Source: Antechinus flavipes (taxonomy: Eukaryota). Taken from it: a stretch of 64,000 bases of DNA. Made by a program: the position numbers and the translations under genes. The stretch lies in assembly GCF_016432865.1 (NCBI RefSeq), contig NC_067400.1:620001-684000 (forward strand). Reading direction: 5' to 3'. Under the pieces are notes generated by a model. The model was given only the letters and a program-made list of their open reading frames with translations. It was not told the DNA's origin and did not search any database. Positions 1-64,000 of the stretch are shown here, in pieces (the first letter of the stretch is position 1; every line of letters begins with the position of its first letter).

Positions 1-194
1 TCTTCCCACAGGGGCATGGTTCAGCCAAGTTTCCGCGGAATTCCTGGATGGGGAGAGCCCACCTACAAGAAGCTACCTCAGGCCGAGAGGCCACAGGCTG
101 CTTTCCTGGGTGTCAAATTGTATGTGTCTGCGTGCTAAAGCCTTGGGCAGGGAAGAAAGCTCTGGGCCCTGATTTCCAACAGGGCCTCCAACAG

Positions 195-348
195 TTCCTG
201 GCTGTGTGACCTTGGCCAGGTCACTTAACCTCGTCTGCCTCAGTTTTCCCATCTGCAAAATGAGCTGGAGAAGAAACGGCAAACCCCCTCAGTGTCTCTG
301 CCAGGAAAAACCCAAATCGGGTCACTGAGTCTGACACGACAGAAACAA
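195..348 (+). mobile_element. MAR1-type marsupial CORE-SINE (3' part)
   Basis: CORE ctgtgtgacc..cacttaacct..cctcagtttt..aaaatgagctggagaag plus RTE-derived tail ..gccaggaaaaaccc..gggtcac..gacacgac. Confidence 0.8.
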
Positions 349-541
349 TCCCTAACAGAGAGGGGTGGGAGACCAGACAAGAAGGGGCTCTGGAAGAGCT
401 TTTCATGCGGGACTCCCAGCCCATAGCACATTGCGCGCAGGCGCACTCCAGCTCGGGTAACGGCCTAGTTCCTACTAGTTGCCTAGCAACAAACCCCGCC
501 TGGCACTCTACCGCGCAGGCGCAGTCCGGCACCGCCGTTAC

Positions 542-952
542 CTGGTAGCGACTCAGGGCGGGACCCTCGCCTCCGCCTCCAACTACTCCTCCACCGCTGC
601 CTCCGCCTCCGCCTCCGCCCCCTCCTCCACCGCTCCCTCCGCCTCCGCCTCCACCGCTGCCTCCGCCTCCGACGCTGCTCCCGCCACCTCCGCTCCCGTC
701 GCTAGGGGCGGGACCTGGGCCGCGCAGGCGCACTGCCAAGAAAGCGCCGGCTGCACCATCCCACAGGAAGAGTTCAGCACCGATCCCAAAGAGAAGGTTC
801 CGAGTAAGGGTAGGTGGGTTTGGCTGCTCGGCACCTGGCGCAGGAGGGCTCTGGTCCCGCAGGCCCTCGCGTAGCCGCACGAACACAACGTGCTGGGGTA
901 ACCACAGCCGCCACTGCTCACCGTCTCCGCTGGCCTCCTCGGCCGCCGCCAT
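542..952 (-). CDS. NUP88: Nucleoporin NUP88, coding exon 1 (137 codons; rest of gene lies left of the window)
   Basis: [31 protein letters not shown]...[18 protein letters not shown]...RLRGP...PALSRYQ matches the recalled human NUP88 N-terminus. ATG at 952-950; phase-0 donor CAG|GTAACG at 542/541. Confidence 0.95.
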
Positions 953-1594
953 CTTTCCCCGCGGTGCCCTACTGAGTCCCGCCCCCCATGTTATCCAACC
1001 AGCGCTCGTCATCCTCTGCTCCAGCCTATGAGCGTCCGTTCGTGTGCTTGTCCAATCGGCGCTCTCTCCTCTCTGCCCAATCAGTGATCTCCTCTCTTCT
1101 GCCCAATCAGAATGGGAAGCGACCGAGGCGAAGTCACTGCCTAACACACCTTCTGGGTCGCTCACCAATCCGCAGCGTAGCTGGAAACTCTGACTTTGCT
1201 AGCTTCGCTATGGAGGCGTGGCCGCTCGGGTTGGCCCCTCCCCTCTCTGGGTAGCCGCTTCCCGGGTTTGCGGAACCTTCTCAGAACTGCAGTCAGCCAA
1301 GATCCCTGCGATGTTGCCCTTGTGGCTGGAGCGTGTTTGTGGAGCCAGGACAGGCAGATATGGAAGGAAGCCTTCACGCCTTTGGTTTCGGTGTCTCTCT
1401 GGATAGGACTCCGAGGGGGAGGGGGAAAGAGCGAAAAGGTTGCGGACTACCATTCCCAGCATGCACCGGATGCATTTACGCACGCGCAGTTCGTGATAGG
1501 GTTATCGTTCCCGGTATGAACGGTGGGGAGGGGGGCCAGGAGGCGAAAGCGGCGGATTCGGTCTCCCTACGGACTCCTAGGGAGCCGGGCTTTT

Positions 1595-1672
1595 ATGGAG
1601 GAGACGGTGCAGGGACGACGCGCGTTTCACAAGCGTCCTAGGGGCCCGGTCTGGAAAGAGACGTACCGGCAG
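1595..1672 (+). CDS. RPAIN: RPAIN exon 1 ([26 protein letters not shown])
   Basis: ATG 1595; donor CAG|GTCAGT. Confidence 0.88.
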
Positions 1673-4562
1673 GTCAGTCCTCGGTCGGGGTTCCTTGCCC
1701 TTCCAGTCAGGCCCCTTTCTCGCCCTCCCGAAGCTCTAGGCCCCGCCCCTTCCTGCCTCCTCTCCTTGGGACCACCCTGCACTTGTGCATTGTTGGTGGA
1801 GCTGTGGCGGGGTCTAAAACTGAGAAAACCATTGGGAGCGCTTCTAACCGAGAGTTCAGGACCTATTCAGACTGGCTTGGGTGAGGAGCGACCGTGGCTC
1901 CCTCTCCAGACTAACTAGGCGGTGGGCAAGGGCCAGGCCAGACTGTGTTTTAACAGGGTCTGCTTCTGAGGAGTAGAGAGGCTTTAGCCACCTTTGACTG
2001 TGATTCCCCATGTAGATCATTCCCTACCCAGTAGTCTGAGGGTTTTTCTAGAAACAAAGACCCGTGTTTAAAAATAAAAATAACCCAGAAATCAAAAAGA
2101 AATGAATGAAAAGCAGGGAAGCTTCCCCAGCATAATGTTTGCTTCCACTCATTTGCCAAACTGGAATTCCCTGTCCTGTCCTTCCGGTTCTTTTCTGACA
2201 AAATCTTGTCAGTTTGACTCTTGCTAACGTTCTCTTGAAATAACAGTAGCATTCAGAGCGTAGTAGGATACAAAAATCTTCCGTGAAAATCCCCCCATTT
2301 TGGATTGCCTTGGCTGTTCCATTCCCTCTTCGTTCGTCTTCCTCCTGGGCACCTCCAGGCCCGTAGAGTGGTTTGGGAACAGCAGATGCGCCATAGATGT
2401 AACATTTAGGAGTTTGCTTTCCCCTCCGAACGCCCCCCCCCTTTGGATCATGAAGTTAGGACTTTGTAAACATTTCCTACTCATTTAGTGCCTGAGGCAT
2501 GTAAGACTATAAAATAGGCACGCAAATCAAACATTTATTGGTAACAAATCCGTACTTTTACGACCCCCATCTTCAGTTTCACAACCACATATGGAGTCAT
2601 GATCCACAGTTTAAGAAGCTTTGATATAGTAGGTATTTAGGGTTCTTGGATAGGCCTTCTCTTCATTTCTTTCTTTTGTATTCCTTTTTCCTGCTTTTTT
2701 TCTTTTCTAGGTTTTTGACTCCACAGTTAGTTTGGTAATATCACTTGGTTAGCCCCACTTCCTTGCTGGTTTTTTATATATTTTTTCCACTCCCTTGTCT
2801 TATGTCTTTGGATTTAATCCAATTTTAGCTGGTTTGTTTTAAAAGAATTTAGTTCTCTATTTTTTCACCTTCTTTGGAGACTTTTATTTTTCCTATGCCT
2901 TCTTAAGTAAATATCTCTAAAGAACTCTTTTCTAGGAAGTTTTTCTCTGCTTCTTTCTCATTGTTTCCTTTCCCTTTCAATCTCAGTGTATTCTGAATTT
3001 TATTTTCTAAAGATGTTTTATCTTTATTATTCCTGTATTCTCCATGAGATTTAACTTTTGAAGTCCCTGGTTTGAGCTCTTCCTCCTCTCTAGGTTCTAT
3101 GTCTTGCTGCATCTCTCCTTCCCACCCCCATCCCATGCCTCCCTCTTACAAATTTCATTTCATGAAGGACAAACAAGTTACATGGAAGAAGCATTGTAAG
3201 GGAAGTGGTGCTCTCTGCCTCCTCCCCCATAGGCCAGGTCATCTTGCCCCTTTCCCCATAGTTACCTTTGATTCTCCCACTTTGGGGGTTCGGGTCACGG
3301 TCTGGCCACTACTTACTAATATTTTCATATTTCAAGCTCACCTCTCTCTCTCCCGCCAGCGATGCCTTCAGAGAATGAAAAGCAGCCGGGCCCAACTCCT
3401 GGACAAGTATCGCCGAGTGGGAGGGGTCCACTGTGGCCTTATGGCCCAGGAGGTGATGGAGACAGAGTGGCTGGCTCTGCAGTCCGTACATGAGAACCTA
3501 GCGGCCCAGAGGCGCAGCAACAGTTTTGCACAGGTCTGTTTCCCCGCATTGGTGAGTGAAAGGAATAAGGGGGTATCTCCCGTACTTCAGAAGATTTGGG
3601 CTGCCTTCCAGGGCTGAGGGCCTGGAGTCCAGGTGCCTTTCTTTGGGTCAGTGGGGAAAAGGCCAGTGCACCAGGGGCTGGGAAAAGGCTGTTCTGAGGC
3701 TCCTTCCCCCTGCTCCCTCCAGGGTGGAAGCCCCAAGAGCCGTAACCACCCGCTAGGCCACAGGTGGGGAGCTTTTGGAGAACAATACCAACCCACATGC
3801 TTCCTCTGCTCTGTAGGTAGCAGATCCCGAGGAACTTGAGGTTTTGGAAGAAATTCAGCAGGAGCTGATGAGTCAAGGTATGGAGGCATGGGGGGGAGGG
3901 GGAGAGAGGTAGAGGCGTGTTGGCTTTGGATGCTCAGCCTCACTGGGGATGGGCTAGTCACAGACCTGTTCCATGTGCCCGCAGCCCCCCTGTGCCTCAG
4001 TGTTTTCCGGACACCAGCCTAGGCAAATGAGCTTTGGGTCCTAGCACAGACCTGGCTGGTCAGTCTTAGGCAGATCCTTCCTCTCTGAGAATCTGTGACC
4101 AGACTCCCTGGAGTGATAAGTCTGGATTACAAATGAGGAAACTGAGTCTGGGGCTATAAGTCACCCCACATCCATGTGCTCCAGAGAGCTTATTGTCTGG
4201 GGGCAGAGCAGACTTAGTAACACTCTCCCACACGTGGGGACTTTTAAAAGCCCCTTCAGGTTCTTCATCTATAAAGTGGAGGTAACAAGTGGCTGCCATC
4301 CCATAGGACCGGTGAATGGCTCTCGGAGGTTCCATCCCAGTGTTAAGGATACAGGCATCCAGCGTTTGGCAAACTCTGATGCTTCATCTGTGCTCGTTCA
4401 CGTGTTCTAGGATTCCCTCCACAGCCCTTGGGCCAGCCAACTGTGGAATGGGGTGTGGCTTTGAGGAGCATCGTCCTTGGTACTCTCCTAACTGCCCTGT
4501 ATTTTTATGAATCTCCCTTTTCTGAGGGAAGAGGGGGAAAGAATACAGACACATACACACAC

Positions 4563-4615
<53 letters not shown>

Positions 4616-7600
4616 TCTCCCTCCCTCCCTCCCGTTCTGTGTGATGCTCATCTTCCATTCTTGCCTTGTGAACCTTTGAAAAAGCTCCAGTCAGCAAAAG
4701 GTGTGGGCAGTGTCTTAGTGGGATCCAGCCTGCTCTCTTCTTCAGCCCTAAACCCAGCTCACGGTCCCAGAAATGCATGTGATGTCCAGCCCAGCTCCAC
4801 AGGATGCTCTTCAAGGGTAGGATGAAACATTCCATAGGCATTCTTCCTGCATTTGGTCTTCCTTGTGTGGATGGGAAATCTCAACTCCTTCAAGCAATTC
4901 TGGATCTCTTCCAGGTTCTATAAAACCTTGGAGCGTCAGGCAACCCCCATAGGGCCGTCAGCAACCAGAAACATATCTGGATCCCCCTTAACCCTAGGGA
5001 AGCCATTCCTCTTTGACCCGGACTGAGAGCTGGATGGTGATAAGCACCTTTGGGGAGGTTCGCTTCCCCATTTTTGTGCCTCATGGTGGGGAGGGGTGTC
5101 AAGAGGCAGATTTGTTTCCTTGTTCCCTCTTCCAAGGAGATCTTGATGTGTGGCTGGGAGCACCGTGATACCAGAGCCCAGGTGAGCTTGTTTTCGCTCC
5201 ATCCCTCGGATCATTGTGAGACACAGAAGTCATCCATTTGGACCAGCGCCTTGCTGAAGCCTCTGACCCATACCTTCTGTCACTTGGCTCCAGATGACGC
5301 CTTTCCATGCTCCTTCCTGCCTCTCTTGTGAACAGATCTACTTCACATTGGGCGTGTCCTGCTGCAAGAATCTGCTCCGACACTCACCTTTGTCCCATTT
5401 GGGCATCGAAGAGCAAGTAGGGTCCCACAGCCCTGGATGCAGAAAGCAGGGTTTTCTCCATCTTCTCCTTTGCTTTCTGTGCTTGAGATCCTATGGGATG
5501 ACCTTGCTAAACCGCTTCACAAGCTGACACTCCTCACAGTCCCCAATTGATGTGTCAAAGGAGAGGAACAAGCTGTTCTTGAGAGAAGCGATCCATACTT
5601 TGAGCAGCCACATGAAGAAATCTCCCCACTCACTCAGAGATGTAAATGAAAACAAGTTGGAGGTCCTGACAGTAAAGGAGAATGGCTAATGCTGACATTG
5701 TGGGGAAACAGGCTTACACACACACATACTCTCAAAGATACAGAAATGAGCAGAATCAGGATAAATAGCCTTTGGCATTCTGATTGATGCAATGCTCAGC
5801 CAGGCTCCAGAGGATCCGGAATCCAGCAACTCTCGCCCTGCTCAAGATGTAGGATATGATCTGACCGTGGGGTACGAGAGGAGGATTTGCGGGCACCGTA
5901 TCCCCCTAAGGTGTTCCAATAAGTTTCTGTCCGGTTCAGTTTGCCAGAAGCACTCTGGGCTTTTTTCCTCAGTTCTGGGTGAGGTCACTAGCTGCTGACA
6001 TCCACGGTTCAGGTTTTGAAGGACTTGCCCGGGACTGGTCCTTTGGGATATTCTCATTTGGGCTTTTGGTGTTTGCTGTGTGGCCTTCCTAGTTTCATCC
6101 CGTTTTCTCAAAGTCTACGTACTCGTTAGCAGTGACGCCTCTGGTTTTGGTGTGGAATGTCCTGATTGAGACAAATGCCTCGGGCCGGGGACCTTGGGAA
6201 GAGTTTCTGCTGTGGTTTCCTCTCTTTCCAGGTCTGGGCCAGCAGCTCAGTGCAGGATTAGGGTTAGGGTTATACTCACAAGTCAGTCTGAAGGGTGAGG
6301 GCCCCTTTCTCACTTTCGCCAGATGTCCCTGGGCTGCCTCTCTGCTTACAGCTTCTCCTTGAGAGGAGAGCAAGGATATGAGCCTAGAGGGGCCGATATT
6401 GGCTTGCTCATGCAGCAATATTAGGGTTTTGTTTTTAACCAAACTCGCTGTCAGACCAGGAAAGTCCCTTTCCCCAGTGCAGATCACCTTGTCCAAAGCA
6501 CAGAACCGGACTTGTTGTGACTTCTGCCTTCTCCAGCTAGCCAGCATGTTTCAGATGCCAAATGAATCTCTGTGCTGCACTTCTGCTTGGCTTAGGGCCT
6601 CCAGGTCAGCATGATCTGTCTCTCCTTTGAGAAGCCCCTGGACTGCCTTTAAAGGCTGCCCTTACCTTTTCCCTTTTATCCCTTCACACAGTCTTCTGAA
6701 CTGACTGTTCTCCTGCTCCTTCTGCCTCACCGTTAGAATTGTTCCACTTCCCGGTTCTAGTTGTCCTCGTCCTCCCCATCCCATTCCCTCCTGCCCCCCA
6801 GGATGAGACAGCCTCCTTTACTCCCAGCTGCCTTGTCAAATCAAACTTTTTACCTGTACATCCCTACTGGGATCCCCACAAATCAGTGAGGCAAGAACAC
6901 TGGCCAAGGTTCCTGGCCCTGCTTGTTGTGTCAGGAACATTTCAGTGGGATGCCCACCTAGGAACAGTCTCATTCTATACAAACTTCCCGTACAGTTAGA
7001 GATGTGATCCACTTTATTTTCCATTAGAGTGCCATTCCTTGAGACTTTCTCTACATTCCCATGGCCTAGTACAGAGCCCAGTATTAACTAATCACTGTTC
7101 TTGGTGATGGCAACAGCCATTCTCTTGGAAAGAACTCAATTACAGGAAAGTTTCAGACCAGCAAAATACTATAAGAACGTTCTATCATGTTATTTATGAC
7201 AGAAGAATAAGGTTCTACAGCAAGAACTAGCTGGCTTCAGCGCCTGGCAGAAAACCTAAAAAACCAAGTTGTTTTAGTGCCGAATGCCAAATGCAGCTAA
7301 TTAGTTGAGCTTGATTGTTTTTAACATTTCAGTTGTCTCCAAAATAATAATTTCCCAGTCCCCATCTCTCCTGGGATACTCTGACTTGTTGTTCTCATTA
7401 GCTTCTCCTAAACAGTCTTTGTTAGTGTCGATTTTGTTCTGATTCTGTTTTCTCCTTAAAATGACCCAGGTTATTTTTATATTTCCCCCTTTTGTAGATC
7501 TTATTTACATTACTATGTGAATATAGTGTCTTGTACTTTAATCACTCTATGTAGTTCTGCCATGGCTGGGCGTATCCCCGCCGTGGAGTTACTGGGTCCA

Positions 7601-8839
7601 GAAGCACCGGGTTCTCTCCAGCACGGCTCTGCGCCCTGTGCCTGCTTGGCCACAGCCCCAGTGGCATTTTGCGCTTCTCAGAGCCCCTTGCAGCTCCCCT
7701 AACCATCAGTACAGAAAGCTTTCTATGCCCAGGATGGTGTCAGAGCTTTTCCTTCCCTTGCAGAACAAGCCTTCATTGAGGAGTATGAGAGGGGCCTGCA
7801 GTTTGATGACACTTGTCTCTGGGCTCTGCTGGAGGGGCTTCAGGCGGACGGGGTCATCTGCCCCGTGTGTTCCAGGTAAGAGCTTGTGGAAAGGGGGGGC
7901 GGAACCGGCAGGCCTGGGCCTGGCCCTTAAGCGGCTGCATGGTTTCTGAGAGTGGCTCTGCTTCTAGGCACAATCTGAGCGTGGTGAGAGGCAGGGTCCT
8001 GTGTCAATGTGGTCTCCACCTCTTCTCCCAGGTGAGCCCCTCCCTCCTAGTCACTAGTGAGGGCTGGAGAGATTGTGTGTCAGTACTGAGAAGTCCCCCC
8101 TCCCCCACCACAAGGGAGCCCAAGCCTAGGTGTGGGGAGCAGGCTGTGGGAGGCCCACGGGAGGGAGGGATGGCTTCCTTGACCACTTCCTCCCTCCTCA
8201 GTCTCCAGAACTGACAGAGCAGACCTTCCGAGCCCTCTTAGAGGAAAGCGTGAACAGACACAGCGAGACATGTGCCCACAGGCCCGAGTTTTCTGTCACC
8301 AGTGGAACAGAAGAAAGTGCCAGTCTTCTTTTGAGCTGTGCGGTACGGCCCTAACCCTAAATGTGCCTTCTGGAGAGCCCTCTGACCCTGAACCCTTCGC
8401 TGTCAGACTTCACTAGTCAGACACTGTCTAACCTGAAGGGAAGCAAGGCTAAGACAGTTCCTAGGCCTAGAGCTGGAGTTTGTAGTGGACCACCAGCTGA
8501 CCCACAGCAGAGGATCCTGACACCCCAAGGATGACAAATTCTGAGTGTCAGGGCTCCAGGTTGAGGCTGGAGCTGTGGCTGGTTTGGGGGTTAAAAGGCT
8601 GCCCAGTGAGGTAATGAGGTTCCTCCCCCCAGAAGAGGACCCCAAATCAAGGAGGCTTCTTAGAGCCAGGCAGCACCCCTGGAGCTTGGGGACAATCTGG
8701 CTCCACAAAAATGCTGATCAGGCAGGTGGGGTGGGCTCCCCCTCCCCCCCAGTCTAGGACCAGGGCTAGCCCCAGGCCCCTTTAACCCCAGATTCTTCTC
8801 CATGGACAGGTCTGCGATACTCTGACCGTGCTGCTCTGA
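1595..8839 (+). CDS. RPAIN: RPA-interacting protein, whole model join(1595-1672,3360-3533,3817-3877,7764-7875,7968-8031,8202-8342,8810-8839) = 660 nt, 219 aa
   Basis: All introns GT-AG and the frame stays open. Motifs [32 protein letters not shown] and the C-terminal Zn-finger residues CPVC..CQC..H..C..SC.VCD match RPAIN. Confidence 0.93.
2620..3110 (-). mobile_element. T-rich degenerate LINE (probably L1, antisense) in RPAIN intron 1
   Basis: strong T-rich strand asymmetry, AT-rich relative to flanks; no clear ORF homology. Confidence 0.35.
3360..3533 (+). CDS. RPAIN: RPAIN exon 2 ([10 protein letters not shown]...SNSFAQ)
   Basis: pyrimidine tract + CCAG acceptor; donor CAG|GTCTGT. Confidence 0.92.
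3817..3877 (+). CDS. RPAIN: RPAIN exon 3 ([20 protein letters not shown])
   Basis: TGTAG acceptor; 61 nt keeps frame; donor AAG|GTATGG. Confidence 0.9.
4566..4633. repeat. (CT)n microsatellite grading into (CCCT)n
   Basis: seen directly. Confidence 0.95.
6860..7150 (+). mobile_element. Old L1 3'-region fragment in RPAIN intron 3
   Basis: atttcagtgggatgcccac resembles marsupial L1 3' sequence; heavily diverged. Confidence 0.35.
7764..7875 (+). CDS. RPAIN: RPAIN exon 4 ([15 protein letters not shown]...CPVCS)
   Basis: TTGCAG acceptor; donor CAG|GTAAGA; 112 nt. Confidence 0.93.
7968..8031 (+). CDS. RPAIN: RPAIN exon 5 ([21 protein letters not shown])
   Basis: TTCTAG acceptor; donor CAG|GTGAGC; 64 nt. 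Confidence 0.92.
8202..8342 (+). CDS. RPAIN: RPAIN exon 6 ([10 protein letters not shown]...LLLSCA)
   Basis: CCTCAG acceptor; donor GCG|GTACGG; 141 nt. Confidence 0.92.
8810..8839 (+). CDS. RPAIN: RPAIN exon 7 coding part (VCDTLTVLL*)
   Basis: GACAG acceptor; TGA 8837-8839; AATAAA at 9008-9013. Confidence 0.88.
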   Translation, partial: VCDTLTVLL

Positions 8840-9114
8840 CTGCCTTTCTCCCGAGTCAAGGGTCACTGTTCTGTGGACAATGCTGCTTATTCCTAGGTGT
8901 GGGGAGGGAGCCGAGGAGCCGGGCTGATGCCGCACAGGAGGGGGGGTCCAAGTGGTTTTATTTCTCATTTTGTGGGATGATGTACAAAAATGCCAGCAGA
9001 GCAAGGAAATAAAAGTGGGTTAGGAAACATAATTTATGTCTGACAGTATTTTACCAAACTTTCTCCATGATAGCTTTGGGTAAGTGTTCTCTCTGGGTCC
9101 AAAGTAGGGTCTCC

Positions 9115-9387
9115 CTACTGACACTTGACAAACCCTTTCAGATCTTCCAGGAAGTTGATGTATTCCTGGTGTTCTAAAGCTGTGCTGAGCTCAATCAGTT
9201 CATCCGCAAATGTATTGTCCACCCCTCGGTCAGCCAGGAAGTCCATCAAGTGGTCGTACAGGGCCCAGTCCAGGGAGTCTGTGTTCAGTGTGTAGTTTGT
9301 GTCTTTCCAGTCCGATTCGCTGGTGGGCTGAAAGCTAACTTCCCGGATAGAGAAAATGTCACTCTCCTCTTCCTCTTCCTGTCCAAC
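9115..9387 (-). CDS. C1QBP: C1QBP terminal exon (equivalent to human exons 5+6 fused)
   Basis: VGQEEEEESDIFSIREVSFQ...DSLDWALYDHL...KGFVKCQ*; 273 nt uninterrupted; TAG at 9117-9115; AATAAA (-) at 8957-8962. Confidence 0.95.
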   Translation of the reverse strand, partial: VGQEEEEESDIFSIREVSFQPTSESDWKDTNYTLNTDSLDWALYDHLMDFLADRGVDNTFADELIELSTALEHQEYINFLEDLKGFVKCQ

Positions 9388-12299
9388 CTAACGTTTGCAG
9401 AAGAGAACGAGACCTGAGCCGGCAATTCACTGACCTCTGAACCTTGCCTTCCCCACCATGACACAGGGCCAGTGTTGCTGGCCGGCCCTTGGTAACTGCA
9501 GCGTTTCCCCTCCCACCCAAGAACCAGCAAAGGTGCCCGCGGGCAACCCTTCCCTGGCCACTACCTCATCCTCGGGATAGTGGCAGTCCAACACGAGGGC
9601 CTTCTGGGTATCGTTCTTCACGACTTCCACCACAAAGTTCGGGGTTGATGTAAGTTCAGACTGCACCCAACGAAAAGACAACCAAGGTTTTAGAGAGCGA
9701 GAGCCCGGTCCCTCCAAAACAGAATTCCAATAGGGCTCCCCATCTCCTGCCCACACCTTGGGCCCCAGGAAGTACGCTCCCCTGGACTGGGGCTCAGCCG
9801 CCTCCAGGAAGCCCATTGATGCTCCAGAAGCTGGGGGCCTCTTTTCCCAACTAAGCTGCATGGCTCGATTTAAGGGAGCTCCCAGCCCATTTCTGCCCAG
9901 CTCAGGTTGAGCTCACCTCTTGCTCTTCTTGGCCTTTCTGCCCCTCTGATGGTTCATCATCAAATGTGGGCGGGATACTGTTGTTAATGTTGAAGGTGAC
10001 TGTGATCCTGGAGCAGGAAAAGGAAACCAAGGGAGTGGGGGCAAGGTCAGAAGGGGCGCCACTGCGTGAGGGGCCTCTAAGGCCCCCCTCAACTCACACC
10101 CCCAGAGCTGGCGCACTTCTACGAGTCCCTCTTTGGCCACTTTTCTCCGTAACTCCCCTCAGAGACACCTCTAGAGAACCATCTGAGGACCAGCAAAGTC
10201 CCAGCCCCTCCCTGGTCCCCAGAAGCCCAACTCACTTCTCGCCAGCTAATTTCCGGGTCAGCTTGGCTTCTGTGCCTTGCACAGCCAGTTCCCAATCTCC
10301 CGACATCTTGGGGAGGGATTTGTGCTTCTGGATCTTCCTCTCCTCTTTGATCTCATCTGTCAGGAATTCGGCAAAGGCCTTGTCCCCTGAAACATCGAGA
10401 CGGGGCACGCTCCTGTCAGAACTCTCTCATAGGCCTGGGGAGTGGGGGGCTAGATGCAGAGAAAGGGCGCTCCCCCAACCTTGCCTTAAACACTCACCCA
10501 GGGGCCGAGACAACTCTACAATAACAGCACGGATGCCTGCCTCCCGGGTCCCCTCCCCATCTAGCACAGGGGCCTGGGTTCCCTCTCCCCAGCAGCTGTG
10601 AAGATGAATCAGGAGGGACCTAAGGCAGCTACCCCAACCAGGATCAAGTGGCAAACGAGAAACGGTTCCCCAAATAATTCCTTCCTGATCCAAACACTCG
10701 ATCGGGGCCAAGATGAAAAAGTCCCTGGGCTGGAGGAGCGTCCCATGAAATGAGGGCACTCAGAGGGACATAGGTGCAAGGCATCTGTTTTGGAGTGATG
10801 GGGGCAGAGGGAGGACTCTTTGGGAGGGGAGGGAGCAGTGGCCTCCAAGGCAGACAGTGAAAGGAATTGTAGGAAAACGGACTGAAGTCAGGCCTTTTCT
10901 TCAATCTGGGTCCAGTGCACATAGAGGGGAGCTGCAAAGACCTGGATTTTGGCAATCCATATTGCAGGCCAAAAGGATTTCTTTCTCAGGACTTCTGCTC
11001 TGTGGGTGCCAGGGGACACAGCCAGTTTTTCTTTTTATCGTTAACACTGAGGACTGCGATTTGTCCCCCACTCTGTCTCTTTTTGTGCATCTTGCTCTCT
11101 GGACCAGGACCATTATTGGCTTTTTTCCCCATGTGACTCATTTCCTTTGAGTCCCAGTTTGGGGAGGGGAGGCATTTATAAAGTCATCCACAGCACGGGG
11201 AAGGGAGTGGGGGAGGGGGAGCTGGTGCCCTCATTTAAGAGAGGAGGAAAGCCAGACTTTGGTAGGTCAGGGGGCCCAGCCCTGACTAATACAGGGGTGC
11301 CCCGGGCAAATCTCCCTACGTACCTGGAGAGGGGCCCCTAAGGAACAGGCGGTCCGCTGTGGGGCACATAGGTGTTTAAGAAAGGCTTCTTCCTCCCTCC
11401 CTCCCCCTTGGATTACCCCATGACGGGGTCCGCCTTCCAGAAAGGTGTTCCTCTGTCGGGGGGATGGGAGAGGGGCGGGAGTCTTTATCATTTTTCTTAT
11501 TCAGTGTGAATCCCTGGTTTTAAATTAACCCAGGACGCTAAAAGGGCAAAATCTCACATAGTACACTGAAATCACGGATTCCTTATCTCTCTTTCACTCA
11601 CACACGTACGCACGCGCGGTCACAGACGGAACTTATGAACAGTGTAACAAAACAAACTAGGAACCAAAACAATGTATCAGGGCTCGAGATTCACAGAGGA
11701 AATAGAGATTCACTCTCGATCCCCAGGAGGGGTTTCCCCAACATTTCACTTCCAGAGTCCATTAAGAAAGGGGCTCAGTCTCCTTTCTGTCCTCTTCATG
11801 CCGCCCCCCAATTCCAAAGGCAGAGGGACAATGAGGAAAACCCTGGGGGCAGACCGCCCTCTCTGTCTGAGGGTCACTCGGCCCAGTGCTTCGGGTCAGA
11901 AAAACCCGAAATAGCCAAGTCTCAGAAGCCAGCCGAGTCCGATGCGAATAGACTCGGATAGGCAAGAGGGGGAGGGGATAAACAGCGGGAAGCGCCGAGA
12001 ACGCCCGCGGAGCTGGAGCTGCAACTGGAGGGGGCGGGGCCACGTGCGTCCTCTCTGGGTTCCCTCTTCCCCTACGCCCCGGTCGCACGCTTACCTTCGG
12101 TGTGGAGCCCGCCGCACGTGCACGAGCAGAGGCCGGGCGCGCGACGCAGCGGCTGCAGGAGGCTGGGACGCACGGGTCCCGGCTGGCCGTGGATTCCTCC
12201 ACCCAAAAGGCCTCCGAAGGCGCGGGTGGCGGTGGTCACGGCGGGGCGCAGGGCCCGGGCCGCGGGGCGCAGCAGTAGGGGTAGCAGCAGCGGGGCCAT
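9115..12299 (-). CDS. C1QBP: Complement C1q-binding protein / mitochondrial p32, whole model complement join(12095-12299,10236-10386,9917-10007,9565-9660,9115-9387) = 816 nt, 271 aa
   Basis: Presequence ending CSCTCGG|LHTEGDKAFAEFL, then ITVTFNINNSIPP, TSTPNFVVEV, YTLNTDSLDWALYDHLMDFLADRGVDNTF (MAM33/p32 family). All introns GT-AG. Confidence 0.96.
9565..9660 (-). CDS. C1QBP: C1QBP exon 4
   Basis: SELTSTPNFVVEVVKNDTQKALVLDCHYPEDE; donor GAG|GTAGTG. Confidence 0.95.
9917..10007 (-). CDS. C1QBP: C1QBP exon 3
   Basis: ITVTFNINNSIPPTFDDEPSEGQKGQEEQE; donor GAG|GTGAGC. Confidence 0.95.
10236..10386 (-). CDS. C1QBP: C1QBP exon 2
   Basis: DKAFAEFLTDEIKEERKIQKHK...; 151 nt; donor AA|GTGAGT. Confidence 0.95.
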
Positions 12300-13100
12300 G
12301 ACCGAGACACGCGGAGGGGGTGGGAGCGACGATGAAGACCGGAAAGACAGCGGAGGGCGCGAGGTACTTTGGGAAATATCCGGGCCGGAAGGGCACGAGG
12401 TCGCCCCGCCTCGGAACTTCCTGCGTCCTCTCGGAGGGTCATAGCGCCCTGCGCTTGCGCGGAAAGGCCCCGCGCGATGATTGGACGTTACCAATGAAGT
12501 CACTTCCGGCTCTAAAAACGGGGATTTCCTGGAGTTCCCCAGAGTGCGGAGAAGCTGAGGGGGTTTCCCCGGTTTTCCCGGAACCCCGCGCAGTCCCGCG
12601 TGCGCAAAGCTGACCGTGCTTCCCCCGCCCGTTTTCTGGTACCGCTTCTGGGGTGCTTTTCTGCATCAGACCCCTTTCCTTTCCGAGCTCCCCCTTGCTG
12701 GGCTCTGCCCTGGACCGCGAGCGCCGGGTTACATTGTGTCCAAGCTGCGCGTAGCCGGCTTCGCGCTGCTTGGAGGTTACTTTGTATCCCAGTCTTTCCC
12801 CAGCCCGAGGTTACTTTGTATCCCCCCGAGGTTACGCTGTATCCTCCTGCCCCGGGGCACGCAGTTCGGGAGGAGATGCCTTGTTACTCGCGCTTGTGAG
12901 CTCTGCAATTTTGAGACCTACACGCGCGCCCCCACGGGATTGGACGCGTCCCTCCGGCCCTGTGCGCGGCGGTGCCCTGTCACCCGCGATGATCTGTGCA
13001 GGGGCGGAAACCCCCTGCCCACCTGCGGGGAGACGGGCGTCGGGCTCGCCGCAGGTGGCCAGACCAGTTTCCGCGGCGGTCGATTTGTGACGGTTTTTTG
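11940..13100. promoter_or_regulatory. CpG island / C1QBP promoter
   Basis: CpG-dense; E2F-like GCGCGGAAA 12457-12465, CCAAT 12491, ETS ACTTCCGG 12502-12509. Confidence 0.75.
12095..12299 (-). CDS. C1QBP: C1QBP exon 1 (mitochondrial presequence, MAPLLLPLLLRP...LHTE)
   Basis: ATG 12299; donor G|GTAAGC. Confidence 0.9.
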
Positions 13101-13296
13101 TTCTTTTGCTCTCACAGTAAGGAAGGGAAGGGAGGTGGGAGGGAGAGAATTTGGATGTAAAAATACAATTCAATTTGAAAAAGAAATTGGACATGACTCC
13201 CAACGAGCTCGTTGTATAAAAGTAACTACAAGAAATAGAAAAATTGAGGAGAAAGTTGGATAAATGTGTATGTATACTCACATACAGATAGTGAAG

Positions 13297-13436
13297 TTTT
13301 CTTGGCAAAGATACCGGAATGTTTGCCATTAACTTCTCTAGCTCATTTAACAGATGAGGAAACTGAGGTAGATGAGGGTCACACATCTAGTGTCTGAGGC
13401 CAGATACTTCTAATCCACCGTGGCCCTTAGCTGCCC
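13297..13436 (-). mobile_element. MAR1-type SINE
   Basis: ttttcttggcaaagatac..tttgccatt..ttctctagctcattt..agatgaggaaactgagg..tagctgccc. Confidence 0.8.
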
Positions 13437-14199
13437 TGATTTCACACCCACCCACCCAGCCCTCCCAATAGATCCTACATGCACGTGATGATTCGAACAA
13501 GATTAAGGACCAAGAAAGGCTTCCTTTAAAAAGGGGGGTTCTAGCTGGATGGCTGAAGGAAGAGTGGCCCAGAGTAGGGAGGCACCTGAGGGACAAAGAC
13601 ACCCTCCCCAAATTGGACCTTCTTGCAGCAGGGCAGGGATGAGTGACGGCCAGTGTTGACTGGGAGAGACACAGATGTTACACTGCAGTCATCCACTGCC
13701 CGCTGAGCTGACACGTGATGACAACCAAGAGCCAAGCCTGACAGCGAAATTGGGGTACTAGGGAACTTAGAAAGGGGGGAGAAAGATGGGCTCCTGCTGA
13801 GATGGAGAGGGCACCGGACAAGCTGGACTGTTAATGGGCCAGAACTCTGACCCTGAAACCAAGGATTCTTATAAGTACGAAGTCAGTAGAATTGATGAGA
13901 CAATAGTTATCTAATTTAGGATTGCCTCCAGAGCCCCCAAGAAAACCTCACCAGGAAACATCACATTTTAGAGATTACACTAGACACGTGGCTCAAGATG
14001 TCCAGGAGGAAGCTGGGATGTGAAGGTAGAGGGTGACAGAGAGGCTGGGACAGGCAAGGGAAGGTCAGCACAGATTTGTTCATTCAATGTATGAGACAGC
14101 TGAGGGCAGCCAGCAAGGGCAGAGGGGGCAGGGGCACCCAAGGTCAGCAAGCGAGGCCCAATTCCACAATGGAAACCGAGGTCCAGTCTGAGGAGAACC

Positions 14200-14700
14200 A
14201 GGAGGGAGCAGTGCCATGAAAACCTGGCATTCACAAAGGACCGATGGACTGAGCTCACTTTGGGGACAGCGGTTTTGGGGACCCCACAAGGCCAGGAGCC
14301 AGACTAGGGGGCGGCAGTCAGAAGCACTTTTGTGGGCATCTGTTCTCCAAGTTTAGCTATAACAGGCAGAAGATGGCAGGGTTAGCAGGGGCTAAGGAAG
14401 CGGAGAGGATTTTATCAGGATGTTTCTGGGCAGCAGAGACAGAGCCCGAGAGGCTGAAGTCAGAGTGGGGACCATGAGGGGAGGGGGATGGAGGGGGACT
14501 GGGCTTGGTTGGGGTGAGACCACTTCACCATGTGAGAAGGGAAGGACAGGGGGGAGGGGGGCGCTAAGCAGAGAGGTGCACAACTGCCAAGCGGCAGGAG
14601 GGCCCAGGGAGGTCGCAGGGGCAGCACGGGGGGAGCGTCCAGCTGCACAGGTGAAGGGATCAAGGGGACGCATGTTGGGACAAGGCTTGGCTGGGCCTGG
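14200..14700 (-). mobile_element. L2 LINE ORF2 relic
   Basis: reverse complement is C/T-rich with L2-like blocks (gaagtggtctc..catccccctcc..actct..cttca). Confidence 0.4.
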
Positions 14701-15196
14701 TCGGGGATCTGATGAGTCAGGGGAGGGATTCAGGAAAGGCCAGTGCAGAGAACAGGGGTCACTGAGGGACCGCCGGGGCTCATGATGAGCAGAAGAGAAG
14801 ACCAGAGCAGGGGAGAATCTGCAGGTCACGATGGTGATAGAGGGAGGTTGGCCAGCAGATTATGGCAGATGGTGCAGGTGGCCCATTTGTGAGTGAGCTA
14901 TGGCCCTGTGGGTGGATGAGGCCCTCCTGGGTCAGGTAGGTGACTTAAGAACGTCCGCCCGAGGGAACCGCAAGCACGGTCCTCCCTGTCGGCCTGCCTG
15001 GGCCTGCGGACCTCCATCTCTCTCTCCCTTTGCCCCTTCCCCCTTCCCAGTTCACATCCGTGCGCCTTCTCATAAGCATCCAGGGTGTCTTTGCCTGGGG
15101 CCCAGCAGAGTTGGTCCTCCAGCAGCACTCTATGCGCCCCGAAGACTTCTGGGATCCAAGAGCTGCAGGCTCGGACCCTCACACCCAGTGAAGGAT

Positions 15197-15360
15197 GGGG
15201 CTGCTAGAGGGCGCAGTGGAGAAAGCACAGCCCAGAAGTCAGGAGGACCTGAGTGCAAATTTGACCTCAGACACAACACTTCCTGGCTGTGGGACCCCAG
15301 CCAAGTCACTTAACTCCGACTGCCTCAGGGAAAATAAAAGGAAAATAAAAATAAAATGAA
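15197..15360 (+). mobile_element. WSINE1-like short CORE-SINE with A-rich tail
   Basis: ggggctgctag..gcgcagtgg (A box), ggacctgagtgcaaatttgacctcagacac (B box), gtcacttaac..gcctc, then aaaataaaa tail. Confidence 0.8.
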
Positions 15361-16135
15361 ATGCAACGGAGGCACAGGCCCATCCGACCCAAGTTCTACA
15401 GCTTCTCTGGGGGAAGGGGGAGCGGGGGGGGCTCTCACCATCAGTCCCCCCGTCTACCTGCTGAAGTGCATCCTGAAGCCTGGCACAGGGCCGAGCAGGT
15501 GCTGAGCAAGGACAGAGCAGGAGCCGCCAGGGACTGCGGAGTCTGGGGAGGTCTGTGTGGCAAGGGGCCGAGCGAGGCGGTGAATGCACCCACGGCTCCC
15601 CGGGGACACCCGAGCAAGAATAACCGCCAGTAACATCCAGAGTGCCGGACCATGAGCCAGGAAGGCGGCCTTTGCTACCTGCCCCTGCGCCGGGAAAGTC
15701 TCATCTGCTCCGCCGGCCTCAGTTCCCACAGCACAGAAATGGGCACGACAGCTCCTAGCCCAGGGATGCTGGAAGGATCAAAGGAGATGAGAAGGCGGGT
15801 GAGGCTCTCTACTAGACGCTGGAGCTTAGAGAAGGGCCGTCGCCAGCAGCAGTGAGGGGGCCAAATGGGGACCGGGAGAACACCCCGGGCTCCCCAGCGC
15901 CTCTCTCCACCCCCACCACACACAGTGCTCACACCCATCCCGGGACGCCCAGCAAGCCCGCTGGATGAGCTCAGTCCAAAGGGATCACCTCTTTTGTACA
16001 AATGTTACAAAAGTAAATTTATTGCATCTTTAATTGAAAAACTGTATACAGATAAAAACTGGAGCCAAGCAAGACAAGACTGCTGCCCACCAACCAGCGA
16101 TGAGCCCCACCCTCCTGCCCGGCCCCTCGCCCCGC

Positions 16136-16444
16136 TCAGCTCCGGGCAGCCCTCATCTTCCTCCGGAAGTAGTCAGGGGCCGCGTCGTAGAGCCAGTCTG
16201 CGTCGACCACACAGAGGTCCCTCATGTAGCACTTGTTGGTGGACAGCAGCTCGTTGTAGGTGACGCAGGCCGGTTTGCAGTGGAAGAGCACGGAGGACGG
16301 GTGGATGGACACCGGCTGGCGGGTGTCCACGGTGACGTAGCTGCCGTCGGGCTGAAGCTCGGCCGTGTTCATGAAAAGGCCGTGTGCCAGACATCGGCGG
16401 ATGTTGCCCGTGTCGGCCCGCGAAGACTCGATGGGCATTGCCAT
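16136..16444 (-). CDS. DHX33: DHX33 exon 12 coding part
   Basis: [31 protein letters not shown]; 309 nt. Confidence 0.95.
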   Translation of the reverse strand: MAMPIESSRADTGNIRRCLAHGLFMNTAELQPDGSYVTVDTRQPVSIHPSSVLFHCKPACVTYNELLSTNKCYMRDLCVVDADWLYDAAPDYFRRKMRAARS

Positions 16445-19400
16445 CTGTCCGGGAAGAGGAGAAAGACGGCCCGTGATCCCCCGATTCTCCCCAGGGCCCT
16501 GTGTCCCAGCTGCCTGGTCCCCCTCAGATCCTCCTGTCAAAGGGAGGGGAGCGACCTCCCGGGCTGAGCCTGGGATCAGGAGGCCGCTCTACTGTGCTGC
16601 TGCTGGGACCCCCGTCCCACCAGGACGCTGCAAGTTCAGCTGAGAGCAGAGACCTTCAGCACCGGAGCCAAGGGCCTGAGGTTCCCTACAGAGGGTCAAG
16701 CTGCAAAAAGAGAGTGCGGACGAGGAGGAAAAGGCTACAAAGATCCAGGAGAGTAGATGTGGACAGGAGGCGGCTAGGAGGGAGGCCAGCTGGAGGCTCG
16801 AGCTCTGGGAGGCTTGCCGGGGGGAGAGGGAAGGTTGCCAACAAAAGGAGGACTGCTGCTCAGGAGGAGGCAGGGGCCGGCACGGGTGGCCCCTCCTCGG
16901 GCTGAGGTAAGGGCAGGCCACAGTCAGCGATCCCCCAAAGATGCCAAACCTAAGGCCCCACGATGTGCACTGGCCTGTTGTCGGGTTCCCTCAGCCAGTC
17001 CTGCAGACTTCGTTTTCTCCCCCACTATGGGCTTTCTCGAGGCTTTCCTGACGAGAAAGGGAAACCTAGGCTCGGCCTGGAGGTGCAGGGGATGAGCCAG
17101 CACACTCTGGTCTCCAGGACGAGGCTCCCGGTGCGTCTGCCCGGGGCAGGAACTCCTCCGTGGAAGACGCGCTCCCGTGCCTGGGTCTCTCTGGGACAGA
17201 TTACTTGGGAGCTATTACAGGCGCCACCGCTGCCAGAGACCACCTGGGGGCAGCCTGCCCTGCGTCACCCCCATTCAAACGCACACCCGGCCAAATCTGA
17301 CCCTATGTTTGAGGAAACCAGACGGAAACCTTGGCTGGAAGTGACAGTTCCTGATGGGCCGGAGCCCCAAAGAGGGGGCCTTAGGGACCAACAGTCTGCT
17401 TGAAAGGATTCCCCTCAAGTCCCACTGGACTTGTGAGGGCCCCTCGCCCCCTTGAGCCTAAAGCACGGACGAGACTTGGGGCAGAGCTGGACTGCAGCGA
17501 GGCGACCCGCGCAAGGTCACCGGCCTGACCTCCTCCTTGGGAGCCATCCATTGGCCAGATATTCAGGACCAAAGACGGCCCTGGCCGCAGCAGGAAACCT
17601 TGGCTCGGACGCACATAACTAGGAAGTCAGCCCCTTTGCTCTGGGGGCCCACAGTTTAGGAGGAGCAGCTGGGCCTGGAGAAGGGTCCGGAAGAATCGGC
17701 CAGATGATCGGCTGTGGCTGCCTGGCTGCCCAAAGCGTTTAAAGCCGTGGGCCTCGATGGGCTCCCCAGCAGCAGGGAGCACCGAGCAAACCGGCCACCT
17801 CTTAGCTAACCCTGATGGCCCAAGCCCGCAATGGCCCCCGCAGTCCCGAGACCTGAAGAACAGGCTGAGGCTTGGGCCCCCCGGACGCTCAGAGGCTCTG
17901 CTGTGGGGCACCGCTCCCCCTCCCCCCCAGCGTTACCTTGATGCAAATGTCCCGGAGCTGGGCTCGGACTTCGGCCACAAGCGTCATGTTCTTGCCGTTG
18001 ACAAAATTCTCTCGGCACCATTCCTGGGGATGAGCGAGCGAGCTCAGAGCCCTCCCAGGCCCAGGAGGCCACCAGGCAAGCCACGGCTTCCCCAGCCTGC
18101 TCCAGCGGCCGTCCTGGCCCCCCCTCACCACCCTTCCCTTGGCCAGGGCAGAGGCGGCCAATCCCACGGTGCATCCCAGCCTCGGCCCAAACCCCGGCAG
18201 CCCCCGACAATCAGGCTTGTTGCCGGCCTGGATGGCTGAGCGTGCCCCCCCAGCAGAGAGGTGCTGGACTAGCGGGGCAGACCACGGCCTGCACTGCCAT
18301 GACCCGGGCCCGCCAAGCAGCGAGGTGGCGGGGGGCCGGCCGGCCGGTTTCTAGTCCCAAGCTCAGGCTGGGGGTGTCCAGGCTGTGGCCCCACCCCAAG
18401 GGCCTACCTTGTTCCCGCCCACGTTTCGGAAGGCTCGGTACACATTGAGCAGGGTCAGGTGGTCCCCCTCGCTGGAGACGAACTTCTTCCTGGCGCACTG
18501 CACCTCATCACGCCGCGAAGGGGGGTTGTGCAGGACACTGTCCACAGACAGCAGGGAAACAATGGTCAGTATCTCTTCTGTGCAGTGGAATTTGGGGGAG
18601 AGAAGGATGGTCTGCAAAGGACAAATGGGGAGCTGCTGAGGCCCGGACCGCGGGCCTCCACAGGGCCAGGGCCTTTGGAGAGGAAGGACCCGAGAAGCGG
18701 GCCCGTGGCCCCAGCAGGGATTTACTTTGGCAAACTTGGGCTCCAAAGGGAAGGCCGCCATCTTTCTTCCAATCGGGGTCAGCCCTAGTGGTTCGTCCTT
18801 CTTCTGCTGGATGGCCCCCAGCAGCTCCAGCTGCTCCAGCGCGGCCTGGAGATGATCTAAGGGGACAGAGTACAGGGAGGAGCCCGGGGTCTCCTGAGAT
18901 CCGGCCCCTGCCTGGCCCGGGGCCTCCCGCAAAGGTCCCGCGCTCACCTGGGGACGGTTTAGACATGAAGTCAAAAGTGAGGACGTTGGGGACGCGCAGG
19001 GCCAGGAGCTGCAGGAGGACGCTGGCCAGGTTACACCTAGGAAGAAGCCCAGTCACCGACCCCTCTCTGAGGCCGGCAGTCCGCAGGGAGGGGCGCCAAC
19101 CCGAGCCAAGGAAAGGGTGCCGGAGCAGCGGGGGGCCCTTCGCACCTCTGGATCTCTGGAATCGTCATCTTGTCAAACTTGTCGAACTCGTCCTCCGTGT
19201 AGAGGCGGTAGCAGGACCCGCTGTCCTCACGGCCGGCCCGCCCCGTCCGCTGCCAGGCCTGCGTCTTGGACACCCGCTGGACAGCCAGCACCTCGAGGCC
19301 GCTCTCTGGGAAGGATGAAGTTGGCGCCGTCACCACCTCCAGCGCACCCCTGGGCGGTCTGGCGGGTCCCGTGAGGAAGGACGCAGGGAAGGGAACCGAG

Positions 19401-22400
19401 GGGAAGCAGGGCCTTGAACCTGGGCCTGAGGGAACCAGCCTGGAGAGGACTGGGGCAGAGGGAGGGAGTCTGTGTGTGTGTGTCTGTCTCTCTCTCCCCC
19501 CACCCCTGCCGAGACTCACCGGGATTAAACCTCTTGGCCTTGACCATGCCCGTGTCGATCACGTGCTTGATGCCGGCGATGGTGATGGAGGTTTCCGCGA
19601 TGTTGGTGGAAACGATCACTTTGCGAGAGCCCTGAAGGATGAAGAGTGATTTGGGCCCGTGGCTGGAAGTCCCTCTGGGCTGGCCCAGTCTCCCCCCCAT
19701 GGGTCCATGGCAGGCGGGTACAAGCCTGGAGCGCCAATGCTCATTAGGAAGGGGTCATGGGGAGCGGGGGATGAACCCTGTAGCCACCTTCTGGGCCGTC
19801 TCAGAGCACAGCTGTAGGAAGGCAAGGGGGAGGAGAGCAGGAGCCGAGCTGCCGGGAAGCCCCCCTCCAACCTCCCCTCGGCCAGGAGACGCCCCGCGAT
19901 CGAGTGTCGAGGCTGCCTTCTGCCATACTGACCTTGGGGGCCCCCTGGAAGACCCTGAGCTGCTGGGAGCTGGGGAGGGAGGCGTAGAGCGGCAGCACCA
20001 GCATCAGCGGGCAGCCCTCGGGCAGGTGCCGTGCTATATCTCGGCAGGCCTTGCAAAGGGCCTCGATCTCTTCCTGACCAGTGAGGAACACCAGGATGTC
20101 CTGAGAAGGCGGAGCTTCCTGGGTGGAGGCGGGGTTAGGATTAGCAGGCCCCTGCCTGCTGGCAGGTCCCAGCCAGCCCCAGGGCAGGAAGGGAGCACCC
20201 TGACCCAGTCTCTCTCCTCACCTCCCTGGCCCACAAGGACCCTCTCTGCTCCCCGGGAACCCCACCTGGTGAATCTGGAAGATGGACACCAGGGCGGCGT
20301 GGAGGTAATCGCTCTGCGGCTGTTTGGTGTAGTAAACCTGGATGGGAAATTGCCGCCCCTCCACGTAGAGAACGGGGGCACCGTCGAAGTAGCGCGAGAA
20401 GAGGTCCACGTCCATGGTGGCCGACATGACGAGGACCTAGGGGACGAGGTGGCTCAGGGAGGCAGGGAGGCAGCGCGCGGCCCATCCCGAGGCCCGGCCG
20501 CCCGACTCACTCTGAGCGGAGGCTTCCTCAGCTCCTTCCTGCGGCGCTGGGCCGACTTCACCACGCCCAGGAGCACGTCCGTGTGGATGGTCCGCTCGTG
20601 AGCCTCATCCAGAATGACGAAGCTGTACCTGCGCAGCAGAGCATCGGCCATGGCTTCCCGAAGCAGCATCCCGTCCGTGAGGAAGAGGATTCTGGTGTCC
20701 TCAGAAGTGACGTCATCAAAGCGGACAGAGTAGCCCACCTGCAAGGAGGGAAGCTGAGCCAGAGGCCAACAGCCGGCCCCCGGGAAGCCACAGGCTTTGA
20801 CTTCTGGCTCCATTGATGTTCGAGCCTCGGTTTCCACATCTGTAACGGGAAGGGCGATGACTTCGGAGCGACCAGCCCAGAGCCAGAGCTGCCCCAGCTG
20901 GAGTCCGGGCCCGGGGGCCAACCCAGCTAAAGAAGAGAAACCCAGATCAGGCCCCCATTCCAGACAAACTACCCACCAGCTTGCCCAGTTCTGTCCTCTT
21001 TTCCTCGGAGACTCTGGCGGCCAGGGAGATGGCGGCAACTCGGCGAGGCTGAGTCACGGCGATCACGCCTTGGCGGCCCAGGCCCGCCTCGTAAAGGTAC
21101 TGGGGGATTTGCGTGGTCTTCCCCGAACCAGTTTCCCCTGGAGAAGGGAACAGGAGAATGCCTTTCGTCACGAGAGTTCAACTGGGGACCACATTGGGGT
21201 TGCAGAGTTAGGGCGAAGACCACTAACAGGTCAGAGAACAGAGGGGAATGAGGGGCTGGCACTGGCCCTCGAGCTCAGGGGCCACAAGGGCTTGCTCCAG
21301 GGTCTCACACACAGACATGACTCATCCTGAGAGGGGACGTTCCGATTTCAGATGCACAAAGGAAGAAACGAGCTTCTCTAAGCACGTGGGCCCTAAGACA
21401 ACTCCCAGGAAGAAACACAAACTTCTTTTTTGGCTTTTAAATCCCTTCATGGCCATTTTTAGTTGTCTCATACTTTACTTGCCTCCACTCACCCCAGGAG
21501 ACTGGATGGCCCAGTGGAGTCAGGGAGACTCATCTCCTTGAGTTCAAATCTGGCCTCAGAGACTTCCTAGCAAGGTGATTCTGGACAAGTCACACAACTA
21601 CTCTGCCTCAATTTCCTCATCAGTCAAATGAGCTAGAGAAGGAGATGATGAACCCCTCCAGTATCTTTGCCAAGAAAACCGGCAGTAGGGTCACGAAGAG
21701 TCATTAATAAAAACCACGCTGGCCAACTTGCTGTCCCACCTTCTTAGCATAGCTTCTCAGAATCCCTGGTTTCCTTCAAAATAAAAAACCCCAGGCCGAA
21801 GGTAAAAGGGAAGGATGCCTCTCGTCACCCCACCAGAATACCCTATTTGACTTGAGATTCTATAAGCCTCTGAAGCCCCCCAGATCAATGATGGAGGCTG
21901 GGACATTCCCAGAAGCAATCTGAGCTCTAAAAGAAAACCTCATGTCGAGGAGATTTCTAGAAGGATTTGAACCCACTCCCTCTTCAGTCTCTCCTATCTC
22001 CTTCAGGCCCTGACCCCACAACAGAAAAGACAATCAATGAACTCCGCTGTGCCCAGGCCCACTGAGTTCTCTACCCTTCTCTCCGCTCGCCAACCAAGCC
22101 AGCGCTCTCGCACTTGTCTGAGACGTGAGCTTCTCCCCTACCACATACGCCCAAAGTCCTTGACATCATCCCCCACCACACACACAGCCTGTGGTGCCCT
22201 CATCTTTTTACCTCCTGTCCCAGAGCCCCTGAAACCATCCACCCCATTCTCCAATTTCTCATCTCTCCTTGGACTGCAAACGAGCCCAGCCTCTACTCTC
22301 GTCCTCTCTCAGCAGCCTCTGGAAAAAAGCCCTCCCAACTTCCGTTGCTCTCTTCTCACTCGCTGGGGAGCCCTTGGCAATCTGGCGGCCTCTTAAACGC

Positions 22401-23591
22401 CAGGAATCTCTTCAGTTTTTCCCTCAAGCTTCATCTTTCTCATTCTCTGCCTGGGACACAGGCGACCACCCTTCGCTGGACAGCCTCGTCTCCGGGGATT
22501 TGCGAGCTGGGTTTCTTTTGTGGGCTCAGCGTCCATGGGGAGCAGACCCCAAGGTCCTCGCCTGGGTCCTCTGAGGCTGGGAGGCCCAGTGACTAGTCAG
22601 GAAGACCCATACTTATTAGTTGGGGGGCTGGGAACCCAACCTCGCTGGTCTCAGTTCTCAACACCTACTTCACAGCTTTTAATGAAGTCCAAACCGATGT
22701 AAGCTGCTCTGCGAGCCTTCAGGCAACACAACACCAAGGCCACTAATGCTCTCCCATCTCTATGCGGAGGAGTCCCGGCCCCTCTATCCGGGGCCCCCCG
22801 GGCGTCTAAGCTAGGTTATCTTTCCTCCAGTCCCCCAGGCTCACACCCAGGAACCCCCTGGGCCCCTCCCCCTCGCACCCCAACCTGCCCAACAGGTGCC
22901 AGTCAATTTCACCTGGCGGTGAATGCACCTCTGCTGCAGCTCTGGTCAGTTTCACGAGAACGTCTGTTTAATTTCACCTCCGCGCCATCTCTCCAACAGC
23001 CCCCTCCTCTCCCTGGCCCTGGTCACTGCAGGAACTGCTGGGGGTCCTCCTGCTTCAAGTCTCCCCGCTCCAATCCATCCTAGAATCACTGGAGCGGTAT
23101 TCCTAAGGAGCAGGTTCCCCCCATCCCAACCCCGATAAACTCCAGCGGCTCCCTATGGCTTCCGAAATCTACCACAAAAAAGCTGTTCGCCATTCGAAGC
23201 CCTTCATAACGGGTCGTTTCCCCCCCCCCGCTGCTTCCAACCGGCCCAGGCAAGTCTCAGAGTTCTCACTGAGCACGCGCACTCTCCTCCTCAAGTCTCG
23301 CTTCGCGAGCGCGCATCTCCCCTTTCCTCCGCCCTCCAGCCAGCAGGGGGCGCTCGATCGCTCGCACCGGCCCCGGGCCTTACCAATGAGCACGGCGCAC
23401 TCGACGCTTCGCAGGCGGGCCAGCAGCGGCCCGCGCGCCGTGAAGATGGGCAGACTCCGACGCTGACGCTCCAGGGCCTCGGCTCCCAGTGGCGGCCGGC
23501 GGCCCCCGGGCAGCATAGCGCCGCGGCTCCCGGGGAACCCGGGGCCGGCCCGGAAGCGCTTGGCCGGAGGAGGGCCGTGCTCCTCCGGCAT
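16136..23591 (-). CDS. DHX33: DEAH-box RNA helicase DHX33, whole model complement join(23384-23591,20977-21137,20511-20738,20266-20436,19933-20118,19520-19631,19146-19305,18948-19036,18726-18856,18408-18611,17937-18023,16136-16444) = 2046 nt, 681 aa
   Basis: Intact motifs [35 protein letters not shown]2 region and OB-like C-terminus; N-terminus MPEE..PPAKRFR; all introns GT-AG; AATAAA (-) 16018-16023. Confidence 0.96.
17937..18023 (-). CDS. DHX33: DHX33 exon 11
   Basis: [17 protein letters not shown]; 87 nt. Confidence 0.95.
18408..18611 (-). CDS. DHX33: DHX33 exon 10
   Basis: [24 protein letters not shown]; 204 nt. Confidence 0.95.
18726..18856 (-). CDS. DHX33: DHX33 exon 9
   Basis: [24 protein letters not shown]; 131 nt. 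Confidence 0.95.
18948..19036 (-). CDS. DHX33: DHX33 exon 8
   Basis: [20 protein letters not shown]; 89 nt. Confidence 0.95.
19146..19305 (-). CDS. DHX33: DHX33 exon 7 (motif VI)
   Basis: [19 protein letters not shown]; 160 nt. Confidence 0.95.
19520..19631 (-). CDS. DHX33: DHX33 exon 6
   Basis: [18 protein letters not shown]; 112 nt. Confidence 0.95.
19933..20118 (-). CDS. DHX33: DHX33 exon 5
   Basis: [25 protein letters not shown]; 186 nt. Confidence 0.95.
20266..20436 (-). CDS. DHX33: DHX33 exon 4 (SAT)
   Basis: [13 protein letters not shown]; 171 nt. Confidence 0.95.
20511..20738 (-). CDS. DHX33: DHX33 exon 3 (DEAH)
   Basis: [17 protein letters not shown]; 228 nt. Confidence 0.95.
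20977..21137 (-). CDS. DHX33: DHX33 exon 2 (Walker A)
   Basis: [22 protein letters not shown]; 161 nt. Confidence 0.95.
21496..21703 (+). mobile_element. MAR1-type SINE in DHX33 intron 1
   Basis: gagttcaaatctggcctcag..cctcaatttcctc..aaatgagctagagaagg..ccagtatctttgccaagaaaac..gggtcacgaagagtc. Confidence 0.85.
22030..22530 (+). mobile_element. L2 LINE RT-region relic in DHX33 intron 1
   Basis: ctggaaaaaagc..cccttggcaatctggc..gaccaccct blocks typical of L2. Confidence 0.55.
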
Positions 23592-24560
23592 CGCTGGGGA
23601 GCAGCGCGCGGGGAGGTGGCGCGCGTCTGCGCACGAGGGCTGGTTCCCGAAATGCTCCTGGGCAAGAGAACCCGGGGAGGCGGGGGCGGGGCGATGAGCT
23701 CTAGGTGCGGCGGCTGCGGGAGGAAAGAGGAGCGCGATGCTTGCTGGGATTTGTAGTCCTGGGATTTTCGCGCAGCGGCGGGCTCCAGCTCTCCCTCCCG
23801 CGGGGGTCACCTCGAACCCTGGCCAGCGACAGCTGGGCGGGACCATTACCCAGCCCGGACCGTGCCTCGGCTAGGGAGCAGCACCACGTGGCGTCCCGAA
23901 AGGGTGTGTCCAAGGATTCCCCCACGTTAAGCGCCTGGGCACCTTACGCGGAGCTTTCCTGTGCTCTCATTTGAGCCTGGGCCCTGTTAGACTCACTTCA
24001 CAGCTGGGGAACCGTCTGAGGGACTGTTTCTCTCCCCCTCCCCTCCCCCCCAACAAAAACAAAACTAGTCCGGACAAGAGCGAGAATTTCAGCAGGTCTA
24101 GGAAGGGAGGGGGTGGCGGTGAGTGGGAAAGGCTTTGAATGTCCGGCGGAGGGCTCGGATTTGGTCCTGGAGGCGGGAGGTGACGTGGTTGGAACTAGCT
24201 TTAGGAAGGTCCCTTCGGAGGATGAACCGGGGAGGGGCCGGGGAGACCCCCCGCACTACTGCAGTAGTCCAGGCATAAGGGAGCGAGGTCTTGGCTGGGG
24301 CCGGCCCGAGGGTCCCCGTGCCCGTGGCCGGGAGAAGGGGAGAAGAGGGCATGCTGAGAAAGGGCCAAGGGGACCGCGGCAGGTGTTTTATTTTGGGGTC
24401 CGACCTGCGAGGGAACAGGAGAACGGGAGGCCCGGGAGTCTCACCCAGCGGAGAAAATAGCTCAGTCCCGGAGTGCGGAGCTCCCGGCGCGGGAGACGCG
24501 CTAGAAGTGCCGGGCAGGGGTGGGAGGCCGCAATGGAGACCGCCTGGTTGGGAGTTACAG
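23150..24560. promoter_or_regulatory. CpG island / DHX33 promoter
   Basis: CpG-dense around exon 1 and upstream; GC boxes near 23680. Confidence 0.7.
23384..23591 (-). CDS. DHX33: DHX33 exon 1
   Basis: [14 protein letters not shown]...QRRSLPIF...AVLI; donor G|GTAAGG. Confidence 0.92.
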
Positions 24561-26654
24561 GGCAGTTTGGAGAAGTGAAAGACCGGGCAGAGGAGGGAAT
24601 CTCCAGGGGCAGCGGTGGGTGAAGGACCAGGGAGCCGGCCTCCCTGCAGGAGAGTGGCCCCTCCGGGGCCGAGGGGGCGATGGGGATCCCTTCTCCCCTC
24701 CGCTGGGGCCCTGGCATTCCCTCTGGCAGGCCGGAGCCAAATGGCCAGTTCAGAGGGCCGGGGCTTCTGCTCTTCCCCAGCGCCCACAAGGCAGCTCTTG
24801 GGAGGTTTGGTGGGCTGCCCGGCCAGAGGTGAAGGCTGACCAGATGCCTCCTCAGCCGTGCCCCCAGGGGCACAGTGCCTGGGCCTCGGGACCCTCCTCG
24901 CCCTTCAGTTATGGATCCGTACGCCTTTGTTCAGGGCCGTGCGACCCAGCTGCAGCGGCCAGGAAAGGGGACCCGCACCCTCCATCAAACACTGTCAGAG
25001 CAGCGGGCTGCAGCCTAAGCCTGAGGTGGGGAGAAGCGCTGCCCAGAGAGTGGAGGGAGGAGGGGGCGCCACAGACCACCCCAGATCCACTGGGGGTCCC
25101 ATCTGCCCCAAAGCGGAGGCAGCTCCCCAAAGGGGCCCCCTTGACCCGGAGCCCACCTGGCCCAGGCCGGAAGCCCTCGTGGCGCCCCCCTCCCAAGCCT
25201 CCCTCTCGGGACTCCTGTGGCCGGCCTCTCCCCAGGCTAGATGGCAAACTCTGGGAGGGTGGGGGCTGCCTTTCCCTGGGTTGAGTCCTGTCTGAGCGCG
25301 CCAAGCAGAGGGAGTACTTAATAAAGGCTTGTGGACTGACCAGTAATCATCGAATGCTCTAGATAAAAAAATAAAAAAGGAATAAACGCTCCAAAGAACG
25401 CCTGGACAGCCCATGGTTTCTGTGCGCTGGTGCAGCCGCTGCAGCTCGGGGCTAGTGGCCAACCTGGCCCTCATTGGGAGGCCGAGGGCTCCTCCAACAG
25501 GGAACGTTCTCTCCCCTCTTCGTCCTCTTCGGGGCGGGACCTGAGATCTTGGCTCCTAAGGGGATCTTGGGGTCTCCTGCCCCTGCCCCCATGCTTCCCT
25601 TAGAGGAGACAGCCCCCATCTGTTCCCTGGGAGCGTCCCCAGAGGGCACCACGGAAGGCTGTGGCATTTGCGGAGGCGGAAGGGCACATGGCGGCCCAGC
25701 CACACTCACCACAGAAATGGCGCAGGACCGCCAGCCCCTCCCACTGGTCCTCACGAAGTCACAGGCTGGAGAGCGGGGCGGGGGGCGCTGTGGGTCACAT
25801 CCAGACAAGGGGCCCCTGTGAGCTCGCTTACAACAGTCAGCCGGCGGAGACAATCGGCTCAAAACAAAGGCATTTACTAAAATGACCGAGGGAGCACTGG
25901 AGTGTCAGTGGGAAGAACGGCACAAAAGTCAGGCAGGAGGGGAGCCCGGGGCCGAGCACCACAAGACCCTCCTCCTGCCGGCGACCTCCCGCTGCCCCGC
26001 TCCCCTTCCCAAGTGCCGCCCACCTGCTGAGTGGGTCCCTTGGCGGATGCACCCTTCTCATTCAGTCCCCTTGGCTTCCTCCTTGCCATGACTCCACGCG
26101 CACCCAAAGTGTGGCGCGTCCTCCTGGGCGAGCCGTTTGTCTGAGATGACTGACAGCGGGGAGAAGCCAGAAATCTAGCCCATCATGACTGTCCTGTGGC
26201 AGAGGAGCAGGGAGGGGTCACACTAAAGGGGGTCCTCAGCTCAAATTCTCTGCAAGGGCCAGAGGAGGGGACTCTGTCCAGCCAATGGCCAGCCCTTCCA
26301 TCCGGCTGTGGAGGGATGGCCTGGGGGAGACTCTGCAAAACCGCTGCCACCGGGTCTGTTCCTTCCCCTTCTGGGGTCTGGTCTCCTGAGGTCAGCTCTC
26401 TGATGCTCTTTTTGCCCCAGGACCTGGGCTGAAGCTCAACAAGCTCAGTTCCGGTGGCTCCCTATTGCCTGCAGGAGCAAATACAAAATGCTATTTCGTT
26501 TTCAAAGCCCTTCATGGGCATCCTAACCCTCCATCCCGCGCCCCCCGCCTCCTGTCTGGGCCACAGCTCTGGCCATTCTCTGGCTACCCAGCCCTGCTGG
26601 GAGCCCCAGCCAAGACCCCACTTCCTCCTTTTGTTACTTCCTGCTTATCCTGTA

Positions 26655-26730
26655 CATTCTCCCCCCTTGGTCTGTGAGCTCCTGGAGGGCAGTGACTGTA
26701 GTCCCAGGGCCTGGCACTTACTGACCGGGT
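26655..26730 (+). mobile_element. L2 3' end fragment
   Basis: ctgtgagctcctggagggcag..ccagggcctggcac. Confidence 0.6.
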
Positions 26731-29700
26731 AAACTGAGGCAGCCCTCCCCTCAGGCCTCTGTGCCAGGGCGTTTCCACAAGCGTTCCTCTGCTTCTCTGT
26801 CCGCGGTTCGCAGCAGCCTCTGCTCCCCCAACTGCTACCACTTTTACTTTTGTTGGGGGTCTCCCTTGGGCCCGCCCCCCGATTCCTGGCTCATCTCCCT
26901 TGAGCACACCTTTTTAATCTGCGCTAAGGATGTCTTCTCCCCGCCCCAGCAGCTCTCTGCCCCCACTTTAATCACCAACAGAGTCTTATTCCGACTCTGA
27001 TATCAGATTTACCAGGGCTCAGACTTGGGCTGTTTGCGAACAGCTTCTGGGCTTCTGGGAAAGTGAGCCGTGACACTTGCTCTCCTGGCCCCGTCACCCG
27101 TCCCTGCGGGCCCCAAGCAGCGGGTCTCCTTGCCCAGCTTCTCGCTTTGCATCTGCTCCGCTTACAGCCCTTTGCAAAGGGAGGCATCCTTACCAGTCCG
27201 GTGCGTCCCGTCCCTGGCCGGCGCCTCCGGGCTCCATCTTTGACTTGCTGTTCACCCCCATAGCCCTGGGAGAAGCTGTGGAGAGGTCAGAGAAGGGGGG
27301 CTGAAACCGGCCGTCAGAGGAAGCTGCGGGAGACCAGGGGCCGGTCCCCGCCCAGGACGGGGTCGTACAGGGAGCAGGCAGGGAGACAAGGCGGAACGCG
27401 ACGGGTCATTCCCAGGACTTGAGCAGTGAGGGGGAGACAGCGGCGGGTCACGGCGTGAGGAGTCGGAGGCAAGACCCGGGTGTACTGGAAGGCGGAGGGA
27501 AGGGACGATGGACGGGGCGCGCTCTTGGGGAAGACTAGAAGGGAGGGGCTGGCTGGGGCGGGGGCCGCTGGTGCTGAGAGGAAGGGGGCAGAGGCTCCTA
27601 GTGGCCGACCTCCATTTGTCATATGGTGGGAGAAGCGGGGGTTGAGGAGCGAATTCACGCTGGGCCAAGCTGTGAAAAGTGCAAGTGAGGAGGCCGGGGA
27701 AGGTTCTGGCAGGAACCTGGGAGGGCATGGGTCGGGGGGGCATTTCTATGGACATGGCCACGCCCAGGACACAAATACAAAAGTGAGCCCCCACGTAGCG
27801 AGGACGCGCCAGCCCCAGGCCCAGTTCTGCCCGGGAGGCTGCCCGCCTGGAAATAGCCAAGAAGGAACACCAGGCACACTTGGAGCAGGACCAGGGGGCC
27901 TTGGCAGACAGACAGAAGCAGAGAGGGGCAGGGCCCCCTGGTTGGCATTGGGTGTCAGGCTTGTGGCAGGCTCGGCCTTCCCCCAAGGCTCCATGCCAGC
28001 TCAGAGCTGATTCTTGGGTGCCCTGGCAGAGGAGAGAATGTTCCAGGCTGCGTGGGGAGGGGGCATCTCGGGGCCGTGCTTTTCACCAGGCTTCTGCTTG
28101 GCATCTTCCTCCAGCGCCTCCTCGGGACATGGGCAGGGGCCCCCAGGGCCCGCCAACAAGGATTCCTCTGGCGGCTTCCCCGGGACCGTCTGGTCAGTGA
28201 CCAGCGAGCGGACAAAGCTGCCCACCCCTGGGGAGACGGGAAGGAGCCGACGCGCAGGACCGGCTGCAGCCACCGAGGATCGCTAGCGACAGGGGCCGTG
28301 GTCGCCGCTGGGGCAGCGCACCCGGGACTTGGGGCAAAGGGCCACGTGCGGAGCCGGGAGCCCACGTCCCAGGAGGGCCAGTCCAGTGGCCATGACCAAG
28401 CCTCGGGCGGCCCATCCTACAGAAAAGATGCTCAGCGCGTGCCTTTGGGCCCAGAGGCAGACCCCGGGGAACTGGGTCTCAGCTGCCAGGACATCTGTTC
28501 GTGCTTCCCCAAAATAAATCCTTCAGGTACGAAGGGTTTCCCGCTGAAGGCCGGACCATGAGACTGTGAGAACAGCTGAATGGGGGGCTGCTGAGCTGAA
28601 CTGTGGTCCGGCCGGATGGGGTGGGGGCTCCCCATGGAGCACTTCTGGAAGGACAAGAAGGCCCGGTCACTGCAATCTCCCAGGAAGCCCAGTGGGTCCC
28701 GTAGGGGGTCAGCGAGGCCATCGGACGGCCCTGTCCAGGAGAGACTTCAGAACTGGCCACAATGGCCTTCCAGAACCTTGCAGGTCCAATCGTGACCTTG
28801 AGAATGGAACCAAGTGAGGGGAAGAAGAGTGGGTCCCAGGGCGGCGCAGGGCTCGGTGTCCAGTTCCAGAGCTCGGCCAGCTCTGCCCAGCGGAGACGCA
28901 GTAGGAAACGGGATGGCCGAGGACCCGGCCACTGCCGGCCACTAATGAAGAGCCCGTGCTAAGTGCCAGGGACACAGAAGAAAAAACCGTGACCCAAAGC
29001 TTCGCTGCCATATTGTGGGGACACTGCCATCTCAGCAGGGGTCCCGAGTCAGGGGGCAGCGGGTTCCCTCCTACCAGCGCAGAAAGACCGCTGGGAACCC
29101 GACTGTGGCTTACGCGCCAAGAACCAACATTAAATCTCGCCGCTTCCCAAAACGAAAAGCCAACGAGAGAACGTTAAACAACGGCCTGAATTAGCCATGG
29201 GGGCGAAACGCTTGTGAGGACCCAGGAAGGACGTTCACAGCCTCCCACCCGCATCGTCGGGCGCTTGGCCGACGAGGGACTCGGCAGAGGGCACGGCCCC
29301 CGGAAACAATGTCCTCCAAAGGCTACGCACCTGTGCTCTTTCCCGGGCCATGCAGGATGTTCCCTGCCCTTGGGGTGTGGGGGGGGGGAGACCCTTGCAG
29401 CCCAGATGCGCCTCCTCCCTGCGCCCACAGGCAAGGAGGCAGAAAAGTGCCCAAGGCCAGTGAACTGGACCCCTAGGCCCCTTTATGGCTTCACGGCGCC
29501 TCAGGCAGGCAGGGGACATCTCTGGGCCTCTTCCCAGAATCATTTTTAAATGCACAAAATAAAATACGGAGGGTTAATAACATGGAGATAGTTATTATAT
29601 ATCAAAAGAACTTTTCACAGATCTTGGACGATGAGCTGGGACAAAAATTAAAGCTGAAAAGATGGGGGACTGCCCACAAGTGTGGGGAAGGGAAAGGTTC

Positions 29701-32700
29701 CTGGAGTGACCCAGACAACTTGCAAGTCGGAGTCCTTTGTCATGTGAACGCTCCGAGTCTGGAGTTCCCTGACAACGGCTGTCACGGGCATGGACACCAG
29801 TCTGCGGCCCGGGGGGGGGAGAACACGGGTATCGCCACAGCACGTGGGAGGAGCGGGAGTCGGGGGCACGGGCGGGATGGACGTGGCCCAGAACCCTGAG
29901 GTTGGGAAAGCAGCAAGAGGGGGGATCTGACACCACCTAACAAAGGGAATGTTTCTGGGTCTCTTTAAAAACAAAACACGGGGTGGAGGAGATGGCAAAG
30001 ACAAAACGAAACTCTGGCAGGGACGGCGTCCACAGCAAGCACGAGAAAGGGGAGAAGCACCTCGGACAAAGGGCTCATCCCCACAAAAAGGAGCCCGGGA
30101 GCTGCTCTCCAAACCCAGTAGCCAAAAGCGATGGGCGATTTTCTAAAGGAAGATGATCTATGGACAGCCTGGAGAAGGAAGGCCCCAAAGCACTAACCAA
30201 AGAAATGGCCAAGTGAGGAACTTGGGTTTTCATCACAGCCCTGCGCGGCGCTGGGAGGGATGCGTGCCGGTCTGCCCGTGGTGGGGAACGATCTGGAAGG
30301 ACGCCAGGAGTGGCCGAAAGGTCTGTGAGTGACACGGGTCCCGTTGGGTACGCCAGGTCACAGACAGAAAAAAGCCCGACGCACCCAGACATTCGTTACT
30401 GAACCTTCCGTGGTAGCAAAGAGCTGCGAACTGAGCAGCCCCCCCCAACCCCGGGGGGATCAGCTACAGCGTCAAGGCTACGGCAAGCGTTATGCTGCAA
30501 GAAACACACAGGGACTCAGAGGCCTGCGATTTCCAGGACCCCAAGAAGCCGCCACCAGTGAGCAGAAGCGCCGCCCACGAGAGCAACGGCAGCGCTACCT
30601 GCGGAAAGGATGGACGAGCCCGCCTAACATCTCCTCCCTCACTGGCCTGGAGGAACGGGGAGCTGGGAGGGGGACGCTACACTCACAGAGGGAGGCTGGC
30701 GCGCGGCGGGGCAGGGTCGGCGTGCCTCCTGTTCAGGCTGACTGATTCCGCTTCATCTTCGGAGGCAGAAGGGGTAGATTTGGAAGGGAACGAGACCGTC
30801 TCAATGATCACAAAACAATTTGTAAAATCCCTTCCATCCTTCCTTCTCCCTCTCCCTTTCTCCTTCCTTCCTCCCTCCATTCTTTCCTTCCTTCCTGGTA
30901 GAAGGCTGCAAGTCTTTAAATTAACGCCGGATCCTGCCCACTTGTCAGACACGCACAGGACGGACGGGTATCCTGGGAAGCGTGGCTCTGAACCATCGCG
31001 AGCCACGCACTGGCACATGCCCCCAACGTGCTGGGCGGCTTCTGAGCCAACAGTGCCACGATGGAGAAGGGGACGGAAACCAAACACTTTAGTGATGAAG
31101 GAGCGCTGGGGACGTCCCAAGCCTTGGCGAGGGAGGGTGGCGGCTTTGCGGCAAACCAGAGTCGTTTCTACGCCGTTGAGAAAAGGTGGCGTGGCGCCCG
31201 AGACCCTTCCTGCAGCCAGAGGCTCAGCAGCCAGCCTCGCCTCCCCTAGGCCTCCTGGTGGGAAGGCCTGCAGACATGGAAACAGAGAAGAACAGACAGA
31301 GCGTGTCAGACAGACCAAGCCGCCCGCCCAGCCGCAGCCAACCACCCCGAGACGTCGGCGCTCGGGAAAGGCCTCGGGCCTCAAGGTGCTCAGGGCCTCG
31401 GCCTTCCGTCGGGGTCTGGCCCAGTGCGGGCAGGAGGCCTCACTGAGACGTGCTCTGGAAGAATGGGGTCCGAGGGGTAAGAAGCAGGAGTCCCAGGGCT
31501 CTCGGTGAGCCATGGGCAAGCAGAGGCAGAACGAAGACCAGCTCCTGGGCTCGAGAAGCTTGGCTGCTGTCCCTCCTAGGCAGCAAAAGACTGGGGAGGA
31601 TGGGGGGCACCCAGGGCAATGGTGCTGAGGAGGGGGTCCTTCCCTGGCAGCAGACCCCGTCCCCCCAATCAGGTGAGATGAGGGGCAAGACGAGCCCTTT
31701 ACAGGCTCTGGAAGGAAAAGGAAGACCCTCGGTCCCAAAGGTGAAAACCGCCCTGAAGAATCCAAGTTCAAGCCCAGGACCCGCACCTGTCTGCAAGCTA
31801 AGGACAAAGGCCAGTGCTGAGAAATGTGGGGCCACAGGCGGCACAATCCCAGCTTCTCCCATAAAAGGCCAATGAGTCCCCAGGAGCCAGAGCCCAGGCC
31901 CGGGGACAGACACGGAGACAAGATTCTAGTGAGCGAGGCCTGAAGCCGGCAGCCTCCATGGAGAGACTTGGGGAGCTTAGCAAACCTACGAGGCGGGGAG
32001 GGAGCTAACCAAGTCAGGGTCCAGGGAGTGTCCTTTGAGGCAATCTTGCAGAATGCTCTTTAATATAGATAAAGGAAACCCCATCTCCCCAATCAGGTGA
32101 GGAGATGAGGGGTAAGACGAGCCCTTTACAGACTCTGGAAGGGAAGATCCCTGGCCCAAAACCCCATCACCAATATCAACAGAGTCAGGGACTCGGCCGT
32201 GTGACTGCTACAGAGCTAGCCTGGGTCAGGGTGGGGGGATCAAGCCCACCAGACCACCAGGTGCATGGCCCCAGATTCCAAGGTCAGCGGGGGACCGGTT
32301 GAATACAACGGATTCCATCTCTCCACAACCCAAGTTTTTTTTGGCCTGCATTTAATCTGTCCCTGGAGACGGGAAGAAATCCTTCATTTCAGTAAAACCC
32401 AGATGCCCCCTTGACTTTACGTGGAGGCAGCGAGGGTCCGGGTCTCTAAATGTGGAAGTGGCGCCGAGAAGCTGTCCCGAAGACTCGAGCCTTCTCCCTT
32501 TGTCCCCCCTTTTCCCCAGCAGCTACAATTACACGAGCACGCTGGGGCCCTGTTCTCCCAGTTCCAAATCCAGTCCGAAGTGGAGGAAGTGAATACTGAG
32601 AACCATCTGTCAGATTCACCCGTTTCAAGCCTCGGCCCAATTTCTAAGGAGTTACAGACTGGAACATAAGCAGGAAATGTCAGGAAAGCACAGAAACGTT

Positions 32701-33937
32701 CAGGACGGGCCACAGCCGTCACCGGCCCAGTCATCGGTCTCCCAACACTCCCAAGGTCAATGAGGGGAGGGGAGGGCATCTCTCTAGGCGATTTCCCAGG
32801 TATCGAGAGAAATGTCATCTATTGTTCCTGAGGTGGACATTAGTCCTCTCCAGGCCGTCTGGAAAAGTCGTGGAACCCACGACTGCCCGAGTGCATGGCA
32901 AACATGGAAGCTGCCCCTGCCACTAGTCTGCCGCTCCCCGGGAGACCTACACCCCTGCAGAGTAACTCAGGGAACACCGGTGGGTTCTAGAGCCTCCGCC
33001 ACGCTCCTATGGGGAATGGCAGGTGCCAAAAGACGCAGCCGGTTGCGGCCCCCAGGTCTGGGCCTCCGAGCAAGAGCTTCCAAAGGCCCTGGAAGCTACA
33101 GGCTGGCGCCTGACCCAGAGAGACATCAAAGGGTCCATGGGCACGTGGGAGACGCCACTTCCAGCGATGTCATGGAGGCACAAGGGGTGGGGGGGACAGA
33201 GACACGAAGGGGTCTCTCAAGGGGACAGTCTTCTCAGAAGTGAACTTACCCAGAAAGACCTGAGGGAGAAGAGAAGGGGTCCTTGGAAGCGCACTCCCAC
33301 AGGGGATGCGGACCGTGGAGGAGCGAAGACAGAGGAGGAGAAGTCAGGCAGGACCAGGGAGGAGAGAGGCTAGCCAGCACTGCCGCGAAGGCCCGTGAGG
33401 GGGGCCCGGCCCCTCTTCCCCCCCGAGCCAAGCTCTCCACTGGGCAGCGGGGCTGAGCTCCAGACGGTCCACCACAGCCGGCTCGGGGGAGCACTGCTAC
33501 GCGCACTCCACCCTAAAAGACCACACACAGAGGCTGGAGTCCAGGGAGAGAGAATGAATTCAGTTTTATTGGGGTCCTCTCAGAACCGTCCACGCACGGC
33601 GGCTCTCCCACCAAGAAGCGCGAGGGGAGAGAGTTCGGCCTCCTCCTGCGCATTAGCGGGTACGGGGTCCGGAGCCGGCCACGCGTGGCTCCTCCGAGGC
33701 TCTGGCTCCACGGGTGACGCTTTCAGGACCAGTGTAAACAGAGTGGAGGGACACAGGCGGCCACTGGAGAGGTCTCCTGGGTGGGCCACAGACAGGGCGC
33801 CGCATAAAGTGCTTCTGGACTTAAAACTGGGGGCCGCCAAGAGTGTCCGCACGTCCGAAACACAGAGTGAAAGCATCCCCAGGAGATCTCCGTGGAGTCC
33901 TTCCTGCCCAGGGGATCTCGCACTCGACGCCGTCTTC

Positions 33938-34043
33938 CTAGCCTCCGAGGCGCTGCCCTTCGCCCCAGGCGAAGCCTCCCGGCCGCTCCTCGGGTAAGGG
34001 GTTGTAGTTCGGATCCTCATCCGGCGTATCAAAAATTGCCTTC
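33938..34043 (-). CDS. DERL2: DERL2 exon 7 coding part
   Basis: [34 protein letters not shown]; TAG 33940-33938. Confidence 0.95.
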
Positions 34044-37000
34044 CTAAAAACAGATGACAGACGTGACCCGTCTGGCACTCCAACCCACAGTCTTGGGGCC
34101 CAGCCGGCAGCCAGGATGAGGTGCTTTGGGAAGGGAGGCAGCTACACTTTTCACCCAGCCCATCTGGGCAGCTCCCAGCCCCACCGTCCCAGGCTAACAG
34201 ACCCCCCCCCCCCCCCCCAGCCCGGCCCCCGAGTGCCGCTCATGCTCTGTCCTCCAAGACATCCCCTGGGTATCCCCACAGCCCGTGCAGGCCCCTGGTG
34301 ACAACCCGAGTCCGTGCCCGCTGTGGCTGCCCATCCTGGACGCTGGCTGTCTCAGAACATACCTCGGGACAAATGAGGCTGGAAGGTGGGGATCAGCGGG
34401 GGGACTCTGGCCTCCATCCTTCCTGAGCCCCTCCCACAGTGGCCTCTAACCTAAGTTAGTGTTTGGCTGTGCTCTCCCCACCCCCACCTCATCCTTGGGA
34501 TTTTCTCTTTTGGGGGCATTCACATGGAAGACTACTGGACTTTCTGCCAGTCTCACAGACCCTCGGAACAATGCCAGCACTGCTAATGCCCCCGAGTCTC
34601 TGGAGATGGCTCTCCCTCTTCCTCCCTCCATGGTCCGGCCACCTGTGGAGCAGCCCTGAATGCACTCTCCCATCAGGACCCCAGCCTGAGGGCCAAGCTC
34701 TGAGCAGGGCCCTCCCCCTCCTCTGGCTTCCAGTGCCCCCAGACTCCACCTGCCTCCATCAGCATCGCTGGTGACATTTACTCTCTGGGAAATCTATCTT
34801 CCCCCAATCCAGTGACTTCACCGGTGCAAGGAATTTGCTGTCAGAAGCCTCCCTCCCCCTGGGCTATGGGTCTCTCAGCCAGCATAGAAGGAGGGAGGCC
34901 GTGGCTCTTGCCCCATGCCATCTTCCAATGTCACATCCCCTGATCCCGGCATGAACGGCCCCTTCCCCATTTGACACTAAGTGGGATGACTGGTGTGATC
35001 CTACCCATAAGGATCCCCCAATGCGGCGCGAGAGAGTACTCACAAAAGAGCAGGTGTTTTCAGAATTCTTGCTCCCCCTGGCTGATTGGGAAACACATCT
35101 TCCAAAAAAAAATATATGTGTCCCACCGCAATTCCTAGAGTCAACCACAAAACAAGGGGAGAAAAAGAGGGGAGAAATGAAACACCGGGCCTGTGCTGCC
35201 TGTGGACCTGGCCAAGAGAGAGTAGACTCTGGGGGGAAAGCACAGCCTGGGTCTCTTACCCAGGAGGTCCACGATGATGGAGTTGCCCAGTAACAAGGAA
35301 AAGCCCATAAGGACCCAGGGCAGAAAGGGGGCCTGGAAGTTGAGAAGACCAAAGAAGTTCATGCGAACATATGGATTCCTTCGGCTCCACACATAGACGA
35401 GCATGATAGTAAAGGCCTGGCCCAAGAAAACTAAACTCACGAACAAACCGAAAAGCTACCGGCGGCGTCAAGGAAAACCATTGCAGGTGGACAATCGAGG
35501 GGGCAAGGGAACTTTGGGGGAGAGTCCAGAGCACAGCCATGGCTCTTGAGAGCACCAGGGTCAGCGGGGCAGTCGGACACTCTGGGTCCCTCCCTCCCCC
35601 TCCTCCCGGCCCGGGGGGGGGGGGGGCGGGGGAGCCTTCTCCCCCCATGACACCCTTCCAGGAGCAGACTTCTTTCCAGGCTGGCCTCTGTCATGATGCA
35701 GCCCCTCTGGAGTACGGGCCTTGGGTGGGGCGCAGGACAGATATGAGCCCAGGTTGCAGAGAGGGCGCTTCATAGCCAATGTGCCCCTGGAGGCCCCATA
35801 CAAGCCTGGAAAGGCTGGCAGGGGCAGGCAACAAGAGGGTCTGCACAAATTCTCGGGGCTCCTTCCAGCTGCTGAAGGATACAGTCATTAAGAATCCCCC
35901 AAAAAGGAACATAAATACAAAGTCTGCTGTCCGGCCTCGGAAAGAGCCTTCTTCGAGCATTCGGCAGTAACGGTATCTGAAGGTGGAGTCAGGAAAAAGA
36001 AAACTGTCCAGAAACACAAATGTGAGGAACACACTGGGGGACTCCAGGGACTTAAAGATGCAGCTTCCCCAGACCAAGCCACAGAGGGCAGCTGGGGACT
36101 CTGGGCGCCTTCCCTTGGGGAAGGGCTTGGGCATGCCCCCTTCCTGTCTTCCTCCTTATGAGGAGCCCCCCGCCACACTGTTCTATGACCTCACCTACTC
36201 CTGGCAGCCCCTCCTTCCTTTCCTAACACGCCTCTAAGACAGAGGAGGGGGCTGGGGTCTGCTCGCGCCCACCTGGCTGCCACCCGGCTGGACTGCCGAT
36301 GGCGTGAAGGGTCTGTCCTCACGCTTCGAAGGAGCCGGTCTCCTGTGAGCAGAGTTCCAGCCAGTGCTCTCCAGGGCGGTCCCTCGCTCTCAGAAGAGAA
36401 GCTTACTCTGGGTCTCCAGCCCCCCCTGACCCCTCCTGTTTCTTTACTATATCACTGTCACCCTGTGGGATAATTATCTGTGTGTCGGGGCCCGGACCAG
36501 GCGCTTTTTACAAATAATCTCTCAACAATCTGGAAGCCACAGCTACAGTTTTACATTTTCCCCATTCAAACTCAGGCCTCCAGCTTTGCAGCCGGTGCCT
36601 TGAGGTAGAAACTTGGCCCTTTCTCTCCTCTCACCCCTGGACCACTACGGGGTCGGCGTCTTCCAGCCCAAGAGGATCAGGTCCCATCTCATCAGCTCCA
36701 CGAGCTCCAAGGACTCCCAACGGCCTCCAGATAGAAAATGCCCCCACCTCCCAGCTGCGGGCCTTCTGCCCCTTGCCCGGATGCTCTCCCTGCCCAGAAG
36801 CCCTCCTCTGCCCCTGCCCCGCGGGAAGCGTCTCCTCTTTATCCGCAGGCACCGCTGGCACGCTGTCTTCCCCGGAGATGGCGCTCCTCGGCAGCCTCTG
36901 TATCCCCAGCACACACAGTAGGTGCTTAATCAGGGCTTGACTAACAGGGCAACGTCTACAAAAGTCAAACTGCGGCCAGAACACTGGCTTCCTGACCGTC

Positions 37001-37832
37001 TGGCGGCCCGTAAAGGATACAAGAAAATCATATTAAATAGAAAGTTGAATCCAACTGGTCCAAAGAACAAGAAATTGGTGATTAATCTCCATATCTGTAA
37101 CACGGGGAAAAAGAAATGACCTCAGATACGGTTACCTGGGAAATGTCCAGACTAGGACTTGTCACTCTCTTTCAGCTCTTTTCCGAGGCTGACGTTTCCC
37201 CCCGACGGGGAGGGGGGCACTGTCCTTCAGGGCCTGACCCTATCTCGGCCCGGGGGAATACTTCCGTGTCCCCCACAGTCCGCTCTCCGGATACAAAATC
37301 ACAACAGGAGAACCTTCGCCCTCACCCTTTCCCTTTTAACCTTCTCCCCGAAGCGCGCGGCTCCTCCCAGGGGAAAGACTGGGGTCAGCCAGGCAGCCCG
37401 GGGTTCGTAGGATGAGGGGGAAGCCCGGCACGCAGCAGGCGCTTAATGAATGCAAGTCTGGCGGAACGGAACCATGGCAACCGCGCTGTCCCCTCGCTCA
37501 CCTGGAAGTGCCGGAAGATGAGCTCGGGGTTGAAGTAGAGCTGGAAGGGGGTGATCAACTCTAGTTGCTAGAGAAGAAGAGACAGCCGGTCAGGCAGACA
37601 TCCCATCTCGGTCGGCCCGGCTTCCGCAGCCTTCAGAACCCGGCTCGGCTCAGCCCGGCCCCGGCCCGGCCCGGCCCCCGCCCGTCCTCCCCTTACAGGC
37701 CCCGACCCCGCCCCGCCCTCCGCCGGGCCTCCCCCTCACCACGGCGGCCGTGGTGAGCACGCAGGCCGTGGTGTACGCGCGGCTCACGGGCGGGATCTGC
37801 AGGTACTCCAGCCTCAGGCTCTGGTACGCCAT
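33938..37832 (-). CDS. DERL2: Derlin-2 (ERAD), whole model complement join(37740-37832,37502-37567,37021-37094,35883-35976,35260-35455,35044-35134,33938-34043) = 720 nt, 239 aa
   Basis: [24 protein letters not shown] ... WSRRNP ... [17 protein letters not shown] ... [11 protein letters not shown], near-identical to recalled human DERL2; proximal AATAAA (-) 33565-33570. Confidence 0.97.
35044..35134 (-). CDS. DERL2: DERL2 exon 6
   Basis: [29 protein letters not shown]; 91 nt. Confidence 0.95.
35260..35455 (-). CDS. DERL2: DERL2 exon 5
   Basis: [26 protein letters not shown]; 196 nt. Confidence 0.95.
35883..35976 (-). CDS. DERL2: DERL2 exon 4
   Basis: [31 protein letters not shown]; donor ACT|GTATCCTTC (U12-type). 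Confidence 0.95.
36895..36945 (+). mobile_element. L2 3' terminus
   Basis: cagcacacacagtaggtgcttaat. Confidence 0.6.
37021..37094 (-). CDS. DERL2: DERL2 exon 3
   Basis: [24 protein letters not shown]; donor TT|GTATCCTTT (U12-type). Confidence 0.95.
37502..37567 (-). CDS. DERL2: DERL2 exon 2
   Basis: [22 protein letters not shown]; 66 nt. Confidence 0.95.
37740..37832 (-). CDS. DERL2: DERL2 exon 1 coding part
   Basis: ATG 37832; donor GTG|GTGAGG. Confidence 0.95.
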
Positions 37833-37869
37833 CTTCCCCGCCCGCCCCGCCCCGCGCGCCCGCGGCGCT

Positions 37870-37872
37870 GCC

Positions 37873-37910
<38 letters not shown>

Positions 37911-37911
37911 T
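37870..37911 (-). repeat. (GGC)7 GGT (GGC)5 triplet repeat in the DERL2 5' leader
   Basis: plus strand (GCC)5 ACC (GCC)7 GCT. Confidence 0.9.
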
Positions 37912-38329
37912 GCTTCCGCTTCCGCCGCCGGAGGCGGGACACACGAAGCCTCCTTCCGGGCCTCGAGCTTCCGAGCGGCGCCAATGGGAGGCCTCTGATG
38001 GGCAGCAATCCCAAAATGCCTCGCGGACCACGCCAAGCGCCGCTTAGATGAGCCAATCAATGCCCACCGCCGCTCGTCGTCCCGCCTCAACCCTGAAGGT
38101 CACCAATCGCCATGTCCCAGCTGGAACACAATCTCAGCCAACCAGCGGATCCGTTCGCCTCTCGCCTGCGTCTTATTGGTGAAATAGAGGGTCCGTCCAG
38201 AATGATTCTCATTTATTGGTCTCTACAGGATGCCAATCTCGAGGGGGCGAGGCAAAGCCGTGCGCGGGGAAAGTTTGAAGGAAGCTGTGGGCGCAAAGGC
38301 GCGCGCTTTCCGGATGGGGCGGATCCGGA

Positions 38330-38482
38330 TTTGTATCACAGCTGAGCTGTCACTGTACTCTCGCCGGGTGCGAGCGCTGGCCCAGGGGCGCCAGAGGGAC
38401 CGGGGCACCTGCGTCTCAGTGGTCCGGCACTTGGAGTCCGCCTCGACCCTTCCCGGAAGAGGGAACCCTTCTCAAAGGGCGG
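38330..38482 (+). other. MIS12: Candidate non-coding first exon of MIS12 (5' start approximate), splicing to an acceptor at 38864
   Basis: donor CGG|GTGAGG at 38482/38483; pyrimidine-rich acceptor CCCCCCAG ending 38864, 56 nt before the ATG. Confidence 0.45.
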
Positions 38483-38920
38483 GTGAGGAGACTGAGACCG
38501 GATCCAGCGCCGCTGCTGTGGGGGCGGGGGCAGGGGGTGAGGATTTAGAAGGGCCCGCTGACGCCTCCATCTCGTTTTGGGGAGGGGTCTGTGTGATTCA
38601 GTTTGGGGGGCGACGGGGGGAAGTCGAAGGAGTTGGCCCAGAGATAAGGTGCCCCCCCAGGAGTGGGGCAGGGGCCGCTTTTCTCGGCCTTTGTCTGCAC
38701 AGCCGGGAAGGGATTAGGAGGGCGCAGGTCCTGGAGCTTACAGAGCCCCCCCCCTCCCTAGGTGCCGCCAGGGAGGGGTCAGGGCCAGCCTCAGGGCCAG
38801 CTTTGCCTCCGCCCGCAGGCCGCTGTGCTCTCCATCTTACGCCCGTGTCCCTCTGCCCCCCCAGAGCAGCAGATCTGCCGGTGACCGTCAGCGCCTCTCG
38901 AGGGCTCCCGCCCCGCCGAG

Positions 38921-39532
38921 ATGTCCATCAACCCGATGCTGTACGAGGCCCAGTTCTTCGGGTTCACGCCGCAGACGTGCATGCTCAGGATCTACATCGC
39001 CTTCCAGGACTACCTGTTTGAGGTCATGGTGGCCGTGGAAAAGGTCATGTTGAAGAAGGCCGGAGACCTTCCCGGCTGCGACCTGAGCGCCGTCCAGATC
39101 CGCAGCAGCACCGAGACCTTCCTCCGCTTCATGAAGGAGCGCTTCGACCGCCTCTTCGTCAAGATGGAGCGCGCGCTGCTGCGGCTGGTGCTGAGCATCC
39201 CCCCCACCGTCCTCCTCCCCGAGGACAGGAGCCACGAGAAGCACCCCCAGAGCAGGGAGGAGTTCGGCCTCCTCCAGCAGGAAGTGGGGCAGCTGCAGGC
39301 CCGCTACAAGGCGGAGCTGGGCGCCAGGCGCGCGCTGCTGGCCGAGCTCGAGGTCCAGAAGGTGGTTCGGGAGCGGCTGAGAAAGACTCTGCACTGGCTC
39401 AATGGGCTCGGAGATGTCCACGGGCCCCCGGGCCTGCGGGAGATGATGGCCCTCCTGGTCCAGCACTCGGGCCAGCTGCGCAGCATCACCCAGGACGTGT
39501 CGCAGAAAAGCTCCGGGGGAGGGATGGAGTGA
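38921..39532 (+). CDS. MIS12: Kinetochore protein MIS12 (single coding exon, 203 aa)
   Basis: MSINPMLYEAQFFGFTPQTCMLRIYIAFQDYLFEVM matches the MIS12 N-terminus; ILLPED-like motif VLLPED; head-to-head with DERL2 as in human; candidate AATAAA 40103-40108. Confidence 0.95.
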   Translation: MSINPMLYEAQFFGFTPQTCMLRIYIAFQDYLFEVMVAVEKVMLKKAGDLPGCDLSAVQIRSSTETFLRFMKERFDRLFVKMERALLRLVLSIPPTVLLPEDRSHEKHPQSREEFGLLQQEVGQLQARYKAELGARRALLAELEVQKVVRERLRKTLHWLNGLGDVHGPPGLREMMALLVQHSGQLRSITQDVSQKSSGGGME

Positions 39533-42500
39533 CCGGGCGCCCCCTCCTGGCAGCCAGGACCCTGAGCAGATGTCCGCAAAAACTGCGTCTCTGAGGCTTG
39601 CGGGTGGGCCGGCTTCTGAAAGCTGTGGGCCTCAGCTCCCCCTTTGAGCTGTGGGGTGAGAGCAGGGACTCTTCCCCAGGCTGTAAGAGCTCGGCTTGTC
39701 AGTGATCACTCCTGGCCCAGAGCTGCTCGGAGGCCTGCGAAGTGGGCAGTCACAGTGACTCAGAGGGAGGGCCCCCCAAACTCAGCCCCGTGGCTGAGCT
39801 CGTCTGGTCTGTGTGAACAAGCAGAGTCCCTGCGTCGGGCAGAGCGGGGCAAGGCGGGGCAGCCTCCAGCAAAGGGCAGAGAGGTAAGGCGCTGTAAGCA
39901 AGGAAATTATGCCAAATTTCAATTCAGACCGAGCAACAGGAAGGAGGCTAGCAGGTCTAAGGACACCTTGCCCTGATTTTTGCCCGTTTCTAAACTTTCT
40001 GTTGAGAGGGTTCCGATGAATTGCACTTGTGAAACACTTGATGGTCTCTGTGCTGTTCAAATAGAAATATCATCGAACCTAGGAATGCTTCTGAGCAGCT
40101 GTAATAAAATATGTACAATGGAGTGGGATCATCAGACCTTTGGGAAGTCTTGGGGGGGGGGGCACCATTGGGCCAACCTGTGCCTGCAGTTCTGAGGCAC
40201 TTGGTCTCATCTGCGCAGGAGTGGAAGGGGTTTGCTGGGAGGGAAGGGGCTGTTTTGTGCATCTGAGAAGCTTCTTACTCATTACAGGGGATCACTGGGG
40301 CAACACTGATTAAGAGCCCCACAAAATGGGGATCTAGGTCGCCTGTGCGCCATGACACACACCTAGGGATTGGAAGAATGAAGACATCCTCGTCCTCTAG
40401 GTGCGCGCGCACACACCATGCACACTTTGTATAAGGGCACTTTGTGGGGGTAGCTCAGGAGCAAAGGCAGCAGGGTTGGAGCTGGGCCTTCTCTGCCCGG
40501 GCAGGAAGGAGCAGAGGGCATCTCAGGAGCCACCACAGTCAGCGCAAAAATAGAGTTGAGGAGGGCCATGGAAAAGGCTGGTGTAGCTGTGGGAAAATGA
40601 GTAACTGTGAAGAAGCCAGAGGAAAAGTCTGATGGGGTAAGTCAGCAGCAGCAGCGGGAGTCCTCAGAGCGGAGGTGAAGCAAAGGAATGGGAGGGCGTT
40701 TGAGGAAGGGTCAAGAGGGGAACCCCCACCTGGGGGAGAGGAAGCTTCCAGGGTGGGATTTCAGCCATGGCCGCTGGTGAATTAGCCGTGTTCCTCCCAG
40801 TGAAGGGGAAGTGCCTCAAAGAAGGCCCACAGCCTCCAGCTTGTTGGGGAAAAGAGAGGAAAGATGAGACAAAGGGTGCCAGGGTTGGGGAGAAGGGGGC
40901 GGCAGTGGGCTGGATGGGTTGAGGAGGAAGCAGCTGCTTGTCTTGGGATCTGAGCTTGCCCAGTGAAGGGCAGTCTGGTGAACATTCCTCAGTGCAGCCG
41001 TTGACCTGCCCATGGTACAAGATCGGTGTCCGAGACACGGTCCCTCCACGGCCGCCCCTTGCTGGTGAACCATGAACACAAATAACACTCCAGGAGGCAC
41101 CCTGGCATTGCCAGTGATTGAGAGGTTGCTCTTGTCCACGCTGCTGTCCCCTGAGGTCAAGGAGTGTGTGACAGACGAATAGCTGGCTGAGGGCACGATG
41201 TCTGAGAATGGGAGTGGGATCTCCGAGGGACAAGCTCGGGGCCAGAGATGGGAGCAGACCAACTTAAAATGGGTTGGGGCGGCTCTTAGGTCTGTACGTC
41301 CCCTGTTGGACACTGTGGGGAATAATGAAGAAGGAAAACTAGCCCCTAAAACAATTTGCAGGAAACAAGATCCAAGAGAGGAACAATAGTAACATTCATA
41401 AGCACTTGCATCTGTATGCAAATGCTCAAATTTGGGGCAGCAAACTAATGGTCCTAGCGCATGGTGACATTTTGGCCTCTAGGGATCATGGAACAGTTAA
41501 GTGTCCTTGATTCGGATAAAACAGGAAAAGCGGTAGCTTAGCTCCAAATCTTTTGTACTTTGGACCTGGGAGAGCAGGGGGAATGAAACATGATGGAGGG
41601 TAGTTAGGGTAGGAGAGGCTGGTCCGAGTTACAAAACCATTTTGGGGGATGTAGTTGTGATCACTGCCCTGGTGGGCTTGGTCCCCATAAGGCACGAGGA
41701 CGGAGAGCTTTTAGTTAATTTCCCATAGTTAAGTGAGGGAACTGGGAACGCCCCTGCTGGGGGGAGTTACATATAGAACCCAGAGGAGTCTGTCAAGCAT
41801 TAATAGTGACTGGAATAAAGTAGGGGTCCACAATGAATGGCTTCTTCCCACGTGGGGATGCCACAGTGACTTAAATAACAGGCTGGGGACAGCTTGATGG
41901 CAGAGTGGGCAGACCGGCCCTGCAGTCGGGAGGACCAGCAAGCCAAAGCCATCCAAGTCTAAGTAACAGGCTGGTTTTTTTCTTTCTTTTCCTGCTTACC
42001 TTTCTGTTCTTCCCTTGTGTCCTATATTTGAAGATCAGATTCTAGCTTTTTCATCAGAAATGATTGAGTCACTTCTTCACTGAAGACCCTTCTCTTCCCC
42101 TGAAAGATTCAGTTCAGTCTACGGGAGAGGCGCATGGTGGGGCTGCTAGTGCCTCTGTTCTTCCCATTTGAGCCGCCTTTCTTCCTCCCCAGGCCTAGAT
42201 CCTGGTGGGCACCAGGGGTGCTAATGATGGAGCGGAGCCGTGGAGCCCTTGGCCTGCAGGCATGTCCCAGAGTCCTCCTGGTGTCCTGGGGTAGGAGGGT
42301 CCGTGGGCATGGGACCTGGCCAAGGCAGGAAGCTATTGTGCCACATGCCCATGCCCCCATCCTCTACCCGGGTCACCCACCTCCTGAACTGTTCTGAATG
42401 GCAGCTCAAGGATATAATGACAAAATGACCCAACAGAGAATGTCCTGAGGAAGACAGTCGGTCACTGCTGAGTCTCCCTCCTGATTATGGGCAAGGGGAC

Positions 42501-42913
42501 GATGGCTGCAAGATCTGCGCAAACGGGGTGTCTCCTTACAGCTGGGTTCTTGTTGACTCAGTGAGTTTGACTACACTGCGGAGGGGGCGGCTCCTGCCTC
42601 GGTGTCACAGAGCCAGTTATCCCCAGCTGGCATTCAGACTCCCCAGCGCCATCCTGAAGCCCCCTCTTCTCCAGTTTACTGGCCTGGAGTACCCTGCGGA
42701 GGTGAGCACCCATTGCTGAGGATCTCACCAGGCTGGATGATCCCCTATGGAGGGTTCTATTAAGTCTTGACATAATACCCAGTCTTAGCCCTGGCAAGGC
42801 TCCCCAGGGTCTCTTCAACTTCTTCCATTTGCCACCTCTTTTTGCCTGAGACCCTGGCCACATAGGTATATAAAGTAGCAAAGCAAACGTTTACAATAAA
42901 AAGTCATAAAGAA

Positions 42914-43053
42914 ACCCGGGCATCGGGAGGCGGAAGGCCAGACCGTGGACCCGGGCATCGGGAGGCGGAAGGCCAGACCGTGGACCCGGGCATCGGGAGG
43001 CGGAAGGCCAGACCGTGGACCCGGGCATCGGGAGGCGGAAGGACAGACTGTGG
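42914..43053. repeat. 35-bp minisatellite x4 (ACCCGGGCATCGGGAGGCGGAAGGCCAGACCGTGG)
   Basis: units start at 42914, 42949, 42984, 43019; first three identical, fourth has 2 substitutions. Confidence 0.95.
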
Positions 43054-43235
43054 AACCGGATGTACACAGACCTTGTGCCTGGACACGGAGCCAGGCCAGA
43101 TCTGGACATGAGGATGAGAGTGGGCTTGATCACAATCAGGAAATCACAGACGACACTTAATAAAACCAAAGGGCCCCATGGTGGTGAGTCATTACTGACT
43201 CTTTGTGACCACATTTGGGGTTTTCCTGGAGGAGA

Positions 43236-43330
43236 TATTAGGGGGCTTGCCATTCCCTTCTCCAGCTCATTTTCCAGATGAAAAAACTGAGGCATGCAGG
43301 GGGAAGGGTCTTCCCCAGTGTGGCAGAGCT
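43236..43330 (-). mobile_element. MAR1 SINE fragment
   Basis: ttgccattcccttctccagctcattttccagatgaaaaaactgaggca. Confidence 0.7.
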
Positions 43331-43414
43331 AGTATTTTTCTGATTTTAACTCCAATCTTCTCAACACCCAGGCACTTTCCACTGTGCCACTTAACTGCCC
43401 ACATCACCACATTT

Positions 43415-43720
43415 TAACACAAATTTTTTTTAAAAAAAAACTTACAACTTTTAGAGACTGTTTGCTATTTTTCCATCACCCCTTCCTCAAGCAAAATCAG
43501 TCTGATATAGATTATATGTGTACAACCATATGACACGTATTTCTACTTCATCATGCTGCGAAAAAAGTCAGAACCAAAGGGATGAGAGAAAAAAACAACA
43601 AATATGGATATAAGTCTGCTTAAATCTGCATTCACACTGTCCGGTTCTCGCTCTGGCTGTGGGCAGCTCCTGCCAAGTCAGTGGCCGGGTGAGCCCAGTG
43701 GTTCCCACGGAGTCAGCTGC
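43415..43720 (-). mobile_element. Marsupial L1 3' end fragment
   Basis: T-rich start, ..atctgcattcacactgtcc.gttct..tctggctgtgg.cagc resembles the antisense marsupial L1 3' UTR. Confidence 0.55.
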
Positions 43721-44598
43721 CATCTCTATACTGGCGATTCTCAAATCCATCTTTCTTGCCTCAGGCTGTGTTCAGTCTCTGATGTGAAGATGGGGTCCTT
43801 TCGTTACCCAGTTTTCCTCTCTGGGGGAGGAGCACGGCATGTTTGGATGTACCAGCCTGGCTCTCCGTCGTCTTCTCTTTCTCTTCTCTGGGGCAAACCC
43901 AGGTGCCCCCCACCTGTGACCCAGGAAGCATTCCTGTGCAGCTTGTGTGAATCCCTGGTGCTTTCTGTTTTGTTATATACGTTTTATTGTTTTATCTTTG
44001 ATCTTTTTATAACCTTTCCTTCCTGTTTCTACCCAGCTTTCCTTCTGCCTGAGTTCACAAAGTCTTTGCACTCCCTCTCAACCTCTTCATTTTCCAGATG
44101 TCATGTTTTCAGAAAAGTCACAACTGTTGATCATCAGAGGAAGATAAGGTGTGGATGTATTGCTGTCTACACTGGTGAAGGGTGTGCCCACACTTGGGAA
44201 ATCACAGATCTACCTGCGACCCAGGTCCCCACAGGGATGTTGGAAAGCTCTGCTCCTGGCCCTTGCCCTGGTGATTCAGATTCAGAGTGGGGTTGGTATT
44301 CCTCCATTGGTGTAGACCGGCATCCATCCGCTCCTCCTAATCCTGTACGAGTTTTGCCCGCTCTTCCCACAGATTCTCTGGAGGAGCTTCATCCTCTGAA
44401 CCGGAGGCCTTTCTCAGGATGTCCATGCTTTGCTCATCCCACCTTGCTTTCTGATCATGCATTTTTTGCCCATTGCTCGTTGGTTAGCTAGGGGTCTGCC
44501 CCCAGGGCCTGTGTGTTGGGCTGTTCTGCAGCCAGGCAACATTGCCAAGTTTCTCGGTGTGCAGGTTGAAATTCCTGAAAATAGCTGAATTCAGCCCA

Positions 44599-44668
44599 GC
44601 CCGCTCTCCTACTTCCCCGGCCCGGCCCGCTCTCCTGCTTCCCCGGCCTGGCCCGCTCTCCTACCCGG
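44599..44668. repeat. 26-bp tandem repeat, about 2.7 copies
   Basis: gcccgctctcct at 44599, 44625, 44651. Confidence 0.85.
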
Positions 44669-45749
44669 CCCATCCTCGGGCGCTCTCCCGATGGACGGGC
44701 CTTGGTCCGCACGGCACAGTTTGGACAGTTTCCATCTGTTTGCTCTTGCTCTGCAGGAGGTTAGGCCAGTCTCTACTGAGCAACCACATTAGCAGGAGGA
44801 AGTTGGATTCCCATTTGGGGACCTGAGGTGAATCCCATCCGTTCCACTCGTGGGAGGACATCTGAAGTACTTGGGAACCACGGCCACCGTCACGGCAGGA
44901 GATGCCCCAAGCTGGGGGAGCTCAGTATCAAACCAGGTCGGACCTGGCTTCGATCAAGCCCAGAGAAGCTCATTACTGGGTGGGCAGCTAATCAGTCCTT
45001 TGTTTTAACCACGGTGATTCATGCAGGCAGGCAGCCACAGGGGCTCAGAGCTGCAAGGTGAAGGCAGTGAGTCTCAGGGAACAAGAAGTCTCTGAGAGCC
45101 CTCCCCCATTCCCAGCCACCCCACCGCCCGTCACGGGACCCCCCAGACAGAGCCCCTCCTTTTGCCTGTTAATCCTGACCTTCCCACTTCTTTTCATGGT
45201 GTGACCTCCAGCAGACTTGGCTGGGCGTGGAAAGAGGCAGGCGGGGTGAGGGGTGGGGGGCAGGACTGCCTCCTTCCAGGGGTGGCTCTTTGGGCTCGTT
45301 CTTCTTGCTGACTGGCCTTTAGGAACTGGGAGCTCAGGATGCCTCCCCCCAGTCAGCCCAGGGGTACTCCGGCCTATAACCTTTTCTCCAAACCTGCTTA
45401 TGCTGGTGACTTCACTGGGTCTGACCAAGTTACTTCATATCTCATTTTCACAAGTTGTAGATCAGGCTGTTCCCTTTCTATCACACCCCCACCCCCATGC
45501 TCTTCCTGGCCCTCCCTGGCCCTCTCTGGCTCTTCCTAGGTCTCCGTATTGACTGGAAACAAGGCTCTCAGCAGCTCTCTGTGCCCTTCTGGAGATGTCC
45601 TGGGCCTTGCTGTTTGGGAGCTGCCCAGCCTCCCCTTTCCTTCGGAGCCACCCTGACAGCCAAGCCTGCCTCCCTTCCCCGTCTTCATCTTACCTCTTGG
45701 TTTATTATCTCGTGTTCGCCTTCTCCTTCTCTCCTCTCTCGGGGTTCTC

Positions 45750-45845
45750 CTCCTCCCCGACTCCCCTGGGATTCTCCTCCTCCCCTCCTCTCTCGGCCTT
45801 CTCCTCCTCCCCGACTCCCCTTGCTCTCTCTCCCCCACCTTCCTC
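45750..45845. repeat. Imperfect C/T-rich tandem repeat (ttctcctcctccccgactcccc)
   Basis: seen directly. Confidence 0.75.
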
Positions 45846-47139
45846 CCTTGGAAGCAAAAGGTCTAATTTGCGAAGAGCCCTGGAATGTCACAAGAGCCGC
45901 TTTCCTTTCCCTCGTCCTCGGCTACGCGGCGCCGAGATTCCGCAGAGTACAGAGCCGCCTGCTCGGCACAGAGTGTCGGGATGCTCTGAATAGCACCTTC
46001 TGATGGGAGGCAGCAGGGGGCTAGAAGGTAAATGCTTGCAGTGTAGGTGAGCAGCTGGCAGGCAGGTCAACCAGTTCTCCACATTTCCGTGGGGGGAGAG
46101 GGGGCATCCGACATATCTGGGGTGTCGATGGTCTCCCCACTTGCCCAGAATGACTGAGACCATGGAGGGGTGGGAACAGGTTTGTGATAGAAGCAGGTGG
46201 TGGACAGATAGCTAGGAAGTGAAAGAGTTCCTCCCCCCCGCAGGATGCAGACATTTAGCAGATGAAGCAGAAAGGAAGACGTCTAGGTGTGGGTGTTTGC
46301 AGTGTGGACGTTTTAGGAAGTGGCCCAGCTCCTTGCCCAGCCAGCAGTAGGTGCAGCTTAGCCAGGGGTCCACAAACCAAGTCCTCCCAGCTCTGGGATC
46401 GGTCCTCACTCCCGGGAAGGCCGCACTGTATTCAGGAGTCCCAGCTCTCTCCGGGCTCAGTGATAGCCCTGGGATCGGGAGCCTCCTTCTGGAGAGAGGG
46501 AAGGGAGAGGACTGAAAGCCCCGGGGGACATCTGGGGGGAAAGCCCCCGCTGGAGGGGGACAGCAGAGTTCAGGAGCTGTCCAGCTTCAGGAGAGCCAAG
46601 AGGCAAAGTCAGGGACACTCCCAGTCCCTAAGCCCCCAAGAGTGCCGGGAGGGTGGTTACCTGGTGGGGCAAAGGAGAGCTGAATATTTCTGTGGGATGG
46701 GGCTGGGTGATAGGGTGGTCAGAGGCAAGAGAACGCAAGGATGTGGGAATGGTAATAGGAATGGCAACAACAAAGTCCATCGCTGCGCTGGGATTTCAGG
46801 TGCGCAAAGTGGGTTCGTGTCCCCTCATGTGACAGCGAGTACGGGGAGAGATGGGAAAGGCTTTTCGCTAATGACAGGCGCTCACAGACTGGAGAGGTGG
46901 CCTCCAGGCCGCCCTTTGGATGTATTCAGTTCAGAGTGATGGGAACTGGAGGGAGCTCCTCGGGCCACTGCTGTTTATGAGATGAGGCGTGTCAGAATCA
47001 GCCCAGTGGGGGAAGGGGAAGAGACTGGGGTGGGGCAGAGGGGACAAGTGCTGGGAGTGTCCAAAAAGAAAAGGGGCTGGATCCCAGGAGCTCCCTGACT
47101 GAGGGGAATTGGGCTACGGCTGGCTCAGCAGCAAGGAGA

Positions 47140-47345
47140 GGCAGCTAGATGGCACCCAAAGACCAGAGTTCAAATGCGGCCTCGGACAATGACAGCTGAA
47201 ATTTGTCTGCCCGTTTCCTCAGCCAGAAATAGTGATGACAGCAGCTGCCTGCCGGGTTACTGGGAGGATCAAGTGAGATAAATATTTGGATAAACGGGAT
47301 ATTTGCAAAGCACTTAGTCAAGTATAGACATTATCTAAATGTTAG
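47140..47345 (+). mobile_element. MIR/Mar-type CORE-SINE (diverged)
   Basis: ggcagctagatggc..gagttcaaat..gtttcctc..ggatcaagtgagataa..tgcaaagcactt..taaatgttagt. Confidence 0.65.
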
Positions 47346-50300
47346 TTGGTATTTTTCTACCTAACAAGCACAGCTCGGCGTCCCTCCCTCGCTCCGAATC
47401 CACGTAGCCGGTCTCCTCTTCTTTCCCCAGTCTGAGAAGTTTACTCACTGGACGGTGGGCATCCATTTGGAGGAAGAGGTCTCGGGGCAACTTCAGAACG
47501 TGCACAAGGTCTGGCGGGACTCCATGGAACATGGAGGCGAGGTCCCGCTGTGCTCTGCCTTGGTCGGAACCGCCATGAGCCTCACGATTGGTTCTGGAAG
47601 CACAGTCCAGTTCATGGCACGTGAAGGGTTGTTTGTGACCGGCCATCTGACCACTGGTCTGCGTTTCGGTTGTATTAGAAACACTACCAGATCATTTTGG
47701 TCATCGTTGCTTTATAATGTAGCTTCGTAGCTCCCCTTCACTCTTGGTTTTTATAGTCATTTTCCTGACTATCACGTGTTCCTCCCAATTAGTTTTGGTT
47801 TGGCTTGGTCGGCTTCTCTAAAATCTCTCAGCACACTGAGCAAAAGAGGCCTTTTTGCTTCTCTGAGGCTCGCTTGCTTTGGGCCATTAGAGCCTAATGC
47901 AAAGGATTGTGGTGAGTTGTTGGGGGTTTTTCCCGCAACAAGTAATAAAAATTTAGCTCCCTTTAGCAAAGCATGCAGGAGTCTGAGCTTTCGGAGCTCC
48001 ACACCAGCCCCTCCGGGTTCAGAGTAGCCCGGACAACTTTCGGAGGCCCAAGTTTCTCAGTGTTGTTCACAAGCCCCCATCCGGTCCTCCTCAATGCCCA
48101 TCCACCAGCAGGCATCGATTGGGTTTTGGGAGAAGGCATTTATTGAGGGGGGACATCTCCTCCCTAGGAAGCAGCCCTCTCACACCTTTTCCCCTGGCGT
48201 ACACACCCAGCCAGCCCCGGGGGGGCCCTTTTGCCCATTTGCCCGAGCTCCCTGCCGATGGCAGGACCAGAGCCGGCCCTTTCAGATCGCAGCAGCTGCC
48301 AGCTTTCCTCACTCTGTAAGCCGTCACATTTTCCAGTTCTTGAAGACCCGGCTGGTCCTTTAGCCTTTCAGAGTTGATGAGATGATGACCTCATCTGGAG
48401 TCACCTGAGTTCAGGAAAAATAAAGGAGGCATCCCGCATTCACGGGCACATGGAAGTTGGGAGGGAGATCTGGGGCAGGGCTTCCCCTCCCCACTGGCCA
48501 CTCGGGAAGCTCTTGCTCCGTTTTTGGCGGGAAGGGCGGAGGACATGTAAACTCAGTTCTGACTGGGCAGCTGGCGGCTCACTGGTTCCTCTGGATCTGC
48601 GTCAGTCAGAGACCGCATCCCCACTGGCAGCAGCCTGCCGGCCTTCCTTGTCGTTCCTGCTCTCGGCCGCCTGTCTGGGTCCACTGCACGTTCCTCCCTT
48701 TCTCCCTCTGTCTGCCTCCTAGAGGGCCGGGCCCAGTGCCAGGACACTATTTCTACCCGACTGGCTCTGTGTGCGGCCCGGGCCCGGGTACCGTGGGTGT
48801 CAGCGACACGTGATCCCAAGTCCTCCTTCCTCCCACTTGCTGCCCCATGCCTAGGAGCAGACTTCCTCGACTTCCAAGTTCCTTGAAGAAATGTCCCTCT
48901 TTTTTCCCTCTCCTACAAAATGTGCTAGCAAGAAGCAGCTGCCATTGCATCTGGTCCCCAGATAGGGGTGCCCTCTCCCCGCTGGTCGGAAGGTCCCTGA
49001 TACCGGGGCGCCGCAGGATGCACAGAATCTCCAGACTGGAGGGGCTTTGGATGTCCCTGCTCCCGGGCCCAGGGAAGGGGAACCACCAGCTCCCAAAGCC
49101 ATGCTGGGACATTCACCCGAGACTCCCTCCACTCCGGGGGCCAAGCAGATGGCGAGGCCCTCCTTGCCACCAGCCCAAGCACAGGCTCGGCACCTGCTCC
49201 GTCCTTGCTGGAAGCCCCTCGTGGGTTTGCAAGGGGAGCCTCTTGTCTGCCAGGCCCAGCCGCATCTGCTGTGCTGGGGCCTGGGTCACTGAGGGACCTC
49301 GAGCCCTCCTTGTAAGGGGAAAGCTGGCCGCTGACCAGCTGATCAGCGTCGAGGTGTCCCAGCCAAAGTGACAGACGGTGAGTTAGCAAGGTCTCCATGC
49401 TTGGCTGCAGGAGGTGGGGCCCTTCCCTGGGGCCTCTGGGAAGATGCCCTTCTAAGCGGCTCTGTGCTCGCCAGCCCCATGCAGCCTCTCCGGCCCCTCC
49501 TGGGCGCTGCTGGCCAGCTCTGAGGTGGGGAAGCTGAGCCCGGGGTGCCATATTAGGTGCCTCCTGTGTCCCAGGGGCCGGACGTGTCCCTGCCCTCCCC
49601 GAGTCCCAGGCTTCAGGGCAGAGGGACACCCGGGGGGCCGGCGTCGAGCCCAGCCCAATTCTATTAAAATGCAGCCCTGCCTTTAAGCTCGTGCTCTAGG
49701 CTGTGGGGCCCAGAGGCCGGCGGGGCGGGGGGTGATCCTGAAAGGAACAGGGAGACACTGAAGATCCTCGAGCTGACTGGAGACATGAGGTTTGTGTTTG
49801 GGGGGATAATAATGTGTCACCTTGCGAGGGTGGGCTCAGGAAGACCCCCGGGAGACCAGATGACGAGGTTCTGAACCCAGTGAGGTGCACACAGGTAGAG
49901 AATGGGAAACAGATGCTGCAGCAGTCTGACACATCTGTGTTGGCAACTAATAGGATTTTGGCAGCTGGGCAACAGGAAGAGTGAGCGTCTGAGCCCTCTG
50001 CCTCCAACAGCCCACTGATGTGGTCTCCCCTGGGTCTGGGGGCTCTGTGCTAGAACGCAGATTTTGAGATTTTGGTCATTAACTTGCTAAGTGCCCCCAA
50101 TGCCGATTTGGGCCTTGGATCTGGGGGTTTCTCCTCAGGCTAAAGCTGAAGGCGAGAAGCCCCTGGAGCCGGCCAGGGTACACCTCACATTGCCTTTCTT
50201 CTTGAGCCTGTCCACCAGGGAAAGGCCCCGGGGCGCTGCTGTACCTTGTGGGAGGACAAAGTCTTCATATGAGAGGAGAGGGTGCACCCCAGACCCTAAA

Positions 50301-50939
50301 GGGGGGATCAGAGGAGGGAGTATTCCTCTCTTTGATTTCCCAGGAAACTTCCAAAACAGGTGGCAGTGCCAGGCGCTTGGCATGTTGAGGGGCAATGCCA
50401 GGCTCTTGGCACAGTGATGGCAGCACCAGGCGCTTGGCACGGTGACAGGTGGCACCCTCTGATCCCCACAGGTCAGGCCCTCTACACTCCTTGAGTCTGT
50501 TCCTTTGGGCACATTTCGTGCCTCTGTTGATTGTAACATCCCTCTAGGGCAGGGCTTGCCCTGTGCTTGTCCATGCTGGACCAGGCCATGGGAGACGCCT
50601 ATTAAAACCTGCCTGCGTTGAACTGAGCTGAAATGGGCTTAGGCCGGTGTCTCCCTGAGAGCCTGAGGAGGAGGAGGAGCGGCCATCTTGGACTTATTCA
50701 GCCAAATTAGAGAGTCAGGAATCCAACCCCATTCTTTCACTGAGAGAATCTTCAAATCAGAAGCTGAAGCTGGAAGCTGCTTAAAGGTGGCGCAGAGGAT
50801 GGGCTGATAAAAGAGTCAAGAAGACCTGAGTTCAGATCCAGTCGCAGACCCCTGGTTACCTGATCCTGCTGTTACCAGGAGCCCACGAGATCACGTCTGG
50901 GCTCCACAAACCTTGAGTGTTGGCTATTAACAAACACAT

Positions 50940-51095
50940 CTGCTCTTTAAAACCACCTCGTGAGTTAGACGCTATTACTATCCCCATGAAGAAACTGAGG
51001 CAGACTGAGGGGAAGTGACTTGCCTGGGTCACACAGCTAGTGAGTGTCTGAGGCAGGATTTGAATCCATGGCTTCCATGTGCTCGATGCACTGTC
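50940..51095 (-). mobile_element. MIR/Mar-type CORE-SINE
   Basis: atgaagaaactgaggcag..gtgacttgcc..gtcacacagctagtgagtgtctgaggcaggatttgaatcc. Confidence 0.8.
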
Positions 51096-53899
51096 CCCAG
51101 TTTATCCTCTTATCATTGTTGTTTGCTGTTATATGTCTGAGTGCAGCCTCTCAACCAAGGAGAGGTCCTTCAGCTCGGGAGTGTCAGGGATTTCTCCCAG
51201 AGCCCTCCCTGTAGGACGGTGGTGGGACCAGGGGCTTGGAGCAGGAGGAGGCTTTTTTCGAGGCCATCTCATTTGATCCTTCACATTCAGGATGAAGAAA
51301 TGGGGGACCTGAAGAAGTCCCAGTCCCCAGCCCTGGTCTCTGACAGCCTGATTCAAGGCTCCTGCCTGGGGTGGACTGGACCGAGGTCTAGAGGGGCCCC
51401 GCAGGCCCCTCTGCCTTGGGCAGCCTCAGAACTGGGGCTTTACTGTACACCCTTTAACACACCCACAGGGGGTCCTCAGCCTCCCAGAGCAGGGAGCTCT
51501 CTCTCTCCAGAAGCTACAGCAGAAACTGAATCCCCTCTCCCGGGAATCGGTCCCTCAGAAACTCCCGCTCAGCAATCCTGTCTCTGGAGTCTTGCCTTCT
51601 CCAGGCTAAACATCCCACTTCTTCTGCCAGGCCTCGGGGGCATGGATCCCAAGGTGGGTGATCGGGCCCTTGGGCTCCTTCAGGGCTGGAAACTGCCCTT
51701 CCTCCCAGCAGGTCCCAACCCCCCCCCCATTCGTTGTAGTTCCAGACAAGGGCAGAGATTTGGGTGAAAAATAGGACAGGCGGAAAAATATGACCTCCTA
51801 GTAATTACAGAGTCATTGCATTTTTCATGATTAACTTTGAGCCCGAGGATTGAATGCAGGAGCTGTGAGCAGAACATTTCCATTCTGTACCTGACATGAG
51901 CAATGGGAATATTCGTTCTGCCTGGGAGGATTACACCTCCCATTAATCTGAGTTTTATGGAAAGTTTAAATAACAGACAGGCACAATGCGATCAATTAAC
52001 GGACCAATTCCGCCGAGGTGTCCCACCAAATTGGATCGGGAGCCCGCGGCAGGCAGAGATGCTCCCAGGCCCCACCAGCTTCCCTTCCCAGTGAGGGTGT
52101 TTGTGTCCCCGGCCTGTGCGGCTCCTCCTGCAGCATTTCACAGGCTCTGGAGAGCCCAGGAGAGTGTCCTGCCATTTCCGGGCAGCCTGGCACCTCCAGC
52201 CCACCTAGCTTAACTAGGAAAAGAGCCCAGGGAAACCAGGGGTGAGAATTCTGCAGAGGGATAGGAGCCCTATCCAAGGAGGGCACCCCAACGGAAGGAA
52301 ACAAGCGTGTACATAGCACCTACTGTGTGCCAGGCGCTTCTGCCCCTCACCTCTCGCAACTCTACAGTGCCCCCTCCCATCGAGACCCTCCCTCTCCCTT
52401 CCTCCTCCCCTCCCGTGGCTGTCTCCATTCTGCATCTGGAGGCCGCAGCAGCTGCCCCCACCTTTGCCGGCCCATTCCTCTGCCCCTGCCCTCCTGGTGC
52501 CCTGTCCTCAGATTCTTTCCCGGCTTTTCTCCTTCCTCCTCGTTCCTTCTCTATTCTCCCAGTCATCTGGAAAGTGGTCCTCTTGTTCCCCTGTCACCTG
52601 TTTCCCCTGCGCCCTCCCCTGCGCCATTGCAGCCAGGGCTCCTTTCTGGTCGGGACAGAATGACCCGGAGGGCGGGCTGAATGCAAGCCCCAAGCGGCCT
52701 TCTGGTGCTTGTTGGGGGCGGTGGAGGAGTGGATGAGGGCGGGAGGAATGAGTCGCTGCTCTCTGGCCCCTCCTAGTCCAAATGGAGACCAAAGACAGTG
52801 GGAAGGAAGGGAGACGGGCGACAGCGCCCAAGGGTGAGGGCTGCCGGCTCTCTGCGCTGGGGGAGACAAGAACCCGGCTGCTGGCGAGCCTCCCATTGCA
52901 GCGGGGGAGGCAAGCATCCAACAAAGGGGGCGGAGCCTTTCGCATCACTGCTCCCCTGAAAAAGGCGTCCTCCGAGCCTCCTGGGTCCCGACTGGGCGAG
53001 AGACAAAAGTCCCGGACCAGGAGAGGCCCGTCCTGCCGGAGTCCGAATCCCGAAGTCTGACTAGCCGGAAGAGGCAGCGCGAGGGGCTTGCCCGGGGGAA
53101 GGTGCGCTGGAGAGCTGGGGTCCTGGAGCGGAGGCAGAACTTGGAACCATGGCGCGGAGGTACGAGGAGTAAATTGAGGCTTCTCCACAACGAGACCTTG
53201 AGTCTCGGGGCAGCCTCCTCCCTCCCGATAGAAGGAGGCGCCCCTGAGGCGAATATTGCTGGACAGCCCTTGGGAGCATCACAACGGACCCTTGTCCCGA
53301 TGTCTGCCCGGAGGAGAGGTTCCTGCGGAGAGGCCCTTGTGAAACCTAAGAGAGACCCACAATTCAGTTCACTTCAGTAGACATGGTAAGTGCCTACTGT
53401 GTGCCCGGTACTGAGCACGTGCTGAACCCCACCCGCCCCAAAAGATTTGGCGCAACCATTCTCCCAGGAAATACCAAGGGATGAAGAAAGCCAGACTGAC
53501 CTGTGCTCAGAGGGACGGCCGAGAGCTGGATCGAGGCGGGGGTGGGGGCAGAGTCCAACAGAGACAGACGCATTTGGCAAATTGGGCGGCACTTTTTGCA
53601 AAAATAGTTTGTCAGAGCGCACAAAGCAGCTGGTAACCCTGGGCTCATCGTAAGGGGGCATCATTCTTCTCTTGTTGCAGAGGAGAAGACTGAGTCTCAG
53701 AGAGGCAATCACGCAGCTGGGAAGCCTCACTGACAGCGTTTGGACCCAGGGCTCACAACCCAGAGTCCAGGCAGAGAGTTTCTCCATAGCTTTGCTGCGG
53801 TGATCCCTGCGCCATCCCCAGTGCTGGCTCACCACAGAATCTCCCTCCTCCATTACTGATGAATCTGGCCCCGCTGTTCTTTTTATTTTTTCAGAAAGG

Positions 53900-54270
53900 A
53901 AATAAATATTTTTAAAATGTAATACACATTATGAATCACGATAGGAAACAAAAATAAGAACAAATGGAAAAAACCATGGGAGAGGAAAAATCAAACAGGA
54001 AAAAGCCGTGACTGCAGCATGCGATGATTTACATTCAGTCTCCACAGTTCTCTCTGGATGCACATGGAGTTTTCTCTCCAGTCTATTGGATGGCCTGGGA
54101 TCACAGAACCGCTTAGAAGAACCGAGTCCGCCCACTGACCATGGCACAGTCTTGCTATCAAGGTGTACAGTGTGTCCTGGTTCTGTGCGTTTCATTCAGC
54201 ATCCGTTCGTGTAACGCTTTCCATGGCCTGGCCTTGTCAAACTCCAGCTGGATCCTGCTCATCACCACAG
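53900..54270 (-). mobile_element. Marsupial L1 3' end fragment
   Basis: acattcagtctccacagttctctctggatg..gtgtacagtgtgtcctggttctg..ttcattcagcatc.gttc.tgtaa.ctttcca. Confidence 0.7.
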
Positions 54271-54420
54271 GGAACCCTTCCAGAATGTTCCTGACGGTCA
54301 AGGTCAAGCTCACCAGCCTGTGGGTTTCTGACTCTTGTTCTCTGCTTTTTGAAAATCAGAATGACACCTGTCCTTCTGTTATTTGAGCTTCACCATCGAG
54401 CTTCTAAGGAAGGCAGTCCT

Positions 54421-54490
54421 TCAGTCAGTCAACAAGCATTTATTAAGTGTCCACTGTATACCAGGTACTCTACTAAGTTCTGGAGAACTC
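54421..54490 (-). mobile_element. L2 3' terminus
   Basis: tcagtcagtcaacaagcatttattaagtg..ctgt..ccagg.act.tactaag. Confidence 0.8.
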
Positions 54491-55269
54491 ACAGGTGAAA
54501 AACTATGGGAACGGGGGCTGGGCCAAAAGCCCATGAACATGCTTAATGGATGCAGCCCCGCGGGGACAACAGAGCCTGCTGATGGCCAAACCGAGCCCAG
54601 GGCCTGGAGCCCTCGGCTTCCCGGGGGCTGATGGGCTGATCCACATTTGGCCTTCTGGGCCACAGGACCTGCCACTTTCTTGCTGAGCCGGGTCCCTGCA
54701 GTTCCTGGAGTCCAGCTGGACTCTGTGGAAGAACACGTCCTGCCTCTAGAATTCCCATTTGGTAGGAAAGTGAAGGAAATGGCCCCTCTCTGAGGCTCCC
54801 CATGGGTCAGTGCTGCTCATGGGCCACCAGCCTGAGGACATCCATCCCCAGCTGATGAGCAGGGCCCACGCACCGACTTCTCCGGAGCTCTGGGGGCTGG
54901 GGAGGGGGCTCACTGCCTCCTCGAGATCTGTGAAAACAACAACAGACAATTAACCGAGTGCCGGCATTTCACCAGATCCAGGGAGGCTTCGGAGGTGACC
55001 TCCAACCTGACCACAGGGGCCTGCAGTTAGGGAAGGCCTGGGGAGATGGGCCAGCAGAGGAGAGCCCCCTCCTCTCACTGGGAAGATAAGAAGAATAGTG
55101 GGTACTCTATTCAGAGTCGGTGATGTTGGAGCTTCCCAATGTCCCCAGAGGGAGGTCAGCTCCTCTGTGTGCCCTTGGGCTCCTCCTCTGGGGTCTCAGG
55201 CAGAGCCTGGGGGGTTTCCTTTGGGGGAAAGTCCAAAGCGCACCATGACACTAAAAGTGAATGTGGGGG

Positions 55270-55330
55270 GGTTGTTTGTGTGTGTGTATGGGGTGGGTGG
55301 GTGTGAGCTATGTTTGTAGTACATGATGTA

Positions 55331-55361
<31 letters not shown>

Positions 55362-55460
55362 AGCATGTAGTGACGTGTGTGTGGTGTGTGGCACAGTTTT
55401 GTGGTGTGTCACATGTGGTGTGTATTGGTGTGTGTGACACGTGTGCGTGTGCGTGTGTTG
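55270..55460. repeat. (TG)n-rich low-complexity tract
   Basis: pure (TG)n near 55335-55360 inside a degenerate GT-rich tract. Confidence 0.9.
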
Positions 55461-57276
55461 TGAAAGGCATTTTGTAGAAAAGTGTGGGGTCAGTGTCCCC
55501 CCTCCCCTCCCCCATGGGAGGAGAGCTCTGTTGACTGTTTCCGGCCACTATTCCTCCCATACACATTTTCTGCCATGCTTTGCGCCCCTTTCCATCACCT
55601 GTGCTTTTCGTGGCATGAAACCCCCCCCCCAGGGATCTTGGGAGCAGCTCCCTGCTTTGGAGGAGACGGGTCAGATTCCTTTGGCATTTTCCTGGGGGCC
55701 ACAAAGCCTGGGTGAGGTCTGTGTGACCCTAAGAAATGACCCTATGTTATACTGTAACCGATTTAACATATATAGGACTGCTCGCCGTCTAGGGGAGGGG
55801 GTGGAGGGAGGGGGAAAATAGGAACAGAAGCGAGTGCAAGGGATAATGTTGTAGAAAAAATTACCCCGGCATGGGTTCTGTCAATAAAAAGTTATTTTAA
55901 AAAAAGAACAAAGAAATGATCCTATGTGAGGGACAGTTTTCCAGAGATGACTGGTCCATGCGAGTGCAGAGAGAGAGATGAAAGACCTGCGAAGTCTGGG
56001 GAATGGAGCACCCCCTTTCTGGGTTAAATCCTACTTGTCCTGGTCTTCCCGGCTGGGAGATACGGACAATCACCTTCTTTTGGATGAGGGCACATGGCTC
56101 CCCATGCGTGCAGTGGCCAGGTCCCCAGGAGCCTGCGCCAGCCCCATAGAGTACAAGGGGGAGCCCCGGCTTGGAGTCCAGGATTCCGGGCACCCATCTT
56201 GGCACAAACAGCAAGCGCGCCCTCTGGGCCTCGGGGGCCACCGAGTGTGGGGACTGGGAGGAGGGGGTTCCAGCGTCACTCTTGGCTCCGGCGCCTCCTG
56301 CCCTGGGTGACTTTGAGGCTTAGAGCAAGGAGCCAGAGAGGAGCCTGGGGGTGGGAAATGGAGCTCGCTGGACCGGAACTCCGCTGGGTGCTTGTGTTAA
56401 TAACTGATATCTGAGGGGAATGGAGGAGAAGGCAGGAGGAGATTGATGGAGTCTCCAAGCATCCAGTCGAAATTAAATGTGGTGAGAAAAGTGGGTTTCC
56501 ACGTTTAATTGTCTTCTCCACAGTAACCGTGCGTCAGCCTCCCCTAAAAGCCTATTAATGCCGTAATTTAGTGCCGGCGGCAGGTGAGGGATGGACAGGG
56601 CCGGGGCTGCTTCTCCTCCCTTCATTGACAAGCTGTCAGCGAGTGTCAGGATTAGCGTTGCTCTCTCCTTGAACACTCCAAACACCCCGAATTAAGGAGG
56701 TTTTATAGTCGATTTAATAAAAACCTGCTTGCACATCAGTTAGCAAAAATGGATTCGGTGACATTGTACGTAAGGATTTTAATTGCAGCCAAAAATAACC
56801 TGACATGTTAGGGGGAGGCTGGTGAGAGACGGATGGCCCGGGTAACTCGGGCGGCACGGCTGCCAACGGCTATGGAGGGTGACGGATGAGCCCGGGGCCC
56901 CAAGCTGCCAGGCTGAGCCCAAGCGCCCCTCTGGGGCCCGATGACCCTGCGGCCATTCCCCCACCTGCGGATCTCCCCAGCCGGGATGCAGGGAGATGTC
57001 CGAGGAGGACTGGTCGGGGGGATGCAGCTCTGCACAAGAGACAGAGGGACCCGACGCACTCCTCTGCTGAGTTCTTCCTTCAGGAAGAGAGACAGAAACA
57101 CAGGGATCCTGGTGGGCGCAAGGGTGGCTGCAAAGGGCAGGGTTGGCAGGCGGAGTCAGACTCTGAGTGGGGCAAGGTACCGCAAAGAACACCTGGCCCA
57201 AAGCACGTGTCAGAGAGAGGCCGCCATGAGCCGCCCCCTTACACCCCCCGACATGACACGCTGCCCCCTTACACAC

Positions 57277-57509
57277 NNNNNNNNNNNNNNNNNNNNNNNN
57301 NNNNNNNNNNNNNNNNNNNNNNNNNNNNNNNNNNNNNNNNNNNNNNNNNNNNNNNNNNNNNNNNNNNNNNNNNNNNNNNNNNNNNNNNNNNNNNNNNNNN
57401 NNNNNNNNNNNNNNNNNNNNNNNNNNNNNNNNNNNNNNNNNNNNNNNNNNNNNNNNNNNNNNNNNNNNNNNNNNNNNNNNNNNNNNNNNNNNNNNNNNNN
57501 NNNNNNNNN
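57277..57509. other. Assembly gap (233 N)
   Basis: run of n. Confidence 1.
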
Positions 57510-58159
57510 AGCCTCCGCTGGAAGCCTTCCAAGGACCAGCAGCTCACCACTTGCAGAGATGCCCTTTCCACTCTCAGCAGCCCCCCAGAGCCCCTTTGCT
57601 GCTTCTCCGCTCACGGCTCGTGGTTCTGGACCCGGACTACATGAAGCAGGGCTCTTCTCTACTGGACAGACCTTCAGGTGCTTGAACAGAGGCTGGTCTC
57701 CTCCAGACTGGACGTGCAGACTTCTTCAGCTGAGTCTCATACAATTTGGACTCAATTCAATGCTCTCCGCCTCCTTGGCTGCCTTCCTCTGCACACAGGT
57801 TAGCATATCTAGCCTTCCAAACGGGGCCCGACAAGGGCAGAGTAGGGGGACCCTCTGATGCCCCTCTTCCTGGAAGTTCTGTGCCTTCTCATGCAGCCCC
57901 AGATGGCCTGGGCCAGAGCCTTGGGACCTAGAGCCCAGGGCAGCCGGATCAGGCCCCCAAAGGGCTGCCCTCTTCTCCAGCAGGCTTCCTCCTTCCCATC
58001 TCTTCCTCTCCAAGTTACCTTGTGATGTTCCCACCTTGTGCCTCTAGAGCCTGGCACAGAATGTGCAGCCGGTATTAGTGCTTATGGAATCTAAAGGAAC
58101 TGAGGGGTCACTGCCCCCAAAACTGCCCCTGGGGAGTCACTCCTGAGCACCATGCGCCT

Positions 58160-58440
58160 TTGTGAGCCCCTTCTGTTCGGACCTGCTCACGGAGGCTTTC
58201 GGTACCGGCCCGAACTCTGATCATGGGTGAGGAGTGAAGGAGTGAAGCTCTCGATGGTCAGAACGGGAGGAGTTTGTTATTCCAAATTCCCTCAGCCTCA
58301 TATACCCTCATACTCTTATATTATAGTATAGTATAGCACCCTGCGCATTCGGACCACATGAACAGCTTGCTATTACGGGCACATGTCTCCTTGCCACTTC
58401 AGTAGCACTCTGCTTGAATTAGGACACAGGTTGTCAACCC
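58160..58440 (-). mobile_element. Probable solo ERV LTR fragment
   Basis: atggtcagaacgggaggagtttgttattcc..ttccctcagcctcatataccc resembles recalled marsupial LTR R/U3 sequence in reverse; TSD not found. Confidence 0.45.
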
Positions 58441-61400
58441 CCTGACTTCTCAGGAAAGCCGAGACGCTCCCAGGGGTGATGGGAAGCCAAACCAGACACA
58501 TCAGCAGGGTTCCTTTTACTGGAGCTCACCCAATGTTCCCCATTCTCTGTGACCCTCTACCTCCTTCTTTTGGGCTCAGCCCCAGTGGTTCCCCCCCAAC
58601 CCCCAGGTTCAGGTGAGTTCTATGTCCCCCACCTTCCCAGACTCCCTCGGCCCTGGAGCTTCCTTGGGGGTCTTCCCTGTGTTCTGAGCTCTCCAGGGCT
58701 TTGGGAATCCCACCAAGGTGTTTTTATCCTTAGTTTTCAAAGAGGACTGACGTCCTGGCTTAGCTCCCGTGAAAGCTGGACGCCTACATTGAGGCATTGC
58801 TGTCATCGGCCTCACTGGTTCTTCCAGAATCATCAAAGTCCAGGGGCAGGACAAGGCTCAGAACATTGACCAGTGGCCCAGAAGGCAGTGGACAGCCTTG
58901 GGGTCTTCCATGTCTGACCAGGCTCTAAGCGCATCCCCTTCCACCAGGGAAGTCCTCATGTGCTTGGGGCAGACACCCCCCTAAATCACTCCTGGGTGAC
59001 CCTCAACCTGTCTTAGCCCATCTGCCAAAATGGTTTCCAGCGTGTGACCTCCACACACGTTCTTATTTCTTGGAGCCACAGGTGACAGCTGAGAGCCAGG
59101 TAGTTGCCCAAAGTGGGAAAGCAGCTTTCACCCCAGCGGTGAAGTCTTCCCAGAATGCTCCACCAGGGTTTAATGTTGAACACTGCCCTGGGAAAGGAAC
59201 ATGAAGCAATTCTGCAAGTGGGCTTTGATCTCCTCTTGTGGCTGAGTACCCAGTCCTACACCAGTCCTATGGGAGGAACCGTGCAGAAACATCATCCCCT
59301 TTCCCCGCGGAGATCCCAGGGTCCTGGGCTGAGCTTTTGTGAGCCTGGCCAGGCATCCAGTCTGACCACCACCACCCCCCGCTGTGATTTCCTCCAACCA
59401 AAGACCCTGAGCCTGGCTGATCTGCAGAGCCAGCCATGCCTTTGGGCTCCTGGGCTTTTACCTGGAACACTCCTGCCAAGCAGGAGCCAGAAAGTCCCAT
59501 ACAGCTCTGAGACAACCCTGGGATTCACCTGATCCAGAAACCACCAGTGAAGGACTTTGTTCCTTTGGAAGGATGAAGGACCCACTGCTTTGGGTATCAG
59601 ACCTTGGCCTGTGGAGAAAATGCCATCTAGTTCAGGGAAAGGTGGAGGGGTGTGAGGTCTTGCTGCCACCCTCGAGGGCCGCCTCTCCTGGGACAGATTT
59701 CTGGGCAATGGATTTACCTGTATCAGCATCCCAGCCGCCAGTCTGCTAAGTGTTAGAGATATTTGTTCCTGAGTTGCAGACTTCCCCCTTCAACTGGCAG
59801 CCCAGGCTATTCAACCATTTCACAAGGGACCCCACTGAGACTGCAAGTGGCCATGGGCCTGGAGCAGAGTCTGAGAAAGGGCTCCAATCTGGAAATATTT
59901 ATTTGTCCATCACAGAAGGGCCAACCAGTCCACAGTCTGTGGAGTGGTGAGAATTTTCTGACCAAAGCCCTTCTCCCACAGACCCCACTGCCCAGCTCTC
60001 CCGAGCCACTGTCCCCAGACCTGGCGGCCCCCTCTCCCCTCAGAACAAGGCCAGCAATCCTTTTCTTTGGCCAAAAAGCCAGAGCCTCTTGGAGCGTGGA
60101 GAAAATAAAATAGCCCGATTCTTTGCGGCACCTTCAATAACCAACGTGACATTGGGAAGGACGCGCCAATATTTGTAATCTCCCCAGACGACTTAAGTAT
60201 TTATAGAACATTGTTTCCTGGCCCAGCTTAAAGGAGGGCCGGATCTAATTTCCTCTGGAGATGGGGGCGCTGGGAGGAATCAGAAAGTGTCTCTCCTCAC
60301 AAACAGCAATAAATAACTCCTTCCGCCCAGAGCTTCTGCCGCAAAGTTGGTGAACGGGAACAGCTTCTCTTCCAAAAGTTCAGCTTTCTTGCCCAAGTCG
60401 GGCTGAGTAGCAGCGGAAGGGTGAAGGGCGAGGGCCGGGTGAGGGGCAGCCCCCCCCGGGGGGCACCTAGGAGGTGTCTGAAGAGAGGGCTCCCCAGTTC
60501 CAGGAGGACGGCTACTTTAGGAGAAGAAAGTTCCTTTAGAAGCACGAGTCCCAGACTGGCCGGGAAAAGCCGCGAGCTCCCTAGGCAGCTCTAGCCGGGG
60601 CCCGCGAGGGAGGATGGCAATCCTGCCAGCTTTTCTCCTGCCTTTGACATCTCGAATGGTTTTTGTGTTAAACATCCAAAGGATGGATATGAAAGAGCAA
60701 AATCTTATCTTCCTTCCAGGGCCGAGAGATGAAAGGACCCTCAGACACCTCAAGCTTCGACCCAGTTTGCCGGGCTTCACTGCAAGCTCCCTTGACAGCA
60801 GCAGTGAGTCTGAGGGAGGTGCAGCGCCCCCCTCCCACCTGTCCTGGATGAATCCTGGACCACAGTAAATCGAGGGACAGCAGGTTTGACTTCAGATTCT
60901 AACAGAACTGGAGTCGGAGCCTCCAATGATAAGTCATTTGGTCAGCCTTTGCGCAGATGAGGAAAGGAGAAGTAGGGACCTGCCTGGAGGTGCAGAGAGG
61001 CCATTTCCATCCGCCGACACTCAGGAAGTTTCGGCTTCTCTGAGAAGAATCTGGGATTTTGAGCGGGCCCCCTCTCCAGTGAAGGGTGAGAGGGAAAATG
61101 CGGGGCTAGAAAGGCTGCGCTCTCCGCTCTTGGTACTCTTTGTGGCACCGGGCTGGGCAGATCAATAGCAGCCGCTCTCTCCATTCCCCTCCTTTCCATT
61201 TAGAGTCCCCATCATCAGATTTACAAGACTCCAGGCAAATCCGTTTTAGTGGCTCTTGTTAAGTGCACTTCAAATCTGGCTTGGAGCCCATCATCCCTAT
61301 ATTTCAAGTTGTGGTCCAGAAAATTTAATTCTTTTCTCCACCGGATTTCCCTGGCCAGCCATTCACTCCCAAAAGGCACCTTCGCCTTCCAAAGTCCTTG

Positions 61401-61680
61401 CCTTTTATTGACCACAGTGAAGAAAATATCACCTGAGATCTCTTGGGCTTCGGCCAAAGCACCATCACTGTCTTCCGCAATTCTCTGGGGACTCCTGCGG
61501 CCAGGATCGCTGGTCACTCGGGAGTCGGTGACTTGGTGACTGGTCGTCAGCCCTGATAATTCCCATGTAACTCTCTGGGACGTCCTGGAATCTTCCCAGA
61601 AAGATCGATGGAGCTATCGCGGTCTCCTGGCTTCTGCTCTGAGCCATGAGCAAACACTCCTCAAGCATCTCCTCTGGCAC

Positions 61681-61722
61681 CAGGAGCTGGGCTGGGAACC
61701 AGGAGCTGGGCTGGGAACCAGG
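61681..61722. repeat. 19-bp perfect tandem duplication (caggagctgggctgggaac)x2
   Basis: seen directly. Confidence 0.9.
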
Positions 61723-62284
61723 GAGACCCCAGCTATGGTCTTTTCTTCCTCTGAGCCTTTGTGGGTAATTTGTGACCTGGGTCCAGCAGGGAAGCCGCCT
61801 GCTCATTTTCTGGAATAGAAGAAGTGGTTTTATCTTGATCTCTGCCCAGCCATGGGTCTGAATCCCATGATCGGTGTCCACCTCCCCACATTCATCTGTC
61901 TTTCTTCCCTTCCTCGTCTGCCCCCGCGTTCCTCTGTTCTCCAATCCTGCTCCCAGGCTGAGCTTCCCCACTGCCTCTCACAAGCCTCTTTTCTTCTGGT
62001 TTCTCCTCAAACCCTCTCACAAAGTGCTAAGACTTCCTGACAAGCTGGAGAGCAGAGAGCATTCCCCAAGCTGCCTTCTCTTCCAGAAAGGAGGCACTCT
62101 GTGAACCCAGTGCTGCTCCCTCACTGGCAGAAACCCAACATGGCACGTCCTTGGTTCAGTCCATCAGGCTCTCCTTGCAGGAAGTGAGATCCACTCTCCT
62201 TTGCCATAGTAATTGTTCCCCAGGACATATTCCCCACTGTTGTGCTGGGGTTTGTCACTGAATTTTCTCAAGCACATTGATCCT

Positions 62285-62430
62285 CCTTCCTCCCTCCCTT
62301 CCTTCTTCCTTCCTTCCCTCCTTTCTTTCATCTTTCCTATATCTATCATCTCTCTCACGATCTATCTTCCTCCAGCTCTCCCTATTATCTACCTTCATCT
62401 CTCTATTCCTATCCACCTCTTCATCTACAC
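62285..62430. repeat. Degenerate (CTTC)n/(TATC)n simple repeat
   Basis: seen directly. Confidence 0.75.
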
Positions 62431-62859
62431 AGGGTTTTTGAAACCTCCTTCCACTATATTCTGTGAGTTCAGCTGCTTTTGATCAATTATTGAGAGAAAC
62501 CTGACAAACAGGTTACCACAACATAAATAGGCTAATGTCAACAAGGGGCTCTCCACCCCGCCTACCACTTAGATCACCTATTTTCCCACTTTTCTCCTCT
62601 TTCCTTGAATGAGAAACTGACTAACTTCATAAGAAAATTATGAGTCCTTCCCTGCTTGGGATGAGTTTGAGTCACCTGATCCAGATGAACTACATCCCTG
62701 AAGACTGAAAGAACGATGGAGCTGTGACTGCTGAAAGGAGTTTAACGGGAAATGTAGAAGGAGACTTCGGAATCCTGGGAAAAGGAAAACCCTGTCCTGA
62801 TGTCCAGAATAAGGAAGAGAATCTGCCAATCAGCCAAGGGGTCCCACTTAGCTTCCTTA

Positions 62860-63315
62860 CAGATTCTGTCCCACAAAAGAGATGACCAGAAGATATCCAG
62901 AAAAGGGATCATTGACTACCCAGAGCCCATTGGGCTTCATCAAGAGCCGGTTGCACCAAACCGATCTTATTTCCTTTTCATGTGGGCTCCCTAAATTAAA
63001 TCAGATGAAAGCTGTGAAGAATAAAGCATTTGACAAAGTGTCCCCAAGACGGAGAGAAGTGAGCTAGACAATAGGAAAATGACATTTAGAGCTGACTGAA
63101 AGGACAGACCAGAAACTTGGTTTGAGCTTGAAATAAGGTCTCCACTGGGAATAATTCTAATGCTTCTCTCTTGCAATTTCTTTTTGCCTTAGCCCAAGGT
63201 AGTTGTTTGTGTTTTAACTGCATTGGGGGGAAATCCTAGAGGAAATTATTTTTCTGGTACGGATGGGACCATGTGGCTTCGGAGGTCCCTTTCAACTATG
63301 GAGATCTGTCATTCT
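62860..63315 (+). mobile_element. CR1/L3 LINE relic: RT fragment plus 3' terminus
   Basis: gggcttcatcaag..cttatttccttt..aaagcatttgacaaagtgtccc (RT) and gaggtccctttcaact..gagatctgtcattct (CR1 3' end). Confidence 0.7.
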
Positions 63316-63354
63316 GCCTCTGTGATATTACAGCCTGTAGCCTCACAGGCTCCC

Positions 63355-63550
63355 TGAGGCAGCTAGATGGTGTAGTGTGCATTTAGGGTTAGAGACCTGG
63401 AGTCATGAATTCAAATCTAACCTTAGACACTTAGTCTTGCATGACCTTTAACTCTGTTTGCCTCAGTTTTCTCACCTGTGAAATGAGGATCACGATAGCA
63501 CCTCCCTCTGAGGGAGCACTTAGCACCGGGCTATAGCACTGTTAGTTATC
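63355..63550 (+). mobile_element. MIR/Mar-type CORE-SINE
   Basis: gaggcagctagatggtg..gaattcaaatct..tgcctcagttttctcacctgtgaaatgagg..gcacttagca. Confidence 0.8.
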
Positions 63551-64000
63551 ACGGCTCCTCAGTGGCATTTATTTTTCCCCTTTAGACTCTCTGCCGTGGA
63601 TGCATCCTATCTCTTCCTCTACTGACTCCCTTTGTCAAGTTGGGATATTTTTAATGTCTTTGAAACCTTCCAACTGCAAGTCTAGCACACTAAAGCCCAT
63701 CATTCCTCTAGGATGGACTCCATCCATCATGAACTCTAAGATCCAGCATCACTTCCCGACAAGGAGCCTTTTACTTCTGTTTCCATTTAGCAAAAAGGAT
63801 TTCCCAGGAGCCTATTGTGTGACCATGAATGTGTATGGGTGGGATATTGATTTACTCACCCTCACCCCACTTAAAGTAAGTGATAAGATGGTTAATCAAT
63901 TCATCTCACTTAGAGGCTTTGCGTGAAGGATAGAAAAAGTCAGTCCTTCAAACCTGAGTGACTGAGGAACTTCAGCCCCATCCCGGCGGGGCTCTTCTAT

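Follow-up and report, generated by a model that had tools for sequence, protein, structure and literature searches.

Gene structure at the C1QBP locus of Antechinus flavipes

Does the C1QBP gene of A. flavipes really lack the last intron carried by its relatives and, if so, is this absence fixed in the lineage, still segregating in the population, or a product of the assembly? The question arises from a stretch of 64,000 nucleotides of contig NC_067400.1 (the window, to which all positions below refer), in which C1QBP (p32/gC1qR/HABP1) lies complete on the minus strand, from 12299 to 9115, with five coding exons separated by GT-AG introns. Exon 1 (12095-12299) opens with the ATG at 12299-12297, encodes the mitochondrial presequence and is followed by a donor GT at 12094. 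Exon 2 (10236-10386), exon 3 (9917-10007) and exon 4 (9565-9660) come next on the same strand. After them lies intron 4 (9388-9564), of 177 nt with GT..AG ends, which can be aligned to intron 4 of the Tasmanian devil and the dunnart. The terminal exon (9115-9387, minus strand) measures 273 nt including the TAG, the sum of 123 nt from ancestral exon 5 and 150 nt, stop codon counted, from ancestral exon 6.

The exons were searched and compared singly. Each exon translation was 100% identical to the 271-aa A. flavipes RefSeq protein XP_051847438.1 (P0293 in our set), the first four exons matching it in 68 of 68, 49 of 49, 30 of 30 and 32 of 32 residues, respectively. The translation of the terminal exon is open throughout, from VGQEEEEESD through DSLDWALYDH to KCQ and the stop codon, and this exon alone contains the C-terminal half of PF02330 (MAM33), found with an E-value of 1.4e-18 and 68.1 bits against a gathering cut-off of 21.9. 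Its identity to the C1QBP orthologs of marsupials and platypus compared is 83-100%. From 8115 to 13299 the window is base-for-base the same as CM028219.1 of GCA_016432865.2. Far from the gene, positions 57277-57509 consist of 233 N, representing either a gap or masking.

We also considered whether the window locus could be a retrocopy. Introns 1 to 4 of the Antechinus gene measure 1708, 228, 256 and 177 nt, matching those of the devil (1597, 227, 258 and 175 nt), and intron 5 alone differs. RPAIN lies tail-to-tail with C1QBP, about 280 nt past the stop codon, an arrangement common to devil, dunnart, Petaurus, Monodelphis, Macrotis and platypus. Therefore, the four kept introns and the RPAIN synteny identify this as the syntenic C1QBP gene and rule out a retrocopy, as the original prediction had argued.

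Downstream of the stop codon, an AATAAA poly(A) signal is present at 8957-8962 on the minus strand, which would place the lost intron about 300 nt from the 3' end of the mRNA. The 3'UTR also contains an element at 8983-9076 whose summed contig depth is about 2.3 to 7 times that of neighbouring bins, depending on the run; it is multi-copy in all four runs and breaks up short-read contigs.

Intron 5 and its exact absence from the reference

The original prediction started from the reading GAC TGG GCC CTG (D-W-A-L) on the minus strand, which is indeed uninterrupted at 9270-9259, inside the open exon 9387-9115. It had also stated that in the human gene an intron separates 123 from 150 coding nucleotides between W and A, a split that proved right. 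We asked whether other mammals have an intron at this site (9264-9265, minus strand), and all five species read proved to have one, the exon dividing right after TGG with a phase 0, GT..AG intron of 167 bp in the Tasmanian devil (L001), 193 bp in the fat-tailed dunnart (L003), 626 bp in koala (L009), 183 bp in mouse (L006) and 122 bp in platypus (L005). The spliced form is represented by a devil mRNA contig (L002), with a 3'UTR of about 178 nt. In the terminal-exon search, many ORF fragments of other vertebrates likewise begin or stop at W41/A42, reading DSLDW and then VS, or Q and then ALYDH. The literature describes six exons in mouse C1QBP and an assay on the human exon 5-6 junction (PMC5828189, PMC8135049). 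An error in the human structure assumed is thus ruled out by the W/A intron of mouse and four other species together with this literature. Judged from the gene structures compared, the W/A intron is ancestral to mammals.

When the window was aligned with devil and dunnart, intron 4 upstream and the 3'UTR downstream proved to be conserved, while the gap between them corresponds to intron 5 exactly, in agreement with the scarless fusion that had been proposed. The flanking exons have neither gained nor lost bases, and all 90 residues of the terminal exon are identical to those of devil and dunnart. The assembly therefore presents five coding exons versus six elsewhere, with an unchanged C1QBP protein. 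At the junction, the intron ends share a 2-nt GG microhomology (TGG|GT ... AG|GC). Intron 5 itself is short, GC-rich (0.62-0.63) and homopolymer-bearing, the devil having a run of 16 C at intron position +63. Our search of the literature found no report of C1QBP intron loss, and in the available portions of the PMC3652778 supplement C1qbp appears in pseudogene and ortholog tables only.

Short-read contigs across the junction

We looked for sequencing runs containing window 8500-10500 by shared words, and the contigs of X18, X19, X20 and X1 were compared with the window over 8600-12400. The highest shares of window words were those of X17 (0.90) and X18 (0.89), both from organism H in study P7, followed by X19 (organism I, also study P7; 0.70), X20-X22 (organism J, study P8; 0.59-0.64) and X1 (organism A, study P1; 0.25). 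X18 is 99.8% identical to the window and belongs to the same species. The short reads published with the genome come from two A. flavipes males of one site, "AdamAnt" (the reference) and "Ant2"; the same paper also has data for A. arktos, A. argentus and Murexia and uses earlier A. stuartii data (PMC9290055). X18 may derive from either the reference animal or Ant2, and the word shares of X17 and X18, considered as a pointer to the reference animal, are not decisive.

In X18, record 14 (368 nt) covers 9040-9265 with 0 differences and then continues into 142 letters that do not fit the window, and record 15 (4144 nt) covers 9264-12400 with 5 differences in 3137 nt and carries 57 extra letters past 9264. 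The same split at 9264/9265 was found in X20, another organism from another study (183 and 53 extra letters), and in X1, which is about 4% diverged (172 and 88 extra letters). Read on the gene strand, the X1 overhang aligns with the dunnart and devil intron from position 2 to 30, at the cost of 1-2 mismatches and a single 1-nt gap. The 2 nt shared by adjoining contig pieces, 9264-9265, are the GG microhomology, and the exon 6 contig of X19 stops exactly at 9265, forming a fork. Among the contigs listed for X18, X19, X20 and X1, none of high identity bridges 9264/9265, bearing in mind that contigs can drop minor variants. A query with an ORF made of devil intron and exon 6 gave 69 hits; the 13 of them that were read were all of bird/reptile or fish type, with no dasyurid fragment.

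The contig depths are single-copy, so that the extra sequence does not come from a second, paralogous locus. We also tried contig depth as a test of heterozygosity, comparing exon 6 plus intron (20.7) with about 24.5 in X18, and set it aside as too noisy, since the ratio ranges from 0.63 to 0.92 in other runs.

The intron-less state was therefore not reproduced in independent DNA of the same species or of relatives, where X18, X20 and X1 all carry extra sequence. In substance, these three contig sets show an intron at 9264/9265, the observation that the original prediction had counted against itself, and its proposal of a clean phylogenetic marker falls, as X18, X20 and X1 run into extra sequence at the junction and X19 forks there. 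The intron-less state is limited to the reference haplotype or to the assembly; at most, the reference animal has a private or polymorphic allele, and otherwise the loss is an assembly artefact. Taken together, we hold with high confidence that this is the true C1QBP locus and that intron 5, ancestral in mammals, is exactly absent from the reference haplotype and yet persists in A. flavipes DNA and in that of relatives, the absence being unfixed and no marker of a lineage.

Retrocopies of C1QBP and recurrence of the exon 5-6 fusion

Spliced copies of C1QBP turned up in the relatives' data. Contigs of X19 join the exons across introns 1-4 (9385/9563, 9660/9917, 10006/10235 and 10385/12094) at about half of genomic depth (6-9 versus about 15), and the contig of exon 6 and 3'UTR has double depth, with the organism's own alleles at 9102 and 9193. 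These junctions probably represent a very young processed retrocopy, possibly heterozygous, and the alleles at 9102 and 9193 point to a young retrocopy and not to carry-over of A. flavipes cDNA.

Further copies were observed in other organisms. In X20, a second C1QBP copy of full depth links 9216 in exon 6 to 10341 in exon 2, and X1 contains an intron-less copy, 87% identical, that covers 9111-9300. Trichosurus possesses an intact intron-less "C1QBP-like" retrogene (P0170; 279 aa, gene span 840 bp), and extra "C1QBP-like" genes are annotated in marsupials (P0170, P0291, P0298 and P0301, in Trichosurus, Petaurus and Macrotis). The gene spans are 840 bp in Trichosurus, 6224 bp in Petaurus, 2856 bp in Monodelphis and 4634 bp in Macrotis. 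Monodelphis also has an annotated isoform X2 (P0001, XP_056664065.1) that omits exon 4, 32 codons in frame. Four C1QBP processed pseudogenes are recorded in human and at least one in mouse (PMC5828189; PMC3652778 supplement). C1QBP mRNA is plainly a frequent substrate of reverse transcription.

The marker had also been described as near homoplasy-free. One of the ORFs retrieved (P0005) extends from an intron-4-like acceptor through fused exons 5 and 6, on a contig of 963 nt with a coverage of 2.5 (L010; ENA ERZ14208518, NODE_25431). Aligned with mouse, this contig comprises intron 2 and exon 3, then exon 4, intron 4 and exon 5, then exon 6 and the 3'UTR; thus, introns 3 and 5 are missing (exons 3+4 and 5+6 are fused) and the frames are open. 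The sequence is rodent-like, the closest stored protein being that of Neotoma (94%). Either some rodent has truly lost both introns, or the contig is a de Bruijn chimera of gene and retrocopy, assembled at low coverage. The fusion of exons 5 and 6 in this contig, even allowing that it may be chimeric, makes homoplasy possible and weakens the claim.

A possible young segregating allele

How, then, did the intron-less sequence of the reference originate? We put at only a little below an even chance that a genuine intron-minus allele of very recent origin exists in the reference animal, the intron being kept by a second animal from the same locality and by three related organisms. The fuller reading, that the assembled haplotype is such an allele, still segregating in A. 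flavipes and made from a cDNA template, is one that we hold tentatively, a shade less firmly than the former. Overall, we lean slightly towards a real cDNA-made allele over a polishing or assembly artefact.

In the mechanism that we propose, spliced C1QBP mRNA would have been reverse-transcribed in the germline by LINE-1 reverse transcriptase. Homologous repair or gene conversion would then have copied the 3'-anchored cDNA so formed, or a fresh retrocopy, into the chromosomal gene, over a tract that would start inside exon 5 and end in exon 6 or the 3'UTR, spanning at most about 450 nt. Such an event would remove just the 3'-most intron, at about 170-200 nt also the shortest of them, and leave intron 4 and the coding sequence untouched.

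Several observations speak for a real allele. The excision is exact, keeps the frame and has orthologous sequence on both flanks. The reverse-transcriptase model expects loss of a short, 3'-most intron from a broadly expressed gene that spawns retrocopies (PMC3652778), and the case of C1QBP intron 5 fits these expectations. A supply of cDNA is moreover active in the genus, as the spliced joints of X19 and the intron-less copies of X20 and X1 attest. The assembly was built from about 100x PacBio data of genomic testis DNA (PMC9290055), and PacBio reads cannot easily yield a base-exact intron deletion where no spliced template is involved.

Over 3.8 kb, the window and the X18 contigs also disagree at about 11 sites. 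Four of these (8782, 8953, 10753 and 11206) are transitions, with T or A in the window against C or G in three or all four of the runs. As transitions fit natural SNPs and not PacBio errors, the assembled haplotype looks real and distinct, and X18 represents a different one, which does not contradict that of the window. At 8782 (T in the window) and 10753 (A), all four runs, including the same-species one, have C and G, respectively; these two alleles are either derived and private to the assembled haplotype or residual errors.

Against a real allele, X18, the sole same-species run compared, has the intron and none of its listed contigs bridges the junction, and in three data sets the graph of short reads is interrupted within the intron, after extensions of 53-88 nt. 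Moreover, segregating precise losses are rare: mammalian loss rates give a rough expectation of 0.1-0.2 per haplotype genome-wide. On this expectation, a real segregating loss is rare but not absurd.

Alternative explanations

Nearly as likely is an artefact, in which the reference animal is intron-plus on both chromosomes and the local reassembly of Pilon (its "break fix") closed an intron tract that short reads could not cross by means of reads joining exon 5 to exon 6. These reads would stem from a young C1QBP retrocopy absent from the assembly or from trace carry-over of cDNA. Pilon would attempt local reassembly at such coverage breaks. That short-read coverage does fail here is seen in the contigs of X18, X20 and X1, which end 53-88 nt into the intron, the devil run of 16 C lying at +63. 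The procedure is also in keeping with this reading: the assembly was made by wtdbg2 from canu-corrected PacBio CLR reads and polished by Pilon with 100-bp BGISEQ reads (PMC9290055). In addition, X18 has extra sequence exactly at 9264/9265, unbridged among its listed contigs, even if it may come from the second animal; the best-holding runs retain just 0.89-0.90 of the window words; and X19, a DNA run of the same study, contains spliced C1QBP junctions. When reads from DNA span exon-exon junctions, this is a known sign of retrocopies as opposed to deleted introns (PMC3554589, PMC3663115).

On the other hand, this explanation requires spliced reads in the libraries of the reference animal, and X18 shows none of the spliced joints at introns 1-4. 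Had a retrocopy been assembled, its reads would map to that copy. The equally short introns 2-4 (177-256 nt) were left untouched. As for cDNA carry-over, the double-depth exon 6 contig of X19 has its own alleles at 9102 and 9193, which marks a real retrocopy and not A. flavipes cDNA.

A real allele could also have arisen by another route, microhomology-mediated end joining of a break within the intron, using the GG shared by its two ends (TGG|GT, AG|GC), a route that has been proposed for precise intron loss (PMC3652778) and that we consider improbable here. The 2-nt GG gives three equivalent deletion registers, the contig pieces overlap by just 9264-9265, and the intron is short, GC-rich and homopolymer-bearing. 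Nevertheless, a 2-base microhomology of this kind is the consensus of nearly any pair of splice sites, hundreds of other 2-nt pairs in an intron of 170-200 nt would have given inexact products, and the abundance of retrocopies and the 3'-most position better fit the cDNA route.

Finally, a clean clade marker, with the loss fixed in Antechinus or in Phascogalinae, would suit a reference that lacks the intron beside devil and dunnart, the two other dasyurid branches examined, that have it. This reading is very improbable: X18, X20 and X1 enter extra sequence from both exons and X19 forks, and the intron thus seen within the species and in relatives excludes a loss fixed at species or genus level.

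Comparison with known cases of intron loss

Coming back to the cDNA-made allele that we slightly favour, precise intron losses in mammalian housekeeping genes were reportedly described by Coulombe-Huntington and Majewski in 2007 and attributed to an mRNA-mediated model. Such losses have been discussed under the reverse-transcriptase or mRNA-mediated model by Zhu and Niu in 2013 as well (PMC3652778). The C1QBP case resembles them in being exact and frame-preserving, in affecting a short, 3'-most intron of a broadly expressed gene with processed pseudogenes, and in leaving the other introns in place. Those losses are fixed between species, whereas the C1QBP intron persists within the same species, so that its absence is either unfixed or unreal.

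A second comparison is with retroCNVs, whose junction reads mimic intron deletions in mapping-based analyses (PMC3554589, PMC3663115, PMC8017666). Similar exon-exon junctions of C1QBP occur in the DNA of the relatives X19, X20 and X1. In contrast to a retroCNV, C1QBP in the window keeps introns 1-4, the promoter side and the synteny with RPAIN.

If the allele is real, the Samford Valley population would have both alleles, as in the intron presence-absence polymorphisms of Drosophila, Daphnia and fungi (PMC4202315, PMC3488318). These are known in invertebrates and fungi, while the putative C1QBP case is mammalian, and we found no documented intron presence/absence polymorphism of a mammal in the literature searched.

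Significance

Whether the allele is real or an artefact, the absence of C1QBP intron 5 is unusable as a clade marker. If it is an artefact, it serves as a warning that exact "losses" can arise in an assembly of long reads polished with short reads, where junction reads of a retrocopy meet a coverage gap. If it is real, it would be a rare intron presence/absence polymorphism in a mammal, and a precise, cDNA-templated loss would have been caught segregating in a wild species whose genus is visibly making new C1QBP retrocopies. Mechanisms of intron loss have been argued almost wholly from old, fixed events, while in a segregating case the conversion tract can be measured and the donor searched for. 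A true intron-minus allele in A. flavipes would allow the reverse-transcriptase model to be tested at the level of the population, by means of tract length, linked variants and allele frequency.
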